A stretch of DNA of 64,000 nt from Alphaproteobacteria bacterium (GTDB lineage: Bacteria; Pseudomonadota; Alphaproteobacteria; Micropepsales; Micropepsaceae). This document shows positions 1 to 64,000 of this stretch, one piece after another (position 1 is the stretch's first letter; each line of letters begins with the position of its first letter). The stretch spans positions 37,850-101,849 of the forward strand of contig JAWXBY010000033.1 of assembly GCA_034440355.1 (NCBI GenBank), read 5' to 3'. Below the pieces are notes generated by a model. The model did no database searches. It was not told the DNA's origin and saw only the letters and a list, made by a program, of their open reading frames with translations. The position numbers and the translations under genes were made by a program.

Positions 1-315
1 GCCTTTGCGGTAGATGGCCTTGCCCGAAACGAGGCCGCCGAGGCCCGATGACGTCACCGATTTCTCGGCGTGGTCGACCTTGAGGGTCGCCAGCTCCATG
101 TATTTCCCTTGTGGGGAGAGGCGCACGAAATCCTGCTGCCAGACGTCTTTCTCATCCCGGCCGGCGACGAAAACGCCGCTGCACATCAGTTTCGCCGTCA
201 TCGTGGTGAAGGCGCGGGCCTGCCCGGGGATGTCCATATAGATAGCGTAGGCGCCGATCGCCGCCACCGCGAGCACCAGCAAAATTCCGATCGTCCGAAG
301 CGCAATTCTGACCAT
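1..315 (-). CDS. 5' part of a membrane-anchored protein that continues beyond the window edge (possibly a serine-hydrolase/beta-lactamase-family N-terminus)
   Basis: Minus-strand frame is open from ATG at 313-315 to position 1; it is absent from the ORF track because there is no stop in the window. Translation MVRIALRTIGILLVLAVAAIGAYAIYMDIPGQARAF... has an N-terminal TM anchor and GC-rich third positions. Confidence 0.5.
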   Translation of the reverse strand, partial: MVRIALRTIGILLVLAVAAIGAYAIYMDIPGQARAFTTMTAKLMCSGVFVAGRDEKDVWQQDFVRLSPQGKYMELATLKVDHAEKSVTSSGLGGLVSGKAIYRKG

Positions 316-441
316 TTTGTCCCCAAAACGCCGCCCTGGAGGTTGTTGGCGGCGTACCCCGTGTGTTGACACGGCGTGAGCCTCTTTCCGCCACGCGCCG
401 CGGTTGTCCACTTCGCGACCCTCGAGCGGCGGCCGGGTCGC

Positions 442-469
442 GGAACGTAGCCATAATGCGGCCCGTTCC
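442..469. promoter_or_regulatory. Palindromic sigma-EcfG-type (general stress) promoter motif readable on both strands
   Basis: GGAACG-N15-CGTTCC. Plus strand reads GGAAC(442-446)-N17-CGTT(464-467) and faces the amidohydrolase. Minus strand reads GGAAC(469-465)-N17-CGTT(447-444) and faces the partial gene at 1-315. Confidence 0.5.
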
Positions 470-571
470 CCTTGAGTGCGTTCGTTGCGGGGGTCGAACA
501 CCCCGCCGACGCGAATTGCGGCGGTCGCTTGTTGGGATAAAGTCCCGGCCTTCTTGCTTCGGGGGGCGGCG

Positions 572-2080
572 ATGACGCGGCGTTGGACTTGGTTGGCGGT
601 TTCGGCGGTGTTGATTGCGGCAGCGTCGGTTGCCTCGGCTGCGGACAAGGTCGACATGGCCGCGCGCGTGTTGCCGCCGCCGGCTCAAGCTGGCGGGGCT
701 GTGAAGCCGTTCGTGAAAGAGCCCGCGGGCAAAGTGGCGCTCGTCCATGTTCGGGTGATCGACGGCACGGGCGGGCCCGCGTTCGCGGATCGCACGGTGC
801 TGATCGATGGTGTGAAGATCGCAGGTGTGCAGGCGGGTGGGGATGCTTTGCCTGCCGGATATCGCGCGATCGAGGCACGGGGTTTGAGCGTGCTACCGGG
901 CATCGTGGGCATGCATGATCATCAGTACTACATCGCGCGGCCCAATCTGGATGCGTCGGGGCATTCGGACAGTCCGTTGATGGTGCCGCAGATGACGTTC
1001 AGTTCGCCGCGGCTTTATCTGGCGAACGGTGTGACGACGTTGCGCACGACAGGCAGCGTCGAGACCTACACCGATCTCAACATGAAGCGTGCGATTGATG
1101 CGGGGACACTGCCCGGGCCGCATATGGATGTGACGGGGCCATATCTCGAAGGGCCGAACAGTCCGTTCATCCAGATGCACTCGTTGACGAGCGCCGATGA
1201 CGCGACGCAGACCGTGAACTTTTGGGCGGATCGGGGTGTCACGTCGTTCAAGGCCTATATGAACATCACGCGCGATCAGCTGAAGGCGGCGATCGAGGCA
1301 GCTCATGCGCGCGGGCTGAAGATCACGGGGCATTTGTGTTCGGTGACGTATCCGGAAGCGGCAGCGCTGGGCATCGACAATCTGGAGCACGGGTTCGTCG
1401 TCAACACGCAGAATGATCCGGGCAAGGTGGCCGACGTGTGTCCATCGACGTCCGGCGATCCGACGATCACGGGGATGGATCCGGCGAGCGCCGATGCGAA
1501 GGCGTTGATTGCGACGCTGGTCAAGCATCGCGTGGCGGTGACGTCGACGCTGCCGGTGTTCGAGAGCTGGTCGCCGGCGTATCGCAAACTGCCGCCCAAG
1601 CAACTCGAATTGCTCAGCCCCGGGGCGCGGACTGATTATCTGCACATCTATGCGCTCAGCCAGAAGCGCAAACCTGAGGTGGCGGCGGCGCGGGCCAAGG
1701 TTTGGAAGAACGCGCTCGGGCTTGAACGCGCGTTCGTTGTGGCGGGCGGGTTGTTGATCGCGGGGCCTGATCCGACGGGCGGCGGGCAGGTGCTGCCGGG
1801 GTTCGGAAATCTGCGCGGTATCGAATTGCTGGTCGATGCCGGATTCTCGCCGGTCGAGGCGATCCGGATCGCGACGCTGAACGGTGCGACGTATCTTGGC
1901 CTGGCCGATCATGTCGGGTCGATTGCGGCGGGCAAGAATGCCGATCTGCTGCTGGTCAAAGGCGATCCGTCGAACAATATCACCGCGATCGAAAATGTGG
2001 TGACGGTGTTCAAGGATGGCGTCGGTTATGATTCCGCGGCGTTGCTTGCGTCGGTAAAAGGACGCTACGGGCAATACTAG
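572..2080 (+). CDS. Secreted metal-dependent amidohydrolase family protein
   Basis: ORF 476-2080 trimmed to ATG 572, which gives signal peptide MTRRWTWLAVSAVLIAAASVASA. HxH-type motif GIVGMHDHQ and C-terminal GKNADLLLVKGDP are typical of the amidohydrolase superfamily. Confidence 0.8.
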   Translation: MTRRWTWLAVSAVLIAAASVASAADKVDMAARVLPPPAQAGGAVKPFVKEPAGKVALVHVRVIDGTGGPAFADRTVLIDGVKIAGVQAGGDALPAGYRAIEARGLSVLPGIVGMHDHQYYIARPNLDASGHSDSPLMVPQMTFSSPRLYLANGVTTLRTTGSVETYTDLNMKRAIDAGTLPGPHMDVTGPYLEGPNSPFIQMHSLTSADDATQTVNFWADRGVTSFKAYMNITRDQLKAAIEAAHARGLKITGHLCSVTYPEAAALGIDNLEHGFVVNTQNDPGKVADVCPSTSGDPTITGMDPASADAKALIATLVKHRVAVTSTLPVFESWSPAYRKLPPKQLELLSPGARTDYLHIYALSQKRKPEVAAARAKVWKNALGLERAFVVAGGLLIAGPDPTGGGQVLPGFGNLRGIELLVDAGFSPVEAIRIATLNGATYLGLADHVGSIAAGKNADLLLVKGDPSNNITAIENVVTVFKDGVGYDSAALLASVKGRYGQY

Positions 2081-2088
2081 AGAGGTTT

Positions 2089-2104
2089 CCGGCCGATAGG
2101 CCGG
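2089..2104. terminator. Short GC hairpin between convergent genes
   Basis: ccggcc-gata-ggccgg lies between the stops at 2080 (+) and 2151 (-). The stem is short and there is no clear U-tract. Confidence 0.3.
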
Positions 2105-2150
2105 TTGGTGTGTGCGTGCCGGCTCCGATTGGGCGCGGCGTCGATTGTTT

Positions 2151-2939
2151 CTACGGGTATTCCGCCGCAGCTAGTCTTTGAGCGAGGAGACCTGTCGCGC
2201 GCGATGGATCGATGTCGGCGATCAGGATGTTCTCTTCGCCGGTTGTGTGCATGGCGCGGACGTTGCCGTCGGGGTCGATGACGGCTGTGCCGGCGATGCT
2301 GTTGGGGATCGCGTAGTTCACGGTCGCGAAGTAGATCGTGTTTTCGGCGGCGCGGCAGGTGGCGGCCTTTTCGTGGATCGTGCCGTTTGCGCTTGCCCAT
2401 TCGTTTTGTTTGCGTGGCGAGTCTGCCGCCGGCGAATATTGCGGATGAAACACGATATGAGCGCCGCGTCTTGCTGCCCAGCGCACGGTTTCGGGATAGC
2501 GCCAGCCTTCGTGACAGATCGCAACGCCGAAGCGTATACCGTCGATGTCGAACACGTGGCGGCCGGCGCCGGGTAGGTAGGTGCCTTCTTCGGAAGGGTC
2601 GATCTGCACCTTGTCCTGGTGGCCGAGCAGGCGACCGTCCGGCGCGATGACCAACGCGGACGCGAGGAGGCCGGTTGGCGATGTTCGCTCGACGCCGACG
2701 ATGGCTCCCACGCCGGTCTCTGAGGCGGTCTCGCGCAACGTTCTCTCGGCGCGTGCGAGGAAGGCGGCGTCCGGCGGCGCGACGTCGAACTCAACGCCTC
2801 GCAGGCCAGGCAGATAGTTTTCCGACGTGCAGAGCAGCTTGGCGCCTTGGCGGGCGGCGGTTTCAAGCGCGCTCCGCACGGCGCGAAGGGCTTCGTCGGG
2901 ATCGCGCCGGTATTTCAGTGTCGCAAGGGCGATGCGCAT
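2151..2939 (-). CDS. Carbon-nitrogen hydrolase (nitrilase superfamily) protein
   Basis: 262-aa ORF. The catalytic-Cys context VAICHEGWRYPE and overall layout are typical of the CN-hydrolase family. Confidence 0.8.
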   Translation of the reverse strand: MRIALATLKYRRDPDEALRAVRSALETAARQGAKLLCTSENYLPGLRGVEFDVAPPDAAFLARAERTLRETASETGVGAIVGVERTSPTGLLASALVIAPDGRLLGHQDKVQIDPSEEGTYLPGAGRHVFDIDGIRFGVAICHEGWRYPETVRWAARRGAHIVFHPQYSPAADSPRKQNEWASANGTIHEKAATCRAAENTIYFATVNYAIPNSIAGTAVIDPDGNVRAMHTTGEENILIADIDPSRATGLLAQRLAAAEYP

Positions 2940-2966
2940 CGCGTCTTCCGCGTGGTTTGCGCTTGC

Positions 2967-3713
2967 TTAGCCGGAGGGCGCCAGCATTGTCACGGTGACG
3001 TGGCAGCGCAGAACGAAGCCCAACGACTCGTAGAGCGAGACGGCTGCTGTGTTGCTGGCGAAGACGTGGAGCATTGGGGTCTCGCCGCGCTTCTGGATTT
3101 GTGTGGCGACCGTGCGTGACAGCAGACCGGCGTAGCCGCGGCCGCGGACATCCGGGTGGGTGCAGACGCCGCTGACCTCGGTGAACCCGGTGAGTTTCAT
3201 GCGCTCGCCGGCCATCGCGACGAGTTTGCCGTTTTCTTTGATGCCCCAGAAGCCGCCCAGTTGATGTGTGCGGGCTTTGAACGGCCCTGGCTTTGTCAGC
3301 GTCGCCAGCTCTAGCATTTCACGGGCGTCGGCTTCGGTTAGGCGTTCGACGCGATGGTCGGGTTCGAGCGGAGCCAGATTCTGCGCCACCATCTGAACGC
3401 CAAGCGCGGTCATCTCAGCGGTCGTGTTTGGCGGCAGGGGGCTTTCGCCGACTTGAAGGAGCACGACGTTCCCGTGTTCGGCGACGAGATTGGAGAGCGC
3501 TTGCAGGCTCTCAGGGCTGTCGTCGCGCGCGGCGGCGAGGGGGCCGATGTCCGGCGCGAAACGCAACGCGCGAGCACTGCCCACAGCGAGGTGCGATAGG
3601 CGCGTGGAGAGCGCATGCCAGATCGGGCGGTCGAGAGAGTGGGTCGTCATGGCGCGTCTCTTCGTGGCGCGGTTGGCTGCGGCAATCGAGAGGGATTGCG
3701 CCAAGAAATGCAA
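2967..3713 (-). CDS. GNAT family N-acetyltransferase
   Basis: C-terminal acetyl-CoA binding motif VCTHPDVRGRGYAGLL...SLYESLGF. Confidence 0.8.
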   Translation of the reverse strand: MHFLAQSLSIAAANRATKRRAMTTHSLDRPIWHALSTRLSHLAVGSARALRFAPDIGPLAAARDDSPESLQALSNLVAEHGNVVLLQVGESPLPPNTTAEMTALGVQMVAQNLAPLEPDHRVERLTEADAREMLELATLTKPGPFKARTHQLGGFWGIKENGKLVAMAGERMKLTGFTEVSGVCTHPDVRGRGYAGLLSRTVATQIQKRGETPMLHVFASNTAAVSLYESLGFVLRCHVTVTMLAPSG

Positions 3714-3725
3714 GAGGCGCCCGGG

Positions 3726-5183
3726 CTAGTTGTTGTATTGCGCCGCAAGGCTTTCGAGGTCGGGTGCGGCGGCGATGTCGCGCATAAGGTCGACGACGCC
3801 TTGTAGCGACGGTCCGGGGCGCGCGCCCATGGCGATGCGCAGATACGGTTCGCCCATGCCCTCGTCCGGGATCACGGCTTCGAAGCGGTGGAAGCGGAAG
3901 CCGAAGCTGCCGCCGTGGTCGAATTGGATGCCGCGGCGGTCGGCCTCGCGCGTGAGGATGGATTCGAGTTGACGGTAGTCGTCGGCGTTTGCGTTTGGCA
4001 ACCTTGCGATGCTGTATGGCGATTGGGCCCAGGCGCAATCGGGCCGCGCGAATTGCGGGTGCAGGATTTGCGCGAACAGGCGGTTGCTCTTGGCCATCGC
4101 GTGCGCCAACAGGGCGTTGTTGTCGAACACCGCGCGGCTGTGGGCGCGTAGGTGCGGCATGCTCAAGAACCAGGGCACTTCGAGCGTCGATATTTCGTCG
4201 AGCGTCAGGCCGAGGCCTAGCACTGTGCGCAAGTGTCTGAGCGCCGCGCCGATGTCGGGTAAGAGCGCCGCGCGCGTGGCAATGTGGGTGTAGACCGACA
4301 GGATGCCGACGTTGACGAGTTCTAAGCCGGCCTGATCGAGCTTCAGGCCGGAGCGGATGTTGATCACGACGGGGGTGGCTTCGCCTGCAAGCGGTTCGAG
4401 TAGGCGGTTCAACGGGAAGGTTGGGCCGGTCAGCGTCGTGTCCAAGATTATGAGCGATGGGTCGGCCGCGAACATGTTCGGCCAGGCGCGATGGAAGGCG
4501 GCGAGGTCGAAGACGTTGACCGCTTCGTCAAAGAAGACCGGTTCGATCAGGATGGTGCGTGAAGGACGGTCGTGGGCCTTCTGCGCGTTGCCGACGGTTT
4601 TGCTGCGGCTCCAGTCGAGGGTTCGCCCGCAGACGGCGTTGAGCGCGTGCTGTGTTTCAAAATAATTGCCGGCGAACAGGAGGTGCGGGGAGTCGCGGTC
4701 CCAGAAGCCTGTCGAGTTCGCCCAATGCAAGACAGCGGCGAGGGCGCCTTGCGCGCTAGAGAATAGCACGTGGTCGGCGGACCACCCCGGCGGAACGCGC
4801 GTGGTGGCGGCGCAGCGCGCCTCGAGCCGGCGTGGTTCGATCGAGCGCTCGTAGCCGTAGACGATTGGCGCGCCGGACGGCGTCGAAACTGAAGCGGTTC
4901 GCACGGGCGACTTGATTTGCGAGTCGGCTGACTCGTGTGCGAAGCGCAACCAGCGTCGGCGCAGATCCCATGCCAACGATGCGAGCGCTGCTTCGGGCGT
5001 GAAGGTCGTGCATGCGGAGTCGTTCAGCTCGCGCACCGCGGTGAGCCACACACGGATCGACGGCCCGATTGCCGGGAAGTTGGATTCGAGCGTTTCACCC
5101 AGCTCTTGCAGCGCCAAGCGTTCGACTTCGCATCCGGGGTCTAAGAACTGTCGGAGGTGGCGCCGTGCCCTTGCCGCTCTCAT
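3726..5183 (-). CDS. Divergent fold-type-I PLP-dependent enzyme-like protein (Cys/Met-metabolism family-like)
   Basis: By-eye alignment to cystathionine synthase/lyase-type blocks: VLFSSAQGALAAVL, ILIEPVFFD, LIILDTTLTGP, INIRSGLKLDQ (candidate PLP Lys), HSRAVFDNNALLAHAM and FDHGGSFGF. The match is weak and needs an HMM search. Confidence 0.4.
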   Translation of the reverse strand: MRAARARRHLRQFLDPGCEVERLALQELGETLESNFPAIGPSIRVWLTAVRELNDSACTTFTPEAALASLAWDLRRRWLRFAHESADSQIKSPVRTASVSTPSGAPIVYGYERSIEPRRLEARCAATTRVPPGWSADHVLFSSAQGALAAVLHWANSTGFWDRDSPHLLFAGNYFETQHALNAVCGRTLDWSRSKTVGNAQKAHDRPSRTILIEPVFFDEAVNVFDLAAFHRAWPNMFAADPSLIILDTTLTGPTFPLNRLLEPLAGEATPVVINIRSGLKLDQAGLELVNVGILSVYTHIATRAALLPDIGAALRHLRTVLGLGLTLDEISTLEVPWFLSMPHLRAHSRAVFDNNALLAHAMAKSNRLFAQILHPQFARPDCAWAQSPYSIARLPNANADDYRQLESILTREADRRGIQFDHGGSFGFRFHRFEAVIPDEGMGEPYLRIAMGARPGPSLQGVVDLMRDIAAAPDLESLAAQYNN

Positions 5184-5265
5184 ATGTGCAGTCCGCGCGC
5201 TTTCTCACGCACGCAAAGCGCGCGTCGTATCCTTAAGAGGCAGCCGAGTTCTCCGCCGTAGGCAA

Positions 5266-5290
5266 AACGCGGCGCGGGGCCGCGGGTTCC
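5266..5290 (-). promoter_or_regulatory. Sigma-EcfG-type promoter facing the PLP-like/GNAT/CN-hydrolase genes
   Basis: Minus strand GGAAC(5290-5286)-N16-CGTT(5269-5266), about 83 nt upstream of the ATG at 5183. Confidence 0.5.
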
Positions 5291-5302
5291 CAGTTGCGGT
5301 GC

Positions 5303-5327
5303 GGAACCGTTCTCGCTTTGTCGCGTT
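5303..5327 (+). promoter_or_regulatory. Sigma-EcfG-type promoter facing the 24-aa small ORF
   Basis: GGAAC(5303-5307)-N16-CGTT(5324-5327), 39 nt upstream of ATG 5366. Confidence 0.6.
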
Positions 5328-5365
5328 AGTCCAGCGTGTTGATGCGATACGAGAGGATTCCGGCG

Positions 5366-5440
5366 ATGCGTTACATTTTGCTTTGGCTGATCGGTGTTCC
5401 CCTTCCGATTCTTCTGCTGATCTTTCTGTTCTTTAGGTGA
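5366..5440 (+). CDS. 24-aa hydrophobic small membrane protein
   Basis: ATG 5366 is preceded by a gagagga RBS. Translation MRYILLWLIGVPLPILLLIFLFFR* is a single TM helix. It is followed by a hairpin plus T7 terminator and is below the ORF-track length cutoff. Confidence 0.6.
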   Translation: MRYILLWLIGVPLPILLLIFLFFR

Positions 5441-5444
5441 ATCC

Positions 5445-5480
5445 GGTCCTTTGGCGCGCGTCGCGCGGGGGCCTTTTTTT
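5445..5480 (+). terminator. Intrinsic terminator after the small ORF
   Basis: GC-rich stem ggtcc...gcgcgcgtcgcgcg...gggcc is followed by ttttttt (5474-5480). Confidence 0.6.
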
Positions 5481-5511
5481 GTGTGCGCGAGCACGGAAAT
5501 AGGAGTGAATC

Positions 5512-6150
5512 ATGGCTTCGCCTTTTCGGACTTTTTTAGACGGCGACGGCGTCACCACCGGGGAAGTGCACTGGGGTGCCGTTATCGCCGGTGTGATCGT
5601 TGCGCTGACGGGTCAGGTGTTGCTGACGCTGTTGGGCGCCGGGCTCGGCGCGACGTTCGACGCCACGCGCGGCGACGTGTTGAGCGGCGAGACCGTTGCC
5701 TGGGGTGCTTATGCTTGGTGGGCCGTCACAGGTATTGCCTGCGCGTTCGCCGGTGGTTGGACTGCCGGTTGGGTCGCGGGTTCCTACCCGTCGGTCGATC
5801 GCATCGAGGGTAGCTTCCAAGGGTTCTTGACGTGGGGCGTCTCGATTTTGGTCGTTGGCCTTTTGGTGCTGGGTTTGGCAAGCGGATCGGTGTTTGCGGC
5901 GCGCGTGGGCGGTCCGTTGGTGTCCGATTCAGCGGTCGTGGTTGCCGGGCAGACCTTATCGCCGGCCGAGCAAGACACGGCGCGTGATGCGGCGGCTCAA
6001 GCGGCGTTGTGGAGCTTCTTCGCGCTCATCATCGGTGCGGCGGGTTCTATCGGCGGGGGCTATCTGGGCGTTTCGCATGCGAAGCGCATGATCGCAGCCG
6101 GCAACAAGAAGCCCGGAACGGCGCGCAAGGGCGCCATGGCGACGGCGTAG
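5512..6150 (+). CDS. Gly/Ala-rich polytopic membrane protein, function unknown
   Basis: 212-aa ORF with an aggag RBS and several predicted TM helices (VIAGVIVALTGQVLLTLLGAGLG and others). Confidence 0.6.
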   Translation: MASPFRTFLDGDGVTTGEVHWGAVIAGVIVALTGQVLLTLLGAGLGATFDATRGDVLSGETVAWGAYAWWAVTGIACAFAGGWTAGWVAGSYPSVDRIEGSFQGFLTWGVSILVVGLLVLGLASGSVFAARVGGPLVSDSAVVVAGQTLSPAEQDTARDAAAQAALWSFFALIIGAAGSIGGGYLGVSHAKRMIAAGNKKPGTARKGAMATA

Positions 6151-6161
6151 GCCGCCGGCCT

Positions 6162-8291
6162 TTAACTAGTCGAGTAAGCGACCTCGGTGGGGCTCAAGCG
6201 TTTGAACTTGAGATCCACCGTGGTCGCGCCGACCCTCAAGCACGACACCGTCAACTGATCGACGCCTGCAGGGAGGTGTGGCCGTTCGACTTCGATCGTG
6301 CCGCGTGCGCCGTCGATCGTGATCCCTAAGCATGTTTGCAGCAGCAAGAACACGGCGCTGGCCGACCAGGCCTGCGGCAGGCACGCGACGGGGTAGGCGA
6401 CGGGGGACTCGCCACGCGAGCGGGGGAAGCCGCAATAGAGTTCGGGCATGCGCATATCGAAGCGTGTCGCGGCCTCGAACAAGCTGTTCAGAATCTGCAC
6501 CGGTCCGTCGCGTTCGCCGTAGCGGCCCATGCCTGCGGCGCACAAGGCCGTGTCGTGCGGCCAGACGGAGCCGTTGTGGTAGGACATCGGGTTGAAGCGC
6601 TGCTCGGTGTTGGCGAGCGTGCGGATGCCCCAGCCGGAGTTGAACGGTGCGGACAGCAGCGTGTCGATAACACTGCGTACGCGTTCCGCGCGGGCGACGC
6701 CGGTGAAGAGGACGTGGCCTGCGTTCGATGCGCGCACGCGGCAGAGTTGGCCGGCGCCGTCGATGGCGAGGCCGTAGAACGCGTGCTCATCCATCCAGAA
6801 GCGTTCGTCGATGTCGCGCATGAGGCGGGCGGCGGCGCTTTCCCAGCGGGCGGTGTTTGCGCCGTCGCTGCGTGCTTTCGCCAATTGCGCCATGCCGCGA
6901 AAGGCGGCGCAGGCGTAGGCTTGCACCTCCACCACGGCGATTGGCCCCGCCGGCATGCGGCCGTTGGCGTGGAAGATGGAGTCGGCCGAGTCCTTCCAGG
7001 CTTGGTTGGTGAGGCCGGTCGGCGAATTGTTCGGGTAGTCGAGAAGGCCGTCGCCGTTCGTGTCGCCGTACTCTTCCATCCATGCCGTTGCCGAGAGAAG
7101 CGCGGGCCAGATTTCATCGATCAGGCTTTGATCATTGGTGCGATGCGCGTAGGCCGCCGCGAGCATGATGAAGAGCGGTGTGGTGTCGACGCCCCCGTAG
7201 TACTGGCGGTAGGGGACTTCGTTGAGCAGGGCCATCTCACCCTTGCGCGTCTCGTGCATGATTTTACCGGGCGTCGCCGCGCGGAAGGTTGACGTCTCAT
7301 GCGCTTGGTTCGCAGCGAGAAATCTGAGCACGCCGCAGGCCAGCGATGGATCAAGCCACAGCATTTGCAGCGCGGTGATAATCGAGTCGCGGCCGAAGGG
7401 TGTCGAGAACCACGGGATGCCGGCGTAGGGGAACGGGCCGGTCGGCAGCGCCGTCGTCAGCAGCGTGACGTCGGCGCGCGATTTGTCGATCCAATCGTTG
7501 AAGAGGCGCGAGGATGTGCTGAGCGCGGCGCCGTGCCGCTCGCGCGTGCGCGTGTCGCGGTGAGCGGCGGCCACCGCCTTGCGGAAGCGCGCACGATCAG
7601 GCACTTCGCCGGTGTCGGGTCCCAGCCGGGCGAATATCTCATGGCTTCCGCGGGACGGCAGGGTCAACTGATACTCGGCGCGCGTGGTGGTGAAGCGCGA
7701 CGGTACCTCTGAAAAATGGATATGCATCGCGCGCGCAATGTCGTCGAGGCCGTCGTACTTTGTCGTGACCGCTTGGTCGGACAAGGTCGGCGTGTGAATG
7801 CGGCCGCGGTGCACACGTGCGAGACCGCGGACTTCGAACATGTCGACGAAGTCGGAGGCGAACTCGAACTCGATGGGCAGCACGACGTGATGGGCGCCGT
7901 AGTTCGACAGACGGATGTTCTCGAACAGGCAGTCGCGCCAGAGGAATTGCGTGCGATGCAGATGAATGACGCCCTCAGGGGTTCCTTGGCCACCGATCAC
8001 GGGCAACGGGCGGTTGGTGAGATGGGCCGAGAACAACACGTTGTCCTGTGCGATCGCCGAGCTCAGCAACGTCGGCGGCAAGCCGCCGATCGTCAGACGC
8101 CAGCGTGAGAGGACGCGCGTGTCGTTGGTGAACAAGCCGTCGGCGTTGCCGGTGATGTCGCCTAATGCGTCGACGACCATGTAGGTGTCGCCGTGCTTGA
8201 GCGAATAGTGGCGGCCGACACTGCGCGGGCCGCCGACGCCGGCGGTGTCGACGAGTTGGGCCGGTTCGACCTTGCCGTTGGTTTGTTGCAT
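6162..8291 (-). CDS. Amylo-alpha-1,6-glucosidase / glycogen-debranching-enzyme-like glycoside hydrolase (GDE_N_bis + GDE_C architecture)
   Basis: 709 aa. N-terminal block GDTYMVVDALGDI...GLFTNDTRVLSRW and a C-terminal (alpha/alpha)6-type block GIPWFSTPFGRDS...WPHD are typical of this family. Confidence 0.8.
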   Translation of the reverse strand: MQQTNGKVEPAQLVDTAGVGGPRSVGRHYSLKHGDTYMVVDALGDITGNADGLFTNDTRVLSRWRLTIGGLPPTLLSSAIAQDNVLFSAHLTNRPLPVIGGQGTPEGVIHLHRTQFLWRDCLFENIRLSNYGAHHVVLPIEFEFASDFVDMFEVRGLARVHRGRIHTPTLSDQAVTTKYDGLDDIARAMHIHFSEVPSRFTTTRAEYQLTLPSRGSHEIFARLGPDTGEVPDRARFRKAVAAAHRDTRTRERHGAALSTSSRLFNDWIDKSRADVTLLTTALPTGPFPYAGIPWFSTPFGRDSIITALQMLWLDPSLACGVLRFLAANQAHETSTFRAATPGKIMHETRKGEMALLNEVPYRQYYGGVDTTPLFIMLAAAYAHRTNDQSLIDEIWPALLSATAWMEEYGDTNGDGLLDYPNNSPTGLTNQAWKDSADSIFHANGRMPAGPIAVVEVQAYACAAFRGMAQLAKARSDGANTARWESAAARLMRDIDERFWMDEHAFYGLAIDGAGQLCRVRASNAGHVLFTGVARAERVRSVIDTLLSAPFNSGWGIRTLANTEQRFNPMSYHNGSVWPHDTALCAAGMGRYGERDGPVQILNSLFEAATRFDMRMPELYCGFPRSRGESPVAYPVACLPQAWSASAVFLLLQTCLGITIDGARGTIEVERPHLPAGVDQLTVSCLRVGATTVDLKFKRLSPTEVAYSTS

Positions 8292-8293
8292 TC

Positions 8294-9364
8294 CTACGCC
8301 GTCTTGAGGGCTGCTCTCGGCTCGTGCGTTTGGTGAAGCAAGCGATCGTACAGGTGGAGGTAGCTGCGCGCCATTACCTCAGCGGAAAACCTTCGTTCGA
8401 AGACGTGACGTATTTTTGCACGACTGAGCGTGCGGGCGTCAGCGACCGCAGCGACGGCTTCGTCGATTGAGTTGACGAGAATGCCGGTGACGCCATCGTC
8501 GATGACCTCACGGACCGAGCCGCAGGGCCAGGCGATCACCGGTGTGCCGCACGCCATCGCCTCGATCATCACGAGGCCGAAGGGTTCGGGCCAATCGATG
8601 GGGAACAATACCGCCATTGCGCCGGAGAGAAACTCAGGCTTTTGCTGGTCGGAGATTTCGCCGACGAATTCGACCGGAGCGTCTTTCATGAGCGGCGCGA
8701 TTTGGTCACGGAAATAGGCCTCATCGACGCCGTCGACCTTGGCGGCGATGCGCAGTTTGATGCCGGTTCGTTTTGCGATTTCGATCGCGCGGTCTGGGCG
8801 CTTCTCGGGCGAAATGCGTCCGAGGAATGCGAGGTAGTCGCGCGGCTTGTCGGTGCGCGCCGCAGGAGCCAGCAGATCGCTGGGCAAGCCGTGGTGCACG
8901 GTTGCGGCCCAATTCGCGTTGGGCAAAGCTTTGCGCTGATTGTGTGAGATCGACACCAGCGGGAATTCGGGCCAGCGATCGTAGACGCCGCTCAAGTCCT
9001 TGAGGTCGAGCCGGCCGTGCAAGGTTGTGACCGTGCGGTTCGCCATACGTTCGAACATGGGGAAGTGCAGCAGATCCACGTGGAAGTGGAGAATGTCGAA
9101 ATCGTCGGCGCGTTTTGCAACTTCGTGCAGCATCGAGAGGTGTGACGCCACGTCGGACTTCAGTGGCGCAGGATCCAGTCGTATCGACTGATCGCGGACG
9201 GGTATCAACTTCGCCTTCGTGACGGCGTCCGCTGCCGCGAACAAGCTAACGTCGTGACCGAGATCGACCAGCGCGTCCGTGACCCACGAGACGACACGCT
9301 CCGTGCCGCCATAGAGCCGCGGCGGAACGGCTTCGTAGAGCGGTGCGATTTGAGCAATCTTCAT
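8294..9364 (-). CDS. Glycosyltransferase family 4 (GT-B, group 1)
   Basis: ORF 8294-9436 trimmed to ATG 9364 (MKIAQIAPLYEAVPPRLYGGTERVV). C-terminal EPFGLVMIEAMACGTPV motif. The stop lies 3 nt before the glucosidase start. Confidence 0.85.
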   Translation of the reverse strand: MKIAQIAPLYEAVPPRLYGGTERVVSWVTDALVDLGHDVSLFAAADAVTKAKLIPVRDQSIRLDPAPLKSDVASHLSMLHEVAKRADDFDILHFHVDLLHFPMFERMANRTVTTLHGRLDLKDLSGVYDRWPEFPLVSISHNQRKALPNANWAATVHHGLPSDLLAPAARTDKPRDYLAFLGRISPEKRPDRAIEIAKRTGIKLRIAAKVDGVDEAYFRDQIAPLMKDAPVEFVGEISDQQKPEFLSGAMAVLFPIDWPEPFGLVMIEAMACGTPVIAWPCGSVREVIDDGVTGILVNSIDEAVAAVADARTLSRAKIRHVFERRFSAEVMARSYLHLYDRLLHQTHEPRAALKTA

Positions 9365-9451
9365 GATTTTTGGCCGTGTGAGAACCAGGGATACAACGCG
9401 GGCGCAGCGATGCAGGTTCCGAACGACAAGGCGCATGGGTAGTTAAGTCCG

Positions 9452-11155
9452 CTATGGCTGCGCGGGCGTGGTGTAACGGCTCAAAATAGCCTCGCTTACG
9501 CGCTTGCGGCTTTCGTGGGCGGCGATCGCGCCGTTGCGTTCGACGGTGGCGACTTCGTCGGCAAGCTCGTCGTTCTTGATGACTGTGCGCATCCATTGCG
9601 AATAGTCGCCGGCGCGCAAGTGATGGTCCCAGGTTGCGTCGTCGACGCCTGCGCCGATCTGCACGAACAGCATCAGGTTTTGTGCACGGAGATTGAGCGC
9701 GCCCTTCGGGCCTTTGAAGTAGAAGCTGCGATCGGGCCCGAGTTCGCCTTCCGCGTATTTGCGGCTGTGACGTTTGCGGGCCTGGCGCGGCTTTATCGGT
9801 TTTATCGCTTGTGGCCGGGCGGCTTCGTCGCAGCGCCAAAACAGGACTTCGTCGTCTTTAGGCTTGGTGACCGGTGGCGTGGCGATGCCGAGCGCTGCGC
9901 AGCACGCGGCGATGACTTGTTCAGCGCCGTCGCCCAGGGCCACGACAGCTTCCAAGGTCTTTAACGCTTGGATCTGCACGGATTCCGGATGCACAGTGAT
10001 AAGGACGGTCGCTGGCAGATCGCTGGGTGAGGTTTGTTCGAGACCGCCGTGTTCGGACGGCAGGACATGATGCGCTTCGTCGACGATGAGCCAGTGGGGA
10101 CGACCGGACTTCAGGCGCAACGCGCCGATCTTGCCGAGCAGTTTGGCGAAGAACGCGGGCCTGTCCGCAGCTGCGACCGCCAGCGCGCAGACGACGACAT
10201 TGACGTCGGGGCGGCGCAGGAGTTCGAAGACTTCGTTCTCCGTCGGGGCGGTTTTTGCGTTGCCGACGCATACCGCGCCGTCGAGATCCAGATAGTCGCC
10301 TTCCGGATCAAGGACGCAGAATTGTTGGCCCTTCTCAACCATGCGCTCGGTGAGTGCGGTGGCGATCGTGGATTTGCCGATGCCGGATTTGCCGGCTATC
10401 AGCACGCTGTCCGTGGGGGTTAAGCAGACGTTCGCGCCTTTGCCGGTGACGCCGATGGCGATGCCATGGCGGGCGAGGGGGACGATGGCGGCGTCTTTGG
10501 CGGCTAGCAGGGACATTAGTTCGACGACGCCCGCACCGCGTTCGCCTTGAGTGACGAAGTCGGCGGTTTCCTTCAGCATCGGCAATGCGTTGGCGACGGC
10601 GACCGCGCAACCGCAGGCGCGCAGAAAGGCGTGATCGTTCTCCGCGTCGCCGACGGCCACGATGTTGTGAGGCGATAGTTCGAGTTCGGCGAGCGCCGCG
10701 GCCAGGCCCGACGCCTTGTTCACACCGGCGGGCAGCACCATGACGGCGCCTTTGTTGAATATGATCTGAAGTTCGAGACCCATATCGCGGATTGTGTTGA
10801 GGACCACGCCTTCGTTCGGCTCCCACGTGGCGACGATCGAATGGCCGACCGAGAGAGGCGTAACGTTATTGGCCCTAAGCGCTTCGACGAATTGCGGCGG
10901 CGGCGCCGGTGCGATGGCATGAATCTCTTCGTTCGCGGGATCGTAGATGACCGCGCCGTTTTCGGCGACGACGCGATCGAAGATGCTGAGTTCGGTGAAC
11001 ACCTTTTTTAGATCTTCAAGTTCGCGGCCGGTGACCAGAATCAGCTTGCGGCCGGTGCGCTTGAACTGGCGCATCGCTTCGATCGTCTCCTCGGCGACGA
11101 TTCCGAACTCTGCGATCGTGCCGTCATAGTCGGTGGCGAGAGCGATGAAGAACAA
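9452..11155 (-). CDS. Fusion protein: N-terminal HAD-IIB phosphatase domain + C-terminal HerA/DUF87-like P-loop ATPase
   Basis: HAD motifs are LATDYDGT, VTGR and VGDAENDHAFL. ATPase has Walker A GKSGIGKST, VLDPEGDY and Walker B WLIVDEAHH. Start is set to TTG 11155 (aaggaa RBS) because the EcfG -10 box is only 18 nt from the alternative ATG at 11200. Confidence 0.75.
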   Translation of the reverse strand: MFFIALATDYDGTIAEFGIVAEETIEAMRQFKRTGRKLILVTGRELEDLKKVFTELSIFDRVVAENGAVIYDPANEEIHAIAPAPPPQFVEALRANNVTPLSVGHSIVATWEPNEGVVLNTIRDMGLELQIIFNKGAVMVLPAGVNKASGLAAALAELELSPHNIVAVGDAENDHAFLRACGCAVAVANALPMLKETADFVTQGERGAGVVELMSLLAAKDAAIVPLARHGIAIGVTGKGANVCLTPTDSVLIAGKSGIGKSTIATALTERMVEKGQQFCVLDPEGDYLDLDGAVCVGNAKTAPTENEVFELLRRPDVNVVVCALAVAAADRPAFFAKLLGKIGALRLKSGRPHWLIVDEAHHVLPSEHGGLEQTSPSDLPATVLITVHPESVQIQALKTLEAVVALGDGAEQVIAACCAALGIATPPVTKPKDDEVLFWRCDEAARPQAIKPIKPRQARKRHSRKYAEGELGPDRSFYFKGPKGALNLRAQNLMLFVQIGAGVDDATWDHHLRAGDYSQWMRTVIKNDELADEVATVERNGAIAAHESRKRVSEAILSRYTTPAQP

Positions 11156-11217
11156 TTGGCGTTCCTTGTGGGGGGGCGGGCTCAGGCGACGGCGCCGCAC
11201 TGGGCAGGTTCGTCATC

Positions 11218-11242
11218 AACGCGAGGGATCGGCGCGAGTTCC
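11218..11242 (-). promoter_or_regulatory. Sigma-EcfG-type promoter facing the HAD-ATPase/GT4/glucosidase operon
   Basis: Minus strand GGAAC(11242-11238)-N16-CGTT(11221-11218). Confidence 0.55.
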
Positions 11243-11343
11243 ATGATTCAATCGCTGCGATTGGAACCTGCGGATGGTGTGTCCGTACGGTTGTTTTGCG
11301 GTTGTGCAAGTCGGTCAACCTGTGAAGAAATTCCTCCCAGCCT

Positions 11344-11369
11344 GGAACTCCTCGGTTCCGTCGAGCGTT
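11344..11369 (+). promoter_or_regulatory. Sigma-EcfG-type promoter facing the KGG stress-protein gene
   Basis: GGAAC(11344-11348)-N17-CGTT(11366-11369), 40 nt upstream of ATG 11409. Confidence 0.7.
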
Positions 11370-11408
11370 CTAACCGCCGTCGATGAAACCGCTTGAGGGT
11401 CATGTGCC

Positions 11409-11678
11409 ATGACGAACACCACCGATCTCCGTATGGACTCACTCGTTCATGGGACGCCGAGTGCTGGTGCACCGATTCTCGTGAAGCGAGGGTTTGCGGC
11501 GATGGACCGCGGTCGCCAGCGCGACATCGCCTCCAAGGGCGGATCTAGCGTGCCGGTCAGCAAGCGCAGCTTTTCGCGTGATCACGAACTGGCGGTGCGG
11601 GCCGGCCGCAAGGGCGGTCTGGCGCGTATGCGTGCCGCTCAGGCGAGCCGCGACGGCGACAACGCTTCCACTCAGTAA
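11409..11678 (+). CDS. KGG-repeat general stress protein
   Basis: 89 aa. RGFAAMDRGRQRDIASKGG and RAGRKGG repeats match the stress-induced KGG motif family. Confidence 0.8.
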   Translation: MTNTTDLRMDSLVHGTPSAGAPILVKRGFAAMDRGRQRDIASKGGSSVPVSKRSFSRDHELAVRAGRKGGLARMRAAQASRDGDNASTQ

Positions 11679-11683
11679 GGCGT

Positions 11684-12250
11684 TCAGGCGCCGGGCTCGT
11701 ACCAGAGCACGATGTTGCCGTTCTTGAACGTCCGAGTTTTCGTCAGCTTCAGATTTAGTTTGCCTTCGATGCCGGAAAAGAGCGTCTTGCCGCCGCCGAG
11801 CGCGATTGGGTGGACGACGATCTGAGCGGTGTCGATCAGGCTTGCGTCGGCGAGTTGGGCGACGATGCTGCCGCTGCCAAGCGTGACGAGGTCGGGACCG
11901 GGCGTGTTCTTCAGCTTGCGAATTTCCGTGGCGAGGTCGCCTTTGATGACGTGCGTATTCTGCCACGTCGCGTGGCTTAGCGTCCGCGAGACCACGTATT
12001 TCTGCATCTCGTTCATGCTCTTGGCGACAGTGGGCATCATTTGCGCGGCGGCCGGCGTGGGCCAGAAGCCTGCCATCATCTCGTAGGTGACGCGGCCGAA
12101 GAGCAGGGCGCCGTCGCCGCTGGCGTTGGCGGCGGTGAAGTCGTTCCATTCTTTGTCATCGGGCGATTGATGCGCCCAGCTCATGTCGCTTCTCGCGTCG
12201 GCGAAGAAGCCGTTGAGCGTGACATTCATGAAGATGTTGAGTTTGCGCAT
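11684..12250 (-). CDS. Dihydrofolate reductase family protein (RibD C-terminal-like)
   Basis: MRKLNIFMNVTLNGFFAD...GSGSIVAQL...LWYEP pattern typical of this family. Confidence 0.75.
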   Translation of the reverse strand: MRKLNIFMNVTLNGFFADARSDMSWAHQSPDDKEWNDFTAANASGDGALLFGRVTYEMMAGFWPTPAAAQMMPTVAKSMNEMQKYVVSRTLSHATWQNTHVIKGDLATEIRKLKNTPGPDLVTLGSGSIVAQLADASLIDTAQIVVHPIALGGGKTLFSGIEGKLNLKLTKTRTFKNGNIVLWYEPGA

Positions 12251-12387
12251 GGTTAGGCCTCCGCAACGAGGGTGGGACCGGCGTTGCAGCGTGCGGATCG
12301 ATCCGTCGAGCTGTCAAGCGTGCGGCCAGCCAATGTGATCGATACGGGCGGTTGATCTGGGCGGCGGGGCATGTTCTGTGCGACGCC

Positions 12388-13182
12388 ATGGATGGTTTGA
12401 CCGACAAACAAGTTGCCGCGTTCGTTCGCGACGGTGTTGTCAGGATTGACGGCGCCTTTCCGCGTTTGGCGGCCGACGTCTGTCGCGCGGTGCTTTGGCG
12501 GGATACGGGGGCCAACCCTTCCGATTCTTCGACGTGGACTAAGGCTGTCGTTCGGTTGGGCAATTACTACGACCCGACGTTCGTCGGCACGGCCAACACG
12601 CCGGTACTGCATGCGGCGTTCGATCGGCTTGTCGGGCGCGGGCGCTGGGTGCCGCCGGCGAGTGTGGGTACGTTCCCCGTTCGATTTCCGTCGCCGGAGG
12701 ATCCCGGCGATGCCGGATGGCATATCGATGCCAGCTTTCCCCCGCCGGGTGGCGACGCGCAGGACTATATGTCTTGGCGCGTGAACGTGAACTCGAGGGG
12801 GCGGGCATTGTTGCTGCTGCTGCTGTTTTCGGATGTCGGTCCGGACGATGCGCCGACGCGGATTCGGTTGGGCTCCCATCGCGATGTGGCGCGTAGACTT
12901 GCCGGTGTCGGCGAGTCCGGCCTGAACGTCCTTGATTTGCAGGATGTGTACACAGCGACGGAAGGGCTGCCGGAGGTGTTCGCGACCGGTGACGCGGGGA
13001 CGGCATATCTATGCCATCCGTTTCTGGTTCACGCGGCGCAGCCGCATCGCGGGACGCGCCCGCGATTTATGGCGCAACCGCCGTTGTTTCCGGCGCAGCC
13101 GCTGAGTTTGGCGCGTGAGGCCGGCGACCACTCTCCCGTCGAACGGGCGATCAGATTGGCTTTGGACATGGAGCGGGCGTGA
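12388..13182 (+). CDS. Phytanoyl-CoA dioxygenase (PhyH) family Fe(II)/2OG oxygenase
   Basis: Trimmed to ATG 12388 (MDGLTDKQVAAFVRDGVV). WHID motif and CHPFLVHAAQP. Confidence 0.65.
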   Translation: MDGLTDKQVAAFVRDGVVRIDGAFPRLAADVCRAVLWRDTGANPSDSSTWTKAVVRLGNYYDPTFVGTANTPVLHAAFDRLVGRGRWVPPASVGTFPVRFPSPEDPGDAGWHIDASFPPPGGDAQDYMSWRVNVNSRGRALLLLLLFSDVGPDDAPTRIRLGSHRDVARRLAGVGESGLNVLDLQDVYTATEGLPEVFATGDAGTAYLCHPFLVHAAQPHRGTRPRFMAQPPLFPAQPLSLAREAGDHSPVERAIRLALDMERA

Positions 13183-13535
13183 TGGCGAAGCAGGTTACGA
13201 TCTATGGCATCAAGAATTGCGACACGATGAAGAAAGCGCGCGCTTGGTTGGACGAGCACGGCGTCGCTTATTCGTTTCATGACTATAAGAGCGCGGGGAT
13301 CGAGCGCGACGTGCTGGAAGGCTGGGTGAAGGAGGCGGGGTGGGAAATTGTGCTGAACCGCGCCGGCACGACGTTTCGCTCGTTGCCCGACGACAAGAAG
13401 GACGGGCTGAACGAGAAGAAGGCTGTCGCGTTGATGCTTGCGCAGCCTTCAATGATCAAACGGCCGGTGTTGATTGCGGGTAAGAAGTTGCTCGTCGGGT
13501 TCAAGCCCGAGCAATATCGGGCGCTGTTCGGCTGA
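13182..13535 (+). CDS. ArsC/Spx-family reductase (YffB-like)
   Basis: MAKQVTIYGIKNCDTMKKARAWLDEHGV...MIKRPVL. The ATG overlaps the upstream TGA (TGATG). Confidence 0.85.
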   Translation: MAKQVTIYGIKNCDTMKKARAWLDEHGVAYSFHDYKSAGIERDVLEGWVKEAGWEIVLNRAGTTFRSLPDDKKDGLNEKKAVALMLAQPSMIKRPVLIAGKKLLVGFKPEQYRALFG

Positions 13536-13537
13536 CG

Positions 13538-13957
13538 CTAGCGCAGGTGTTCCCATAGCTTGCGTTCTTCGGCGATGCGTTCGTGTTCTTCGCCGTTGAA
13601 ATCGCTCCGCGCGACGACGCCGATAACGGTGCCTGCCCGGGTCAGCGGCACGTGATGGATGCCGCAATCCCACATCAGGCGCAGCGCTTCGATCGTCGTG
13701 CGCTCGGGTGCGATGGTGACGAGGTCGGTCGTCATCACGTCTTGCAGACGCAGATCGGCGGGCTGTCCGGCGGCGGCAATAACGGCGACGGCGTCACTGG
13801 CGGTGAAGATGCCGACCAGTGCGCTGTTTTCGTCCGTGACAAGGACGCAGCCGGTTTGGCGATCGCGCATCTTTTCACACGCGGTTTTTACGGTCGCGTC
13901 GAAGGGCATGGTCAGTGTGTCTTGATTTTCGACAAGTTCGATGAGTTTGCGCGCCAT
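13538..13957 (-). CDS. CBS domain pair protein
   Basis: 139 aa containing two CBS-like repeats (VMTTDLVTI..., GCVLVTDENSALVGIFT...). Confidence 0.8.
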   Translation of the reverse strand: MARKLIELVENQDTLTMPFDATVKTACEKMRDRQTGCVLVTDENSALVGIFTASDAVAVIAAAGQPADLRLQDVMTTDLVTIAPERTTIEALRLMWDCGIHHVPLTRAGTVIGVVARSDFNGEEHERIAEERKLWEHLR

Positions 13958-14038
13958 TTTGGAACCTCTTGGGTTACGCGCCCCGCGCCCGCGTTCCTAC
14001 TGCCTAGGTGAACGCGTCAAACGCGAAGAGGTTCTGCA

Positions 14039-14374
14039 CTAAATCGATTTTGCGCCCAGCGTTTTGCGCCAATGAGCGGTGCGCTCCTTCAGCAGCGTGT
14101 CGCGATCGAACGATGGTTCTTCGTCCGTCATGCGTTCCAGGACGTCGAACGTGACGTTTTCGGCGCCGTGGTCGTTCCAGGCTTTCTGCAGGTCCTTGTG
14201 CTCGCAGCTGCCCAGGCGCAGCGCGAACCAGAGGCGGTTCTGGATCGCTTGGAGATTGGGCGATTGACCGACCCACGCCTCGGCTGAGGCCGCGCAGCGC
14301 ACGGCGAAGATTCCGATCGGGATCTTGCGTTCTTTGTAGGCCGCGAGGGCCGCTTTCTTGTTGGCGCTTTTCAT
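14039..14374 (-). CDS. Small GIY-YIG nuclease family protein
   Basis: 111 aa. The pattern AAYKERKIPIGIFAVRC...WVGQSPNL...RLWFALRLG...LQKAW matches short GIY-YIG proteins. Confidence 0.65.
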   Translation of the reverse strand: MKSANKKAALAAYKERKIPIGIFAVRCAASAEAWVGQSPNLQAIQNRLWFALRLGSCEHKDLQKAWNDHGAENVTFDVLERMTDEEPSFDRDTLLKERTAHWRKTLGAKSI

Positions 14375-14431
14375 AGCGTGAGCTCGTCTTCGACCTGGGT
14401 TGGATAGCAGGCGAGCGCAGATATGGCAATA

Positions 14432-14476
14432 TTACCCGGATAATAATTGACACTGGTATCGTGGCCCGGGTAAAAA
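14432..14476 (+). promoter_or_regulatory. Sigma70-like promoter embedded in an 8-bp inverted repeat, upstream of the DUF2239 gene
   Basis: TTGACA(14447-14452)-N18-TAAAAA(14471-14476). The inverted repeat is ttacccgg(14432-14439)/ccgggtaa(14466-14473). The -10 ends 5 nt before ATG 14482, so the mRNA could be leaderless. Confidence 0.4.
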
Positions 14477-14481
14477 TTTGT

Positions 14482-15078
14482 ATGAGCGATCAATTGTCCA
14501 AGCCTTGCACAGCATTCGAGGGGAGCCGCCGGTTGGCGGCAGGGCCCTTGATCGAGGTCGTGTTGGCGGTGAAGGCGGCGTCGGACGAGGCGGAGGCGCC
14601 GATCTTTGTCTTCGACGATGCGACCGGGCGCGCGATGGATTTCGATTTGCGAGGTTCGGTGGCGGATGTCGGCGCGCGGTTGACGCGGCCTTCGCCTGCG
14701 AGGCGTGCGGCGCCGGAAGAACCGGCCGGTGAAACGCGCGGGCGGGGGCGGCCGAAGTTGGGCGTCGTCGGGCGCGAGGTGACGTTGCTGCCGCGGCATT
14801 GGGAATGGCTTGCGACGCAGCCGGGCGGCGCGTCGGTCGCGCTACGCAAGTTGGTGGATGAGGCGCGGCGGACCGGCGGCGCGAAGCAGAAGGCACGCGA
14901 GGCGCAGGAGCGCGCCTATCAGTTCATGTCCGCGATGGCCGGCAACTTGCCGGGGTTTGAAGAGGCGGCGCGGGCTTTGTTTGCGAACGATCGCGCACGG
15001 TTCGATGTGCAGGTCGCGAGTTGGCCTGAGGATGTGCGGGCGTATGCGATCAGGCTTGCGTTTGAGGGGACACCATGA
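14482..15078 (+). CDS. DUF2239 family protein
   Basis: Trimmed to ATG 14482 (MSDQLSKPCTAFEGSRRLAAGPLIEVVLAVK). GRGRPKLGVVGREVTLLPRHWEWL block. Confidence 0.65.
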   Translation: MSDQLSKPCTAFEGSRRLAAGPLIEVVLAVKAASDEAEAPIFVFDDATGRAMDFDLRGSVADVGARLTRPSPARRAAPEEPAGETRGRGRPKLGVVGREVTLLPRHWEWLATQPGGASVALRKLVDEARRTGGAKQKAREAQERAYQFMSAMAGNLPGFEEAARALFANDRARFDVQVASWPEDVRAYAIRLAFEGTP

Positions 15079-15133
15079 GGCGCAGTTGCAAATCGTTCGC
15101 AGAACCATGTTTGAAAACTGCCGCCTTCGCGCA

Positions 15134-15161
15134 TTGACGGGGCGCTGAGGCTCCTTACATA
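15134..15161 (+). promoter_or_regulatory. Sigma70-like promoter for the riboswitch-GDT1 transcript
   Basis: TTGACG(15134-15139)-N16-TACATA(15156-15161), immediately upstream of the riboswitch-like element. Confidence 0.4.
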
Positions 15162-15164
15162 TCG

Positions 15165-15300
15165 CGGCGTTCGGGGAGTAGTTGTCCGCGCATCTCACGC
15201 GGAGCCTCGCGTCAACATACTTGGCCTTTGGGCCATGGCGCAGGCGGCGGGACGGAATGTTCCGGATTGGCGAGACCGACACAGAGACCTTCGGCTTTGG
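15165..15300 (+). ncRNA. Candidate yybP-ykoY (Mn2+) riboswitch
   Basis: Contains the conserved cGGGGAGUAG (15172-15181), a hairpin ccgcg-catctca-cgcgg, GUCAACAUAC (15211-15220) and a 3' GGCGAGACCGA/ACAGAGACC segment. The downstream gene is a UPF0016/GDT1 Mn-exporter-type protein, a known partner of this riboswitch. Confidence 0.6.
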
Positions 15301-15353
15301 GCCGACGAGGGTCGATGTGTCGTCGTTCACGCCGCGCCCCTGGACTGCCTCTC

Positions 15354-15926
15354 ATGTTCGACGCGTTTGGGACGTCCGCTCTCGTGGTTGCGATTGCGGA
15401 GATCGGCGACAAGACCCAGCTGCTCGCGATCGTGCTCGCCGCGAAGTATCGCAGGCCTGTTCCCATCATCTTCGGCATTTTAGCAGCGACGCTTGCGAAC
15501 CACGCGTTGGCGGCGGGGGCGGGGTATTACGTCGCCGCGTGGTTGACGGGGCCGGCGTTCCGGATCGCGGTCGGCGTGGCGTTCATAGTGATGGCGGGGT
15601 GGGCGCTCATTCCGGACAAGGCCGATGATGACGCCGCATCGCGCACATATGACGGCGTGTTTCTGACGACGTTGATCGCATTCTTCTTTGTTGAGATCGG
15701 GGACAAGACGCAGATTGCGACGTCGTTGCTTGCCGCGCGCTATCATGACGTCGTCGCGGTCGCGATCGGCACGACTCTGGGGATGATGATCGCGAATGTC
15801 CCGGTCGTGTTTTTCGGCGAGGCGATCACCAAGATCGTACCGCTTCACATCGTGAGGATTGCTGCCGCGGCGTTGTTTGGGGTGATCGGCGTTTGGGTGA
15901 TCGTCGCCGCTGCCGGGTTTATCTGA
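15354..15926 (+). CDS. TMEM165/GDT1 (UPF0016) family cation (Mn2+/Ca2+) transporter
   Basis: Trimmed to ATG 15354. The duplicated signature E-x-G-D-K-T is present (AEIGDKTQLLA and VEIGDKTQIAT). Confidence 0.85.
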   Translation: MFDAFGTSALVVAIAEIGDKTQLLAIVLAAKYRRPVPIIFGILAATLANHALAAGAGYYVAAWLTGPAFRIAVGVAFIVMAGWALIPDKADDDAASRTYDGVFLTTLIAFFFVEIGDKTQIATSLLAARYHDVVAVAIGTTLGMMIANVPVVFFGEAITKIVPLHIVRIAAAALFGVIGVWVIVAAAGFI

Positions 15927-17211
15927 AGAGGACTCGCCAGAAGACCGGTGGGCCAAAGAGCTTGGCCGGCGGTTCGACCATGTTCTGCACGCGCAGCAAT
16001 GTCCGTGAGACGTAGACGCTGCGTGTCGCCGTCTTTTGCATGCGCTGCGTGTACCAGAGCAGAAAGCGGATCAGCCAGTTCTGCGCCTTCGGATTGTTGC
16101 GGCGGGCTTCGAGATCCGGGAGGCCCCAGGCGAGATCGACGATGGGTTTGACGCCGGCGTAATAGGTTTTCGCGAAACCGGCTGTGTGCGGATCGCTTTT
16201 CGTGAGGCACTCGGCGAGCCATTCGGCTTCGAGGGCCGCGACCGTCATGCCTTGGCCGAAGACGGGGTTGAAGCTGGCGACGGCGTCGCCGATGGCGACG
16301 ATGCCTTCGGGGAGGCGTTTGAGCATGTGATAGTCGCGGCGAACGCTGGCCGAGAAGCGCGAGTGCGCAATCGGCGTGATCGCGCGCAACGGCTTCACGG
16401 CGTCGTAGGCGTCGGGCACGGGAAGGGCGTGCAGATAGGCGAGAAATTCCTCCTGCGTCCTCGGCATTGGCATGATGGCGTTTGCGCCGAGCGAGACGAG
16501 GACGCGATTTTTTTCCACGGGGAAGATCAAGACGCCGAGCTTGTCTTCGAACTTTGCCACTTGATGGAGACGCGGTCGCGGTGCGCCGGGTTCGGGCTCG
16601 TAGAGGCAAGACGAATAGCACGACGCCAACGGCGACGTTACGTGCGGCGGGCCTTCGAGGCCCATCTGTTTCATCCAGTCGGCGAGGTTGCTGGCGCGGC
16701 CGCGTGCGTCGACGATGAAGTCGGCGGCGAGGCCTCGCGCGCCGCTTGCGTCGCGGATGGTGACGCCGGTGGCGCGGTCGGGCGAGCCGGTGATGGCCGC
16801 CACCTCCGTTTCTTCCAGTACGGTCACTTTGTTAAGCGCGCGGGCGCGGCGCGCGAGCGTCGACTCGAAGAACGGGCGCGTCATCGCGAAGACGCGGTCT
16901 GAGTCTTCGAAGCGTTTGCGCCAGCCCAGCACGTAGACGCGAACGTCCTCGATGCCGGCGAGCGTTGCGCCGCCGTTGACGAGTTCATCCGAGATGCCGG
17001 GGAACAGGGCTTCGACGATGTTTCGTCCGCGCGAGAGGAGCGCATGCGCGTGCGCGCCTTGGGGTGCGTTCTTGCGCGGCGTGAGTTCGTTCGCGAGCTT
17101 ATCTCTCTCGACGATGGTGACGCGGTCGAAGTGATCGGTAAGGACGCGTGCGGCGAGGAGGCCCGCGATACTGCCGCCTAAGACGATGGCGTGGCCTTTG
17201 GATTCGCTCAC
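15919..17211 (-). CDS. FAD-dependent oxidoreductase/monooxygenase
   Basis: N-terminal Rossmann motif AIVLGGSIAGLLAARVL and GDAVASFNPVFGQGM motif. Confidence 0.75.
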   Translation of the reverse strand: MSESKGHAIVLGGSIAGLLAARVLTDHFDRVTIVERDKLANELTPRKNAPQGAHAHALLSRGRNIVEALFPGISDELVNGGATLAGIEDVRVYVLGWRKRFEDSDRVFAMTRPFFESTLARRARALNKVTVLEETEVAAITGSPDRATGVTIRDASGARGLAADFIVDARGRASNLADWMKQMGLEGPPHVTSPLASCYSSCLYEPEPGAPRPRLHQVAKFEDKLGVLIFPVEKNRVLVSLGANAIMPMPRTQEEFLAYLHALPVPDAYDAVKPLRAITPIAHSRFSASVRRDYHMLKRLPEGIVAIGDAVASFNPVFGQGMTVAALEAEWLAECLTKSDPHTAGFAKTYYAGVKPIVDLAWGLPDLEARRNNPKAQNWLIRFLLWYTQRMQKTATRSVYVSRTLLRVQNMVEPPAKLFGPPVFWRVLFR

Positions 17212-17304
17212 GGTGGTCCCCCGCGTTTGCGGGCCGAGGGATACGCCCGGCGGGTGGCAAAGTCACTCGCCGTGGCGGCGGCTGCGGCTATATTGTCAGC
17301 CGCC

Positions 17305-17583
17305 ATGTCTCAGATCGTTCTTGCCGTAGGGGCGGCGCTGCTCGCCTATTTCGCGCTTCGGGTCGTGCAGATCAAACGGCCGTCGATGCCGTTCCTGATC
17401 GCCTATCCCGTGTTCGTGGTTATTCTCGTCGGCGGCGGGCTTGTGACGTTCATGGCGCTCGCTTATGTGGCGGCGGCGTTCGGCTACAGCAGCGAGGATC
17501 CTGTGGCGTTGGCCGGCATTCTCGGCGGGACGGGGTTTTGTCTTCTGTTTCTGTGGTGGGCGGCGCGGCGTGCGATCGGCTGA
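17305..17583 (+). CDS. Small polytopic membrane protein, function unknown
   Basis: Trimmed to ATG 17305 (MSQIVLAVGAALLAYFAL...). Three hydrophobic segments. Confidence 0.5.
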   Translation: MSQIVLAVGAALLAYFALRVVQIKRPSMPFLIAYPVFVVILVGGGLVTFMALAYVAAAFGYSSEDPVALAGILGGTGFCLLFLWWAARRAIG

Positions 17584-18022
17584 GCCCTACAGCTATCGGC
17601 GTGATCCAACGGTACCGGCGTTTGCCGATGACCAGGCGATCGTGATCTTCGATGGGATGTGCGTGATGTGCTCGCGGTTCGCGCAGATCATTTTGCGGCG
17701 CGACCGCGACGGCGCGTTTCGTTTGCTGGCGGCGCAATCGGAATTGGGATCGGCGCTCTATCGTCACTACGGGCTTGATCCCGTGCAGTACGAAACGAAC
17801 ATCCTGATCGAAGATGGACGGGCGTGGTTCAAGTCGGAAGCCTCGATCCGAATCCTCGCGCGGTTGGGATTCCCGTGGTCGCTGGCCGTCGTGGGGCGCG
17901 TGTTGCCATTGTCGTTGCGCGATCGTCTGTATGAGATCGTGGCGCGCAATCGGCTGCGATGGTTTGGCGTTCGCTCGCAGTGTTTTGTACCGCGCGCGGA
18001 GGACGCCGACAGATTCTTGTGA
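17570..18022 (+). CDS. Thiol-disulfide oxidoreductase DCC family (DUF393)
   Basis: VIFDGMCVMCSRFAQIILRRD motif. The start is uncertain: GTG 17570 is proposed, and the track start at 17465 overlaps the upstream gene. Confidence 0.7.
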   Translation: MRSAEPYSYRRDPTVPAFADDQAIVIFDGMCVMCSRFAQIILRRDRDGAFRLLAAQSELGSALYRHYGLDPVQYETNILIEDGRAWFKSEASIRILARLGFPWSLAVVGRVLPLSLRDRLYEIVARNRLRWFGVRSQCFVPRAEDADRFL

Positions 18023-18034
18023 TGTCTCGAAACG

Positions 18035-18066
18035 AAAAAGGCCGCCCGAAGGCGGCCCGAATTTGA
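18035..18066. terminator. Bidirectional intrinsic terminator
   Basis: aaaaa-ggccgcc-cgaa-ggcggcc-cgaattt lies between convergent stops at 18022 (+) and 18083 (-). Confidence 0.7.
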
Positions 18067-18082
18067 AGATGTGGAGGAACGC

Positions 18083-18646
18083 TTAGTTCAGCAGGAAGTC
18101 GAAGCGCAGCGTGACGCTTTGATTTTCTTCCTGTTCCGGAAGCGTGCTCTGCTGCAGGAAGTTCGCATCGACCGCTTCGGAATAGCGATACTCAAGACCC
18201 AGCGCCATCGACGGCGTGAAGGACCACGTCAGACCGGCGACGCCCTGATACGCGAAGTTGCCGTTGGGCATCATCGAGTCGGAGAGCGGGTCTTCCGTCA
18301 GATTGAACTTGCCGAAGCCGCCGCCGACGTAGCTGCCGAGCGACCAGTCGGTCGTGAACACGTAGTAGCCATTGGCCGTGATCGAATCGACCGGCTCGCT
18401 CATGTCGAGCGGGATCGAAAGACCGGCTGCGATCGGCGACAAGCCGCTTTCCGCGCCGAGACCTTGATGAATGCCGACGAAGAAGCCATCGCGGCTTTGC
18501 GGTTCCTGCGCTTTCGCGTTCAGGCCGAGTTCCCCGTAGACGGCGTTGATGATGCGGTCGGCGGTCGACGTCTCACCCGCGTGCGCCGGCGTCGACGCTG
18601 CAAGAGCGCCTGCCGTCACCGCTATGATGGTCATCGCACGCTTCAC
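18083..18646 (-). CDS. Outer-membrane beta-barrel (porin/OmpW-like) protein
   Basis: Signal peptide ...AMTIIAVTAGALAASTPAHA followed by alternating beta-strand pattern and aromatic-rich strands. The start (GTG 18646 or ATG 18634) is uncertain. Confidence 0.65.
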   Translation of the reverse strand: MKRAMTIIAVTAGALAASTPAHAGETSTADRIINAVYGELGLNAKAQEPQSRDGFFVGIHQGLGAESGLSPIAAGLSIPLDMSEPVDSITANGYYVFTTDWSLGSYVGGGFGKFNLTEDPLSDSMMPNGNFAYQGVAGLTWSFTPSMALGLEYRYSEAVDANFLQQSTLPEQEENQSVTLRFDFLLN

Positions 18647-19134
18647 TGTGCCAACCCCCGCTTCACCGAACCTTGCAAGGTGAATCACTAAGTGACCGAC
18701 CTGACGAGGCTTTCCGACACCCTTAGTATGGGGCTATCGTCGTTAATCGCAATTCTCGGCGGGAAAGATTGTCGAACCCTTGCAGCAAAGACACATGCCC
18801 TTTGGCTGTTGCAAAACGGGCACAGCCGAGGGTAGTGCCAACCCCTGGGCACACGCCCGGCAGGGTTGAATTTCGAGGCGCTGAATCCAGGTATTCCGCC
18901 AATCGTCGCCGATGGTCACTCAGCTGTAAGTGGTGGTGTCGGCGGGTCCGCGTCAAGCGATTTTGGACGACTTCAACCCTCATTTCCGGTGGTGCGACAG
19001 CGCCGCTTGCACCATCCGCGCGAGCCTGATCGGTCGCTGACGATAACCCTCTTGCGGGCCGGACCGGATTTAGAGGGATCGGAGGCGGTAGTGATTCGGA
19101 GCGGTGATTCTCGTGCGCCCACACCACCCACCCT

Positions 19135-19264
19135 GTCATCCCGGACAAGCGAGCGTAGCGAGCGCGATCCGGGACCCAGGAGACCGGGTTGAGATTCACC
19201 GCCCGGTCTCCTGGGTCCCGGGTCTGCGGAGCAGCACTTCGTGCTGCACCGCGCCCGGGATGAC
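19135..19264. repeat. 130-nt imperfect palindromic (REP/MITE-like) element
   Basis: Termini are gtcatcccgg(19135-19144)/ccgggatgac(19255-19264). Inner arms are ccgggacccaggagaccggg(19169-19188)/cccggtctcctgggtcccgg(19202-19221). A nested hairpin gcagcac-ttc-gtgctgc lies at 19231-19247. Confidence 0.7.
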
Positions 19265-19406
19265 AAGCATGAGGGCGGTCCCCGCATCGCCGCATGACAA
19301 GGCGGTAAGGTCGCAACTGATTGCGGGGGCTGGGTAAGATGGCTAATGTCCGCGCTCATTTTTCCGGCTGCGGCAAGTTCCTGCGCCTCCTCGTCAAAGG
19401 CATTGC

Positions 19407-20237
19407 GTGAGCGACATTTTCCAAGAAGTGCAGGAGGAGTATCGCCGCGAGCAGATGGCGAAGCTCTGGAAGACCTACAGCGTTCCGATCATCGCCGCCG
19501 TAACCGTCGTGATTCTGGCCGTTGCCGGGTATCAGGCTTGGTCCTATTGGCACGCGCAGCAACTTGAAGCATCGTCGCGCGAGTTCGAGAAAATCGCGGA
19601 GCTGATTGCTTCGGATCCCACGAAGAAGAAAGAGGCCGCCGACCGTTTCGCGAAATTCGCGCCGACGGCGACGAGCGGTTATGCCATGGCGGCAAAGTTC
19701 CAAGAGGCCGGCCTGCGGGCCGAGCTGTCGGACATCAAGGGGGCCATGACCCTCTACGACGAGATTGCCGGGAGTACGAGTGATCCGCTGTTTCGCGATT
19801 ATGCGCAGCTGCGCGCAGCGATCTTGGTGCTGGAAACCGAGTCGCTTGAGAACGTGAAGAAGCGTTTGGAGCCGATCACTAAAGGCACGAGCCCGTGGCG
19901 TGTGATGGCGCTTGAGATGCTGGCCTATGCGTCATGGCGCGGCGGCAAGAAGGACGAGGCGTTGAAGCTCTACTCCGAGGTGAGTGAGATTCCGAACGCA
20001 CCGAACGGCAGCCAGCGCCGCGCAAAAGAGATGACCACACTTATCAATGCCGGATTGAAACTCACGGATCTGAAGGCCATGCCCGGCCTGTCGATCCCCG
20101 GATCGGAATCGCTGCTGTTGCAGCCGCCCGATCCTTCGACGATGCAGCCGCTGTTGCCTGACCCGACGGCGGAGGAGCCCGGCTTGCTGGGACCCGCAAC
20201 GCCTGAACAGCCTTCGCCAACGCCCCCAACGCCCTAA
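19407..20237 (+). CDS. YfgM-like TPR membrane protein (single N-terminal TM)
   Basis: GTG start. MSDIFQEVQEEYRREQMAKLWKTYSVPIIAAVTVVILAV. Its position upstream of bamB-der matches the yfgM-bamB-der order known from E. coli. Confidence 0.8.
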   Translation: MSDIFQEVQEEYRREQMAKLWKTYSVPIIAAVTVVILAVAGYQAWSYWHAQQLEASSREFEKIAELIASDPTKKKEAADRFAKFAPTATSGYAMAAKFQEAGLRAELSDIKGAMTLYDEIAGSTSDPLFRDYAQLRAAILVLETESLENVKKRLEPITKGTSPWRVMALEMLAYASWRGGKKDEALKLYSEVSEIPNAPNGSQRRAKEMTTLINAGLKLTDLKAMPGLSIPGSESLLLQPPDPSTMQPLLPDPTAEEPGLLGPATPEQPSPTPPTP

Positions 20238-20254
20238 GCGAACGAGATCGCCCC

Positions 20255-21607
20255 ATGACTTTCCGCCTCAAACCGAAAACGCTGGCGGCCGTGAGCCTGT
20301 TGCTCGCGACCTCCGTTTCGCTCGGCGCCTGCGAGACGTTCGAACAATTCCTGTCGCCGCCGAACAAGGCCAACATCCGCGGCGAGCGCGTGTCGGTGCT
20401 GCCGACGGCGCGGACGGTGGAAGCCGATCCGAAGCTGGCCAACGAGGCGGTGAAGCTGCCCAAGCCGACGGTCAACGCCGAATGGCCGCAGCCGGGTGGG
20501 TATGCGGACAACGTGATGCACCACTTGGCAGCCGGCGGCGAGTTGCAACAGCAGTGGAGCGTTAGCGTCGGTCAAGGTTCGAGCACGTCGTCGCGGTTGA
20601 CGGCCTCACCCGTTGTCGCGGCGGGTAAGGTGTTTGTGTTGGACAGTGAAGTTGAGGTTTCGGCCTATGACTCCAAGTCGGGCGACCGGCTGTGGCAATC
20701 GAACCTGACGCCGGAAGACGAAGATTCCGAAGACGGCTTCGGCGGCGGCGTTGCATTCGACAACGGCAAGGTGTTCGTGTCGACCGGCTTCGGCTTTGTC
20801 GCGGCGCTCGACGCCAACACGGGCAAGGAAATTTGGCGGCGGGCGACGACGGTGCCGTTCCGTGCAGCGCCTGTGGTGAACGGCGGACGCGTGTTCGTCG
20901 CGACGCAGGAAAACCAGCTGATGGCGCTGGCCGAAGACGACGGGCGTGTACTGTGGGATCATCGCGGGATCGCTGAATCGGCCGGCATTTTGGGTTCGAA
21001 CAGCGTTGCCGTATCGGGCGATCTGGTCGTTGTTCCGTATACGTCGGGCGAGCTCTTCGGATTGAACGTGCGTAACGGGCGTTCGCTGTGGAGCGATACG
21101 CTGGCGCGGACGGGCGGGCTGACGCCGCTGTCGACCTTGGCCGATATTTCGGGACGTCCGGTGATCGACCGTGGGCTCGTGTTCGCGAACAGCCATGCGG
21201 GCCGTATCGTCGCTATCGATATTCGTACGGGTGAGCGGGCGTGGACGATCGACGTCGGCGGGACGCAGCGGCCGTGGGTGGTGGGCGACTATGTCTATGT
21301 CATCACCGACGATGCCAAGGTGATGTGCGTGCGCCGCGCCGACGGACGGGTGCGCTGGATCACCCAGCTTGACGCCTATCGCGACGCCGAGACACGGCAG
21401 GGCACGATTTCGTGGTCGGGCCCGGTGCTGGTGTCGGACCGTTTGATTGCGCTGTCGTCGGAAGGTTTTGCGGTTTCGATTTCGCCCTATACCGGTGAGG
21501 TCTTGGGCCGCGTCGACATTCCGGACAAGGCGTTCATCGCGCCGGTGGTTGCGGACGGCATCGTCTATCTCTTGACGGATGACGGGCGGTTGACGGCGCT
21601 GAAGTAA
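20255..21607 (+). CDS. bamB: Outer membrane protein assembly factor BamB
   Basis: Lipobox LLATSVSLGAC, PQQ-like beta-propeller repeats and a location upstream of der. Confidence 0.9.
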   Translation: MTFRLKPKTLAAVSLLLATSVSLGACETFEQFLSPPNKANIRGERVSVLPTARTVEADPKLANEAVKLPKPTVNAEWPQPGGYADNVMHHLAAGGELQQQWSVSVGQGSSTSSRLTASPVVAAGKVFVLDSEVEVSAYDSKSGDRLWQSNLTPEDEDSEDGFGGGVAFDNGKVFVSTGFGFVAALDANTGKEIWRRATTVPFRAAPVVNGGRVFVATQENQLMALAEDDGRVLWDHRGIAESAGILGSNSVAVSGDLVVVPYTSGELFGLNVRNGRSLWSDTLARTGGLTPLSTLADISGRPVIDRGLVFANSHAGRIVAIDIRTGERAWTIDVGGTQRPWVVGDYVYVITDDAKVMCVRRADGRVRWITQLDAYRDAETRQGTISWSGPVLVSDRLIALSSEGFAVSISPYTGEVLGRVDIPDKAFIAPVVADGIVYLLTDDGRLTALK

Positions 21608-21633
21608 AGCGCCGCCTTCCGAAACATGCGCCG

Positions 21634-23004
21634 ATGGCCTTCACCCTTGCTATTGCCGGCCGCCCCAATGTGGGGAAATCGACGCTCTTCAACCGGCTGA
21701 CCGGGAAACACGCGGCGATCGTCGACGACACGCCGGGTGTGACGCGCGACTGGCGCGAAGGCGAAGGTGGCATTCTCGATTTGAATTTTCGCGTGCTGGA
21801 TACAGCGGGCTTGGACGACGCGAAGGCTGACGGTCTTTCCGAGCGCATCCAGAAGCAGACGCGCGCAGCGATTGACCAAGCGGATGCACTGCTGTTCCTC
21901 GTCGACGGGCGTGACGGCGTCACGGGGTTCGACCACGAGATCGCCAATCTGCTGCGGCGCGCGAACAAGCCCGTCATCCTTGCTGTCAACAAATGCGACA
22001 CGCGCGAGGCGGTGCACACGATCTCGGAAGCCTCGCGTCTGGGATTCGGCGAACCCGTCGAGTTGTCGGCGGCGCATGGGCGGGGGATCGACGAGCTTTA
22101 TCATGCGCTGAACGCGATCGCGCCGGCGGATGCGCATGACGTCGAAGAAGACGACGAGAGCGAAGACGAGGCGGCGGTCGAGAAGCGGCCACTGACCATC
22201 GCGATCACGGGCCGGCCGAATGCCGGCAAGTCGACGTTGCTCAACCGCTTGCTGGGTCAAGAGCGTTCGATCACCGGGCCTGAAGCCGGGATCACCCGCG
22301 ATGCGGTTGCGGCGGAGTGGGCATGGGAAGACCGGCGGATCAAGCTGATCGACACCGCCGGGTTGCGGCGCAAGTCGCGGGTCGATGAAGGGCTTGAGAA
22401 GCTGTCGGTCGAAAATGCGATCGACGAGATCAAGATGGCGGAGGTCGTGATCCTGGTCATCGATGCGGCCGTGCCGTTCGAGACTCAGGATTTGCAGATC
22501 GCAGATCTCGTCGAGCGCGAAGGGCGGGCGATGATCGTTGCCGTCAACAAGTGGGATCTGGTCGAGGACAAGGCGCAGCTTCTGAAGACACTGAAAGCGC
22601 GCGTCGACGAATTGCTGCCGCAGTGGAAGGGCGTGCCGATCGTCGCGATCTCGGCGCTGGCCGGGGAGGGCGTCGACCGGCTGATGCCCGCGATCGTGAA
22701 GCAGCACGACATCTGGAACAGGCGCGTCTCGACGCACAAGCTGAACGATTGGCTGGAGATGATGCTGGAACGGCATTCGCCGCCCGCGCCCAAAGGCCGG
22801 CGCATCAAGATCCGCTACATCACACAGGCGCGCACGCGGCCACCGACGTTTGCCATTTCGTCGAGCCAGGCCGGTGAGTTGCCGGGCGACTATGCGCGCT
22901 ATCTCATCAACGGCCTGCGCGAGACGTTCGGCTTCATGGGGGTGCCGATTCGTATGAAGGTGAAGACGGGCGCCAACCCGTTCGACAAGGATCGCAAGCG
23001 GTAG
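21634..23004 (+). CDS. der: Ribosome biogenesis GTPase Der (EngA)
   Basis: Two GTPase domains (GRPNVGKSTLFN and GRPNAGKSTLLN) plus a KH-like C-terminus. Confidence 0.97.
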   Translation: MAFTLAIAGRPNVGKSTLFNRLTGKHAAIVDDTPGVTRDWREGEGGILDLNFRVLDTAGLDDAKADGLSERIQKQTRAAIDQADALLFLVDGRDGVTGFDHEIANLLRRANKPVILAVNKCDTREAVHTISEASRLGFGEPVELSAAHGRGIDELYHALNAIAPADAHDVEEDDESEDEAAVEKRPLTIAITGRPNAGKSTLLNRLLGQERSITGPEAGITRDAVAAEWAWEDRRIKLIDTAGLRRKSRVDEGLEKLSVENAIDEIKMAEVVILVIDAAVPFETQDLQIADLVEREGRAMIVAVNKWDLVEDKAQLLKTLKARVDELLPQWKGVPIVAISALAGEGVDRLMPAIVKQHDIWNRRVSTHKLNDWLEMMLERHSPPAPKGRRIKIRYITQARTRPPTFAISSSQAGELPGDYARYLINGLRETFGFMGVPIRMKVKTGANPFDKDRKR

Positions 23005-23014
23005 GGAGCTGTCG

Positions 23015-23287
23015 ATGGTTGCGCGCGTTGCGATGATTGTTGTTGCCGGGACGCTGGTGCTTTCCGCGGCGCCGGCATCGGCAGACATCCCACCTCCCGA
23101 CCCGCGACACCGAGAGGTGCCCATCCCTATGCCCGCACCCGCGCCGACGCCCGCGCCGCGGCCCGAACCACCGAAACCCGCGCCGCAGAAGGACACTTCA
23201 GGCCCGATCGCTGCGGTCGGGTTCTTCGCGCTGTTTGCGCTGCTGCTGTTGTGGCTCGCGCGCCCGTCGCGTGAGCGGTCGGCGTAA
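23015..23287 (+). CDS. Small proline-rich exported protein with a C-terminal TM anchor
   Basis: Signal peptide MVARVAMIVVAGTLVLSAAPASA, a Pro-rich linker, then a C-terminal IAAVGFFALFALLLLWLA helix with a basic tail. Confidence 0.5.
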   Translation: MVARVAMIVVAGTLVLSAAPASADIPPPDPRHREVPIPMPAPAPTPAPRPEPPKPAPQKDTSGPIAAVGFFALFALLLLWLARPSRERSA

Positions 23288-23471
23288 CACGACGACCGTC
23301 GCCGGGACGTTTACCGTATGGCACCGCATAAGTCGGACAAGAGACGTTGCAAGACGGGATCAGGCCCGGGCGTTTTTGCGGAGAATGTGTCCTTTGGCAT
23401 CATTGTTCGTCTTGCAATGATGCCGGGGTCAACGGCTATTCTTCTTCAATCGGGATCCAGGGGCCATTGTC

Positions 23472-24485
23472 ATGTCGATTGATATGCGTGTGATTAAAGC
23501 GGGTTTGGCCGCTTCGTTGTTGTTGACCGTGCCGGCGATGGCGGATGTGCCGCCGCCACCGGTCGACCAAAAAGCCGCCACGGACACCGCGGAGCCCTCG
23601 GAAACGGTCGCGCCCGCCGAGGCTGATGCGCCCGTGGCCGTTGTTCCGCCTGAGGCCGTCGATGCACTGCTCGCAGCCGATCCGCGCGAGGCGATCGCCA
23701 AATCACTGGTGCAGCGCGACGGTACGATCGACCTGCAAGGCGGCCAGGCGCGCGTCACGATCGCTGAGGGTTTTGCGTTTCTGGATCCGGCCGACACGAA
23801 AAAGCTGCTGACGGATTTGTGGGGCAATCCGCCCGACGCGTCCGAAGGCGTTCTGGGCGCCATCGTGCCGCGCGACGTCAGCGTGCTTTCCGACGGCAGC
23901 TGGGTTGCGATCATCACGTATGTGAACGAGGGACATGTGTCGGACGACGATGCCTCTTCGATCAACTACGACGATCTGCTGAAGCAGATGCAAGAGGAGA
24001 CGACGGCTGCTAACGATGAGCGCGTGACGGCGGGATATGAGCCGATCTCTCTCGTCGGCTGGGCGCAGAAGCCGTCCTATGACGGGGCGTCGCACAAGCT
24101 GCATTGGGCCAAGCATCTGCAGTTCGGCACGTCGTCGAACACGCTCAACTATTCGATCCGCGCTTTGGGGCGGACCGGCGTTCTTGAGCTCAACGTCGTG
24201 GGCGACATGAAGCAGCTTCCCGATATCAACGCGCAGGTGCCGAAGATGCTGACGATGGTGTCGTTCAGCGAAGGCAATCGCTATGCCGATTTCAAGGAAG
24301 GCGATCAGACGGCGGCTTACGGCGTCGCGGCGCTGATTGCGGGCGGCGCGGCGGCGAAGGCCGGATTGTTCAAAGGGCTCATCGCACTGCTGCTCGCATC
24401 GTGGAAGTTCATTGCGATCGGCGCCGTGGCCGTGGGCGGGATGATCTGGCGGATGTTCAGTAACCGCAAAGAGCCGTCGGCCTAG
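23472..24485 (+). CDS. DUF2167 family membrane-anchored protein
   Basis: Signal peptide, GQARVTIAEGFAFLDPADTKKLLTDLWGNPP block and C-terminal TM helices. Confidence 0.7.
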   Translation: MSIDMRVIKAGLAASLLLTVPAMADVPPPPVDQKAATDTAEPSETVAPAEADAPVAVVPPEAVDALLAADPREAIAKSLVQRDGTIDLQGGQARVTIAEGFAFLDPADTKKLLTDLWGNPPDASEGVLGAIVPRDVSVLSDGSWVAIITYVNEGHVSDDDASSINYDDLLKQMQEETTAANDERVTAGYEPISLVGWAQKPSYDGASHKLHWAKHLQFGTSSNTLNYSIRALGRTGVLELNVVGDMKQLPDINAQVPKMLTMVSFSEGNRYADFKEGDQTAAYGVAALIAGGAAAKAGLFKGLIALLLASWKFIAIGAVAVGGMIWRMFSNRKEPSA

Positions 24486-25198
24486 CGCTTATTGAACGCC
24501 ACGATCTCGCCGTTGCGTGTCTCCGTCGGCAGGCCGAGGGCGACGATTTGTGGGGCGACGTCTTCCGGGGTCGGCAGGGTCATCGGATCTTCGCCGGGGA
24601 AGGCTTTGGCGCGCATGCCGGTTCGGACGGGGCCAGGACTGAAGAGGTTCGCGCGGACCTTTGTCGTCGCGCACTCCGCCGCGTAGGTCTTGATGAGGAC
24701 GTCGAGGGCGGCTTTCGTGGCGCTGTAGACGCCCCAATAGGCGCGGATGTTTGTCGCGGCGCCTGAGGTGACGAAGATGGCGCGGCCGGCGTCGCTGGCC
24801 TTTAGCAGCGGGTCGAGGAATTGGATGAAGCGCAGGTTGGCGTTGACGTTGACGTCGACGGCTTCGACCCAGTCTTTCGGGTTGATGTTCGTGACCGGTG
24901 TGAGCGGGCCGCCGAGGACGCCGGCGTTACCGATCAGGATGTCGAGTTTCTTCCAGCGTTCGGCGATGGCGCCGGCGAGGCGCGGGAAGGCTGGACCGTC
25001 TTTCAGATCCATCGGTACCAGCGTCGTCGTGCCGCCGGCTTTGACGATCTGATTGTCGAGTTCTTCGAGCGCGCCGGTCGTGCGCGCGATGGCGATGACG
25101 TGTGCGCCTTCGCGCGCCAGTTCGAGGGCGACGGCGCGTCCGATGCCGCGCGACGCGCCGCTGACGAGCGCGACGCGATTGGCGAGGCGCTGCGTCAT
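24482..25198 (-). CDS. SDR family oxidoreductase
   Basis: Trimmed to ATG 25198 (MTQRLANRVALVSGASRGIGRAVA). YSATKAAL catalytic motif. The ATG overlaps the purF stop (ATGA). Confidence 0.9.
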   Translation of the reverse strand: MTQRLANRVALVSGASRGIGRAVALELAREGAHVIAIARTTGALEELDNQIVKAGGTTTLVPMDLKDGPAFPRLAGAIAERWKKLDILIGNAGVLGGPLTPVTNINPKDWVEAVDVNVNANLRFIQFLDPLLKASDAGRAIFVTSGAATNIRAYWGVYSATKAALDVLIKTYAAECATTKVRANLFSPGPVRTGMRAKAFPGEDPMTLPTPEDVAPQIVALGLPTETRNGEIVAFNKR

Positions 25199-26652
25199 AC
25201 GGCGAGCAGCGAAAGCTGGCCGCCGTCGGTTTCGCTGTCGCGGTCGGTGAGGGCCGTGGGGTAGTCGCCGGTGAAGCAGGCGTCGCAGTAGCGTGTGGCT
25301 TTGGCGTCGCGGCGGGCGTGACGGAGGGCGCGATAGAGGCCGTTGATCGAGATGAAGTGGAGCGAGTCCGCTTCGATGAAGCGGCACATTTCGGCGACGG
25401 TGTAGTTCGCGGCGAGGAGGTTTTTCTTTTCCGGCGTGTCGACGCCGTAGAAGCAGCTGTCGGTCGTGGGCGGGCTGGCGATGCGCATGTGGACTTCGGC
25501 GGCGCCGGCGTCGCGCACCATTTTGATGATCTTCTTCGAGGTCGTGCCGCGGACGATGGAGTCGTCAATCAGCACCACGCGCTTGCCCTTGAGGCGCGCG
25601 CGGTTGGCGTTGTGTTTGAGGCGGACGCCGAGATGGCGGATGTGGTCGCTGGGTTCGATGAACGTGCGGCCGACGTAGTGGTTGCGGATGATGCCGAGTT
25701 CGAAGGGGATGTTCGACGCTTCGGCAAAACCGATCGCGCCGGGGACGCCGGAGTCGGGAACGGGCACGACCATGTCGGCTTCGACCGGCGCTTCGCGCGC
25801 GAGTTCGGCGCCGATGTTCTTGCGCACTTCGTAGACGCCTTGGCCTTCGATCATGCTGTCGGGTCGGGCGAAGTAAACGTATTCGAAGATGCAGAAGCGC
25901 GGGCGTTGCGGCGGGAACGGCTTATAGGATTGCAGGCCTTCGTCGGAGATCACGACGATTTCGCCGGGTTCGACTTCGCGCACGAACTCGGCGTCGATGA
26001 TGTCGAGGGCGCAGGTTTCAGAGGCGAACACATAGGCGCCGTCGACCTTGCCGATCACCAGCGGGCGGACGCCGAGCGGATCGCGCACGCCGATGAGTTT
26101 CTTGCGGGTGAGGGCGACGAGAGAGTAGGCGCCTTCGACTTGCTTCAACGCATCGACGAGGCGATCGACGATTTGGCCGGCGCGCGATGTGGCGACGAGG
26201 TGGACGATGCACTCCGTGTCCGAGGTCGAATAGAAGATCGAGCCGTTGCGGACCAAACGTTGGCGCAGCGCGTAGGCATTGGTTAGGTTGCCGTTGTGGG
26301 CGATGGCGATGCCGCCGTTGGCGACGTCGGCGAAGAAGGGCTGGATGTTGCGATTGAGCGAGCCGCCGGTGGTCGAGTATCTGACGTGGCCAATGCCGGT
26401 CGGGCCTCTTAACTTGTCGATCGGGCCGCCGACGGAGAACTGATCGCCGACCAGGCCTTCGCGGCGCTCCATGTAGAATTTGCTGTCGTCGCAGGTGACG
26501 ATGCCGGAGGCCTCTTGTCCGCGATGTTGAAGCGCGTGGAGGCCTAAGGCGACGAAGGCGGCTGCGTCGGGTTTGCCCCAAATGCCAAAGATTCCGCACT
26601 CCTCGTGGAGCTTGTCGTCCGCGAAGGGGTTGGTCGAGATCTCTTGGTCCAT
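25195..26652 (-). CDS. purF: Amidophosphoribosyltransferase
   Basis: HEECGIFGIWG N-terminal nucleophile context and PRTase motif VVLIDDSIVRGTT. Confidence 0.97.
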   Translation of the reverse strand: MDQEISTNPFADDKLHEECGIFGIWGKPDAAAFVALGLHALQHRGQEASGIVTCDDSKFYMERREGLVGDQFSVGGPIDKLRGPTGIGHVRYSTTGGSLNRNIQPFFADVANGGIAIAHNGNLTNAYALRQRLVRNGSIFYSTSDTECIVHLVATSRAGQIVDRLVDALKQVEGAYSLVALTRKKLIGVRDPLGVRPLVIGKVDGAYVFASETCALDIIDAEFVREVEPGEIVVISDEGLQSYKPFPPQRPRFCIFEYVYFARPDSMIEGQGVYEVRKNIGAELAREAPVEADMVVPVPDSGVPGAIGFAEASNIPFELGIIRNHYVGRTFIEPSDHIRHLGVRLKHNANRARLKGKRVVLIDDSIVRGTTSKKIIKMVRDAGAAEVHMRIASPPTTDSCFYGVDTPEKKNLLAANYTVAEMCRFIEADSLHFISINGLYRALRHARRDAKATRYCDACFTGDYPTALTDRDSETDGGQLSLLAV

Positions 26653-26653
26653 T

Positions 26654-27352
26654 CTATGGTTTCGATGCGGAGCGTACGAGCTGGTCTAACGCGCGGCGAT
26701 CGCCTGCGTCATAGGCCTTACCGTTGTCCCCACCGCCCTCTTTGTTGTCGGTGTCCGTTTTTTCGACCGGCTTTTTTTGTGCCGTTGTTGCGCCTTTTGC
26801 GGCGGGCTTAGGCTTGTCGCTTTCCTGGACGGGCTGTTCTTCTTCGACGGCGTCTGCGTCCGTCTTTTTCTTCTTTGCGCCGAACGACAGAATGACGTCG
26901 GCCGTTCCCTTGACGACAGGAAGAAGCCGCGCCTCACGCACCCATTCGGGTTGCTTGGCGCTCGGCGCGAGGGATGAATACACGATGTAGCCCAGACCTA
27001 CGACCAACAATCCGCGCGCGAGACCGAAGACGAAGCCGAGTGAGCGATCGAGGGGGCCGGCGCGCGAGCCGCGCACCAGCTCTGTCAGGCGGAAGCTGAC
27101 GAAGGAGGCAGGGATCAGCAGCAGGAAGAACACGCCGATGAGGGCCAAGATGTCGGCCAGCATTTCGGGCTGCAGCAGCGAGCGCGCGAAGGGTTTGGCG
27201 GCCGGCCAGACGAACACGGCGGCGAGTGCGGCTACGAACCAGGCGCTGACCGTCAGCGTTTCTTTCATGAAACCGCGATAGGCCGCTATCAGGCCGGAGA
27301 TCAACAAAATCCCCAGCACAACGAAGTCGACGATCGTCAGCGGGATCTCCAT
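26654..27352 (-). CDS. cvpA: CvpA family (colicin V production) membrane protein
   Basis: N-terminal TM helices with a Lys-rich C-terminal tail. It sits in the conserved radA-cvpA-purF order. Confidence 0.85.
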   Translation of the reverse strand: MEIPLTIVDFVVLGILLISGLIAAYRGFMKETLTVSAWFVAALAAVFVWPAAKPFARSLLQPEMLADILALIGVFFLLLIPASFVSFRLTELVRGSRAGPLDRSLGFVFGLARGLLVVGLGYIVYSSLAPSAKQPEWVREARLLPVVKGTADVILSFGAKKKKTDADAVEEEQPVQESDKPKPAAKGATTAQKKPVEKTDTDNKEGGGDNGKAYDAGDRRALDQLVRSASKP

Positions 27353-27393
27353 GGGCGCCTGGTGAGCTGTACCATAGGTGTCGATCTTTTGGG

Positions 27394-28755
27394 TTAATGA
27401 AGCGTTTGCAATTGGGCAATCAGTGCGGCGACGGACGGTATCGGCGTGAGTTCTAGTCCCTTCGGTCCCAAAACACCCGGCGGCACAAACGCGCGCTTGA
27501 AACCCAATTTCTGAGCTTCCTTCAAGCGGGCATCGGTTTGGCCGACCGCGCGGATCGTCCCCGACAAGCCGATCTCGCCGAAGAAGACGCAGTCGTGCGG
27601 GATGACCTTGCCCAGATGCGACGACATCAGTGCGCTTGCCGCTGCCAAATCCGCCGCAGGTTCACCGATGCGAAGGCCGCCCGCGACGTTGAGGTAGACG
27701 TCTTGCGCCGAAATTCCAGCGCCGGCGCGTGCGTCCAAAACGGCCAGCACCATGGCGAGCCTGGCGGAATCCCAGCCGACGACCGCGCGGCGCGGGGCGC
27801 CGTAGCTGGCTTGCGCCACGAGGGCCTGGATTTCCACGAGGAGGGGCCGCGTTCCTTCGACGCCCGCGAACACGGCGGCGCCTGAGGCGCGCGTTTCTTT
27901 GGGGCCGAGAAAGAGGGCTGACGGATTCGCCACTTCGGTGAGGCCGCTTTCCTGCATTTCGAAGACGCCGATTTCGTCGGTGGGTCCGAAGCGATTCTTC
28001 ACCGCGCGTAAAATGCGGAAATTGTGGCCGCGTTCGCCTTCGAAATAGAGCACGGCGTCGACCATGTGCTCGACCACTCGGGGACCGGCGATTTGGCCGT
28101 CCTTCGTCACGTGGCCGATGAGGAGGAGGGCGGTACCGCGGCGCTTAGCGAAGCGGATGAGTTCTTGGCTGCAGGCGCGGACTTGGCTGACGGTGCCGGG
28201 AGCGGCTTCGATGGAGTCGGCCCAAACGGTTTGGATCGAGTCGACGACCAGGGCGGCGGGCGGGGTGCCGCTTTCGAGCGTGGTCAGAATGTCGCGCAGG
28301 CTGGTTTCGGCGGCGAGCTGAACCGGTGAGTCTTCCAGCCCCAAGCGTTTGGCGCGCAGGCGGGTTTGGTCGATGCCCTCTTCGCCGGAGATATACACAA
28401 CCGGTCTGCCGGTTTTGGCGAGCGCTGTCAGCGCCTGAAGCAGCAGGGTCGATTTGCCGATGCCGGGGTCGCCGCCGACGAGGAGCGCGGAGCCCGCGAC
28501 CAGGCCGCCGCCGCAGACGCGGTCGAACTCGGCGATGCCGGTTAGAAGGCGCGGCGGGGCAGGGGACGTCCCTTTGACCGTCTCCAACGCGATGACGCGG
28601 CCGCCGCGGGCGGAGACCTTCGAGCCGGGGATTGCGGCCGCGTCAGCCTCTTCTGCCAACGAATTCCACGTGCCGCAGGATTCGCAGCGCCCGTTCCACT
28701 TCGGAAACGCAGCGCCGCAGGACTGACAGACATATCGGATCGCGGGGCGGGCCAT
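27394..28755 (-). CDS. radA: DNA repair protein RadA
   Basis: Trimmed to ATG 28755. Zn-finger CQSCG...CESCG, Walker A GDPGIGKSTLL, KNRFG motif and a Lon-like C-terminus. Confidence 0.97.
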   Translation of the reverse strand: MARPAIRYVCQSCGAAFPKWNGRCESCGTWNSLAEEADAAAIPGSKVSARGGRVIALETVKGTSPAPPRLLTGIAEFDRVCGGGLVAGSALLVGGDPGIGKSTLLLQALTALAKTGRPVVYISGEEGIDQTRLRAKRLGLEDSPVQLAAETSLRDILTTLESGTPPAALVVDSIQTVWADSIEAAPGTVSQVRACSQELIRFAKRRGTALLLIGHVTKDGQIAGPRVVEHMVDAVLYFEGERGHNFRILRAVKNRFGPTDEIGVFEMQESGLTEVANPSALFLGPKETRASGAAVFAGVEGTRPLLVEIQALVAQASYGAPRRAVVGWDSARLAMVLAVLDARAGAGISAQDVYLNVAGGLRIGEPAADLAAASALMSSHLGKVIPHDCVFFGEIGLSGTIRAVGQTDARLKEAQKLGFKRAFVPPGVLGPKGLELTPIPSVAALIAQLQTLH

Positions 28756-28876
28756 GGCGGCGGAACATAGGGGGATCAAACGATTCGGACAACGTCACGC
28801 AGCCAGGGGAATTCGCGCCTCGATGGCTGTAAGGGGCGGTTGTTGTATGGTCGCCACCGGATTCTCGGGGGATGAA

Positions 28877-29080
28877 ATGAAAACAACGAATTGGCGGTTT
28901 GTGATTGTGGGCGGGGTGATGATCGGGCTTGCGATCGGGTTTTTCGTCGTCATGGGGGCGATGGCGTCGCAGTCGACGGATCCGGCGGCGTTGATGTCGA
29001 CGGTCGGCACGGTTTCCGGCGTCGTGGCGGCGCTTGGGATTACGCTCGGCGTGCTGGGCTTTATGGGGAAGAAATTCTAG
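28877..29080 (+). CDS. 67-aa two-TM small membrane protein
   Basis: Trimmed to ATG 28877 (ggggga RBS). MKTTNWRFVIVGGVMIGLAIGFFVVMG...VVAALGITLGVLGFMGKKF. Confidence 0.5.
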   Translation: MKTTNWRFVIVGGVMIGLAIGFFVVMGAMASQSTDPAALMSTVGTVSGVVAALGITLGVLGFMGKKF

Positions 29081-30186
29081 GCCGGCGCGCGCTCGAGTTT
29101 CGCTTCGGGGATCAGGTTGCGCATACGGTTGGCGAAGCTCGCCAGGCAGACCTCTTTTGGCGAGAGCGGGCCGCTGGTGTAGCTCGACGACGTCATGCCG
29201 GCTTGGACGCCTTCGATGAGGCTGGTGTCTTCGGCGTTCACCTGGCGGTTGATGCGCCAATTGAGATAGCGCGCGGCTTTGAGTTCGCGGGTCGTGTGCG
29301 GGTGGATGTAGGCGATTTCGCGGATCAGCGTTTCCGTCGGTGAGACGGGAATGAACTGCATGAAGTCGACTTGGTCCGGGTAGATGTCGAACGCAACGTT
29401 GGGCCAGAGTTTGTAGTAGACCCAGGTGCGGCGCAGGTTTGCGGGCACGTGCGTAAGGCTGCCCAGCAAGCTTTGGTACGCGCGTTCGGACCAGTTCTCC
29501 GACGTGTTCTGCTGGAGTTCACCGGACATTTTGTCGACCCAAGTTTGGGCTTCGATCTTGTAGGTCGAGCCGAAGAGGCGGCTTAAGCCCGGGTGAGCGA
29601 CGTTGATGTGCATGCCGTCGGAGTAGTTGTCGGCGATGTTTTTCCAGTTCACCGTTCGCGGGCGCAGCGTGACGCGGCCGTTCGGGACCAGGCTTTCGAG
29701 CGCGTAGGGTTTTAGTTCGTCCGTGTACGGCGCCATCATTTCGGCGATCGACGGCAGGCCTTTCTCGAAGCGGACGAAGATGAAGCCTTGGAAGATTTCC
29801 TGCTCAACGGGGTGCAGGCCGTGTTTCGATTTGTCGAGCGCCTCGAAGCCTTGCCATTTTGGAATGCCGGCGAGAGCGCCTTCGAGTGTGTAGCTCCAGG
29901 CGTGATAGGGGCACACGAGGCGGTGGCCGCAGGAGCCGCGCGATTGCGGCGCGAGCTTTGCGGCGCGGTGGCGGCAGACGTTGTGGAAACTTCTCAGTTC
30001 GCCGTCCTGGCCGCGCAAGGTGACGACGCGGTCGCCCAGTACGTCGAGCGTGACGTAGTCGCCGGGGTTCGGCGCGTCGGAGATGTGGCCCATGATATGC
30101 CACGTCTGGCGGAACACCTTTTCGCGTTCCAACTCGAAGAATTTCGGGTCGGTGTAGAGCCAACCGGGAAGACTTGTCGCGCTCAA
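29077..30186 (-). CDS. Rieske [2Fe-2S] aromatic-ring-hydroxylating oxygenase, alpha subunit
   Basis: Rieske motif CRHRAAKL...CPYHAW. TTG 30186 with a ggag RBS is proposed as the start, because the track N-terminus overlaps the upstream small gene. Confidence 0.8.
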   Translation of the reverse strand: MSATSLPGWLYTDPKFFELEREKVFRQTWHIMGHISDAPNPGDYVTLDVLGDRVVTLRGQDGELRSFHNVCRHRAAKLAPQSRGSCGHRLVCPYHAWSYTLEGALAGIPKWQGFEALDKSKHGLHPVEQEIFQGFIFVRFEKGLPSIAEMMAPYTDELKPYALESLVPNGRVTLRPRTVNWKNIADNYSDGMHINVAHPGLSRLFGSTYKIEAQTWVDKMSGELQQNTSENWSERAYQSLLGSLTHVPANLRRTWVYYKLWPNVAFDIYPDQVDFMQFIPVSPTETLIREIAYIHPHTTRELKAARYLNWRINRQVNAEDTSLIEGVQAGMTSSSYTSGPLSPKEVCLASFANRMRNLIPEAKLERAPA

Positions 30187-30200
30187 AGATGCGGCTCCGG

Positions 30201-30407
30201 TCAGCGTTTGTCGGTGAGCGTGGCGATGCCGAAGCCTGCGCCGCCGCCGCCCAGCAGGCCTGCCACCATGATGAAGTAGCGCACGATCGTGTCGGACTCG
30301 AAGGCGTAGTTGAAGGCGACGTACGCCGCGACGGCCATGCCGGCGAAAGCGCCGATGACGGCGAAGCGGTGGGCGCGCGGGCGTTCGCTCCATTTCGGTG
30401 CTGCCAT
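30201..30407 (-). CDS. 68-aa two-TM small membrane protein
   Basis: ATG 30407 with a ggggga RBS. MAAPKWSERPRAHRFAVIGAFAGMAVAAYVAF...MVAGLLGGGGAGFGIATL. It lies 15 nt upstream of the Rieske gene. Confidence 0.55.
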   Translation of the reverse strand: MAAPKWSERPRAHRFAVIGAFAGMAVAAYVAFNYAFESDTIVRYFIMVAGLLGGGGAGFGIATLTDKR

Positions 30408-30528
30408 TATACTCCCCCTGGCGGCGGTCGGCCGGTGGGGTGCATCATAGACCGGCCTTCGCGGGCGCCGAAAGGGCCATGCGTGGCCCAATGCGAGCGG
30501 TAGCCGGTATCGTCTTCGCTCGTTCCTC

Positions 30529-30990
30529 CTAAAATTCGGCGACGGCGCCCTTGCCGCGGTTTCTTGAACCCCTCGTCCGCGGTGCAGGACATGAGTGCTT
30601 GCGAGCGAAAAGTGCGCAGGAGTCATCGTCAGCGATGCGTAGCGTGTCGGCGCGTGGGTCCGCGATGTCGCCAAGAGCGGCGCATATGTCTTGGTGGATG
30701 CGCTCGGCGGCGGCGCCGGCGCGAGCGGGGTCCGTGGTCGCGAGCAGCAAGAAGAAGCCGTCGGCGGTCCAGACGACGCGGTCGCGCTTGCGCACCACGC
30801 GATAGAGGCGGCGTTCGAGATTGAGGCGCGCGCGGTGGACATCCGGCGCGGGCAGGCCTGCGGGCAGCATTAGTTTCAAATCGAAGAAAAACGATATCGC
30901 GTCGTCGTGTTTGCCTTCGGCCAGGTCCTCGAAGCGGCGATGAAAGTCGGCGGGCTCCAGCGTCGAATGCTTAATTTGCGCTTCTCGCAT
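30529..30990 (-). CDS. Stand-alone degenerate GGDEF-like (nucleotidyl-cyclase fold) protein
   Basis: By-eye alignment to the GGDEF core: ISFFFDLK..., RDRVVWTADGFFLLLATTDPARAGAAAERIHQDI compared with canonical sDxvaRlGGDEFxvLLpxtdxxxAxxxaErir. The GGDEF signature is replaced by ADGFF. The start could be 30990 or 31020. Confidence 0.45.
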   Translation of the reverse strand: MREAQIKHSTLEPADFHRRFEDLAEGKHDDAISFFFDLKLMLPAGLPAPDVHRARLNLERRLYRVVRKRDRVVWTADGFFLLLATTDPARAGAAAERIHQDICAALGDIADPRADTLRIADDDSCALFARKHSCPAPRTRGSRNRGKGAVAEF

Positions 30991-31222
30991 GGGATATCCC
31001 TTGTTTGAGATTTGCGACAAAGGCGATCATTACGCAGCGGGCTCTAATGGTGTGCGAACGGCTGAGGGAGTTTTTGATTCAACGTTGAACTTAATTTTCG
31101 GGAACGCAGAGAGCCGCGCTCCAGCATGCGTCGGCCGTTGACGTTTTTGTCAAATAGCGCGCGTTACGTGACGTTCGGGCGCGACAGACGCCGAAATTGG
31201 CACAGCATCGACGGACCTTTGT

Positions 31223-31247
31223 GGAACCTGACCGAAGGCTGGTCGTT
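31223..31247 (+). promoter_or_regulatory. Sigma-EcfG-type promoter facing the TIR-like gene
   Basis: GGAAC(31223-31227)-N16-CGTT(31244-31247), 28 nt upstream of ATG 31275. Confidence 0.6.
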
Positions 31248-31274
31248 GTGTGTGGAGCAACGCGCTGGGAGCCC

Positions 31275-31739
31275 ATGCATAGCCGGCCGAAACTGCATTT
31301 CAGCCTTCACTTCGAGCGCGATTTCGAGGCGCTTTCCGCGATTGAGAAACTCGTCGACCGCAACGCCTATGAAGTGTTGGGGTATTTCGAGCCCGGCGCG
31401 TGGGAGCGGTTGACGCGCGCCGGCGTCGATACCGTCAAGCGCTGGGTCGACACTCAGGTGTCGCGCGCTGATGGGGTGATCGTATTGGTCGGTGCGCAGA
31501 CGTTTTCGCGGCCGATGGTGCGCTATGAGATTGCGCGTGCGGCGGCCCTGAAGCGAGGGTTGTTCGGTCTTTCGCTTGACGGAAAGGCCACCAAGAACCG
31601 CAATCAGTTCGAGTATGTGACCTTTCCGGCGGGCGTCACGCGTCACACCTATCCCGTGTTCGATCCGCCGGACGATCAGCATGCGACGGTCATGAACGCG
31701 CGCATCGCGGAGGCGTTGCGCGTGGCTGGGCGGGCTTAG
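31275..31739 (+). CDS. TIR-like domain protein (DUF1863 / ThsB-like)
   Basis: Trimmed to ATG 31275. KLHFSLHFERDFEA... and VSRADGVIVLVGAQTFSRPMVRYEIARAAALKRGLFGLSL match the DUF1863 layout (fISyhyeD ... s.v.ivLiG..T..s.wV.yEi ... gk.i.gv). Confidence 0.6.
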   Translation: MHSRPKLHFSLHFERDFEALSAIEKLVDRNAYEVLGYFEPGAWERLTRAGVDTVKRWVDTQVSRADGVIVLVGAQTFSRPMVRYEIARAAALKRGLFGLSLDGKATKNRNQFEYVTFPAGVTRHTYPVFDPPDDQHATVMNARIAEALRVAGRA

Positions 31740-32257
31740 GCCTTCATGCGCAGCTGACCCATATAATCGCGTTTGCCGAGCGGTACGCCTTTCGTGCGCA
31801 GGATGTCGTAGGCGGTCGTGGCGTGGAAATGGACGTTCGGCAACGAAAACGACAACACGAAGTTTGCTGCGGTGAAAGGCAGTTTGAAGTCGCGCATCTG
31901 GAAGGTGATGTCGCTGTCTTGGTAAGCGTTGACGTCGGCGGGCGTCATCTTCGCCAGCGTATCCCGCGTGTCGGAGACGAGTTTTTGCAGGGCCGCATAG
32001 TCGTGCGATGGCGATCCCGACGGCGGTGCGAAGGCGCCGTTCTTGATGCCTTCGATTGTGCCCAGCGAATGATGGCAGACCGACTGAACCTGGAAGCGGA
32101 AGGGAAGCATGTCGGCGAAGAGGCGCGTTTCGACGATCTCGTTCGGGTCGATGTTGTTCGCGGTGAAGTGCTTGTGTGCGCGGTCCATGAAATGCGTGAC
32201 GCCGCCCAGTGTTTGCAGGTAGCTCGCCACGCTTAGGTCGTAAAGTGATGTCGCCAT
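31736..32257 (-). CDS. DUF1993 domain protein
   Basis: MATSLYDLSVASYLQTLGGVTHFMDRA... is a typical DUF1993 N-terminus. Confidence 0.75.
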   Translation of the reverse strand: MATSLYDLSVASYLQTLGGVTHFMDRAHKHFTANNIDPNEIVETRLFADMLPFRFQVQSVCHHSLGTIEGIKNGAFAPPSGSPSHDYAALQKLVSDTRDTLAKMTPADVNAYQDSDITFQMRDFKLPFTAANFVLSFSLPNVHFHATTAYDILRTKGVPLGKRDYMGQLRMKA

Positions 32258-32347
32258 CGGCTTGTCCTCGTTCGGTTCGATGCGGGGTGAAGGGGATAGG
32301 TCCGGCGCGCTCTGGTCAAGGGTGTCGCTCTGACGCTAGGGTTTGCG

Positions 32348-33166
32348 ATGGCTGCGGGTGTTGGCTGGGTGCGCCGAGCGCCCGGCGTGATCGATCGGAT
32401 CGAGGCGTGCTTTTCGGGGACGGCGTATGCGCCGCATCGCCACGATACGTATGCGATCGGGGTGACGCTGAAGGGCGTTCAGAGTTTCGACTATCGCGGG
32501 ACGACGCGGCATTCGCGGCCGGGGCAGATGGTCATTCTGCATCCCGATGAGATTCACGACGGACGCGCGGGCGATGACGGCGCGTTTCAGTATCGTACGG
32601 CTTATCTTGCGCCTGCCGACATTCAAGGCGTGTTGGGTGGACGTGCGCTGCCGTTCGTTGCCGGCGGTGTTTCCAGTGACCCCCGGCTTTACCGCGCGGT
32701 GTGCGCGTTGCTGGACGACTATGAGCGGCCGCTGACGGCGCATCAGTATCAGGACACCCTGTTCGATCTGGCGACGGCGCTTGAGGATGTTTCCGGTGGT
32801 GGCAAGACGATCGGGCGCGTCAACCGGCGGGCTGCGATGCAGGCGCGGGACTTTATCGACGCGCGCATCGAGAGCGACGTCTCGCTTGACGAACTAGAGC
32901 GCGTGACGCGGCATGACCGGTGGCAGTTGTCGCGCGATTTTCGCGCGCTATTCGGCACCAGTCCTTACCGGTATTTGCTGCTGCGCCGGCTCGATAGCGC
33001 GCGCGCCATGATGCTGGGCGGGCAGTCGATTGCCGACGCGGCTACGGCTTGCGGCTTTGCCGATCAGAGTCATTTCGGGCGGTCGTTCAAGAAGACCTTC
33101 GGATTGACGCCCAATGCATGGTTGAGGGCCATCCGGCGCTCGCACGATCGTTCTAGACCCGCGTGA
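32348..33166 (+). CDS. AraC family transcriptional regulator (cupin-like N-terminal domain)
   Basis: C-terminal double HTH: SLDELERVTRHDRWQLSRDFRALFGTSPYRYLLLRRL...CGFADQSHFGRSFKKTFG. Confidence 0.9.
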   Translation: MAAGVGWVRRAPGVIDRIEACFSGTAYAPHRHDTYAIGVTLKGVQSFDYRGTTRHSRPGQMVILHPDEIHDGRAGDDGAFQYRTAYLAPADIQGVLGGRALPFVAGGVSSDPRLYRAVCALLDDYERPLTAHQYQDTLFDLATALEDVSGGGKTIGRVNRRAAMQARDFIDARIESDVSLDELERVTRHDRWQLSRDFRALFGTSPYRYLLLRRLDSARAMMLGGQSIADAATACGFADQSHFGRSFKKTFGLTPNAWLRAIRRSHDRSRPA

Positions 33167-33190
33167 TGCCGGCGGCCTTAAGTAGGCCGC

Positions 33191-34114
33191 ATGAACACAT
33201 CGCTCCTCAAGCCCGTTGCACTCTATTCGGCGGACCACGCGAAGGGCTGGATTCCCTGGGGTGCGCTCGCGCCGTTCCTGTGCCTTGTGCTTGTTGTTGC
33301 GCCGTCGCTCGGCGCAGAGAATCTGCTCGAATATCTTGGATTGCTGGATGCAAAGGGCGACGCCGTTGGGTTCAACGGTCTCGTTGCATTGCTGCTGTTT
33401 CCGTTTTCGATGATGGCGCTTGCCGTCGTGGTTTGGGTTTTGCTCGTCGAGCGGCGGTCGCTCGCCACGGCCGGGCTTGTCGGCCGCTGGGGCGCGGCGA
33501 AGTTCGTGTTGGGTCACGCGATCGGGCTGATCACGATCTGCGCTGTGGTCGGGGCGATTTGGTTGGCGGGCGGGCTTGAAGCGGGCGAGCCGTGGAAGGC
33601 CGCTCAGTCACCGGATGCGCTGATGCGTATCGGTATTCTGCTCGTGTGTTTCGCTGTGCAGTCGAGCGCCGAGGAATTTGTCTTTCGCGGCTGGCTGCTG
33701 TCGGCGATTGCGCGCAAGTTCAATGTCGCGCTCGCCGTCGTGCTGTCGTCGATGGTGTTCTCGCTGTTGCACTATGGGCCGGGGCAACCATGGCTTGTCA
33801 CGCTGGGCACGTTTTTGTTTGGCCTGTTCGCGTGCGCCTGGGCGCTGAAGGCCGGCAGCATTTGGGGCGTGATGGGTTGGCACGCCGGGTGGAATTGGCT
33901 GTTGGCGACCGGGTTCGAGTTGCCGGTGACGGGTCTCGATGCCGACGTGCCGGCGCTGCTCGTCCATCTGACCGCCATTGGTCCGCGCGAGCTGACGGGC
34001 GGCGCGCAGGGGCCGGAGGGAAGCCTGTTCTGCTTGCTCTTCTTTGCCGGCGCGATCGGGTGGCTGATGTGGCGGTCCAGGGGACACCCTGATGCGTCGA
34101 GTGCGACGGCTTAG
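33191..34114 (+). CDS. CPBP family intramembrane glutamic endopeptidase (CAAX protease/Abi-like)
   Basis: Motifs SSAEEFVFRGWL, FSLLHY and WHAGWNW in a polytopic membrane protein. Confidence 0.85.
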   Translation: MNTSLLKPVALYSADHAKGWIPWGALAPFLCLVLVVAPSLGAENLLEYLGLLDAKGDAVGFNGLVALLLFPFSMMALAVVVWVLLVERRSLATAGLVGRWGAAKFVLGHAIGLITICAVVGAIWLAGGLEAGEPWKAAQSPDALMRIGILLVCFAVQSSAEEFVFRGWLLSAIARKFNVALAVVLSSMVFSLLHYGPGQPWLVTLGTFLFGLFACAWALKAGSIWGVMGWHAGWNWLLATGFELPVTGLDADVPALLVHLTAIGPRELTGGAQGPEGSLFCLLFFAGAIGWLMWRSRGHPDASSATA

Positions 34115-34446
34115 GGTCCGGCGATTTTGCGCAGCTTCGCCTTTGCGACGACGTCCGGGGCCATCAGGCGGGCGTTGACGGCCATGCGGTCGTGAGTCTT
34201 GTCGGCCGGCGCCCAGTGCGTGGTGCAGCCGCAGGTCTTGCAGGTGTGGAATTCGATCATCTTGTCGCCCCACATGTAGATCTGCGTCGCGCCCTCCGCG
34301 GGGATGAGGCGCACGTCCTTGGGCGAATAATATGCCCACAGCGTACCCTTCTTGCGGCAGATGGAGCAGGCGCACTCGGTCACCGTGTCGGGCGCGGTGG
34401 CGATTTCCATGCGTAGCGCGCCGCAGTGGCAAGAGGCTTCGATCAT
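34111..34446 (-). CDS. GFA (glutathione-dependent formaldehyde-activating enzyme-like) family protein
   Basis: Cys motifs SCHCGALR, CACSICRKKG and CKTCG. Confidence 0.85.
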   Translation of the reverse strand: MIEASCHCGALRMEIATAPDTVTECACSICRKKGTLWAYYSPKDVRLIPAEGATQIYMWGDKMIEFHTCKTCGCTTHWAPADKTHDRMAVNARLMAPDVVAKAKLRKIAGP

Positions 34447-34458
34447 CGTGCGTCGCTC

Positions 34459-34859
34459 TTATTGCCGGTCGTATTTGGGAATATCGGTCAGGTCGGCGGA
34501 CCAGGGCAGGGCGGAGCTGCACCACATCCGGCGGCGCGGCGTGCCGAGGGCTGCGCGTTGGCTGATGACGCCGAGGCGGAGCGAGTAGTGCGGTGGGTTT
34601 TCGGGGGCGGCGGCGTAGATGGGGGTGCCGCAGTCGGGGCAGAAGGCGTGGGCGCGCTTCGCGCCGCTGTCGGCGGTCTTGATGTAGATCTTCGGTTCGC
34701 CCTTCAAGACGAATGTTTCGGCGCGGGCGTGGATGGTGGGGCGGTAGGCGCTGCCGGTCAGCTTCTGGCAGTCGGTGCAGTGGCAGATGATAACCTTGCC
34801 CGGCTCGACTTCCGCCTCGTAAGCGATCTTCCGCAGTGGCAGCTGCCGTCGATTTTCAT
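34459..34859 (-). pseudogene. Second GFA-family gene with an apparent 1-nt deletion after codon 9-10
   Basis: ATG 34859 gives MKIDGSCHCG. The family-typical continuation KIAYEAEVEPGKVIICHCTDCQKLTGSAYRPTIHARAETFVLKGEPKIYIK...FCPDCGTPIY is in the adjacent frame and ends at 34459. Total length is 401 nt, not a multiple of 3. Confidence 0.6.
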
Positions 34860-34869
34860 GGTGTCCCTT

Positions 34870-35283
34870 TCAGCTGCTCCATTGCGCGCGGTTGGCGTCG
34901 ATGAATTGCATGAACGCCGTCCAGTAGGGGCGCCAATCCTGCGTGGCGTTGCAGGTGCGGACCACGGCGCGGAAGTTGTTGATGTCTGTCGATTCGACTT
35001 CGATCGTGACGCCGTAGGGGCTCGTCTCAAGGAGCAGCACGACCCAGCCTCTTTTGTCGGTGGCGCTGCCGACGCCGAGCGACTTGCCGGCGGCGTAGGT
35101 GCGGACGGCCGCAAGGAAATCTTCGCGCTTTGAAGCGACGACGCGAATGGCGGTGGTGTCGAGTTCGGTTTCGTCCTTGGGGCCGCGGCATTTTTCGTCG
35201 GGCTGCGCGAACGCCGGTGGCGCAAGCGGGGCGAGCATGGCGAGCGCGATCAGCGCTGCGATAGATCCGCGGTTCAAGTTCAT
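34870..35283 (-). CDS. Secreted 137-aa protein, function unknown
   Basis: Trimmed to ATG 35283. Signal peptide MNLNRGSIAALIALAMLAPLAPPAFA. The C-terminal part of track ORF 34870-36177. Confidence 0.6.
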   Translation of the reverse strand: MNLNRGSIAALIALAMLAPLAPPAFAQPDEKCRGPKDETELDTTAIRVVASKREDFLAAVRTYAAGKSLGVGSATDKRGWVVLLLETSPYGVTIEVESTDINNFRAVVRTCNATQDWRPYWTAFMQFIDANRAQWSS

Positions 35284-35393
35284 TCGGTGTAGACTTTCGA
35301 GCCCTAGTCTCATCGCGGACAGTAAGGCTCGCCAAGCGTCACGGCGCAACGTGGCGGCTTGCCTCCCGGGATGACAAACTTGTGAGGCGCGAG

Positions 35394-36164
35394 TTAGCGC
35401 GCGACTTCCATTTTGATGGGGCCTTCGGCGCGGCCGTGGATGAACTGGTCGACGTACGGATTGCCGGAGTTGTCGATGTCTTCCTTGCGGCCGGTCCAGA
35501 TGATCTTGCCCTTGTAGATCATCGCTATTTTGTCGGCGATTTTGCGGGCGCTGGCCATGTCGTGGGTGATCGAGAGCGTAGTCACGCCCATGTCTTTCAC
35601 CGTCGCCACGATCAGGTCGTTGATGACGTCGGCCATGATCGGATCTAGGCCGGTGGTCGGTTCGTCGAAGAAGATGATTTCGGGTTCGGCGGCGATGGCG
35701 CGGGCGAGGCCCACGCGCTTTTGCATGCCGCCCGACAATTCGCTGGGCGAGAGTTCGCCGACTTCCGGGCCGAGGCCCACCTTCGCCAGCTTTTGCAGCG
35801 CGATCTTCTTCGCTTCGGCGCGGCCGAGGCCGCGGCCTTGGATGAGAGCGAAGGCGACGTTTTCCCAGACCTTCAACGAGTCGAAGAGAGCGGCGGCTTG
35901 GAAGAGCATGCCGAATTTGCTGTTCACCGTTTCGCGCGCGCGGCCGGTGAGGCGCGTGACTTCTTGGCCGTCGACTTTGATCGAGCCTTTGTCGGGTGTG
36001 ATCAATCCCAAGATGCTCTTGATCGTCACCGATTTGCCGGTACCGGAGCCGCCGATGATGACGAGCGACTCGCCGGGCTGAACGGACAGGTTGATGCCGT
36101 CGAGGACGATCTTCGAGCCGAAGCGTTTGTGGACGTCCTTCATCTCGATCTTGGGCGTGATCAT
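35394..36164 (-). CDS. mlaF: ABC transporter ATP-binding protein, MlaF family
   Basis: Walker A GGSGTGKS, signature LSGGMQKRVGLARA and Walker B IIFFDEPT. It overlaps the mlaE stop by 4 nt. Confidence 0.85.
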   Translation of the reverse strand: MITPKIEMKDVHKRFGSKIVLDGINLSVQPGESLVIIGGSGTGKSVTIKSILGLITPDKGSIKVDGQEVTRLTGRARETVNSKFGMLFQAAALFDSLKVWENVAFALIQGRGLGRAEAKKIALQKLAKVGLGPEVGELSPSELSGGMQKRVGLARAIAAEPEIIFFDEPTTGLDPIMADVINDLIVATVKDMGVTTLSITHDMASARKIADKIAMIYKGKIIWTGRKEDIDNSGNPYVDQFIHGRAEGPIKMEVAR

Positions 36165-36940
36165 CGGCTGCCCTCACCGAAGAAGAGCGAGGTCATGACG
36201 TAGTTGGCGGCCAGGATCAGGATCGCGGCGGAGACGACGGCGTTCGTGGTCGCGGCGCCGACGCCTTGTGCGCCACCCTTGGAGTTGTAGCCGTGGTAAC
36301 AACCCATCAGCGCGATGATGAACCCGAAGACCGCGGCCTTATAGAGGCCCGAGGTGACGTCGCCGAACTTCAGGAAGTCCACGGTATTCTTGAGGTAGAC
36401 CGCCGAGTTGAAATCCAGCGAGTAGACGCCAACGACCCAGCCGCCCATCACGCCGATGATATCGGCGATGGCGACGAGGATGGGCATTGTCAGCACTGCT
36501 GCGACGAGGCGCGGGGCCACGAGGTACTTGAACGGATTGGTCGAAAGAGTGACGAGGGCGTCGATCTGCTCTGTCACGCGCATGGTGCCGAGTTCGGCGG
36601 CGATCGCGGCCGACACGCGGCCGGCTACCATCAAGCCCGCCATGACGGGGCCGAGCTCGCGCGTGATGCCGAGGACTACGATCTGCGGGACCAGCGTCTC
36701 GGCGCCGATGTCGCTGCCGACGAAGATCTGCAAGGCGAGTGCGCCACCGGTGAAGAAGGCGGTCAAGCCCACAACGGGGAGCGAAAAGTAACCGATGCGC
36801 AGCATCTGCTGCCCGATGAGGCGCAGGTAAACCGGCGGCATGAATACGGCCGGCACGGCCTGCGACGCGAACATCGAGATGCGGCCGATCTCGCGCAGGA
36901 AGGCGATGACGAAGCGGCCGACGAGGGCAAAGGGATTCAT
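36161..36940 (-). CDS. mlaE: ABC transporter permease, MlaE family
   Basis: Trimmed to ATG 36940. ITRELGPVMAGLMVAGRVSAAIAAELGTMRVTEQIDAL is the MlaE signature region. Confidence 0.85.
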   Translation of the reverse strand: MNPFALVGRFVIAFLREIGRISMFASQAVPAVFMPPVYLRLIGQQMLRIGYFSLPVVGLTAFFTGGALALQIFVGSDIGAETLVPQIVVLGITRELGPVMAGLMVAGRVSAAIAAELGTMRVTEQIDALVTLSTNPFKYLVAPRLVAAVLTMPILVAIADIIGVMGGWVVGVYSLDFNSAVYLKNTVDFLKFGDVTSGLYKAAVFGFIIALMGCYHGYNSKGGAQGVGAATTNAVVSAAILILAANYVMTSLFFGEGSR

Positions 36941-36944
36941 GCGT

Positions 36945-38045
36945 TCAACGCGCCCCTGTGTAGTGGCGCTCGATCCGGGGGCCGAGGCGCGTGTAGATTT
37001 CGTACGGCAACGTGCCGGCGGCGCGCGCCAGATCGTCGACGGTTTGGCTCTCGCCGATGAATTCGACCGCCGTGCCGGGGTTGGTTTCGCGCTCAGGCAC
37101 CTGGGTGACATCGAGCGTGACGAGGTCCATCGACACGCGCCCGACGATGGGACATTTCACGCCTGCGATCACACCATGTCCCCTGTTCGACAGCGAACGC
37201 ATCAGGCCGTCGGCATAGCCTATGGCCGCGATGCCCAAACGCCGCGGCCCGCTTGCGGAATAGGTGGCTCCGTAACCGACGGTATCCCCCCTGTCAATCG
37301 AACGTACCTGCAGCAGGGGCGCCGTCAATCTTACCGTGCCACGCATCGGGTTTTCGCTCGATTTCCCGGGGTTCCCGCCATAAAGGGCAATGCCGGGCCG
37401 CACCAAGTCGAAGGCGAAGGGGGTGCCCAGGAAACAACCCCCCGATGCAGCCAGGCTGAAGCGGGTGTTGGAGAATCGGTTGGTGAGCGCGCGGAAGCGG
37501 GCGAGCTGCTCCTCGTTCTTCGCATGCTCCGGGTCGTCGGCGGAGGCGAGGTGGCTCATCACCAGCGACGGCGCCGCCGCGCCTTCGACGAGCGCGAGGT
37601 CGGCTTCCGACAGGCCGAGGCGCGACATGCCGGTGTCGAGATGAAGGCCGTGTTCGGTACGCAAGCCCGCCTTCAGCCAATCGATCAGCTGCGGCTTGCT
37701 GGAGATGACCGGCGCGATCTTATGTTCGGCGAAGATAGCGCGGTGTGCCGCGTCGTAGCCGTGCAGGACGAAGATCGTGGCGTTCGGGATCGTCGGGCGA
37801 AGCGCCGCGCCTTCTTCGACATGCGCGACGAAGAACGTCTTGCAGCCTGCCGCGGACAGCGCGAGCGCGATGGGCCTTGCGCCGAGGCCGTAGCCGTCGG
37901 CCTTCACGACGGCCGCGACCTCCGCCGGCTTCACCTGAGCGATGAGGCGGCGGTAGTTCTCGACGATAGCGAGCAGGTCGATGGTCAGCGTGGGGCGCGA
38001 GAGAGCGTGCATCAGCCTCGCGGGTAGCACGGAATGTGGGGCCAA
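36945..38045 (-). CDS. alr: Alanine racemase
   Basis: PLP-Lys motif AVVKADGYGLG and C-terminal PYEIYTRLGPRIER. The exact start is uncertain. Confidence 0.9.
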   Translation of the reverse strand: MAPHSVLPARLMHALSRPTLTIDLLAIVENYRRLIAQVKPAEVAAVVKADGYGLGARPIALALSAAGCKTFFVAHVEEGAALRPTIPNATIFVLHGYDAAHRAIFAEHKIAPVISSKPQLIDWLKAGLRTEHGLHLDTGMSRLGLSEADLALVEGAAAPSLVMSHLASADDPEHAKNEEQLARFRALTNRFSNTRFSLAASGGCFLGTPFAFDLVRPGIALYGGNPGKSSENPMRGTVRLTAPLLQVRSIDRGDTVGYGATYSASGPRRLGIAAIGYADGLMRSLSNRGHGVIAGVKCPIVGRVSMDLVTLDVTQVPERETNPGTAVEFIGESQTVDDLARAAGTLPYEIYTRLGPRIERHYTGAR

Positions 38046-38063
38046 ACCAAGGCGTTCCCCGCG

Positions 38064-38546
38064 TTACTCAACCGCCAGGTTGGGCTCGTCGAGGATGTCG
38101 CGCAGTTCACGCGTGCGTCGGGCCGTTTCGTCGAGGCGGCAGAAGGCGGCGAGCATCAGGCCCCAGCTGCCGTTCGCGGTGCCGAGAAAGGCGCACTTTG
38201 CGTTGCGGTAGGCGAGCCACTGCCGCTGCACGTCCTTAAGCAGCGCGAAACGTATGTCACCAACATAGGCGGGCATGAACGACCATGTCTTGTTCAGCAG
38301 CTCGTCCCATGCGGCGGTTTCGTTGTCGGCGCAGGTCGCGTGCGCCGCCTCGCCACCGGCGGAGATCGCGTCGTCGCACGGGCCCTGGATGATGCCGACG
38401 CATTTTGCATCGTCGTCCTGTTTGTCGAGGCAGGCCTCGATGTCGCGCGCGGCCTTCGCGATTTGCGATTTGGTGAGCAGCGGATCGGCGATTGCCGCGC
38501 TGCAGAGCGCAACGGCGGCGAAAATGAGAGTGATGCGGGTGATCAT
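38064..38546 (-). CDS. Lysozyme inhibitor LprI-like (DUF1311) periplasmic protein
   Basis: Trimmed to ATG 38546 (signal MITRITLIFAAVALCSAAIA). Motifs AAWDELLNKTW...QRQWLAYRNAKCAF. Confidence 0.75.
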   Translation of the reverse strand: MITRITLIFAAVALCSAAIADPLLTKSQIAKAARDIEACLDKQDDDAKCVGIIQGPCDDAISAGGEAAHATCADNETAAWDELLNKTWSFMPAYVGDIRFALLKDVQRQWLAYRNAKCAFLGTANGSWGLMLAAFCRLDETARRTRELRDILDEPNLAVE

Positions 38547-38701
38547 GGATCGACTCTGGCGTTCATTCGAAGTGTGGCATGGCCGTATGGATCGTGACGA
38601 CATTTCCTTCGCCCGGCGCGCGCTGATGCTGCGACTCAACCGGTCGATGTGGGGCGGGCCGCAGCTAAGCTTTTATTCCTTTGTGCCGCACCCCCGTCGG
38701 C

Positions 38702-38726
38702 GGAACGCTCGCGGCGTCCGTTCGTT
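38702..38726 (+). promoter_or_regulatory. Sigma-EcfG-type promoter facing the hypothetical gene at 38757
   Basis: GGAAC(38702-38706)-N16-CGTT(38723-38726), 31 nt upstream of ATG 38757. Confidence 0.55.
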
Positions 38727-38756
38727 AACGAGCCGGTCTGCAGGATGGGCTCATCG

Positions 38757-39416
38757 ATGCGGTACGCAAGCGATAGGGTGATTACAGGGTTTTCGATCGT
38801 CACGTTTGCGGTCGCCACGGCTTTGGCACCCAAAGCGCCGTTTGACAGTGCGACCGTCATCTCGCGTGCTGATTCTGATCAGCGGGTTGTGCTGCAACTC
38901 AACCTCGCGCCGGTAGCCCTGGCTTCGCTTCCCGCGCTCGACGAAAGTTCCCTGTTCGGCATCAAGGTCGAGCCTCGCGCCGTCGAGGTGCTGGCGGCCG
39001 ATGAGGCTCCGCCGGCCGCGACGGCCGTGGCCGAAGCGCCGCGCAAGCGTATCGGATCGCGCCGTGAGCGCCATCTCGCTTCGCGTTCTCGTCATGTTGG
39101 TCCGGAAGCGGTGGCCAGCGCGCCGGCGCCGACGAGCAAAGCTGATCCTGCCGTCGCCGACGTCGAGGCGCCGGCTTGGCGTCCGCGCTCGTCCGTCGCG
39201 TTGGCGCCGGAAGAAGCTGCGAGCGGACGTGCGGGACTTGGCTTCACGTTGAACGAACGCGCGTCGCTGAGTGTGGGGCCGTTGTCGTCGATGACGCCGA
39301 GTTACGCGTCTGATGCCGGACACGGCGATCTGAACGAACGCTGGCGGCTTCGCGACGACGATGACGCCTCGCGCGCGCCGGGCGCGGCCGTCGGCATGAC
39401 GTTCAAGCTGAACTGA
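38757..39416 (+). CDS. Hypothetical exported protein (Ala/Pro/Ser-rich)
   Basis: Start is set to ATG 38757 (MRYASDRVITGFSIVTFAVATALA) because the promoter motif lies too close to the upstream ATGs. No recognisable domain. Confidence 0.45.
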   Translation: MRYASDRVITGFSIVTFAVATALAPKAPFDSATVISRADSDQRVVLQLNLAPVALASLPALDESSLFGIKVEPRAVEVLAADEAPPAATAVAEAPRKRIGSRRERHLASRSRHVGPEAVASAPAPTSKADPAVADVEAPAWRPRSSVALAPEEAASGRAGLGFTLNERASLSVGPLSSMTPSYASDAGHGDLNERWRLRDDDDASRAPGAAVGMTFKLN

Positions 39417-39430
39417 CGTGCCTGGCGGAA

Positions 39431-40939
39431 CTACTTCGGGCGATTGATCTGCAGCGTGACCGTGTCTGGGCGCCGCTCCGCGGTCCGGCTTTCGTCGGCG
39501 AGATCGTAGAATTTGGTGAAGCGCGGTTCGAAGCGGAGCGTCACCTTGTTCGTCGGACCATGACGATGTTTTTCGACCAAGACGTCGGCCATGAACTCAA
39601 TGGCGTTGAATTTTTCTTGCCATTTCTGTAGCGCCGCCGGGTCATCGGCTGCGGTCGGCATCTTCGTCTGCATGTAGTAGGCTTCGCGATAGATGAACAT
39701 CACGACGTCGGCATCCTGCTCGATCGAGCCGGACTCGCGAAGGTCGGCGAGCGTCGGACGCTTGTCGTCGCGGTTGTCGACGCCGCGTGAAAGCTGCGAC
39801 AGCGCGACGACCGGCACTGCGAGTTCTTTTGCTAGGGTTTTCAGGCCCTTCGAAATCTCGGTCACTTCCTGCACGCGGCTTTCCGCGTTGCGCTTCGATG
39901 CCGATCCGGTCAGCAGCTGCAGATAATCCACGACGATCAGGCCGAGGCCGCCGGAGCGGGCCAGCCGCCGCGATCTCGCCGCGACCTGTGCGATCGACAG
40001 GCCGCCCGTGTCGTCGATATAGAACGGCAGCCGCTCCAGTTCGGCGCCCGCATGGATCAAAGCGTGCAGATCGCGTTCGTCCAGCTTGCCGCGCCGCATG
40101 CTGGAGCTCGATACTTCCGCCTGTTCGGCCAAGATACGCGCCGCCAATTGCTCGGCCGACATTTCGAGCGAGAAGAACGCGACGCGTCCCCCTGATTGCC
40201 CCTCGCTGCGCATGTGTTCGCGCGCAGCATGAAACGCCATGTTCGTCGCCAGCGAGGTTTTACCCATTGCGGGGCGCGCGGCGATAATAATGAGGTCGGA
40301 TTTCTGGAACCCGCCCAAGAGTGAGTCCAGGTCCGCAAACCCTGTCGACACGCCGCTGACTTTGCCGGCCGATTGATAGGCGCGTTCCGCCGCTTCGATG
40401 GCGCCGGTGACGGCTGCCTTGAACCCGCGGAAGCCGCCGCCGAAGCGGCCCTTGTCGGCGATGCGGTAGAGATTCTTTTCCGCTTCCTCGACTTGTTCGG
40501 CGGGCGAGAGGTCGATTGGCGGATCGTAGGCGACGTTGACGATTTCTTCGCCGACCTTGATCAGATCGCGGCGTTGCGAGAGTTCGAAGATCATGCGTCC
40601 GATCTCGGCCGCGTTGATCACCGACGGCGAGAAGCGCGTGAGTTCGGCGAGATAGTCCGCGCCGCCGACGTCCTTCATCGCCGCGTCGAGTGCGAAGTAG
40701 GGGCGCAACGTCACGGGTGACGCGAGCTGACCTTTGCGGACGACGCGCGCGATCGCTTCGAACACGCGCTGATGCAGCGGCTCGTGGAAGTGTTCGGCCT
40801 CGAGGAAGCCCGCCACGCGTTCGAACGCGTCGTTGTTGACCAGAATAGCGCCGAGCAACGCCTGTTCCGCCTCAACATCGAAGGGCGTGTGGCGGAGCGT
40901 TTCTTGAGTCTCAGGCTTGGGCGCGACGGCGAGGTTCAT
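39431..40939 (-). CDS. dnaB: Replicative DNA helicase DnaB
   Basis: Trimmed to ATG 40939. PFDVEAEQALLGAIL, Walker A ARPAMGKTSLA and IVVDYLQLL. Confidence 0.97.
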   Translation of the reverse strand: MNLAVAPKPETQETLRHTPFDVEAEQALLGAILVNNDAFERVAGFLEAEHFHEPLHQRVFEAIARVVRKGQLASPVTLRPYFALDAAMKDVGGADYLAELTRFSPSVINAAEIGRMIFELSQRRDLIKVGEEIVNVAYDPPIDLSPAEQVEEAEKNLYRIADKGRFGGGFRGFKAAVTGAIEAAERAYQSAGKVSGVSTGFADLDSLLGGFQKSDLIIIAARPAMGKTSLATNMAFHAAREHMRSEGQSGGRVAFFSLEMSAEQLAARILAEQAEVSSSSMRRGKLDERDLHALIHAGAELERLPFYIDDTGGLSIAQVAARSRRLARSGGLGLIVVDYLQLLTGSASKRNAESRVQEVTEISKGLKTLAKELAVPVVALSQLSRGVDNRDDKRPTLADLRESGSIEQDADVVMFIYREAYYMQTKMPTAADDPAALQKWQEKFNAIEFMADVLVEKHRHGPTNKVTLRFEPRFTKFYDLADESRTAERRPDTVTLQINRPK

Positions 40940-41136
40940 GGGCTTTAGAAACTGCAAAGGGGTGGGCGGTGCAATTAGCGATCGCGCGTTTTGCACAGCT
41001 CAAATTTGGCCGAAGCTTGCGCTTTTCGCGCACACGCGTTGTCAAGCGGCGCGGGGTGATTCGCTGGATAAATTTTACGACAGATCGGTTGGTGTGCGGC
41101 GATCAAATTTGCGCGCGGAAATTCATGCGGCGGTGC

Positions 41137-41156
41137 GGTGAAACGTCAGTTTCACC
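41137..41156. other. Perfect 8-bp hairpin in the dnaB upstream region
   Basis: ggtgaaac-gtca-gtttcacc. Confidence 0.4.
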
Positions 41157-41201
41157 ACGAAGGCACGAAGCACCTGAAGGGAGATCGAAGCTGCGGTTCG
41201 T

Positions 41202-41235
41202 CACCCCTCGCCCGCCCTTGGGCGGGAGAGGGGTG
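41202..41235. repeat. GC-rich palindromic hairpin (REP-like)
   Basis: cacccctc-g-cccgcc-cttg-ggcggg-a-gaggggtg, 14 of 15 positions paired. Confidence 0.5.
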
Positions 41236-41257
41236 TGAGGTGCTGTGTGCCGGGCAA

Positions 41258-41290
41258 CGAAAAAGGCCGCGAATTTCTTCGCGGCCTTGG
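41258..41290 (-). terminator. Intrinsic terminator of rplI
   Basis: On the minus strand, aaggccgcgaa-gaaa-ttcgcggcctt is followed by tttttcg, 20 nt after the rplI stop. Confidence 0.8.
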
Positions 41291-41310
41291 GTCTTGAGCC
41301 GTTCCTGATT

Positions 41311-42009
41311 TTATTCTTCGTCTTTTTTCTTCTTCTTTTTTGCGGGCTTTTCGTCCGCGGCGTCGGCTTCGGCCTCTTTCGGGGCGGCCGCTTTCTTTTC
41401 TCTTTTCGGTTTGGCCTCAGCGGGGGCGGCTTCTTCTTCTGCGCCGTCCTCGTTCAGGCGTCTTGCCGCTTCAGCGTCTTCGAACAACGCTTCGGCGTCG
41501 GCGCGGGCTTGTTCGGCTTCCGTCTTGAGCACGTTTTCGCCGCGCGCTTGACGATCGGCCTCTTCAGCCGTGCGCGCGACGTTCAGCGTGATCGCGACGC
41601 GCACTTCCGGATGGAGGACCACCTTCACCGGATGCAGACCGAGTTCTTTGATCGCCTTGTCGAGCGTGACCTGGTTGCGGTTGAGCGATACGCCGCCCGC
41701 GGTGACCGCGTCGGAGATGTCGCGCGTCGAGACCGAACCGTAGAGAATGCCGGTTTCGCCGGCCTGGCGCAGAACGATGTAGGTCTGGCCTTCGAGCTTT
41801 GCGGCGACGCCTTCGGCTTCCTTCTTCAGCGTGAGGTTGCGCGCCTCGAGCTGAGCTTTTTCTTTGTCGAAGCGGGCGATGTTGTCTTTCGTCGCGCGCA
41901 ACGCCTTTTTGTTCGGCAGCAGGAAGTTGCGAGCGAAGCCGTCCTTCACCTTCACAACTTCGCCCATTTGGCCGAGCTTTTCGACGCGTTCGAGCAGGAT
42001 TACTTGCAT
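41311..42009 (-). CDS. rplI: 50S ribosomal protein L9 with a Lys/Ala/Glu-rich C-terminal extension
   Basis: [32 protein letters not shown]. About 80 extra C-terminal residues end in KKKKKKDEE. Confidence 0.95.
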
Positions 42010-42024
42010 AGTTTTATCTCCCGC

Positions 42025-42339
42025 TTACGAAACGACGTAGGGCAGCAGCGCGAGGAAACGCGCACGCTTGATGGCCGTCGCCAGCTCGCGCTGCTTCTTG
42101 GCGGAGACCGCCGTGATGCGCGAGGGAACGATCTTGCCGCGTTCGGAAATGAAGCGCGACAGGAGCTTGCCGTCCTTGTAATCGATCTTCGGCGCGTTGG
42201 CGCCGGAGAAGGGGCACGTCTTGCGCCGGCGGAAGAACGGACGACGTCCGCCTGCACCACCTGCGCCGCCGCCGCCACCGAAGCCGCCGCGGTCACCGCC
42301 GCCGCCGAAGCCGCCGCCACGATCTTCACCACCGCTCAT
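42025..42339 (-). CDS. rpsR: 30S ribosomal protein S18 with a Gly/Arg-rich N-terminal extension
   Basis: Core [12 protein letters not shown]...IDYKD...[18 protein letters not shown]...KKQR. The N-terminus is [31 protein letters not shown]. Confidence 0.95.
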
Positions 42340-42755
42340 GACGCTGCTCCTTCTTCGCTACGCGGTTCGAAACCGCCGCCGCCGAATTCATCTTCGCGGC
42401 GACCCCACTTGGCGTCGCGACGTTCCTTGGCCTGCTTGGCCAAGATCCCGGCCGACGGTTCGTTGTCGAGCACTTCGACGCGAACGGTCAGGTAGCGGAT
42501 GACGTCTTCGTTCAGGCGCAACTGACGTTCCACTTCCGCGACCGGCGCCCACGGCGAGTCGAAGTTCATGTGGACGTAGTGGCCCTTGCGGTTTTTGTTG
42601 ATCTTGTAGGTCAGCGAACGCAGACCCCACGGTTCGACCTTGGTGACCTTGCCGCCACCCTGTTCGATGATGGTTTGGACTTGCGTGGTCAATTCATCGA
42701 CCTGCGCCTGCGCCGCATCTTGGCGCGCGATAAACACATGCTCGTAAAACGGCAT
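42336..42755 (-). CDS. rpsF: 30S ribosomal protein S6
   Basis: Trimmed to ATG 42755 ([13 protein letters not shown]). The C-terminal tail is ...[21 protein letters not shown]. Confidence 0.95.
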
Positions 42756-42962
42756 GGGAGCCTCTCTCTTAGCCACGGCGCCCTCGGCACGGCCCCCTTG
42801 GCAGTGCGCGTTGGCGATGGACCAGCAAGGTTGTCGGACGAACTCGTCCCAAGGGCGCTTTTGGGCACCCCACCTCGCGGCCGCGGCCGGTTTCAGAAGG
42901 CCGGGACTATACGGATTTGCCGGGCGACCTCAAGGGCCGTCGCCGCCCGGATCTGCGACCTT

Positions 42963-43322
42963 TTAGGGCCTAACAGCCCAGCCCAGCCAGACCGTTGAGG
43001 GGCGCTGTTCGTCATAGCGGGCGCTGGGGGGCAGCGCCTCATGGAAGGCCTGGAGGTCCGGATTGTTGCTGGCGGCCACGGCGCGGTCGGTCGAGGCGAT
43101 GACGCAAGGGTCGCGCTCCTTCTTGACCGAGTTTACGCCGAGGTTGTTCGACGGGCAGCCGCGTGAGGCGTTGCGGACCATGCGCAGCTGTTGGTTGTCC
43201 AGGTCGCGCAGGAACTGTTCCGTCGGCGGGGCGCTGAACGTCGGAGACCCTAGCGGCGGTTGGGCCATGACAGGCGCGGCGAACGCGATCGCGGCTGCGG
43301 TGGCAAGCATCAGAATGCGCAT
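42963..43322 (-). CDS. Secreted 119-aa protein, function unknown
   Basis: ATG 43322 with an aaggaag RBS. Signal peptide MRILMLATAAAIAFAAPVMA. Confidence 0.6.
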   Translation of the reverse strand: MRILMLATAAAIAFAAPVMAQPPLGSPTFSAPPTEQFLRDLDNQQLRMVRNASRGCPSNNLGVNSVKKERDPCVIASTDRAVAASNNPDLQAFHEALPPSARYDEQRPSTVWLGWAVRP

Positions 43323-43363
43323 GGTTGTTCTTCCTTTTTTCAAGCCCCTGGGCAGGAGACTTC

Positions 43364-43389
43364 AACGTGTGGAGTCTTCGGCTGGTTCC
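43364..43389 (-). promoter_or_regulatory. Sigma-EcfG-type promoter facing the secreted-protein gene at 43322
   Basis: Minus strand GGAAC(43389-43385)-N17-CGTT(43367-43364), 42 nt upstream of the ATG. Confidence 0.6.
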
Positions 43390-43485
43390 GGCGCGCTTGC
43401 ACGCGCGGCGTTGCGCTGTAGTTTCGTTCAGCGGAATCGTCCTTAACGCGTGGAGTTCCATGGCTGCGGCAGAGCTTGAGTTGGC

Positions 43486-44652
43486 GTGAGCGACGGCGAG
43501 CTCGAACTCACCATCTTGATGCCGTGTCTCAATGAGGCCGAGACGCTTGCGCGTTGTGTCGACAAGGCGCGCGGGTTTCTGAAGGCGAGCGGTGTCGTGG
43601 GCGAAGTGCTCGTCGCCGACAACGGCAGCAGCGACGGTTCGCAGGCGATTGCAGAGGCGCATGGGGCGCGTGTCGTTGCCGTACCTGATCGCGGCTATGG
43701 CGCGGCGTTGATCGGTGGGATCGCGGCGGCGCGCGGACGCTTTGTCATCATGGGCGATGCGGATGACTCTTACGACTTTGCTGCGTTGATGCCGTTCGTC
43801 GAGCGGTTGCGCGCAGGCGCCGACGTCGTGATGGGCAATCGCTTCAAGGGTGGGATTGCGCCGGGTGCGATGCCGGCGTTGCACCGCTATCTCGGCAATC
43901 CCGGCTTGAGTTTTCTGGGGCGGTTGTTCTTCGGCGTGCGCGCCGGCGATTTTCATTGCGGCCTGCGCGGGTTCGATCGCGACCGCGTCCGCGCGCTCGA
44001 TCTGCGCACCACGGGGATGGAGTTTGCGAGCGAGATGGTGGTGCGGGCGGCGCTCGCCGGCTATCGCATCGAGGAGGTGCCGACGACGCTGTCGCCTGAC
44101 GGGCGGTCGCGGCCGCCGCACTTGCGGCCTTGGCGTGACGGGTGGCGGCATTTGCGGTTTCTGCTGATCTATTCGCCGCGCTGGTTGTTTCTTTATCCGG
44201 GGCTGGCGATCCTGCTGGCCGGGCTGATCGGGACGGTGGTGCTGTTGCCCGGCGCGGTGAAGGTTGCGGGCGTCGTGTTTGATCTGCACACGTTCATCGT
44301 GTCGTGCTTCGCCATTCTGGTCGGTTTGCAGAGCATCACCTTTGCCGTCATCGCGCGGAAGTATGCGGCGCAGCGTGGGCTTGTGCCGCCGTCGGCGAGT
44401 TACGGCCAACTGCTGTCGGGTATCACAATGGAGCGGATGCTGATTGCGGCGCTGATCGGCGGCGCGGCGGGTGTCGGCGGGTTGCTCTACTGCTTTTGGG
44501 TTTGGGCAGCGGCGGATTTCGGCGAGGCCGGTTATCACGCGCAGTTGCGGACGTTGTCGTTATCGGCGACGGCTGTCGCGGCGGGACTTCAACTCGCGTT
44601 TGCGGCTTTCTTGAGCGGCGTCATGGATGTGGGCACGCGCGCACCCAAATAG
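43486..44652 (+). CDS. Family 2 glycosyltransferase with C-terminal TM helices (polyprenol-phosphate sugar synthase, GtrB/ArnC-like)
   Basis: GTG start. LTILMPCLNEAETLARCV...VADNGSSDGS...GDADDSYD, followed by several TM segments. Confidence 0.8.
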   Translation: MSDGELELTILMPCLNEAETLARCVDKARGFLKASGVVGEVLVADNGSSDGSQAIAEAHGARVVAVPDRGYGAALIGGIAAARGRFVIMGDADDSYDFAALMPFVERLRAGADVVMGNRFKGGIAPGAMPALHRYLGNPGLSFLGRLFFGVRAGDFHCGLRGFDRDRVRALDLRTTGMEFASEMVVRAALAGYRIEEVPTTLSPDGRSRPPHLRPWRDGWRHLRFLLIYSPRWLFLYPGLAILLAGLIGTVVLLPGAVKVAGVVFDLHTFIVSCFAILVGLQSITFAVIARKYAAQRGLVPPSASYGQLLSGITMERMLIAALIGGAAGVGGLLYCFWVWAAADFGEAGYHAQLRTLSLSATAVAAGLQLAFAAFLSGVMDVGTRAPK

Positions 44653-46329
44653 ATTCCGACGACGATGAAGATCAACACGAATGGCGCCGCGGGCGACATG
44701 TATTGCACGTTGATCGCCTCCCACGATGTGACGTCGATGGTTGCGATCAGCACGGCGCGCGAGACAACGGCGGTGAAGGCCGACGGCGACGACGACGAGC
44801 GCGCAGTTCAGCGGCACGCTGCGATGGAACACGGTCGCCACGGCGAACATCAGCATTGCGAAGGCGAAGGCGTAAGGCACGAGCAGCGCGTAAGTTTGGG
44901 CGAGCAGCTTCATGGCGCCGAGTGGTTGCGATGGCGGTTCGTCTTTGGTTGGCGCGATGGAACCGGCCATGTCGCGGAAGGCGGCGAGCTGTTCGGGCGT
45001 GCCAACGCTCGGCGCCATGCCGACATCGCCGAAACCGAAGCGCAGCAGAAGCGTGAGGGCGTCAAAACTGCGGCCGGGCAGGCTCGCGATATGCGCGGGC
45101 GTAAGCGGCGGCATCATGCCGACGCGTTCCGGGCCGCAGGAGATCTTGCCGGCGTCGCAGGCCGCGTTGATTTCGGCCTCGAGTTTTTCGAAGAAGGCTT
45201 GGGATGCGGCGGCGTCGTTCATGTGGCCGGCCTCGCGCGTCGCCTCGCGCAGCGCCCACATGAACCAGCCGCCGCCGAAGCCTGTGGGGCAGGGTGCGAG
45301 CGCCAGGGACTCGCAGCCGATCTTGCGCCAATTGTCGCCGCGCTCGCCGTCGAGCGAGGGCTGGAGTTCGCGTGCGGCGGCGCTTGCCTCATACGCGCGG
45401 GCAGCCGCGTCGGCGGTGAAGAAGATGCGCGGCGCCGGTGCGTCCTCGCGGATGCGCAGTAGCGCGCCGTAAGCCGACGGCATTGCGCCTTCGCGCGTTT
45501 CGTTGGTGATGAAGGTGCCGTAGTGAGCTTGGTTGAGCCACGCTATGCCGCCGGCGAGGGCTGCAAACGGCAGAATGAGCGCTGCGCCTTGCAGCGCGAC
45601 GGGCACGACGTTGTCGCGCAAGCGCGGGAAGCCGCTGCGCCACCAGGCCGCGCTTGTGCCGACGGCGGGCACGACGGCCAATACGGCGAGGGAGGGGTAG
45701 AGCCAAACGCTTTCCTCGCGTGTGAGCCAGTACGCTGCGAACGAGACGCTGAAGCCTGCAAGCGCGACCATACGGGGTAGAGGCGTCAGATCTCGCTTAA
45801 GTAACGCGAGCGCCGCGGAGGCGAAGACGGCGAGGCCCAGGCTGGCGTAGAGCGGCTCGCGCGTCACGCGCACGAGGTCGGGGTGCCAGACGATCGGGCT
45901 CAGCGCGAGCAAGGCGAAGTGGATCAGCGTCGCCGTGCGAGGCAAACCCAGATGACGCATTGATACGGCGGTGATGCCGGCGACGATGAGTGCAACCGCC
46001 TGCTGAGCGACGAGCAGCGGCGCACCGACGGCATGCGTCGCCGCGATGAAGAGCGAGTAGAACGCGCCTTTGACCAGCGTGAAATCGTCATAAGCGCCGA
46101 GCCAGTCGCCGTCCGAGATGGTTTGCGCGAGGCGGACGAAGAGTGCGTCGTCGGCGAGCGCGAAGCCCAACGCGCGTGGGGCCAATGTGGCCGTCAGGCC
46201 CAGCGCGAGCAGCGCCGCCAACGCGGCAGCGATAAACGCCAGGCGCTGAGCGTTGTCGCGCCACAGTGTGACGAGGGTCCGCATCGAATCGATCCGCCGA
46301 ACTGACTGCGCGTGTCCTTGCATGGACAC
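44589..46329 (-). CDS. Large polytopic membrane protein (ArnT/PMT/GtrC-like glycosyltransferase candidate); the reading frame appears to shift near 44775-44807
   Basis: Track ORF 44560-46329 has about 8 N-terminal TM helices and a soluble domain. Its last roughly 70 codons are Arg-rich with AT-rich third positions. An adjacent frame reads AFTAVVSRAVLIATIDVTSWEAINVQYMSPAAPFVLIFIVVGIYLGARVPTSMTPLKKAANAS* with GC-rich third positions and stops at 44589. Confidence 0.5.
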
Positions 46330-46379
46330 GCGCGCTTGTCAGCCTTGCGAGCCGGCTTTTGCAGACGTCACCGTCCGTC

Positions 46380-46661
46380 TCAGCGGCGGGTAAAGAACAG
46401 ACCCACAGCCGCGAGCGCTGCGGCCGAGAGAGCGCCGCTGAGGAATGGGTGCGATCTCACCGTCTTGCTCACATAGCCCACGCCGTCGTCGGCCCATTCC
46501 GAGACTTGGTCGGCGGCGCCGACGGCATCGCGCCGGAGCGACTTCGCCTTGCGCTGAATCCGGGCCGAGGCCTGATTCATCGTCTTCGTGGCGGTCTTGC
46601 GGACACTGTTCAACGTGGTTCCATTGGCGCGCTTTGCGCGCGTTTTTCGTTTCGTTGCCAT
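46380..46661 (-). CDS. DUF883 (ElaB/YqjD-like) C-tail-anchored stress protein
   Basis: ATG 46661 with an aaggag RBS. The C-terminus HPFLSGALSAAALAAVGLFFTRR is typical of the family. Confidence 0.75.
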   Translation of the reverse strand: MATKRKTRAKRANGTTLNSVRKTATKTMNQASARIQRKAKSLRRDAVGAADQVSEWADDGVGYVSKTVRSHPFLSGALSAAALAAVGLFFTRR

Positions 46662-46696
46662 GACGCGGCTCCTTGAAAATGTACCGGGGATGTAGG

Positions 46697-46721
46697 AACG
46701 CATTCGAGGACGCTGGGTTCC
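46697..46721 (-). promoter_or_regulatory. Sigma-EcfG-type promoter facing the DUF883 gene
   Basis: Minus strand GGAAC(46721-46717)-N16-CGTT(46700-46697), 36 nt upstream of the ATG. Confidence 0.7.
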
Positions 46722-46892
46722 TCCGATCGAGTTCCATGCTCCCGCGCCGAACCCGACAATTGTACGGTCTGGCGAACAACGGCGATCCTTGTCGCCCAGG
46801 ATGAGTGGCAGTGCGCGACGACGACGTTGAAGAATGGAACGCGCGGATTTGAACGTCATCGAGGCGAGTACGGTGGAGGTGCGATCGGCGGC

Positions 46893-47597
46893 CTAAGAGA
46901 ACAGGCGTTTCAATTCGGACTCGGGGACGCCGTAGGTGCTGCCCGCCAACTTCTCAAGAGCTTTGCGATTGACGATCGTGATGATGCCGCGGGCCGCGCG
47001 AATGAGACCTTTTCTTTCCAACACGCCCAACGCAACGGTGACGCCCGACCGGCGCACGCCGAGCATGATGCCGAGAAATTCGTGCGTGAGCGGCAGGTCG
47101 TTCTTGGCGACGCGATCGTGCGCCATCAGGAGCCAGCGAGCCAGCCGGTCTTCGACCTTGCTGCGTCCGTTGGCGAGCGCGGTTTGCGCCGTTTGCACCA
47201 TGAACACATAGGCGTATTGCAGCAGGATCTTGTGCAGGCTGGCGCTTTCTTCCATCGCGCTGCGCAGATTGGCGGCGCTGATGCGCAGGCCGTTGCCCGC
47301 GAGTTGCATGTATGTTGCGTTCGGCGAGCGGTTCGCGCCCATAATGACGGCAAGGCCGGTCACGCCTTCGCACCCGATCAGGCCAACCTCTATGGCATCG
47401 CCGCCGCTGCCGGTTGCGACGATAGACGCAAAGCCGCGCTCAATGAAGTAGACGTAGTCGATGGGTTTGTTCGGCACCTCAAGCGACTTGCGCAGGGGCA
47501 AGTCGACGGGCGAAAGGTGCGGCATGAGCAGGTGTAGATCGGCGCGCGACAGGCGCGATAGAATCCGATTGCCGGTGTCGGCTGTGGCGGTCTGCAT
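46893..47597 (-). CDS. Crp/Fnr family transcriptional regulator
   Basis: cNMP-binding-like N-terminal domain and C-terminal HTH RRSGVTVALGVLERKGLIRAARGIITI. There is no N-terminal Cys cluster, so it is not a classical Fnr. Confidence 0.85.
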   Translation of the reverse strand: MQTATADTGNRILSRLSRADLHLLMPHLSPVDLPLRKSLEVPNKPIDYVYFIERGFASIVATGSGGDAIEVGLIGCEGVTGLAVIMGANRSPNATYMQLAGNGLRISAANLRSAMEESASLHKILLQYAYVFMVQTAQTALANGRSKVEDRLARWLLMAHDRVAKNDLPLTHEFLGIMLGVRRSGVTVALGVLERKGLIRAARGIITIVNRKALEKLAGSTYGVPESELKRLFS

Positions 47598-47877
47598 TTC
47601 ACTCTTTCCCGTGAGGGCAAGAGCGCTTAGCAGTCTCTCAGCCGTCCGCGCCCTGTAACAGTGGCAGACGATGGAGCATTGTACGCCTCATGGCGGCAAT
47701 CGCCTAAACATTAGATTTGTACGGTTTTGTACCTAGTTTTTCGTGCATGAACACTGTGCGTGCATTCTCGCAACGTCTCATGATCGGACCATCTCACGGC
47801 TTGGCATCTCACCGCACTGTCCCCGAGTCGTCCCGCGGATCCGGCAATTAAGCGCGTTTGGACAAGCTCGCTGCCCC

Positions 47878-49632
<1,755 letters not shown>

Positions 49633-49652
49633 GTAGTGTCCCCCGATTGTGT

Positions 49653-50078
49653 CTAGCGCGGTGTGGTCGATTGCGGCGGGCAGGGGAAGTCGCGCTCCAA
49701 GGTCTTCTGCGCGAGCGTTGCGGCGGGGAGGTCGAGGGCGGCCGGGTTGAGCTTGGCGAAATTCACGATGCGGGTCGCCATGTCGCGGTAGGAGAGAAAG
49801 TCGGGCATGCGCACGCACGCTTCTTTCGACGTGAAGGGCAGGCCCTTGACCATCGCGTCCGTGCGCGCACGCTCACGCGCGACCAGCGACTGGAAGAAGC
49901 CAAGCAGGAAGTTGCGGCACGGGTGCGGCGTGCGGGCGACGTTGTTGTCCTGAGTCTGATCGGCAGCGATGTAGTCGCTACAGGCGGCGACAAGTTCGCG
50001 GCCGGTCTTGATGTCGGCGGCGTGGCTGGTCGCCGCAAACAGCAAGAGCGCGGCGCAGGCGATCGCGAAGCGGCGCAT
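49653..50078 (-). CDS. Secreted Cys-containing protein, Rap1a/Tai4 immunity-protein-like pattern
   Basis: Trimmed to ATG 50078 (signal MRRFAIACAALLLFAATSHA). The pattern G.EL..AC...C.NFLLGF...ACV..P....M...IVNF...NP...L.A..L...L...FPC resembles the Rap1a-type fold. This is a by-eye call only. Confidence 0.4.
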   Translation of the reverse strand: MRRFAIACAALLLFAATSHAADIKTGRELVAACSDYIAADQTQDNNVARTPHPCRNFLLGFFQSLVARERARTDAMVKGLPFTSKEACVRMPDFLSYRDMATRIVNFAKLNPAALDLPAATLAQKTLERDFPCPPQSTTPR

Positions 50079-50170
50079 GGCGTAAGGTCCTTCCGGTGGC
50101 GTCCCCAATATCCGGCGGAGGGTAGGGCGTGATACAGCTTCAGACAACCCGTTTAGAGGACGCAGACGCC

Positions 50171-50800
50171 ATGCTGGACGCCGCCATTCGCCCCCATATC
50201 GACAAGCCGCTTGCCGTGGTGGCGAAGCAGGCCGTGGCGTGGGGCGTCAGCGCCAATGCGGCGACGGTGTCGGCGTTCGCGCTGGGGATCGGGGCGGCGG
50301 CTTTGGTTGCGGCGCAACTCTATTGGCCGGCGCTGGGGCTGTTGTTGGTCAGCCGGTTCTTGGACGGGCTGGACGGTGCGATCGCGCGGCAGACGCAGCT
50401 CACGGATCTCGGCGGGTATTTGGATATTACGCTCGACTTCATCGTCTACGCGTCCGTCGTGTTCGCGTTTGCTTTGGCGGATCCGGTTCGCAATGCGTTG
50501 GCGGCTGCGTTCTTGACGACGAGCTTCATGGCGCCCGCCGCCACGTTTCTGGCGTACGCGATCTTCGCGCAGAAGCATGGCATCACGACGGAGATTCGCG
50601 GGGCGAAGTCGCTCTATTATCTCGGCGGGTTGACGGAGGGGTTCGAGACGATCCTGACGCTCTGCCTCATGTGCGCGTTTCCGGATTGGTTTGCGGTGAT
50701 CGCGGTCGTCTACGGCGTCATGTGCTGGATCACCGGCGGTACGCGGATCGCGGTTGCGGTGCAGACATTCGGCGCACGCTTGCCTCGCGAGGAGGGCTGA
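50171..50800 (+). CDS. CDP-alcohol phosphatidyltransferase family protein
   Basis: Motif DGLDGAIAR...G...D...D in a polytopic membrane protein. The start (ATG 50171 or GTG 50129) is uncertain. Confidence 0.8.
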   Translation: MLDAAIRPHIDKPLAVVAKQAVAWGVSANAATVSAFALGIGAAALVAAQLYWPALGLLLVSRFLDGLDGAIARQTQLTDLGGYLDITLDFIVYASVVFAFALADPVRNALAAAFLTTSFMAPAATFLAYAIFAQKHGITTEIRGAKSLYYLGGLTEGFETILTLCLMCAFPDWFAVIAVVYGVMCWITGGTRIAVAVQTFGARLPREEG

Positions 50801-50801
50801 C

Positions 50802-51959
50802 ATGTTCGAACTCACGCCGGCGCAGACGGCCATCGGCGACGCCGTCGGGCGCATTTGCGCGAAGTACGACGACGCCTATTGGCTTGCGCGCGACAACGAT
50901 CATCGTTTTCCGGACGAGTTCGTGCGCGATATCGCGGCCGGTGGCTTTCTCGGCATTGCGATGCCGGAGAGCGCGGGTGGTTCGGGGCTTGGCGTTACCG
51001 AAGCGGCGGTGATGATGCATCGCATCGCTTCGTCCGGCGCGGCGATGACAGGCGTGTCGGCGGTGCACATCAACATTTTCGGGCCGCATCCGATTGCGGT
51101 GTTCGGCACCGATGCGCAGAAGGCGCGCATCTTGCCGCCGCTCATCAAAGGCGAGACGCGGTGCTGTTTCGGCGTGACGGAGCCGGACGCGGGCCTCGAC
51201 ACATCGTCGATCAAGACGCGGGCGGAACGGTCCGGCAATCAGTGGGTCGTGAACGGACGCAAGATGTGGACGACCACGGCGCAGACGGCGACGCATATTC
51301 TGCTGCTCGCGCGCACGTCGCCCAAGGGCCGGAAGCCGACCGACGGGTTGAGTTTGTTCTACACGGCGCTCGACCGCGCGCATGTGGAGGTGCGCGAGAT
51401 CGCGAAGATGGGGCGGCATGCGGTCGACACGAACATGCTGTTCATCGATAATTTGCCGGTGCCTGCCGACGACTTGGTCGGTGAGGAGGGCAAGGGGTTC
51501 GACTATCTGCTGCATGCGTTCAACCCCGAGCGCATTCTGATTGCGGCGGAGGCGATCGGCGTTGGGCAGGATGCTTTGCGGCGTGCTGCGAAGTATGCGC
51601 GCGAGCGCGTCGTGTTCGGGCGGCCGATCGGGCAGAACCAGGCGATCCAGCACCCGCTTGCGCGGTCGTGGGCTGAGCTTCAGGCGGCGTGGCTGATGAC
51701 GATGAACGCTGCGGCGCTCTACGACGCAGGCAAACCGTGCGGCTTGGAGGCGAACGCCGCGAAATATCTCGCCGCGGAGGCTGCGTTTCGCGCTTGCGAG
51801 ACGGCGGTGATGACGCATGGCGGGATGGGCTATGCGCGCGAGTTCCATGTCGAGCGGCTGTTCCGCGAAGTGCTGATCGCCCGTATTGCGCCGGTCAGCC
51901 GCGAGATGATCTTGAACTTCATTGCAGAGAAGGCACTGGGACTGCCGAAATCCTACTAG
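50802..51959 (+). CDS. Acyl-CoA dehydrogenase family protein
   Basis: Trimmed to ATG 50802, 1 nt after the upstream TGA. CCFGVTEPDAGLD, and GGMGYAREFHVERLFRE at the C-terminus. Confidence 0.9.
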   Translation: MFELTPAQTAIGDAVGRICAKYDDAYWLARDNDHRFPDEFVRDIAAGGFLGIAMPESAGGSGLGVTEAAVMMHRIASSGAAMTGVSAVHINIFGPHPIAVFGTDAQKARILPPLIKGETRCCFGVTEPDAGLDTSSIKTRAERSGNQWVVNGRKMWTTTAQTATHILLLARTSPKGRKPTDGLSLFYTALDRAHVEVREIAKMGRHAVDTNMLFIDNLPVPADDLVGEEGKGFDYLLHAFNPERILIAAEAIGVGQDALRRAAKYARERVVFGRPIGQNQAIQHPLARSWAELQAAWLMTMNAAALYDAGKPCGLEANAAKYLAAEAAFRACETAVMTHGGMGYAREFHVERLFREVLIARIAPVSREMILNFIAEKALGLPKSY

Positions 51960-52074
51960 CCATTGACCTGTGCGACTGGGCCCCGATACGCTTTTGCGCA
52001 AGGTTGTCGTTTGACGTTGCGATGCGGTGGGGCCAGCCCGAGCGCAGCAGACGACCTTCGAACGAGGGTGAACC

Positions 52075-52623
52075 ATGAGAATTTTCGTGCGCGTTGCTGC
52101 AGTCGCCTTGGCTGCGGGCTTGATGGGCGGCCCCGCGGCGGCGGCGCCTGAGCCTGGCAAGACTGATCCGCAAGCGAGCGAGCCGACGACGGTGAGGAAC
52201 CCGGCGCGTGCGCAGTTCTACATCCGTCAGGGCTTGCCCGCCCCCTATCGCGGCAAAGCGAATCCTCTGGCGACGACGGTGCCGGCGGTGATCAAAGGCG
52301 CGGATCTCTACAACGCGCGTTGCGCGTCGTGTCATGGGTTGATGGGGTTCGGGAATGGCGTGGCCGGCGGTGCGCTGCGTCCGCGTCCCGCGGATCTTGC
52401 GTGGAGCCTTTCGAGTTCGGAGATCAAGGACGACTATCTGTTCTGGACGATCGCCGAAGGCGGTGCGCAATTCGGCTCGAACATGCCGGCGTATAAGAAC
52501 GGTCTGAAAGACTATCAGGTCTGGGAAATCATCACCTATATGCGTGCGGCGTTCGAAGGGCGTGAAGCGCGCGCGCCCTCCGATGGCACGCGTCAGGCGA
52601 TGGCGACGGCCGAGCATCGCTGA
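52075..52623 (+). CDS. Periplasmic c-type cytochrome
   Basis: Signal peptide MRIFVRVAAVALAAGLMGGPAAA, haem-binding CASCHG and a downstream Met (NMPAY). Confidence 0.8.
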   Translation: MRIFVRVAAVALAAGLMGGPAAAAPEPGKTDPQASEPTTVRNPARAQFYIRQGLPAPYRGKANPLATTVPAVIKGADLYNARCASCHGLMGFGNGVAGGALRPRPADLAWSLSSSEIKDDYLFWTIAEGGAQFGSNMPAYKNGLKDYQVWEIITYMRAAFEGREARAPSDGTRQAMATAEHR

Positions 52624-52644
52624 CGCTCGACCCTGATTCGCGGA

Positions 52645-53694
<1,050 letters not shown>

Positions 53695-54495
53695 TTAGCG
53701 GCGGCGGGCGATGATCTCGAGCACGATCGGCGTCACCATGCGCGTGCCGCCGTCGGATTCCGCACGGTCAAGGGCGGTCATGGCGTCAGTTGCTTGCGCT
53801 GCGGTGAGGAAGCCGTCGGCGACCAGCTTGTCGCGAAAGCCGCGCGCGAAGGCGGTCGGCCAGAGCCAGACGTGGTTGTCGGGCGTCACGACATCGACGA
53901 TGGGGGTCAGCGAGATGATGTCGAAGCCTGCTTCTTCGAGGAGGCGCGGTAGCGAGAGCGCACTGTCGATGTTGGCGCCAGTCTTGGCGACGCTGTCGAT
54001 AACGGCGGTGACGAACGTGCTGAACGCGGGCGAATGCGGGGCGAGGCCCCATGAGGCGTAGTTCAGGTATTCGTGGAAGACGGCGACGCCGCCGGGTTTG
54101 AGCGCGCGTGCGATGTTGGCGACACCGAGTCCAGGCTTTGTCAGCCACGAGAATACCCAGCGGCACCACGCGGCGTCGGCGATGCTTTCGCCGATCGGCG
54201 TTTCGGTTATGTCGCCTTCGATCGTCGTGACATTGCTTGCGGCGGCGTGGCGCAGAACATCGAGGAAGCGTGTGGAGCGTTCGATCGCGATGACGCGACC
54301 CTTGGGACCCACGATCTCGGCGAGGTCGAGGCTGGCGTAGCCGGGGCCGCTGCCGACATCGACAACGGTTTGACCTTGCGTCACGCCGGCGCGGCGCCAG
54401 GCGTCGTACATGCGCGGACGCCAGACGCGGTGCTGCAACTGCAGCCGTGCGATCTCTGCGTCGTGCGTGCCTAGGACGTAGTTGCGTTCGGTCAT
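53695..54495 (-). CDS. Class I SAM-dependent methyltransferase
   Basis: Motif I VVDVGSGPGYASLDLAE and post-I region. Confidence 0.85.
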   Translation of the reverse strand: MTERNYVLGTHDAEIARLQLQHRVWRPRMYDAWRRAGVTQGQTVVDVGSGPGYASLDLAEIVGPKGRVIAIERSTRFLDVLRHAAASNVTTIEGDITETPIGESIADAAWCRWVFSWLTKPGLGVANIARALKPGGVAVFHEYLNYASWGLAPHSPAFSTFVTAVIDSVAKTGANIDSALSLPRLLEEAGFDIISLTPIVDVVTPDNHVWLWPTAFARGFRDKLVADGFLTAAQATDAMTALDRAESDGGTRMVTPIVLEIIARRR

Positions 54496-54571
54496 GCGTG
54501 TCTCCCGTCGAGTCCGTGGCGACTCTAGGAACGGCGCTTGCCGCGTTCCACCCGTTTCCTGACGGCGAAGT

Positions 54572-55483
54572 CTACGGTCCCTCGACTTTCACGCCCTTAG
54601 CGCGGAGCATGGTGATGACGCTGTCTTTGCCGGCGAGATGGGCGGCGCCGACGACGATGACGTGGGTGCGGCCGTCGGCCATCATCTTTTCGATTTGCGG
54701 CAGCCACTTGACGTGACGTCCGATCATCATGCGTTCGTTGAGGACGGGGATGTCTTTCGTGCCGTCGTTTAGGATTTTGTCGAGCGCCTTCAGGTTGCCC
54801 TTGCGCCAGGCCGTGATCATGTCGTTGAGCATGTCCGGCGCCGTTTCGATCTGGTCGAGACTGACGACGAGGTATTCGATTTCCTGCTCGCGCGTCAGGC
54901 CGGCGAAGACGTTGAGTTGATCTTCGATCGTCTCAAGCGTTGCGCGTTCTTTTCCGTTTTCTTTGGTCCAGTTCCACACCTGTTGGTCGACGCCGGAGCT
55001 GGGGTCGAAGCCCTTCGAGACGATCCACTGAACGCCGACGGTGATCGCGGCGAGCCATGGACGCAGTGGGTCGAGGGCTGCCGCCTGCAGGCCGATCGAT
55101 GCGGTGACACGTTCGAGTTTCGCGCGGCGTTCGGGCGCCAGCAGTTGGCGCAGCGTCGTGCCTTGCGGCAGCAGGCCGAGGTTGACGATCAGGTCTTTGG
55201 TGGCGGCAGGGTCTTTGGCTTTGTCGAGATCGATTTCGAAGACCACGACCTTCGCTTCATTGAGCGCGGCGTCGAGGGCCGGGGTGCGCCAGTTCACGTC
55301 CTTGGGCAGAAGATGCACGGAGCCGAAGAGGTAGACGTCGCCTTGCGGGCCATCGATCTTCCAGATCGCGGGGGCGTCCGGCGTCGTGTCGCGCGCGAAT
55401 GCCGGCGAGGTTGATTCGGCGACGACGAGGCAGGCGGCGAAGGCTGCGGCAAGCAATACGCGGAAGAACGGAACGCTCGGCAT
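54572..55483 (-). CDS. TraB/GumN family protein
   Basis: Signal peptide, GSVHLLP motif and C-terminal VIVVGAAHLAGKDSVITML. Confidence 0.8.
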   Translation of the reverse strand: MPSVPFFRVLLAAAFAACLVVAESTSPAFARDTTPDAPAIWKIDGPQGDVYLFGSVHLLPKDVNWRTPALDAALNEAKVVVFEIDLDKAKDPAATKDLIVNLGLLPQGTTLRQLLAPERRAKLERVTASIGLQAAALDPLRPWLAAITVGVQWIVSKGFDPSSGVDQQVWNWTKENGKERATLETIEDQLNVFAGLTREQEIEYLVVSLDQIETAPDMLNDMITAWRKGNLKALDKILNDGTKDIPVLNERMMIGRHVKWLPQIEKMMADGRTHVIVVGAAHLAGKDSVITMLRAKGVKVEGP

Positions 55484-55635
55484 TTCGGGGACCCCATCTT
55501 GTGCCGATGGAGATTAGCGGCGGCGTTTGGGCTTATCTATCCCACAAATGCGGGGCCCTGCTTGCGATTGTCACAAGAGTGTTTCGCGGCGGGGCGCAAT
55601 CCGGTACAAGGCGCGCCTTGTTTCGAGACCGTGTC

Positions 55636-57219
55636 ATGACTGACGTTCAAGAGATTGTCGATCACACGCCCGCGGAAGCTGCCGCGCGGCGGCGCACGTT
55701 TGCGATCATCTCACATCCTGACGCGGGTAAGACGACGCTGACCGAGCATTTGCTGTTGATGGGCGGCGCGATCCATTTGGCCGGCGAAGTGAAGGCCAAG
55801 CGCGACCGGCGACGCGCGCGGTCGGACTGGATGAAGATCGAGCAGGAGCGCGGCATCTCGGTCACGACCGCGGTGATGACGTTCGAGTATGGCGGGCTGG
55901 TGTTCAATTTGCTCGACACGCCGGGCCACGAGGACTTTTCGGAAGACACCTATCGCACGCTGACGGCGGCGGACTCCGCGATCATGGTGATCGACGCGGC
56001 GAAAGGCATCGAGGCGCAGACGCGCAAGCTGGTCGAAGTTTGCCGACTTCGCGACATTCCGATCCTGACCTTCATCAACAAGATGGACCGCGAGGCGCGT
56101 GATCCGTTTGAGTTGATCGAGGAGATTTCCGATCAGTTGCAGCTGCACGTCTCGCCGATGATGTGGCCGGCGGGATCGGGTTTGAATTTTCGTGGCGTGA
56201 TGGATTTTGCGACCGACACGTTCCTGCCGTTCGGGCGAGTGGGAGAGGCGGTCGGGCACAATCGGCTCGCCGATGTGTTGAGCGCCGAGGAGCATCAGCG
56301 TTTGACGAGCGAGATGGAATTGGCGCGCGGCGGGTATCCGGCGTTCGAGCTGAAGACGTTTCGCGAGGGGCATCAGACGCCGGTCTATTTCGGCGCGGCG
56401 TTGAAGAATTTCGGCGTGCGGCAGCTGCTTGAAGGGCTTGGCCGCTATGCGCCGGCTCCGCGCGAGCAGGCCACCGTGCAGCGGGTGGTCAAGCCGTCGG
56501 ACGACAAGGTTGCGGGCTTCGTGTTCAAGGTTCAGGCGAACATGGATCCGAACCATCGCGACCGCGTGGCGTTCATGCGCGTGTGCTCCGGCCACTTCAA
56601 GCGCGGCATGAAGCTGAAGCAATCGGGTTCGGGGAAGATGATCAGCATCCACAACCCGATCCTGTTCTTCGCGCAATCCCGCGCGACGGTCGACGAAGCG
56701 TGGCCCGGCGATATTATCGGCATTCCCAATCACGGCGTGCTGCGCGTCGGGGATACGCTGACCGAAGGCGAGGATCTGACCTTTACGGGGATTCCGAACT
56801 TCGCGCCTGAAATCGTCCGGCGGGTGCGGCTGGCGGATCCGTTGAAGGCCAAGCATCTGCAGCGCGCGCTGGAGGCGTTGGCCGAAGAGGGTGTGACGCA
56901 GGTGTTCCGCGCCAAGATCGGCTCGCAGTGGTTCGTGGGCGTCGTCGGACAGTTGCAGCTCGACGTGCTGGCGAGCCGGATCAAGGCCGAGTATGGGCTT
57001 GAGGTGGCGTTCGAGCCGGGGCTGTTCGAGACGGCGCGCTGGGTGGCGAGCGACGATCCGGTCGAGCTGAAACGCTTCCTCGATGCGCATCAGGGCAACA
57101 TGGCCGACGACGGCGACGGCTCGCCCGTGTTCATGGCGAAGAGCGCGTGGGAATTGCGCTATTCGGCCGAGCGTTGGCCGAAGATCAAATTCACAGCGAC
57201 GCGCGAGCGCCGTCACTAA
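55636..57219 (+). CDS. prfC: Peptide chain release factor 3
   Basis: Trimmed to ATG 55636. RRTFAIISHPDAGKTTLTE, DTPGHEDF and NKMDRE. Confidence 0.97.
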   Translation: MTDVQEIVDHTPAEAAARRRTFAIISHPDAGKTTLTEHLLLMGGAIHLAGEVKAKRDRRRARSDWMKIEQERGISVTTAVMTFEYGGLVFNLLDTPGHEDFSEDTYRTLTAADSAIMVIDAAKGIEAQTRKLVEVCRLRDIPILTFINKMDREARDPFELIEEISDQLQLHVSPMMWPAGSGLNFRGVMDFATDTFLPFGRVGEAVGHNRLADVLSAEEHQRLTSEMELARGGYPAFELKTFREGHQTPVYFGAALKNFGVRQLLEGLGRYAPAPREQATVQRVVKPSDDKVAGFVFKVQANMDPNHRDRVAFMRVCSGHFKRGMKLKQSGSGKMISIHNPILFFAQSRATVDEAWPGDIIGIPNHGVLRVGDTLTEGEDLTFTGIPNFAPEIVRRVRLADPLKAKHLQRALEALAEEGVTQVFRAKIGSQWFVGVVGQLQLDVLASRIKAEYGLEVAFEPGLFETARWVASDDPVELKRFLDAHQGNMADDGDGSPVFMAKSAWELRYSAERWPKIKFTATRERRH

Positions 57220-57224
57220 GGGCG

Positions 57225-58340
57225 TCAGCTCGCTCTGGCGATGGCCGGTTGGGCGTCGGCTTCTTTGCGGACGCGCCAGAAGCGCATGACGCGCTGGGCG
57301 GCTTCGGGCGTGACCTTGTCGTAGAGTTCAAGGATGTTGTTCGTGCCCTTTTGTCCGTCCTTGTTTCGCTCTTCCAGGAAGAAGGCGATGGCGGCGAAGG
57401 TCGAACGGTCGAAGCGCATGGCGCGGCAGACGACGGCGACGCCTTCGGTGTTGCACGCGGTGACGATGCGGCCTGCCGTCTTCACGTCGATTTCGGCGAG
57501 CCGCGCGAAGGCGTGGATGAACTCTGTCACCTGCTTGTTGCGTAGCAGTTGGTGGAGCAGCGCTTCGTTGAGCAGTTTGCGGCGCGCCATTTCGGCGACG
57601 TAGACCATCGCTTTGCGATCGGCGTCTTTCACCTGGCGGACTTCGCCGGCGAATTCCTTGGCGGCGTCGGCGAAGGCTTTCTCGATGACTTCAGGCGGCA
57701 GGCTGTCGAGTTGTTGCGTGATTTTCGTACGCAGTTCCGACGACACGAACGAGAACATGTCCTGCAGCATGTCGGGCGGAACGTCGGCGCGCATGATCAG
57801 CGGCGCTTGCAAGGTCTCGCTCGTTTCGCTGCGTTCGACCACGCGGCGGCTGGTGGAGCGCGACAGTTTGGCGGCGGTGTTCGAGACGAGTTTTACGACG
57901 ACCTGATCGTCGCCGTGTTCGACGATCGCCTCGGAGACAGCTTCCGAGACGGTGTGGCGGCCGGCAATGGCTTCGAGCCTGTCTTGCGCGGAGTGGCGCG
58001 CGATGGCGATGAGATCGTCGTCGCGCAGGACGGTGCTTTTCAGCAGCACGTCTTTGGCGACGCTGAACTCTTCGTCCGCCGCGAGGCGTTGGATCAGATT
58101 GTGCGGCGCGGAGGGGACGTTGGCGAATTGCTTGGCGAGCTGGCGGCGGACGGCGGCGTCCATGTCGGTTGCGACGCGGCCCAAGATGGCGCCGAAGTGG
58201 TCGCGTTCGGTGTCGGAATAATCGGGGGCGGCGTCCAGGAAGACGTCGGTGAGCTTGCGCATGAGTTCGCGGCGCTTGTCGCTCGACGGCTCTTTGGCGA
58301 GGTCGATCAGGTCTTGCAGATGAGAGGTTTCTTGCGACAT
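57225..58340 (-). CDS. DUF2336 domain protein (HEAT-like repeats)
   Basis: Trimmed to ATG 58340 (MSQETSHLQDLIDLAKEPSSDKRRELMRKLTDVFL). Confidence 0.7.
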   Translation of the reverse strand: MSQETSHLQDLIDLAKEPSSDKRRELMRKLTDVFLDAAPDYSDTERDHFGAILGRVATDMDAAVRRQLAKQFANVPSAPHNLIQRLAADEEFSVAKDVLLKSTVLRDDDLIAIARHSAQDRLEAIAGRHTVSEAVSEAIVEHGDDQVVVKLVSNTAAKLSRSTSRRVVERSETSETLQAPLIMRADVPPDMLQDMFSFVSSELRTKITQQLDSLPPEVIEKAFADAAKEFAGEVRQVKDADRKAMVYVAEMARRKLLNEALLHQLLRNKQVTEFIHAFARLAEIDVKTAGRIVTACNTEGVAVVCRAMRFDRSTFAAIAFFLEERNKDGQKGTNNILELYDKVTPEAAQRVMRFWRVRKEADAQPAIARAS

Positions 58341-58413
58341 GACCCCGCCGACACCCAGTTTTGTGCCGGGCATGATGTCGTTTCGCGGGTAAATTTTCGG
58401 TCAGGAACTATAG

Positions 58414-59628
58414 CTAACGCGCTTCAATGATCTCGACAAAAGTGTCGGGGTAGAAGCCGTTAAAGGCGGTTCTGAGCGCGCAAGAGTAGGCCCCCAGCTT
58501 CTGAAACTCGATCCAGTCGCCGGCACCTATCGTTTCCGGCAGGTCGATCAGATAGTGGAGGACGTCGAGCGTGTCGCAGGTCGGGCCGAATGCTTTGAAT
58601 GCCGCGAGACGGCCTTTCTTTTCGACGATCTTACCGCCAGGCCCTTCGCTGAAAACGCGCAGCGGATAGCGGACCGGCCAGTTCTGTAATGCGTATTCGT
58701 TGAGGCTACCGTAGATGCCGTCGTTGATGAAGACGGTGTAGTCGCGGCGCAGCGACACGCGCGTGATTACGGACAGACCGTCGGCGACGAGGGCTCGGCC
58801 GGGCTCGCAGTAGACCGGCGCGCGCTTCGGCAGATTGAGGTCGGCGAGACCTTCGCGGATCGCGTCGAAGAATTCGGTCAGAGGCGGGACGGTAACGTTC
58901 AGGTAATAGCCGGGGAAGCCGCCGCCGACATCGAGCGCCTCGAGTTCGACGCGCGCTTGCTGGAGCACTTCGGCGCAGCGGCCGAGAGCGGTTTTGTACG
59001 ATTGCGGGTGGAGACACTGCGAACCGACGTGGAAGGTGAGCGCGGGTTTCGCGCCGGACTGCACGATTTTTCTGAGCAGCTGTGCGGCGGCTGTCGTGCC
59101 GATGCCGAATTTGCTCGACAGCTCTAGGAGTGCGCCGTCGGCGGGAACATACAGGCGCACGAACAGCGTCAGCGCCGCGGCGATCGATTTGTCCGCGTCG
59201 CCGCCCGTTTCGCGCAGGATCGTGTTCAGTTCGTCTTCACTGTCCAACGCGAAATTGCGTACGCCGTATTTTTTGTACGCTTCGCCGGCCGCGCCGCGGA
59301 TGCGCACGGGCGCCATGAAATGCACGCCGGCGTCGGGATAGCGTTCGCGCGCGAGTTTCACTTCGGCAAGCGAGGCGACGTCGAAGTGGCGGATGCCGGC
59401 GCCGTGCACGTGATCGACGACGGGAACCGCGTGGTTCGCTTTAACCGCGTACATCGTTTCGCCGGGGAAGCCGTCGTGGAAGGCCTTCGCCGCCGCCTTG
59501 AAAGCGGGCGGAAACAACGCGTAAACGGGCAGCGACGGACGCTCTTTGTCGATGAGTTCCGCGACGGACGAGAAGCGCGGCATTTCCTTTGCTGTTCGGG
59601 CCGGCGCCGCGTGGGCAGAGATTGACAT
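58414..59628 (-). CDS. Type III PLP-dependent ornithine/lysine/diaminopimelate-type decarboxylase (ODC-like)
   Basis: Trimmed to ATG 59628. PLP-Lys motif MYAVKAN, LDVGGGFPG, and EPGRALV. Confidence 0.85.
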   Translation of the reverse strand: MSISAHAAPARTAKEMPRFSSVAELIDKERPSLPVYALFPPAFKAAAKAFHDGFPGETMYAVKANHAVPVVDHVHGAGIRHFDVASLAEVKLARERYPDAGVHFMAPVRIRGAAGEAYKKYGVRNFALDSEDELNTILRETGGDADKSIAAALTLFVRLYVPADGALLELSSKFGIGTTAAAQLLRKIVQSGAKPALTFHVGSQCLHPQSYKTALGRCAEVLQQARVELEALDVGGGFPGYYLNVTVPPLTEFFDAIREGLADLNLPKRAPVYCEPGRALVADGLSVITRVSLRRDYTVFINDGIYGSLNEYALQNWPVRYPLRVFSEGPGGKIVEKKGRLAAFKAFGPTCDTLDVLHYLIDLPETIGAGDWIEFQKLGAYSCALRTAFNGFYPDTFVEIIEAR

Positions 59629-59901
59629 GCCGTTCTCTCTCGCGCGCCGCATACCCGCGTGTGGTCGTTGAAGAAGGCGCGGGGATAGTGGATCGCGCGC
59701 CTTAGGTCAATCAAGCGCCGCGGTGGCGTTTTCCCGTCTTCGCGTGCGGGCCGTGCCGTCATGCATTTGAAACAAATTTGAGCAGGACTGTTCACGCGGT
59801 GGTGAGAGTCGGGTTGTAGCGTCCGTCACACGGGGCAGTTGCCGGTTGCTTGCGTTGTGCGGCCGGTAACTTCGCGGGGGCTTAACATTGTGAGGCTCCT
59901 G

Positions 59902-60930
59902 ATGCGTCTTGGCGTGACGTTGGCCGGCGTGCTGATCCTCTGCGTGCTGGGTTTGGTGTCGGTGATCCATGGATCGGACGTGCTGCCGAAGGGCAGCGCG
60001 ACGGTGGTCGGCGTGCTCGTCTTTTGCTCGTGCATCACGGGCATGATGGTCGCGCACATCTACACAGGCTATGAGCGGGCAGAGCGGACGGCCGTCCAGT
60101 TGCAGAAGGCAAATGTCGATCTCGAACTGCTTGTCACCGAGCGGACGCAACGGCTGTCCGAGAAGGTCGTCGAACTTGAGAATGCTCGTGCGGAAGCAGT
60201 GGAGGCGAACGCGGCCAAGTCGCGATTCCTCGCCAATATGAGCCACGAATTGCGTACGCCGCTAAATGCGATCCTCGGGTTCTCCGAAATGATCCAGCAT
60301 CAGATTTATGGCCCTGCCGGCGATCCGCGCTATCTCGAATATGCGCGTCACATCCACAACAGCGGTTCGCACCTCTTGTCGCTGATCCGCGAAATTCTCG
60401 ATCTGTCGAAGATCGAGGCGGGCAAGATGGAGTTGAGTTGCGAGGCGTTCGACATCGATAGTCTCATCGACGAAGCGCGCAAACTCTCGCGCGGCGATGC
60501 GAACCACGACCTGACCATTCTCGTCGAAGACGATTTGCCGGCGCTGTTCGCCGACAAGCGGGCGACGTTGCAGATGATGCTGAACCTGTTGTCCAACGCG
60601 GTGAAGTTTACGCCGCGCGGCGGGGCCATTGCGGCGACGGCGGTTGCGCGCGCGGACGGCGGCATCACGCTCAGCGTGCGCGACAGCGGCATCGGGATCG
60701 CGAAGGCGGACATTCCGAAGGCGCTCGCCGTCTATTCACAAGTCGATTGTGCGGAGGTGCGAAAGCACGACGGCACGGGCCTGGGGCTGCCCATCGTACA
60801 AGCCCTGATCAAACTGCACGGCGGCACGCTCGACCTCGACAGTGAGGCCGGTCGAGGGACGAGCGTGTCGCTGCATTTCCCGGCAGAGCGATCGATGCGG
60901 CGCGGTGAGGAGGCGGCGATTGCGGCGTGA
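59902..60930 (+). CDS. Membrane-bound sensor histidine kinase (orphan)
   Basis: Two N-terminal TM helices. H-box FLANMSHELRTPLNAI, N-box LLSNAVKFT, and G-boxes DSGIGI and GTGLGLPI. The start is uncertain (59839 or 59902). Confidence 0.85.
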   Translation: MRLGVTLAGVLILCVLGLVSVIHGSDVLPKGSATVVGVLVFCSCITGMMVAHIYTGYERAERTAVQLQKANVDLELLVTERTQRLSEKVVELENARAEAVEANAAKSRFLANMSHELRTPLNAILGFSEMIQHQIYGPAGDPRYLEYARHIHNSGSHLLSLIREILDLSKIEAGKMELSCEAFDIDSLIDEARKLSRGDANHDLTILVEDDLPALFADKRATLQMMLNLLSNAVKFTPRGGAIAATAVARADGGITLSVRDSGIGIAKADIPKALAVYSQVDCAEVRKHDGTGLGLPIVQALIKLHGGTLDLDSEAGRGTSVSLHFPAERSMRRGEEAAIAA

Positions 60931-60931
60931 A

Positions 60932-61438
60932 TTATTCCGCGGCGGCGCACGTGCGGGTGTGGCGCAGGTCGAGGACGTTGCGGATGCAGTCGCTCGCCGG
61001 CTGGTAGAAGACCGTTTGTTCGGCAAGCGCGGCGCGGAAGTCTTCCAGACGTGTGCCGGGGCGGACCTCGAAGGCGTCGACGCCGCAGCGGCTCATGAAC
61101 AGCCACTGATCGCGCAGAACATCGCCGACGGCGCGGATTTCGCCGGTGAAGCCTAGGCGCTGGCGCAGGATGCGCGCGTAGGAATAGCCGCGGCCGTCGC
61201 GGAATTTCGGGAACTCGAGTTCGATCAACGCGAAGTGAGTCACATCGGCGCCGAGGGTTTCAGGTGACTGGTCCGAGGCTAAACGAATGCCGAGCGGGGC
61301 GTTGCGGGCGGCGAGGGTTTCGCGTTCGGCCTGCCAGCGTTTCAGGGACACGACGATTGCGCCTTCGGGCGGCGTCTCGTCGTCGGCGACGTGCGCGAAG
61401 GTGTTTTCGACGAAGGCGTTGTCTTTAATGAGCGGCAT
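60932..61438 (-). CDS. DUF934 domain protein (sulfite-reductase-associated)
   Basis: Trimmed to ATG 61438 (MPLIKDN...). FPKFRDGRGYSYARILR motif. It overlaps the sulfite reductase stop. Confidence 0.8.
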   Translation of the reverse strand: MPLIKDNAFVENTFAHVADDETPPEGAIVVSLKRWQAERETLAARNAPLGIRLASDQSPETLGADVTHFALIELEFPKFRDGRGYSYARILRQRLGFTGEIRAVGDVLRDQWLFMSRCGVDAFEVRPGTRLEDFRAALAEQTVFYQPASDCIRNVLDLRHTRTCAAAE

Positions 61439-63083
61439 AGAGTTTCTCACGGAATGGCTGAATGCCGACGCGGCGATAGGTATCCAAGAAGCGTTCGCCG
61501 GATTGGCGCAGGCCGATATAGGTGTCGATGAGTTTTTCGATGGCGTCGGGGACTTCGGCTTCGCCGAAGGCCGGCCCCAAGATTTCGCCGATCGACGTGG
61601 TTTCGTCGCCGGAGCCGCCGAGGGTAATTTGGTAGTACTCGACGCCCTTCTTGTCGACGCCCAGGATGCCGATGTTGCCGACGTGGTGGTGGCCGCAGGC
61701 GTTGATGCAACCTGAGATTTTCATCTTCAGTTCGCCGATGTCGCGCTGGCGGTCGAGGTCGGCGAAGCGCTTCGAGACGGCCTGCGCGATGTTGATGGAG
61801 CGCGCGTTGGCGAGGTCGCAATAGTCGAGGCCCGGGCAGGCGATGATGTCGGTGATGAGGCCGTAGTTCGCGGTGGCGAGGCCGGCCTTGTCGAGTTGCT
61901 GCCAGAGGTCGAAGAGGTCGCGCTGGCGCACATGGGCGAGCACCAGGTTCTGTTCGTGGCTGACGCGGATTTCGTCGAAGCTCAGGCGTTCGGCGAGGTT
62001 CGCGACCAGGTCCATTTGATCGGCGCTGGCGTCGCCCGGGATGCCGCCGATGGGTTTGAGCGAGATCGTGACGATGGCGTAACCGGACGCCTTGTGTTGG
62101 GCGACGTTGATGTCGTGCCAGTCGGCGAAGGCTTTGCTCTGTTTCTTCTGCGCGGCCAGCAGCGCGGTTTCGTCGTGCAGGACGTCGAACGCGGGATCGG
62201 CGAAGTAGGTTTTGATCCGATCGATTTCGGCTTGCGGCAACGCGAGCGCGCCTTGGGTTTTGATCTCGGCGAATTCGGCGGCGACTTGGCGGCGCATTTC
62301 TTCGGCGCCGATTTGATGCACCAGGATCTTGATGCGCGCTTTGTAGATGTTGTCGCGGCGGCCGTGCTGATTGTAGACGCGCATTGTCGCTTCGAGATAG
62401 GCGAGCAGATCGGTCGCGGCGATGTTCTCGCCGATCAGGTGCGCGACGTAGGGCGTGCGGCCTTGGCCGCCGCCGACATAGACGTCGAATTGCAGTGTGT
62501 TCGACGCGTCGCGGCGGATGATGATACCGATGTCGTGGACTTTGATCGCGGCGCGGTCTTTCGGCGCGGCCGTGACCGCGATCTTGAACTTGCGCGGTAG
62601 GTACGAGAATTCCGGGTGGAACGTCGACCACTGGCGGATGATTTCGGACCAGATGCGCGGGTCGTCGACTTCGTCTGCGGCGGCGCCGGCGAAGTGGTCC
62701 GACGTCACGTTGCGGATGCAGTTGCCGCTGGTTTGGATGGCGTGCATCTCGACGGTAGCGAGATCGCCGAGGATATCGGGCACGTCGGCGAGCTTCGGCC
62801 AGTTGTACTGAAGATTTTGGCGCGTCGTGAAATGCGCGTAGTCCTTGTCGTACTTGCGCGCGATGTGGGCCAGCATGCGCAACTGACGCGACGACAGCGT
62901 GCCGTACGGAATGGCGACGCGCAGCATGTAGGCGTGAAGCTGAAGGTAGAGGCCGTTCATCAGGCGCAGCGGTTTGAACTCGTCTTCGGTGAGTTCGCCT
63001 GAGAGGCGGCGCGCGACTTGGCCGCGGAACTGCGTGACGCGTTCGTCCACGATCTTCTGATCGAATTCGTCGTAGCGATACAT
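61425..63083 (-). CDS. Nitrite/sulfite reductase (sirohaem-[4Fe-4S], CysI-like)
   Basis: 552 aa. Cys cluster motifs ACPGLDYC and SGCINACGHHHVGNIG. Confidence 0.9.
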   Translation of the reverse strand: MYRYDEFDQKIVDERVTQFRGQVARRLSGELTEDEFKPLRLMNGLYLQLHAYMLRVAIPYGTLSSRQLRMLAHIARKYDKDYAHFTTRQNLQYNWPKLADVPDILGDLATVEMHAIQTSGNCIRNVTSDHFAGAAADEVDDPRIWSEIIRQWSTFHPEFSYLPRKFKIAVTAAPKDRAAIKVHDIGIIIRRDASNTLQFDVYVGGGQGRTPYVAHLIGENIAATDLLAYLEATMRVYNQHGRRDNIYKARIKILVHQIGAEEMRRQVAAEFAEIKTQGALALPQAEIDRIKTYFADPAFDVLHDETALLAAQKKQSKAFADWHDINVAQHKASGYAIVTISLKPIGGIPGDASADQMDLVANLAERLSFDEIRVSHEQNLVLAHVRQRDLFDLWQQLDKAGLATANYGLITDIIACPGLDYCDLANARSINIAQAVSKRFADLDRQRDIGELKMKISGCINACGHHHVGNIGILGVDKKGVEYYQITLGGSGDETTSIGEILGPAFGEAEVPDAIEKLIDTYIGLRQSGERFLDTYRRVGIQPFREKLYAAH

Positions 63084-63373
63084 TAGAGCGCGGCCTGTTT
63101 GCCCAGATCGCGGCGGACGGTGGGGCCGGCGGCGCGGATGATCTCGCGCATCTTCACGGGCTTCGTCGCGTCGGCCGGGGTGACGTCGAAGAGGTAGGCG
63201 TGGACGATCAGCTGATTGCGCTCGGCCTCAACGCCGACCGTAAGCGCCGCCTCACCCTCAGGTTTTGTTGCGAAGACTTGTGCGCCGGCGATGCGTTCGA
63301 CCCACGCGCCGTCCGCGGCGAGGTAGACAACCTCACCGTCGTTCAGCCGATTTGCGGTCAAAACCTGGGGCAT
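63083..63373 (-). CDS. DUF2849 domain protein
   Basis: MPQVLTANRLNDGEVVYLAADGAW... The stop overlaps the sulfite reductase ATG (TAATG). Confidence 0.8.
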   Translation of the reverse strand: MPQVLTANRLNDGEVVYLAADGAWVERIAGAQVFATKPEGEAALTVGVEAERNQLIVHAYLFDVTPADATKPVKMREIIRAAGPTVRRDLGKQAAL

Positions 63374-63541
63374 TCCGCGCGTCCTATCTCCACCTAGGAT
63401 GGGGAGAGGGACCTATTCTGTCAAGTTTGGACGTGAAATATATTAAATCACAGTTATTATACGTGATATGTTCTAACGCCGATGTAAGTTCCCCTATTTT
63501 GGCGGCCTGCCAGAATTGGCTTGGGTTTCCGGGGGGAAGTC

Positions 63542-64000
63542 ATGCGTTTGCTGTTGTTAGTGTTCACGCTGCTTGTCGCGGCGCAAACGGCGCGCGCCGA
63601 TAGCGTCGTCGAGTTGAAGAGCGGCGGTTTGTCGATCCAGGTCGGCGGTCGAACTCAGGCAAACCTAATCTATCACATCGATTGTTTAGCGCGCGCGATC
63701 GGCTGCACGGTCGAGGCCTATGAGCAATTGTGGAAGGGGCAACTTGGCTTTGACGAGGCGGACGCTCAACTCGTGAAGGAATGGGCGTCGTTGCGACGCG
63801 CCATTGAGCAGAGCGAGAAAGGCGGCGATCCCACTCTACCGATTAAGGCGAGCGTTCCGATCTTCGGCGCGCGCGAGGACGGCGCGCTGAACAGGCTTCG
63901 TTTCGCGGAGTTCGCCGCAGCGGATGCCGGCGCACTCAACGGCGTATGGGCGTCATCGACGCCTGCCGAAACGGCGGCGCGATTTTCAGCGATCGCCGAT
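63542..64000 (+). CDS. 5' part of a secreted hypothetical protein that continues beyond the window end
   Basis: ATG 63542 is preceded by ggggggaag. Signal peptide MRLLLLVFTLLVAAQTARA. The frame is open to position 64000 and is absent from the ORF track because there is no stop in the window. Confidence 0.6.
   Translation, partial: MRLLLLVFTLLVAAQTARADSVVELKSGGLSIQVGGRTQANLIYHIDCLARAIGCTVEAYEQLWKGQLGFDEADAQLVKEWASLRRAIEQSEKGGDPTLPIKASVPIFGAREDGALNRLRFAEFAAADAGALNGVWASSTPAETAARFSAIAD

Follow-up and report, generated by a model that had tools for sequence, protein, structure and literature searches.

Separate EcfG-type promoter motifs at a HAD-IIB/ATPase fusion gene and a putative alpha-1,2-glucoside gene pair in a Micropepsaceae genome

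Do three closely spaced genes of a Micropepsaceae genome, encoding a phosphatase-ATPase fusion, a glycosyltransferase and a glycoside hydrolase, form one operon or belong to two units? The locus lies in a window of 64,000 nt, the whole stretch of DNA analysed (contig JAWXBY010000033.1, assembly GCA_034440355.1, positions 37,850-101,849 of the forward strand). As the initial annotation had described, the three open reading frames are on the minus strand, with gaps of 87 nt (fusion/GT4) and 2 nt (GT4/GH176); their coordinates are given in Table 1. The GH176 and GT4 frames encode 709 and 356 aa respectively, and the latter opens at an ATG (N-terminus MKIAQ). The longest frame of the fusion gene (9452-11200) extends to a GTG at 11200. 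Its start is most likely the TTG at 11155, as judged from a Shine-Dalgarno sequence (AAGGAA) 6 nt upstream and from agreement with both the database gene call P0001 and the N-terminal ends of its homologues. No terminator-like site was found between the genes, the fusion/GT4 gap included. The divergent neighbouring gene (11409-11678) matches Pfam KGG at 7e-11.

Table 1. Features of the locus (positions in the window)
Feature	Position	Strand	Remark
HAD-IIB / FtsK-HerA-like ATPase / OrfY(DUF5752)-like fusion gene	9452..11155	-	567 aa from TTG 11155
HAD-IIB phosphatase domain, ~residues 1-225	10481..11155	-	motifs DYDGT, VTGR, K, GDAENDH intact
Minimal FtsK/HerA-superfamily P-loop ATPase	9866..10480	-	Walker A GKSGIGKST, DPEGDY, Walker B WLIVDEAHH
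C-terminal tail	9455..9865	-	basic linker RKRHSRKYAEG, beta element SFYF, helical bundle
GT4 glycosyltransferase, glucosylsucrose-synthase (alpha-1,2-glucosyltransferase) family	8294..9364	-	match to PDB 7FG9 TeGSS
GH176 glycoside hydrolase, GDE_N_bis + (alpha/alpha)6 barrel, predicted alpha-1,2-glucosidase	6162..8291	-	match to PDB 7VMA TgAMY
EcfG-type promoter motif GGAAC-N16-CGTT, upstream of fusion gene	11218..11242	-	exact motif on reverse complement
Second EcfG-type promoter motif GGAAC-N17-CGTT	9395..9420	-	within 87-nt gap, 30 nt upstream of GT4 ATG
Divergent neighbour: EcfG-type motif (11344-11369) + KGG stress-repeat gene (11409-11678)	11344..11678	+	

The motif upstream of the fusion gene had been read as a stress promoter. 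This reading is strengthened by the exactness of the match and by enrichment over the window, in which 12 EcfG-type motifs were counted against 1.27 expected, a number reached in 0 of 100 shuffles. Both motifs of the minus-strand genes are found again in an 84%-identical relative (L081), where those at 7964-7989 and 9985-10010 lie upstream of the fusion orthologue and of GT4, in positions equivalent to 11218-11242 and 9395-9420. The order in this relative is KGG, fusion, an antisense DUF3309 gene and GT4-GH176, with a separate EcfG motif for every one of these four units. The internal motif and this antisense gene speak against a single operon driven from one promoter. On the other side, the shared strand and the lack of a terminator-like site between fusion and GT4 would permit co-transcription by read-through, which counts against two units. 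Among 80 fusion homologues the strict motif was found upstream of 7 (0.8 expected) and a relaxed motif upstream of 11. Upstream of GT4 homologues the relaxed motif was found in 14 of 80 (1.0 expected); the strict motif was found at this place in none of the other 80 genomes, nor in S. meliloti pSymB.

The conservation of the genes was then compared in loci centred on each of them. GH176 lies directly downstream of GT4 in most related genomes; it was present in 69 of 80 GT4-centred loci, in 67 of them on the same strand, and in 23 of 49 loci centred on TeGSS homologues from cyanobacteria, Chloroflexia, Bacteroidota, Acidobacteriota and others. The fusion was found near the GT4-GH176 pair in none of these 129 loci (0/80 and 0/49). 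Conversely, only one of 80 fusion-centred loci, that of Mesorhizobium sp. CC13 (L057), includes GT4 and GH176 in its surroundings, in divergent arrangement. No conserved neighbour of the fusion was found across 32 non-Mesorhizobium loci. The functional tie between the HAD fusion and the GT4-GH176 pair that had been proposed is thus not reflected in co-conservation. We favour the reading, at a probability of roughly 0.6, that two general-stress-response units, conserved independently of one another and adjacent by chance in this lineage, make up the region, each with its own EcfG-type promoter, and that the GT4-GH176 unit is an alpha-1,2-glucoside pair. The fusion does adjoin GT4-GH176 in two different arrangements, that of the window's clade and the divergent one in Mesorhizobium sp. 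CC13, a recurrence that may not be mere coincidence.

The assignment of the second gene to the GT4 glycosyltransferases was confirmed (Pfam Glycos_transf_1 at 9e-27) and could be narrowed to the glucosylsucrose-synthase family, since it matches TeGSS (PDB 7FG9) over its full length at 46% identity (E 1.5e-84). TeGSS (tll1591) and Nostoc alr1000 are glucosylsucrose synthases, alpha-1,2-glucosyltransferases that extend unphosphorylated sucrose, and TeGSS glucosylates free sucrose without a phosphorylated intermediate (PMC9909042). The two-step logic of a GT4 synthase followed by a HAD phosphatase, on which the initial annotation relied, is therefore not that of the closest characterised GT4. The window enzyme keeps Y18, R179, K184, W254 and E256, which serve catalysis and UDP binding in TeGSS, whereas its acceptor rim differs by W10Y, Y70S, E74S, Y97L, T119D and N122L. 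By analogy, stress-linked expression would be expected for both enzymes. In 14 cyanobacterial loci sucrose-phosphate synthase is encoded directly downstream of the glucosylsucrose synthase, whereas it was next to GT4 in 0 of 80 proteobacterial loci. In the latter group otsA/otsB lie within 8 kb of GT4 in 11 of 80 loci; in one (L120) otsB-otsA-GT4-GH176 are contiguous, and the Mesorhizobium sp. CC13 locus likewise carries otsA/otsB. This exchange of partners suggests trehalose-primed alpha-1,2-glucosides. The primer of the proteobacterial GT4 is probably trehalose, as we infer from gene neighbourhood, and its products would be selaginose-type oligosaccharides; the ots linkage behind this idea concerns 12 of 81 loci only, and no otsA, otsB or sucrose-phosphate synthase gene was found within the 64-kb window. 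A precedent for glucose-extended trehalose as stress protectant is known from fungal ascospores, in which trehalose is extended by glucose units as compatible solutes (PMC4371660). These fungal oligosaccharides are alpha-1,6-linked and made by unrelated enzymes, in contrast to the alpha-1,2 trehalose series that proteobacteria would make.

The hydrolase had been called amylo-alpha-1,6-glucosidase-like. The underlying architecture stands, with GDE_N_bis at 2e-55 followed by an MGH1-like (alpha/alpha)6 domain, but the enzyme belongs to GH176, in which the characterised member is an alpha-1,2-glucosidase. It matches TgAMY (PDB 7VMA) at E 1.8e-80 and has the same two-domain architecture as TgAMY and the Arthrobacter humicola A8F5 enzyme. 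The latter cuts oligosaccharides from kojibiose to kojitetraose, and also selaginose (bioRxiv 10.64898/2026.07.01.735942). All its kojibiose-recognition and catalytic residues are present and collinear in the window enzyme (FGRD299, MHE345, WKD432, YHNGSVW571, PELY616, PQAW639). Chain-length preference in A8F5 is set by how long loops 3 and 4 are, and the specificity of the window enzyme is a prediction from its sequence. For the founding member of GH176 an alpha-1,6-debranching activity was reported, which counts against the alpha-1,2 reading; the A8F5 preprint disputes that report (bioRxiv 10.64898/2026.07.01.735942). In outline, the proposal of a stress-protectant glycoside that a hydrolase recycles is upheld, and the alpha-1,2 homologues of both enzymes sharpen it. 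No mention of a gene cluster was found in the A8F5 preprint as searched, and the conserved pairing of GH176 with a GSS-type GT4 appears to be previously undescribed.

The first gene encodes the fusion that had been suggested, and the motifs GKSGIGKST, VLDPEGDY and WLIVDEAHH quoted for it are all present in its translation. The HAD-IIB domain was recovered by Pfam (Hydrolase_3, 5.9e-30) and NCBIfam (TIGR01484, 92.8 bits, cutoff 41.8). In the PDB its sequence matches archaeal-type HAD-IIB phosphatases, e.g. PH1421 (1wr8) at 1.8e-15. It shares the four motifs and the IIB subfamily with capped phosphatases such as PH1421 (1WR8), TA0175, OtsB, sucrose-phosphate phosphatase and MPGP, and differs from them in being joined covalently to an ATPase. 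Weak matches to S6PP (4.7e-12) and the SPP subfamily (1.8e-24) point to sucrose-phosphatase and MPGP-type families, and every match to a substrate-specific HAD phosphatase equivalog of NCBIfam was far below cutoff. As for the proposed HerA/DUF87-like P-loop ATPase, the profile search gave DUF87/HerA above cutoff (3.5e-7, 31 bits against 23.2), spanning 63 residues only, and structure comparison agrees. With an AlphaFold model of residues 226-568 (pLDDT 82.9), the top Foldseek matches were exclusively HerA, STIV2 B204, VirB4, TcpA, FtsK and EssC (best E 2.5e-9; TM 0.70 to STIV2 B204, target-normalised, probability 1.00). The domain has in common with these ATPases (HerA 4D2I, SIR2-HerA 8WIV/8WOC, B204 4KFT, VirB4, FtsK) the Walker A, DPxGxY and hhhhDE Walker B motifs. 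Its core is minimal, however, at ~200 aa and without a nuclease or Sir2 partner, and in place of the HAS-barrel of HerA a HAD-IIB phosphatase stands at the N-terminus. Across 32 fusion homologues the HAD and Walker motifs do not vary.

The remaining tail probably shares ancestry with the first OrfY/DUF5752 repeat, as judged by four weak lines from sequence and model that converge on one family. It matches Pfam DUF5752 at E 0.072 (the OrfY fragment itself does so at 9e-19); OrfY (4CSO) was its top Foldseek match, at a probability of 0.75-0.85; a PDB profile search gave OrfY as the only natural match, at E 1; and hhalign aligned the two over 86 columns with 75.5% probability. OrfY of Thermoproteus tenax (PDB 4CSO) is a transcription factor according to the PDB depositors. 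The tail segment SFYF...GDYSxWFRxxIKDdELA can be set against PFKF...NDFARWVGEElxDeELA of the first OrfY repeat; the fusion has one of the two repeats of OrfY, and the similarity does not reach family thresholds. DUF5752 is encoded directly upstream of, and overlapping, the GT4 enzyme TreT, a trehalose synthase, in 9 of 9 loci; this coupled protein is free-standing, whereas a GT4 gene is normally missing beside the fusion. Kouril et al. (2008) reportedly described orfY, upstream of treT, as a gene of unknown function. In the window the fusion gene, too, is followed directly by a GT4 gene, so that its OrfY-like tail echoes the OrfY-TreT order, an observation that counts against purely separate units.

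A single three-gene operon, in which GT4 makes a phosphorylated glycoside, the HAD domain dephosphorylates it as in sucrose or mannosylfructose synthesis and recycling of the product falls to the GDE-like hydrolase, would account for the common strand, the short gaps, the missing terminator and the weak S6PP and SPP matches. It seems quite improbable, given the free sucrose acceptor of the closest characterised GT4, the internal promoter motif, the antisense gene in L081, the low equivalog scores of the HAD domain and the near-complete separation of fusion and pair in both sets of loci. Unlikely too, although the least so of the alternatives, is that the units are separately conserved and the fusion nevertheless works with disaccharide or oligosaccharide synthases of the GT4 type, the partners having here become neighbours. 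The tail might then dock on GT4, as is presumed for OrfY and TreT, or the HAD domain might supply the acceptor from trehalose-6-P, sucrose-6-P or glucose-6-P. The probable tail homology, the constant DUF5752-TreT order, the two arrangements beside GT4-GH176, the otsA gene in L057 and the EcfG-type promoters on both units argue for this, whereas GT4, TreT and Ots genes are all lacking near the fusion in 79 of 80 loci, the tail homology is weak, the docking is conjectural and OrfY is labelled a transcription factor.

The same label, the strongly basic and conserved tail linker (RKRHxRKY), the presence of Ku among EcfG regulon members and the structural neighbours, all DNA/protein translocases or packaging ATPases (HerA-NurA, FtsK, B204), would fit a fusion acting on nucleic acids, namely a HerA/FtsK translocase with a 3'-phosphate end-healing phosphatase for DNA repair in desiccation or stationary phase, beside the sugar genes by coincidence. 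T4 PNKP is an example of a HAD-type phosphatase acting on DNA ends; the HAD-IIB cap, however, normally limits access to small substrates. With small-molecule phosphatases as nearest HAD relatives, no nuclease, ligase or Ku among conserved fusion neighbours and no HAS-barrel as in true HerA, we consider this role very doubtful. Hardly credible at all is a HerA-scaffolded anti-phage system comparable to SIR2-HerA or DUF4297-HerA, in which the HAD phosphatase would act as effector. The top structural matches are defence-system HerA proteins, and PADLOC gave weak matches (mad8 2e-9, HerA 2e-4), but the latter span just ~70 residues around Walker A. A stress-sigma promoter precedes the fusion gene. 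Defence genes evolve fast, whereas this family keeps >50% identity between phyla and occupies stable chromosomal surroundings with no defence island nearby.

Returning to two independent units, we propose that the one with the promoter at 9395-9420 pairs a synthase with a hydrolase of alpha-1,2-linked glucosides. GT4 would take glucose from UDP-glucose and attach it to O2 of a glucose residue in a ready-made non-reducing disaccharide, as its cyanobacterial homologue acts on sucrose, and then extend its own product; GH176 would trim the alpha-1,2-glucosyl units off again. As no phosphorylated intermediate would occur, no phosphatase would be needed. The other unit would consist of the promoter at 11218-11242 and the fusion gene. 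Its product might, like its structural relatives, form an ATP-dependent ring-shaped oligomer; the nucleotide state might gate the intact-motif phosphatase, with a substrate of the small, sugar-phosphate type; and the tail might tie the protein to disaccharide (trehalose-type) stress-sugar metabolism. Like the initial annotation, which knew of no characterised example, we found no description of HAD-IIB joined covalently to an ATPase in the searchable literature. A representative search with the fusion gave 2036 representatives at E<=1e-3, the full-length ones nearly all of the same architecture; more than 8000 candidates share words with it, members have ~570 aa in a fixed domain order, and identity exceeds 50% across at least 8 phyla. 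By its sequences, the fusion is thus neither rare nor local, but a large, strongly conserved and uncharacterised family, which lacks the company of GT4-GH176 in 79 of the 80 loci centred on it.

The initial annotation had described three minus-strand genes as one operon behind a stress promoter, in which a GT4 synthase and a HAD phosphatase would act in two steps and a GDE-like hydrolase would recycle the product. Its description of the genes themselves was accurate. The gap sizes, 87 nt and 2 nt, are exact, given a GT4 start at 9364, the quoted peptide motifs are found in the translated ORFs, and the domain calls (HAD-IIB, a DUF87/HerA-type P-loop, GT4, and GDE_N_bis with an (alpha/alpha)6 hydrolase) are borne out by Pfam and NCBIfam searches. 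The ATG start of GT4 (MKIAQIAPLYE...) was chosen because it agrees with the starts of all homologues, and the TTG start of the fusion gene because of an AAGGAA six bases upstream, the database gene call P0001, which is 100% identical, and homologue N-termini of the form MYF(L/I)ALATDYDGT. The stress promoter was also placed correctly: its reverse complement matches the EcfG-type consensus as used in PMC6599016. EcfG-type motifs number 12 in the window against 1.27 expected, a count that no shuffle attains, and judged by its sequence the window is a dense general-stress island. The features are collected in the table below.

Genes and EcfG-type motifs around the fusion, GT4 and GH176 genes (window positions unless L081 is named)
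Feature	Position	Strand	Remarks
Gene beside divergent motif pair	3726-5183	-	485 aa, without Pfam match
Gene beside divergent motif pair	5512-6150	+	212 aa, Gly/Ala-rich, membrane-like, without Pfam match
ORF, GH176	6162-8291	-	709 aa
ORF, GT4 (middle gene)	8294-9436	-	start most plausibly ATG 9364
ORF, fusion	9452-11200	-	start most plausibly TTG 11155, 567 aa
EcfG-type motif, GGAAC-N17-CGTT	9395-9420	-	within the 87-nt gap, 30 nt 5' of the GT4 ATG
EcfG-type motif, GGAAC-N16-CGTT	11218-11242	-	upstream of the fusion gene
EcfG-type motif	11344-11369	+	precedes the KGG stress-repeat gene
DUF3309 gene	L081 9746-9904	-	52 aa; own EcfG-type motif at L081 9944-9969

Other motifs and genes of the region were also noted. 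A divergent EcfG-type pair at 5266-5290 (-) and 5303-5327 (+) is kept at 14096-14158 in L081, a metagenomic relative locus. A palindrome at 442-469, where an amidohydrolase ORF (476-2080) begins, fits the EcfG-type pattern on both strands, perhaps by chance, perhaps as a divergent site that is shared. Beyond the KGG gene, the region 11684-13957 encodes a RibD_C-domain reductase and a CBS-pair protein on the minus strand, and a PhyH-like dioxygenase and an ArsC/Spx-family protein on the plus strand; for KGG, ArsC and CBS, synteny extends to L081.

The claim of a single three-gene operon is contradicted by three observations: the EcfG-type motif internal to the gene set, an antisense DUF3309 gene at the same place in L081, and the near absence of loci in which fusion and GT4 occur together (0 of 129 around GT4 and the relatives of the cyanobacterial enzyme, 1 of 80 around the fusion). 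In L081, whose fusion is 84% identical, KGG (-) is followed by the fusion (+), then by a 52-aa DUF3309 gene in antisense orientation, and then by GT4 (+) and GH176 (+); each of the four units has its own GGAAC-N17-CGTT motif at a position equivalent to that in the window. The antisense gene and the motif at each unit indicate that GT4-GH176 is there no designed part of the fusion transcript. The DUF3309 gene is absent from 9365-9451 of the window, where the gap with the GT4 promoter motif remains; the lineage of the window thus appears to have lost the small antisense gene and retained the GT4 promoter. No terminator-like structure was found between fusion gene and GT4 on the minus strand, so read-through from one to the other is possible.

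The same separation is seen in the gene neighbourhoods. Eighty genome loci were collected around fusion homologues 51-59% identical to the window protein, out of at least 561 loci found; they span Mesorhizobium and other Alphaproteobacteria, Burkholderiales, Nostocales, Chloroflexota, Acidobacteriota, Planctomycetota and Ignavibacteriales. GT4 and GH176 lie within 8 kb of the fusion in only one, from Mesorhizobium sp. CC13, where GT4-GH176 is divergent from the fusion and is followed by otsA. Among the 32 non-Mesorhizobium loci no shared neighbour of the fusion was found. Candidate partners from all-against-all ORF clustering of the 80 loci were rejected as antisense shadow ORFs or Mesorhizobium-specific synteny, and large, apparently conserved ORFs near the fusion as low-complexity artefacts. 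Around GT4, 80 loci with close homologues (56-68% identical) were examined, including Caulobacterales, Xanthomonadales, Burkholderiales, Rhizobiales, Sphingomonadales, Pseudomonas and others. GH176 is present in 69 of these, on the same strand in 67 and mostly a few hundred bases away, and the fusion in none. Forty-nine further loci, surrounding relatives of the cyanobacterial enzyme (Coleofasciculus, Chloroflexia, Ktedonobacterales, Bacteroidota, Acidobacteriota and Bdellovibrionia among them), contain GH176 in 23 cases and the fusion in none. These counts indicate that the conserved module is GT4 followed by GH176, and that the fusion is a separate gene.

Promoter motifs were counted in the same sets. 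Upstream of fusion homologues the strict EcfG motif occurs in 7 of 80 loci against 0.8 expected, and a relaxed form in 11 against 1.7. Upstream of GT4 homologues the strict motif is found in 0 of 80, and the relaxed motif (-10 = NGTT) in 14 against 1.0 expected, chiefly in Caulobacterales. On S. meliloti pSymB (CP050512.1 539602-543150) a GT4 61% identical to that of the window is present; the region 3' of it, where GH176 would lie, is unannotated and holds two overlapping ORFs (locus positions 7507-8310 and 8231-9235) in the one strain examined, in which GH176 may be a pseudogene. No EcfG-type motif was found near this GT4, hence no tie to published RpoE2 data.

GT4 is predicted with fair confidence to be an alpha-1,2-glucosyltransferase of the glucosylsucrose synthase (GSS) family. 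It matches PDB 7FG9, the GSS of Thermosynechococcus elongatus (TeGSS, PMC9909042), from end to end (E 1.5e-84, 46% identity), and the catalytic residues Y18 and R183 (R179 in TeGSS) are kept, as are K188 (K184) and the UDP ligands. GSS products build up under salt and heat stress (PMC9909042). The acceptor side differs: Trp10 of TeGSS, which stacks on fructose, is replaced by Tyr in the window protein, and of the 11 rim residues that PMC9909042 names, 5 are changed.

The hydrolase encoded next to it is predicted, with similar confidence, to be an alpha-1,2-glucosidase. It matches 7VMA (TgAMY, the founder of GH176) at E 1.8e-80, and its domain matches (GDE_N_bis at 2e-55, MGH1-like and GDE_C) correspond to an N-terminal beta-sandwich followed by an (alpha/alpha)6 barrel. 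An Arthrobacter GH176 enzyme, A8F5, was described as a strict inverting alpha-1,2-glucosidase; 7VMA keeps all the kojibiose-binding residues, and its original alpha-1,6 assignment was questioned (bioRxiv 10.64898/2026.07.01.735942). The catalytic acid, base, fixer and kojibiose residues of A8F5 are R286/D287, H335/E336, W425/D427, Y565/H566/W571, the base E (E611 or E616) and Q634/W636 (same preprint). Their window counterparts, assigned by motif and spacing rather than by direct alignment with A8F5, are FGRD299, MHE345, WKD432, YHNGSVW571, PELY616 and PQAW639, all collinear.

GT4 and GH176 would then be synthase and hydrolase for one rare linkage, a mechanism taken with fair confidence from their characterised homologues. 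Judging by these homologues the pair needs no phosphorylated intermediate. The two-step logic of GT4 synthase and HAD phosphatase is therefore not supported for it, and the rationale for a HAD partner is gone. As to the primer, SPS lies directly 3' of the synthase in 14 loci from Thermosynechococcus and other cyanobacteria; in six Coleofasciculus loci (L174-L177, L180 and L203) GSS homologue, SPS and GH176 are clustered in this order, which links primer synthesis, extension and trimming. SPS is present in 0 of the 80 proteobacterial GT4 loci. Eleven of these carry otsA, otsB or both at a distance of up to 8 kb, with few exceptions on the same strand. In a Pseudoxanthomonas locus (L120) otsB-otsA-GT4-GH176 are contiguous, in two others (L128, L134) GH176 adjoins otsA, and in Mesorhizobium sp. 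CC13 (L057) the order is GT4-GH176-otsA. Neither otsA, otsB nor SPS was found anywhere in the 64-kb window. From this linkage in a minority of genomes we infer that the proteobacterial GT4 clade extends trehalose rather than sucrose. In fungal spores, trehalose-based oligosaccharides are stress solutes, with alpha-1,6 linkages (PMC4371660), and EcfG controls trehalose synthesis in other Alphaproteobacteria (PMC6599016).

The fusion belongs to a large family that the database labels only as "HAD-IIB family hydrolase". More than 8000 word-sharing candidates all reach E<=1e-3, the best 120 being 564-628 aa long. With the C-terminal 343 residues as query against 50%-identity representatives, 2036 matches reach E<=1e-3, and 360 reach E<=1e-30; the full-length ones are nearly all about 560-580 aa and aligned at about residues 228-570. 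The uniform length and match position indicate that the architecture is fixed. In some members, among them P0143 (855 aa) and P0132, a hemerythrin HHE cation-binding domain is added at the C-terminus, so that a sub-branch of the family may sense oxygen, iron or redox state.

The N-terminal domain is a HAD domain of type IIB, a predicted phosphatase. It matches Hydrolase_3 at 5.9e-30 and TIGR01484 (HAD-SF-IIB) with 92.8 bits (cutoff 41.8), consistent with a C2B cap inserted between motifs II and III, and its best PDB relatives are IIB phosphatases; every substrate-specific HAD equivalog model scores far under its cutoff. Motifs I (DYDGT, N-terminal), II (VTGR), III (K within NKG/NKA) and IV (GDAENDH) are invariant in 32 homologues. 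Equally invariant in the 32 sequences are Walker A (GKSGIGKST), DPEGDY and Walker B (WLIVDEAHH, of the hhhhDE form) of the second domain, which has an ASCE/RecA-like core, and conserved arginines in ERP and GRPHW are candidate arginine fingers. The HMM check of P-loop homology gave a DUF87 match of 31 bits against 23.2, covering just 63 residues and profile positions 9-69 of 220. The AlphaFold model of residues 226-568 (mean pLDDT 82.9) matches only ATPases of the FtsK/HerA superfamily, with HerA, B204, VirB4 and FtsK at probability 1.00; the matches include SIR2-HerA (2.5e-9), STIV2 B204 (target-normalised TM 0.70), S. solfataricus HerA, VirB4, TcpA, FtsK and EssC. By predicted fold and DUF87, the call of a HerA-like ATPase is thus correct at the superfamily level. 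True HerA proteins (HerA-NurA, SIR2-HerA), however, have an N-terminal HAS-barrel, whereas the fusion has HAD-IIB in residues 1-225 instead; no HAS-barrel family was matched by the domain search.

The third part of the protein is a C-terminal block (RKRHxRKYAEG...SFYFRGP...LNLRAQN...GVDDxTWxHHLRxGDYSxWF) that is strikingly kept in the 32 sequences. The 25 commonest families listed among fusion-family members are all P-loop or HAD. Modelled by themselves, the last 139 residues give a confident helical bundle, whose top PDB match by Foldseek is OrfY of Thermoproteus tenax (4CSO), a weak match (E 2.3, probability 0.75-0.85; rmsd 1.9-4.1 A over about 80 columns). OrfY is also the only natural protein found when the tail profile is searched against the PDB with hmmsearch (E 1), and the OrfY segment so matched is itself DUF5752 at 9e-19. 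Against Pfam DUF5752 the tail scores 12.9 bits, under the cutoff of 23 (E 0.072); compared by hhalign with eight DUF5752 proteins, it reaches 75.5% probability over 86 columns (pairwise E 2.4e-5). Homology of the tail to OrfY/DUF5752 is therefore probable. A protein search for additional OrfY relatives returned just 2 fragments, and no searchable paper on DUF5752 or OrfY was found. In all nine DUF5752 loci examined (L218-L226, for example L221 4851-6724 and L222 4878-6796; Thermoproteales, NC10, Nitrospirae and Eisenbacteria) the gene directly 3', often overlapping, is that of a TreT-type GT4 trehalose synthase, and 6 of the nine also have OtsA or TPSP close by. This coupling tentatively links the fusion to trehalose-type sugar metabolism, and keeps alive a weaker form of the original idea, namely local functional coupling. 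A Pyrobaculum HAD-IIB gene near OrfY-TreT was rejected as a relative of the fusion; it has no specific similarity to the HAD domain.

What the fusion does can be read in several ways. The reading that we favour, with low confidence and on the basis of domain identity, promoter type and the weak tail homology, is an ATP-gated, probably oligomeric sugar-phosphate phosphatase tied to stress-sugar metabolism. Its ATPase domain might instead suggest nucleic-acid end processing or a part in defence. Both roles are less likely, since the phosphatase is of the capped IIB type, conservation across phyla is very high, and the neighbours that would match such roles are absent. As for a defence-system identity, the PADLOC matches span the Walker A region only.

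Taken together, the sugar-phosphatase reading of the fusion and the GT4-GH176 pair can be joined into one proposal, to which we give a probability of roughly 0.15. A ring-forming ATPase would gate a sugar-phosphate phosphatase through its nucleotide state and dock by its OrfY-like tail on GT4 disaccharide/oligosaccharide synthases, controlling stress-sugar synthesis within the general stress response, while synthesis and trimming of alpha-1,2-gluco-oligosaccharides primed by trehalose (the selaginose series) would fall to GT4-GH176. The domains and enzyme families are individually already known. The searchable literature, which is incomplete, yielded no description of the conserved pairing of a GSS-type GT4 with GH176 and its partner switch from SPS to otsAB, of EcfG-type promoter control of that pair, or of the HAD/HerA-like/OrfY-like architecture.

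GSS (2022) and the GH176 alpha-1,2-glucosidase (2026 preprint) were characterised separately; here they form a cross-phylum gene pair, beside which the primer genes switch, cyanobacteria having SPS for sucrose and proteobacteria otsA/otsB for trehalose. The prediction is that under stress alpha-1,2-glucosylated trehalose or related oligosaccharides build up in many proteobacteria that live in soil or in association with plants, and the assignment would correct the misleading label "glycogen debranching enzyme" on thousands of GH176 genes. For the fusion, current models of either family give no explanation of a small-molecule phosphatase joined to a translocase-type ATPase, and the possible link to OrfY would be the first handle both on the fusion and on OrfY, the unexplained partner of TreT. 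If the joint proposal is true, the window encodes a regulator-enzyme of an unrecognised kind, and the products of GT4-GH176 are a class of stress protectant undescribed in proteobacteria.

What the first reader, a model, noticed from the sequence alone, without database searches (positions are those of the whole stretch)
30529..31739. Stress-promoter-driven ThsB/DUF1863-like TIR-domain gene, divergently paired with a stand-alone degenerate GGDEF-like protein
The 154-aa product of 31275-31739 has the layout of TIR-like DUF1863/ThsB proteins: KLHFSLHFERD..., then VIVLVGAQTFSRPMVRYEIARA with a candidate catalytic Glu. Such TIR proteins make nucleotide signals in Thoeris-type anti-phage defence, but no ThsA-like effector is adjacent here. 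Instead the gene carries an exact EcfG-type promoter. Its divergent neighbour (30529-30990) aligns by eye to the GGDEF nucleotidyl-cyclase core with the active-site GGDEF replaced by ADGFF. The 255-nt spacer between them is visibly AT-richer than its surroundings. A TIR NADase-like protein wired to the general stress response, next to a catalytically odd cyclase-fold protein, fits no described system I know. It could be a nucleotide-signalling or NAD-turnover module, or two unrelated orphans.
Basis: partly seen in the sequence, partly recalled or inferred. Interest (0 to 1): 0.7.

Follow-up and report, generated by a model that had tools for sequence, protein, structure and literature searches.

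The report
Lone TIR gene beside unrelated GGDEF-like gene
A small bacterial TIR enzyme gene of the anti-phage ThsB type sits alone behind a general-stress promoter, and the odd cyclase-like gene next to it is an unrelated, older resident of the chromosome, so the two are neighbours rather than a new signalling system.

Summary
The sequence features are real. The 154-aa product of 31275-31739(+) is a genuine ThsB-family TIR protein. It passes the Pfam ThsB_TIR cut-off, its best fold match is EcThsB, and Glu85 aligns with Glu85 of the B. cereus ThsB chain. It is under purifying selection (dN/dS 0.12). An exact GGAAC-N16-CGTT motif ends 27 nt before its ATG. That motif is enriched about 10-fold in the window, and 10 of 12 copies lie in non-coding DNA. 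The divergent neighbour, here called B (30529-30990, minus strand), belongs to a tight family of about 85 small stand-alone proteins. Its confident core is a beta-alpha-beta-beta-alpha fold, a truncated and catalytically dead remote relative of GGDEF. It keeps residues that align with the PleD inhibitory site (R67xxD70, R97).

The pairing is not supported. Six independent B-bearing lineages lack the TIR gene. One of them keeps only its last 17 codons after a 536-bp deletion. Distant TIR relatives have other neighbours, often a HIT-domain protein (PADLOC candidate PDC-M50). No ThsA or HIT partner lies in the 64 kb. The best reading is two unrelated genes: a solo, probably stress-induced ThsB-like TIR, and an orphan mini-GGDEF-like protein. 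Interest is modest.

The parts
31275..31739 (+). Solo ThsB-family TIR gene (154 aa) with candidate catalytic Glu85. Its stop codon overlaps the stop codon of the convergent DUF1993 gene by 4 nt.
   Evidence: Pfam PF08937 scores 40.9 bits against a cut-off of 21.2. PADLOC gives PDC-M50B 69 bits and ThsB1 64 bits. The AF2 model has pLDDT 86.7 and pTM 0.84. The top Foldseek hit is EcThsB 8wcf (E 2.3e-10, TM 0.77). phmmer gives 8wcf 3e-11 and 6lhy 1.4e-6, with VRYEI aligned. dN/dS against L007 is 0.12.
31223..31247 (+). EcfG-type (general stress response ECF sigma) promoter motif GGAAC-N16-CGTT. Its -10 element ends 27 nt upstream of the ATG.
   Evidence: Exact match; 12 copies in the window against 1.27 expected. 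Ten of the 12 are non-coding. In the one diverged relative, L007, the motif reads GGAAC-N16-TGTT, which still fits the experimentally derived GGAAC-N17-20-GTT motif of PMC6599016.
31267..31271 (+). Shine-Dalgarno-like GGGAG, 3 nt before the ATG of the TIR gene
   Evidence: Read directly from the sequence.
30529..30990 (-). Gene B: 153-aa stand-alone protein. Residues about 19-106 form a conserved truncated GGDEF-like core (beta-alpha-beta-beta-alpha), and the C-terminal tail is variable and low-confidence.
   Evidence: Family alignment A1. The AF2 core has pLDDT above 90. GGDEF domains and class III cyclases are prominent among the top weak Foldseek hits. Sub-threshold Pfam hits to GGDEF_2 and GGDEF occur in 20 and 16 of 49 members. 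hhalign and HMM alignments place RKRD(67-70) on the RxxD motif, TADGF(75-79) on GG(D/E)EF, and AER(95-97) on AER(R390).
30991..31274 (.). Divergent 284-nt spacer at 55.6% GC. It contains the palindrome TTCAACGTTGAA (31078-31089) and the inverted repeat TTGACGTTTTTGTCAA (31138-31153), both conserved in relatives.
31098..31741 (.). Lineage-specific segment (promoter plus TIR ORF) that is absent from relatives L005/L006. The sub-segment 31153-31688 is deleted in L003/L004, which keep the last 17 codons of the TIR ORF.
   Evidence: blastn break points and junction sequences.
31736..32257 (-). DUF1993 gene, convergent with the TIR gene. It is conserved next to B in relatives that lack the TIR gene.
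   Evidence: Pfam PF09351, E 2.4e-46; synteny.
30201..30407 (-). Conserved 68-aa predicted membrane protein gene downstream of B, hidden inside the over-long Rieske ORF call
   Evidence: A 68-aa gene is called at the same place in L003-L006 and L016-L021; ORF listed.

Best explanation
The locus holds two functionally independent genes, not a system.

(1) The plus-strand gene encodes a solo ThsB-family TIR enzyme. By homology it should bind NAD+ and either cleave it or convert it into an ADP-ribose-derived product, using Glu85. That activity is inferred, not shown. The gene and its promoter form a 0.64-kb lineage-specific segment between two old chromosomal genes. One sister lineage has since lost most of it by deletion, and where the gene is present it is kept under purifying selection. 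It is most likely transcribed by the general-stress sigma factor EcfG from a promoter 27 nt upstream of the ATG, again an inference. With no ThsA, HIT or other effector in 64 kb, it either feeds an unlinked effector or acts alone as a stress-induced NAD-consuming enzyme.

(2) The minus-strand gene B is a vertically inherited small protein that, where taxon labels exist, occurs in Alphaproteobacteria. Its core is a truncated, catalytically dead GGDEF-like palm. It retains the three residues that in PleD form the c-di-GMP inhibitory site. Its most likely role is as a small nucleotide-binding (c-di-GMP-type) adaptor, not as a cyclase. That role is also inferred.
For: TIR identity:
- Pfam ThsB_TIR passes its cut-off and PADLOC gives PDC-M50B and ThsB1.
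- A confident AF2 model has EcThsB, ThsB1 and BcThsB as its top PDB fold matches.
- Pairwise phmmer gives 3e-11 and 1.4e-6, with Glu85 in VRYEI aligned to the same motif.
- Glu85 is invariant in the closest subfamily.

Selection: 26 synonymous against 11 non-synonymous changes compared with L007, dN/dS 0.12.

Independence of the two genes:
- B homologues in L001, L002, L003/4, L005/6, L011-13 and L014/15 have no TIR gene.
- L003 keeps only a 17-codon remnant after a 536-bp deletion.
- The TIR relatives in L008-L010 and L077 have no B gene.
- About 85 clusters were found for B. For the TIR the word-index search found only two clusters at 90% identity or more, and the next representative is 45% identical.

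No partner: a PADLOC scan of 56 window ORFs finds no ThsA, ThsC or PDC-M50A.

Promoter:
- Exact match and motif enrichment, with 10 of 12 copies non-coding.
- The -35 element and the GTT are kept in L007, consistent with the published motif.
- In L008/9 and L010, the only relaxed-motif hit in the whole locus lies upstream of the TIR gene or its operon, on the right strand.

B as GGDEF-like. The I-site residue definition comes from PMC7288161.
Against: - No experiment or transcript data are available, so EcfG dependence rests on a consensus match. In L007 the -10 element reads TGTT rather than CGTT.
- Only 64 kb of the genome was seen, so an unlinked effector cannot be excluded.
- In the window's own clade the two genes are always adjacent and divergent. 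A clade-specific functional link is therefore not formally excluded.
- The GGDEF relationship of B is weak. The window protein has no Pfam hit, the best Foldseek E-value is 0.07, hhalign against PleD gives P = 0.05, and a profile search did not bridge to real GGDEF proteins.
- Invariance of R67, D70 and R97 is weak evidence in a family where 25 core positions are invariant.
Confidence: 0.7

Rival explanations
1. The TIR protein and the GGDEF-like protein form a two-gene nucleotide-signalling or NAD-turnover module. In this reading the TIR makes a nucleotide signal and B binds or modifies it.
For: The genes are divergent neighbours sharing a 284-nt spacer in every member of the window's own clade. 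B keeps a nucleotide-binding-type motif set.
Against: Six independent B lineages lack the TIR gene. Four TIR-relative lineages lack B. The TIR gene was deleted in L003/L004 with B left intact. The B family is much more widespread than this TIR clade.
Confidence: 0.05
2. The TIR gene is the sensor and signal-synthase half of a Thoeris-like or PDC-M50-like anti-phage system whose effector (ThsA, a HIT-domain protein or another) is encoded elsewhere in the genome. The stress-type promoter would then be incidental or would add a second input.
For: The best family matches are ThsB and PDC-M50B. Thirty of the 78 nearest-neighbour ORFs of 53 distant relatives are HIT-domain PDC-M50A/ThsC proteins. 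The gain-and-loss pattern is typical of defence genes. One relative sits beside a DruM-like cytosine methyltransferase.
Against: No such partner was detected among the 56 other ORFs scanned in the 64-kb window, which is core chromosome. None of the four closest-subclade contexts examined has a HIT or ThsA neighbour. Known Thoeris genes are contiguous (my background knowledge).
Confidence: 0.25
3. The TIR ORF is a decaying remnant of a former defence system, and the promoter match is fortuitous.
For: The gene is solo and a sister lineage deleted it. The -10 element is not perfectly conserved in L007.
Against: dN/dS is 0.12, the ORF is intact and all family-conserved residues are kept in two lineages about 11% diverged at the DNA level. 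A chance exact motif within 100 nt upstream on the correct strand has a probability of roughly 0.001, my arithmetic from the shuffle rate.
Confidence: 0.07

Closest known systems
ThsB, the TIR-domain component of Thoeris anti-phage systems (Pfam PF08937/DUF1863; structures 6LHY B. cereus ThsB, 8WCF EcThsB, 9B7D ThsB1)
   Same: Same single-domain size and fold (TM 0.77 to 8WCF). The N-terminal hHFShHF.RD strand motif, the VLxG..T..R..V.YEI motif and Glu85 all align with ThsB.
   Different: No ThsA is adjacent or within 64 kb. The protein belongs to a divergent subclade at or below 48% identity to anything else. It lies in core chromosome rather than a defence island and carries an ECF/EcfG-type promoter.
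PADLOC candidate system PDC-M50 (TIR protein PDC-M50B plus HIT-domain protein PDC-M50A/ThsC-like). This is a prediction by genomic embedding, not experimentally validated (bioRxiv 10.1101/2024.01.29.577857).
   Same: PDC-M50B is the best PADLOC model for the window protein (69 bits). Distant relatives at 30-35% identity do sit directly upstream of a HIT-domain ORF.
   Different: There is no HIT-domain gene next to the window gene or among the 56 other window ORFs scanned. None is seen next to its four closest relatives either.
Degenerate GGDEF domains that act as c-di-GMP receptors through the RxxD inhibitory site (for example PelD and PopA, from my background knowledge; I-site definition R359/D362/R390 of PleD from PMC7288161)
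   Same: B aligns to the alpha2-beta2-hairpin-beta3-alpha3 part of GGDEF in the same register against two different GGDEF domains. Its invariant R67xxD70 falls on RxxD and R97 on R390. The active-site motif is degenerate, TADGF in place of GG(D/E)EF.
   Different: Only half a domain is present. The N-terminal guanine-binding segment and the C-terminal strands are missing. The protein is stand-alone at about 140 aa and below all curated thresholds, and c-di-GMP binding is untested.
EcfG (ECF15) general-stress-response promoters of Alphaproteobacteria
   Same: GGAAC-N16-CGTT lies 27 nt upstream of the CDS. Motifs of this type cluster within 100 bp of EcfG-controlled genes (PMC6599016).
   Different: No transcript or regulator data exist for this organism. 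My two literature searches found no paper mentioning EcfG together with a TIR domain, and none of the listed general-stress-response papers mentions DUF1863.

Membership tests
ThsB_TIR (PF08937 / DUF1863) | Score above the curated Pfam gathering threshold | tested here: met
   40.9 bits against a cut-off of 21.2, covering residues 9-104 and profile positions 2-98 of 100.
ThsB_TIR (PF08937 / DUF1863) | ThsB-like flavodoxin/TIR fold | tested here: met
   The AF2 model has pLDDT 86.7. Foldseek gives 8wcf at E 2.3e-10 (TM 0.77/0.75), 9b7d at 1.3e-6 and 6lhy at 1.1e-5.
ThsB_TIR (PF08937 / DUF1863) | Catalytic glutamate in the (W/M)V.YEI motif | tested here: met
   Glu85 of MVRYEI aligns with the Glu of WVRYEI, which by my count is residue 85 of the 6lhy chain. 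That this Glu is the catalytic residue of B. cereus ThsB is my background knowledge. Glu85 is invariant in the subfamily alignment A6.
ThsB_TIR (PF08937 / DUF1863) | NAD+ cleavage or cyclic ADPR-isomer synthesis | not testable with these tools
   This needs purified protein and LC-MS.
Thoeris system | ThsA effector (SIR2, SLOG, Macro or TM type) encoded next to ThsB | tested here: not met
   The neighbours are DUF1993, gene B, an AraC-type regulator, a CAAX protease and a Rieske oxygenase. PADLOC finds no ThsA model among the 56 window ORFs scanned or in gene B itself.
PADLOC PDC-M50 candidate system | HIT-domain PDC-M50A gene adjacent to the TIR gene | tested here: not met
   Such a gene is present in 30 of the 78 neighbour ORFs of distant relatives. 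It was not detected in the window ORFs scanned or beside the closest relatives.
GGDEF diguanylate cyclase domain (PF00990) | Score above the curated Pfam threshold | tested here: not met
   The window protein has no hit even at E up to 1. Only sub-threshold hits appear, in 16 of 49 family members for GGDEF and 20 of 49 for GGDEF_2, with best E-values 3.4e-3 and 6.7e-4.
GGDEF diguanylate cyclase domain (PF00990) | GG(D/E)EF active-site motif | tested here: not met
   The aligned residues are TADGF. The fourth position is an invariant Gly, and the third position varies (D/E/G/Q) across the family.
GGDEF diguanylate cyclase domain (PF00990) | Complete fold of about 160 residues (five-stranded sheet with the N-terminal substrate-binding segment) | tested here: not met
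   Only beta(32-37)-alpha(48-65)-beta(71-74)-beta(78-83)-alpha(88-110) is modelled with confidence. Foldseek alignments cover 45-84 columns at E 0.07 or worse.
GGDEF-type I-site c-di-GMP receptor | RxxD five residues before the GGDEF position, plus the second Arg (PleD R390) | tested here: met
   R67, D70 and R97 are invariant in 49 sequences. They fall on R359, D362 and R390 of PleD in the hhalign and HMM alignments. The residue definition is from PMC7288161. The underlying alignment is weak.
GGDEF-type I-site c-di-GMP receptor | Binding of c-di-GMP | not testable with these tools
   This needs DRaCALA, ITC or a similar assay on the purified protein.
EcfG-dependent promoter | GGAAC-N16-17-CGTT within about 100 nt upstream of the CDS, on the coding strand | tested here: met
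   The motif is at 31223-31247 and the ATG at 31275.
EcfG-dependent promoter | Conservation of the motif in diverged orthologous loci | tested here: inconclusive
   Only one diverged orthologue is available, L007. It has GGAAC-N16-TGTT, so the -35 element and the GTT are kept but the C is lost. L016-L021 are identical to the window and carry no information.
EcfG-dependent promoter | EcfG/PhyR-dependent, stress-induced transcription start | not testable with these tools
   This needs RNA-seq or 5'-RACE in the wild type and in ecfG or phyR mutants.

The most novel reading that the evidence does not exclude
This divergent solo branch of ThsB-like TIR enzymes has been recruited into the alphaproteobacterial general stress response. 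An EcfG-type motif precedes the gene, or its operon, in three of five independent lineages examined. Under this reading the enzyme uses NAD+ cleavage or an ADP-ribose-derived signal for stress physiology or dormancy rather than for phage defence, and does so without a dedicated effector.
Probability: 0.12. Interest if true: 0.65.

Novelty: new member of a known kind. Interest (0 to 1): 0.33.

Why it matters
If the solo TIR enzyme really is switched on by the general stress sigma factor, it would link bacterial TIR/NAD chemistry to ordinary stress physiology rather than only to phage defence. It would also give a simple single-gene model for asking what an effector-less ThsB does. Separately, the B family would be the smallest GGDEF-derived module known to me, an I-site-only half domain. 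That makes it a handy test of whether the inhibitory site alone can serve as a c-di-GMP receptor. As it stands, the locus is mostly a caution: adjacency in one genome, even with suggestive domains on both sides, did not survive comparison with relatives.

Tried and rejected
It returned only one locus, so genome-wide co-occurrence statistics could not be made. I used exact-protein contig look-ups instead.
- The exact TIR protein of the window is not on record.
- A profile search with the B family found only more small stand-alone members. It gave no bridge to bona fide GGDEF proteins.
- A B-profile search of PDB sequences gave only a chance-level hit to MltF.
- hhalign of the B family against a single PleD GGDEF sequence was weak (P = 0.05). 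I therefore added a shuffle control with the family HMM. PleD was reached or beaten by 37 of 3000 shuffles, and the 6d9m GGDEF domain by 0 of 3000.
- I looked for real GGDEF proteins in all fetched DNA to build a GGDEF profile and found none.
- Full-text searches found nothing for PDC-M50, for EcfG together with a TIR domain, or for orphan or solo ThsB. The search pairing DUF1863 with general-stress-response terms returned only stress-response papers, and none of those listed mentions DUF1863.
- Alignment A6 was too diverse for a locus search. The narrower A7 retrieved only 30-35% identical relatives, which are informative about PDC-M50 but not about the close subclade.
- Small partners next to the TIR relatives (127 aa in L010, 188 aa in L077) show no similarity to B, to each other or to HIT proteins.
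- The sigma-70 consensus scan found no promoter in 30300-32400, and the terminator-like hits there are not above background.
- I considered a toxin-antitoxin-like link between the TIR gene and DUF1993, whose stop codons overlap. I rejected it because DUF1993 is conserved where the TIR gene is absent.
Full report
**What is there.** The window is GC-rich (63.4%) core chromosome with dnaB, alr, mlaE, radA, cvpA and purF-type genes. NCBI labels a near-identical MAG only as "Alphaproteobacteria bacterium". Two divergent ORFs occupy the stated coordinates.
- The plus-strand ORF at 31275-31739 encodes 154 aa.
- The minus-strand ORF at 30529-30990 encodes 153 aa and is called B here.
- The spacer is 284 nt, not 255, at 55.6% GC.
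- GGAAC-N16-CGTT lies at 31223-31247, GGGAG at 31267-31271 and the ATG at 31275.
- The TIR stop codon overlaps the stop codon of the convergent DUF1993 gene (31736-32257, minus strand) by 4 nt.

**The TIR protein.**
- It passes the curated Pfam threshold for ThsB_TIR, at 40.9 bits against 21.2.
- Its best PADLOC models are PDC-M50B (69 bits) and ThsB1 (64 bits).
- An alignment-based AlphaFold model is confident, with pLDDT 86.7 and pTM 0.84.
- The best solved-structure matches are EcThsB 8WCF (E 2.3e-10, TM 0.77), then ThsB1 9B7D and B. cereus ThsB 6LHY. More distant matches are DNPH1 and nucleoside deoxyribosyltransferase-type N-glycosidases and other TIR domains.
- Pairwise phmmer gives 3e-11 to 8WCF and 1.4e-6 to 6LHY.
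- Glu85 in MVRYEI sits on the Glu of WVRYEI. By my count this is residue 85 of the 6LHY chain, and from background knowledge it is the catalytic residue of B. cereus ThsB.
- Glu85 is invariant among the closest relatives.
- The protein is rare and divergent. An exhaustive HMMER search of 1.84 billion representatives gives one cluster above 90% identity, and the next hit is 45% identical. There are 451 hits at E up to 1e-3.
- Against the only diverged orthologue (L007, about 89% DNA identity) there are 26 synonymous and 11 non-synonymous changes. This gives dN/dS 0.12, against 0.05 for the neighbouring DUF1993 gene. The gene is therefore maintained.
- NCBI already names the near-identical MAG protein "TIR domain-containing protein".

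**The promoter.**
- The strict EcfG consensus occurs 12 times in the window against 1.27 expected, and no shuffle of 100 reached 12.
- On an approximate gene map that is 85% coding, 10 of the 12 sites are non-coding. Most point at a nearby gene start. A simple binomial gives about 3e-7, by my arithmetic.
- The motif is therefore a real signal in this genome, and the TIR copy has canonical geometry.
- In L007 the -35 element and the GTT are kept but the C of CGTT is a T. That still fits the experimentally derived S. melonis motif GGAAC-N17-20-GTT, which is concentrated within 100 bp of EcfG-controlled genes (PMC6599016).
- In the distant solo relatives L008/L009 and L010, the only relaxed-motif hit in the whole contig, on either strand, lies upstream of the TIR gene or of its two-gene operon, on the correct strand. 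L077 and L078 have none there.
- This comparison was post hoc and the hosts of those contigs are unknown, so I treat it as a lead only.

**The neighbour B.**
- The window protein has no Pfam or PADLOC hit and only a 13-bit NCBIfam hit to the diguanylate cyclase SiaD.
- It belongs to a compact family of about 85 clusters, all of them stand-alone proteins. The full-length members are about 120-156 aa and no member has a Pfam annotation.
- Only residues about 19-106 are conserved.
- The modelled core has pLDDT above 90 and reads beta-alpha-beta-beta-alpha.
- Foldseek finds nothing at E up to 1e-3. GGDEF domains and class III cyclases (SiaD, Rv1900c, 3ICL, DosC, Dcsbis, PleD) are prominent among the top weak hits, alongside unrelated ribosome-assembly and de novo ferredoxin-fold chains, with probabilities up to 0.95.
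- Twenty of 49 members give sub-threshold hits to GGDEF_2 and 16 to GGDEF.
- The family HMM scores the GGDEF domain of 6D9M above all 3000 composition-matched shuffles. PleD is reached or beaten by only 37 of 3000.
- hhalign against PleD and the HMM alignment to 6D9M agree on one register. R67-K-R-D70 falls on the RxxD inhibitory-site motif. TADGF falls on GG(D/E)EF. A95-E-R97 falls on AER, which contains PleD R390.
- According to PMC7288161, R359, D362 and R390 form the PleD I-site.
- All three aligned residues are invariant in the B family. The active-site positions are degenerate, with an invariant Gly where the essential acidic residue should be.
- My conclusion is that B is a truncated, non-catalytic, remote GGDEF-like module. 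Nucleotide (c-di-GMP-type) binding is a reasonable but untested function.
- One relative (L002) places its B gene 22 bp upstream of a 511-aa cellulose-synthase-like glycosyltransferase with no PilZ hit on record, followed by BcsS and a GH8 glucanase. This fits a c-di-GMP role but is a single case.

**Are they a pair? No.**
- Relatives L003/L004 and L005/L006 have the order DUF1993, B, 68-aa gene, Rieske, radA, cvpA with no TIR gene.
- blastn shows that window 31098-31741 is simply absent from L005, and that 31153-31688 is absent from L003.
- L003 still carries the last 17 codons of the TIR ORF in frame (VMSARIAEALRASGRG*). The deletion junction lies between two TGAC tetranucleotides.
- The simplest history is that the gene was gained in an ancestor of the window, L007 and L003 lineages and then lost by deletion in L003/L004.
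- More distant B loci (L001, L002, L011-13, L014/15) also lack the TIR gene.
- Conversely, the closest TIR relatives sit next to other genes. These are an AraC-type regulator and a DruM-like cytosine methyltransferase (L008), a Crp-type regulator and a 127-aa unknown (L010), and an AraC-type regulator and a 188-aa unknown (L077). None of them has B nearby.
- Only the window's own clade has both genes.

**Partner systems.**
- Of the 78 nearest-neighbour ORFs beside 53 more distant TIR relatives (30-35% identity), 30 are HIT-domain proteins matching PADLOC PDC-M50A/ThsC. This shows what the unvalidated PDC-M50 candidate consists of.
- The window has no HIT or ThsA gene next to the TIR gene or among the 56 other ORFs scanned.
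- Membership of a Thoeris or PDC-M50 system therefore fails on the defining partner gene, while membership of the ThsB protein family is firm.

**Mechanism and verdict.**
- Shown: protein family, fold, conserved Glu, purifying selection, the promoter-motif match and its genome-level non-randomness, and independence from B.
- Inferred: NAD+-directed catalysis, EcfG-dependent stress induction, and whether the protein acts alone or with an unlinked effector.
- For B, a GGDEF-like half-domain with I-site-like residues is shown weakly. Ligand binding is inferred.
- The finding is a correct reading of the sequence and a mostly correct domain call. The exciting part, a new two-gene module, is not supported.
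- What remains is a new, solo and probably stress-wired member of the ThsB family, next to an uncharacterised mini-GGDEF-like orphan. This is of modest interest.

Noticed in passing
window 442-469, 5266-5290(-), 5303-5327(+), 9395-9420(-), 11218-11242(-), 11344-11369(+), 38702-38726(+), 43364-43389(-), 46697-46721(-): Besides the TIR promoter, the window holds 11 more exact GGAAC-N16/17-CGTT sites, and 9 of them lie in non-coding DNA. They include a divergent pair between a 485-aa gene with no Pfam hit and a 212-aa membrane protein. Others precede a GT4 glycosyltransferase, a HAD/S6PP-like phosphatase and a glycogen-debranching-like gene cluster, which looks like a compatible-solute operon. 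The window appears unusually rich in general-stress promoters.
   Followed up: partly
window 31078-31089 and 31138-31153: Two palindromes lie in the spacer. TTCAACGTTGAA is conserved in L003, L005 and L007, which includes lineages without the TIR gene. TTGACGTTTTTGTCAA is conserved in L003 and L007. They are candidate operator sites for gene B, and no regulator has been identified.
   Followed up: no
L003 5404-5450 (and L004), corresponding to window 31689-31739: Relatives that lack the TIR gene still carry its last 17 codons in frame. This is the scar of a 536-bp deletion between two TGAC tetranucleotides.
   Followed up: yes
window 29077-30393(-) and 30201-30407(-): The longest Rieske-oxygenase ORF (438 aa) is over-extended, since orthologues are 369 aa. 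The extension hides a conserved 68-aa gene that looks like a two-helix membrane protein, lying between the Rieske gene and B.
   Followed up: partly
L002 6001-9887: In one relative the B homologue lies 22 bp upstream of a 511-aa cellulose-synthase-like GT2 with no PilZ hit on record, followed by BcsS-like and GH8 genes. All of this is inserted between the Rieske gene and radA. It hints that B-family proteins could act with polysaccharide synthases.
   Followed up: no
L026, L029, L031-L033, L035-L045, L047, L049-L055, L057, L060, L061 (ORF immediately downstream of the TIR match): Thirty metagenomic loci carry a TIR gene followed by a 290-340-aa HIT-domain protein whose C-terminal region looks hydrophobic. 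These ORFs match PADLOC PDC-M50A and ThsC. I found no publication describing PDC-M50 itself in the literature held.
   Followed up: partly
L008 224-1312(-) and L077 3594-4877(-): Two independent solo-TIR relatives are each divergently paired with an AraC-family regulator carrying an Arabinose_bd domain. A third (L010) is paired with a Crp-type regulator. This is a possible recurrent regulator association for this TIR subclade.
   Followed up: no
L001 (CAZJOM010000077.1): The contig carrying a B homologue is labelled as a Flavobacteriaceae MAG. Every other B-family member that carries a taxon label is alphaproteobacterial, so this may be a binning error.
   Followed up: no
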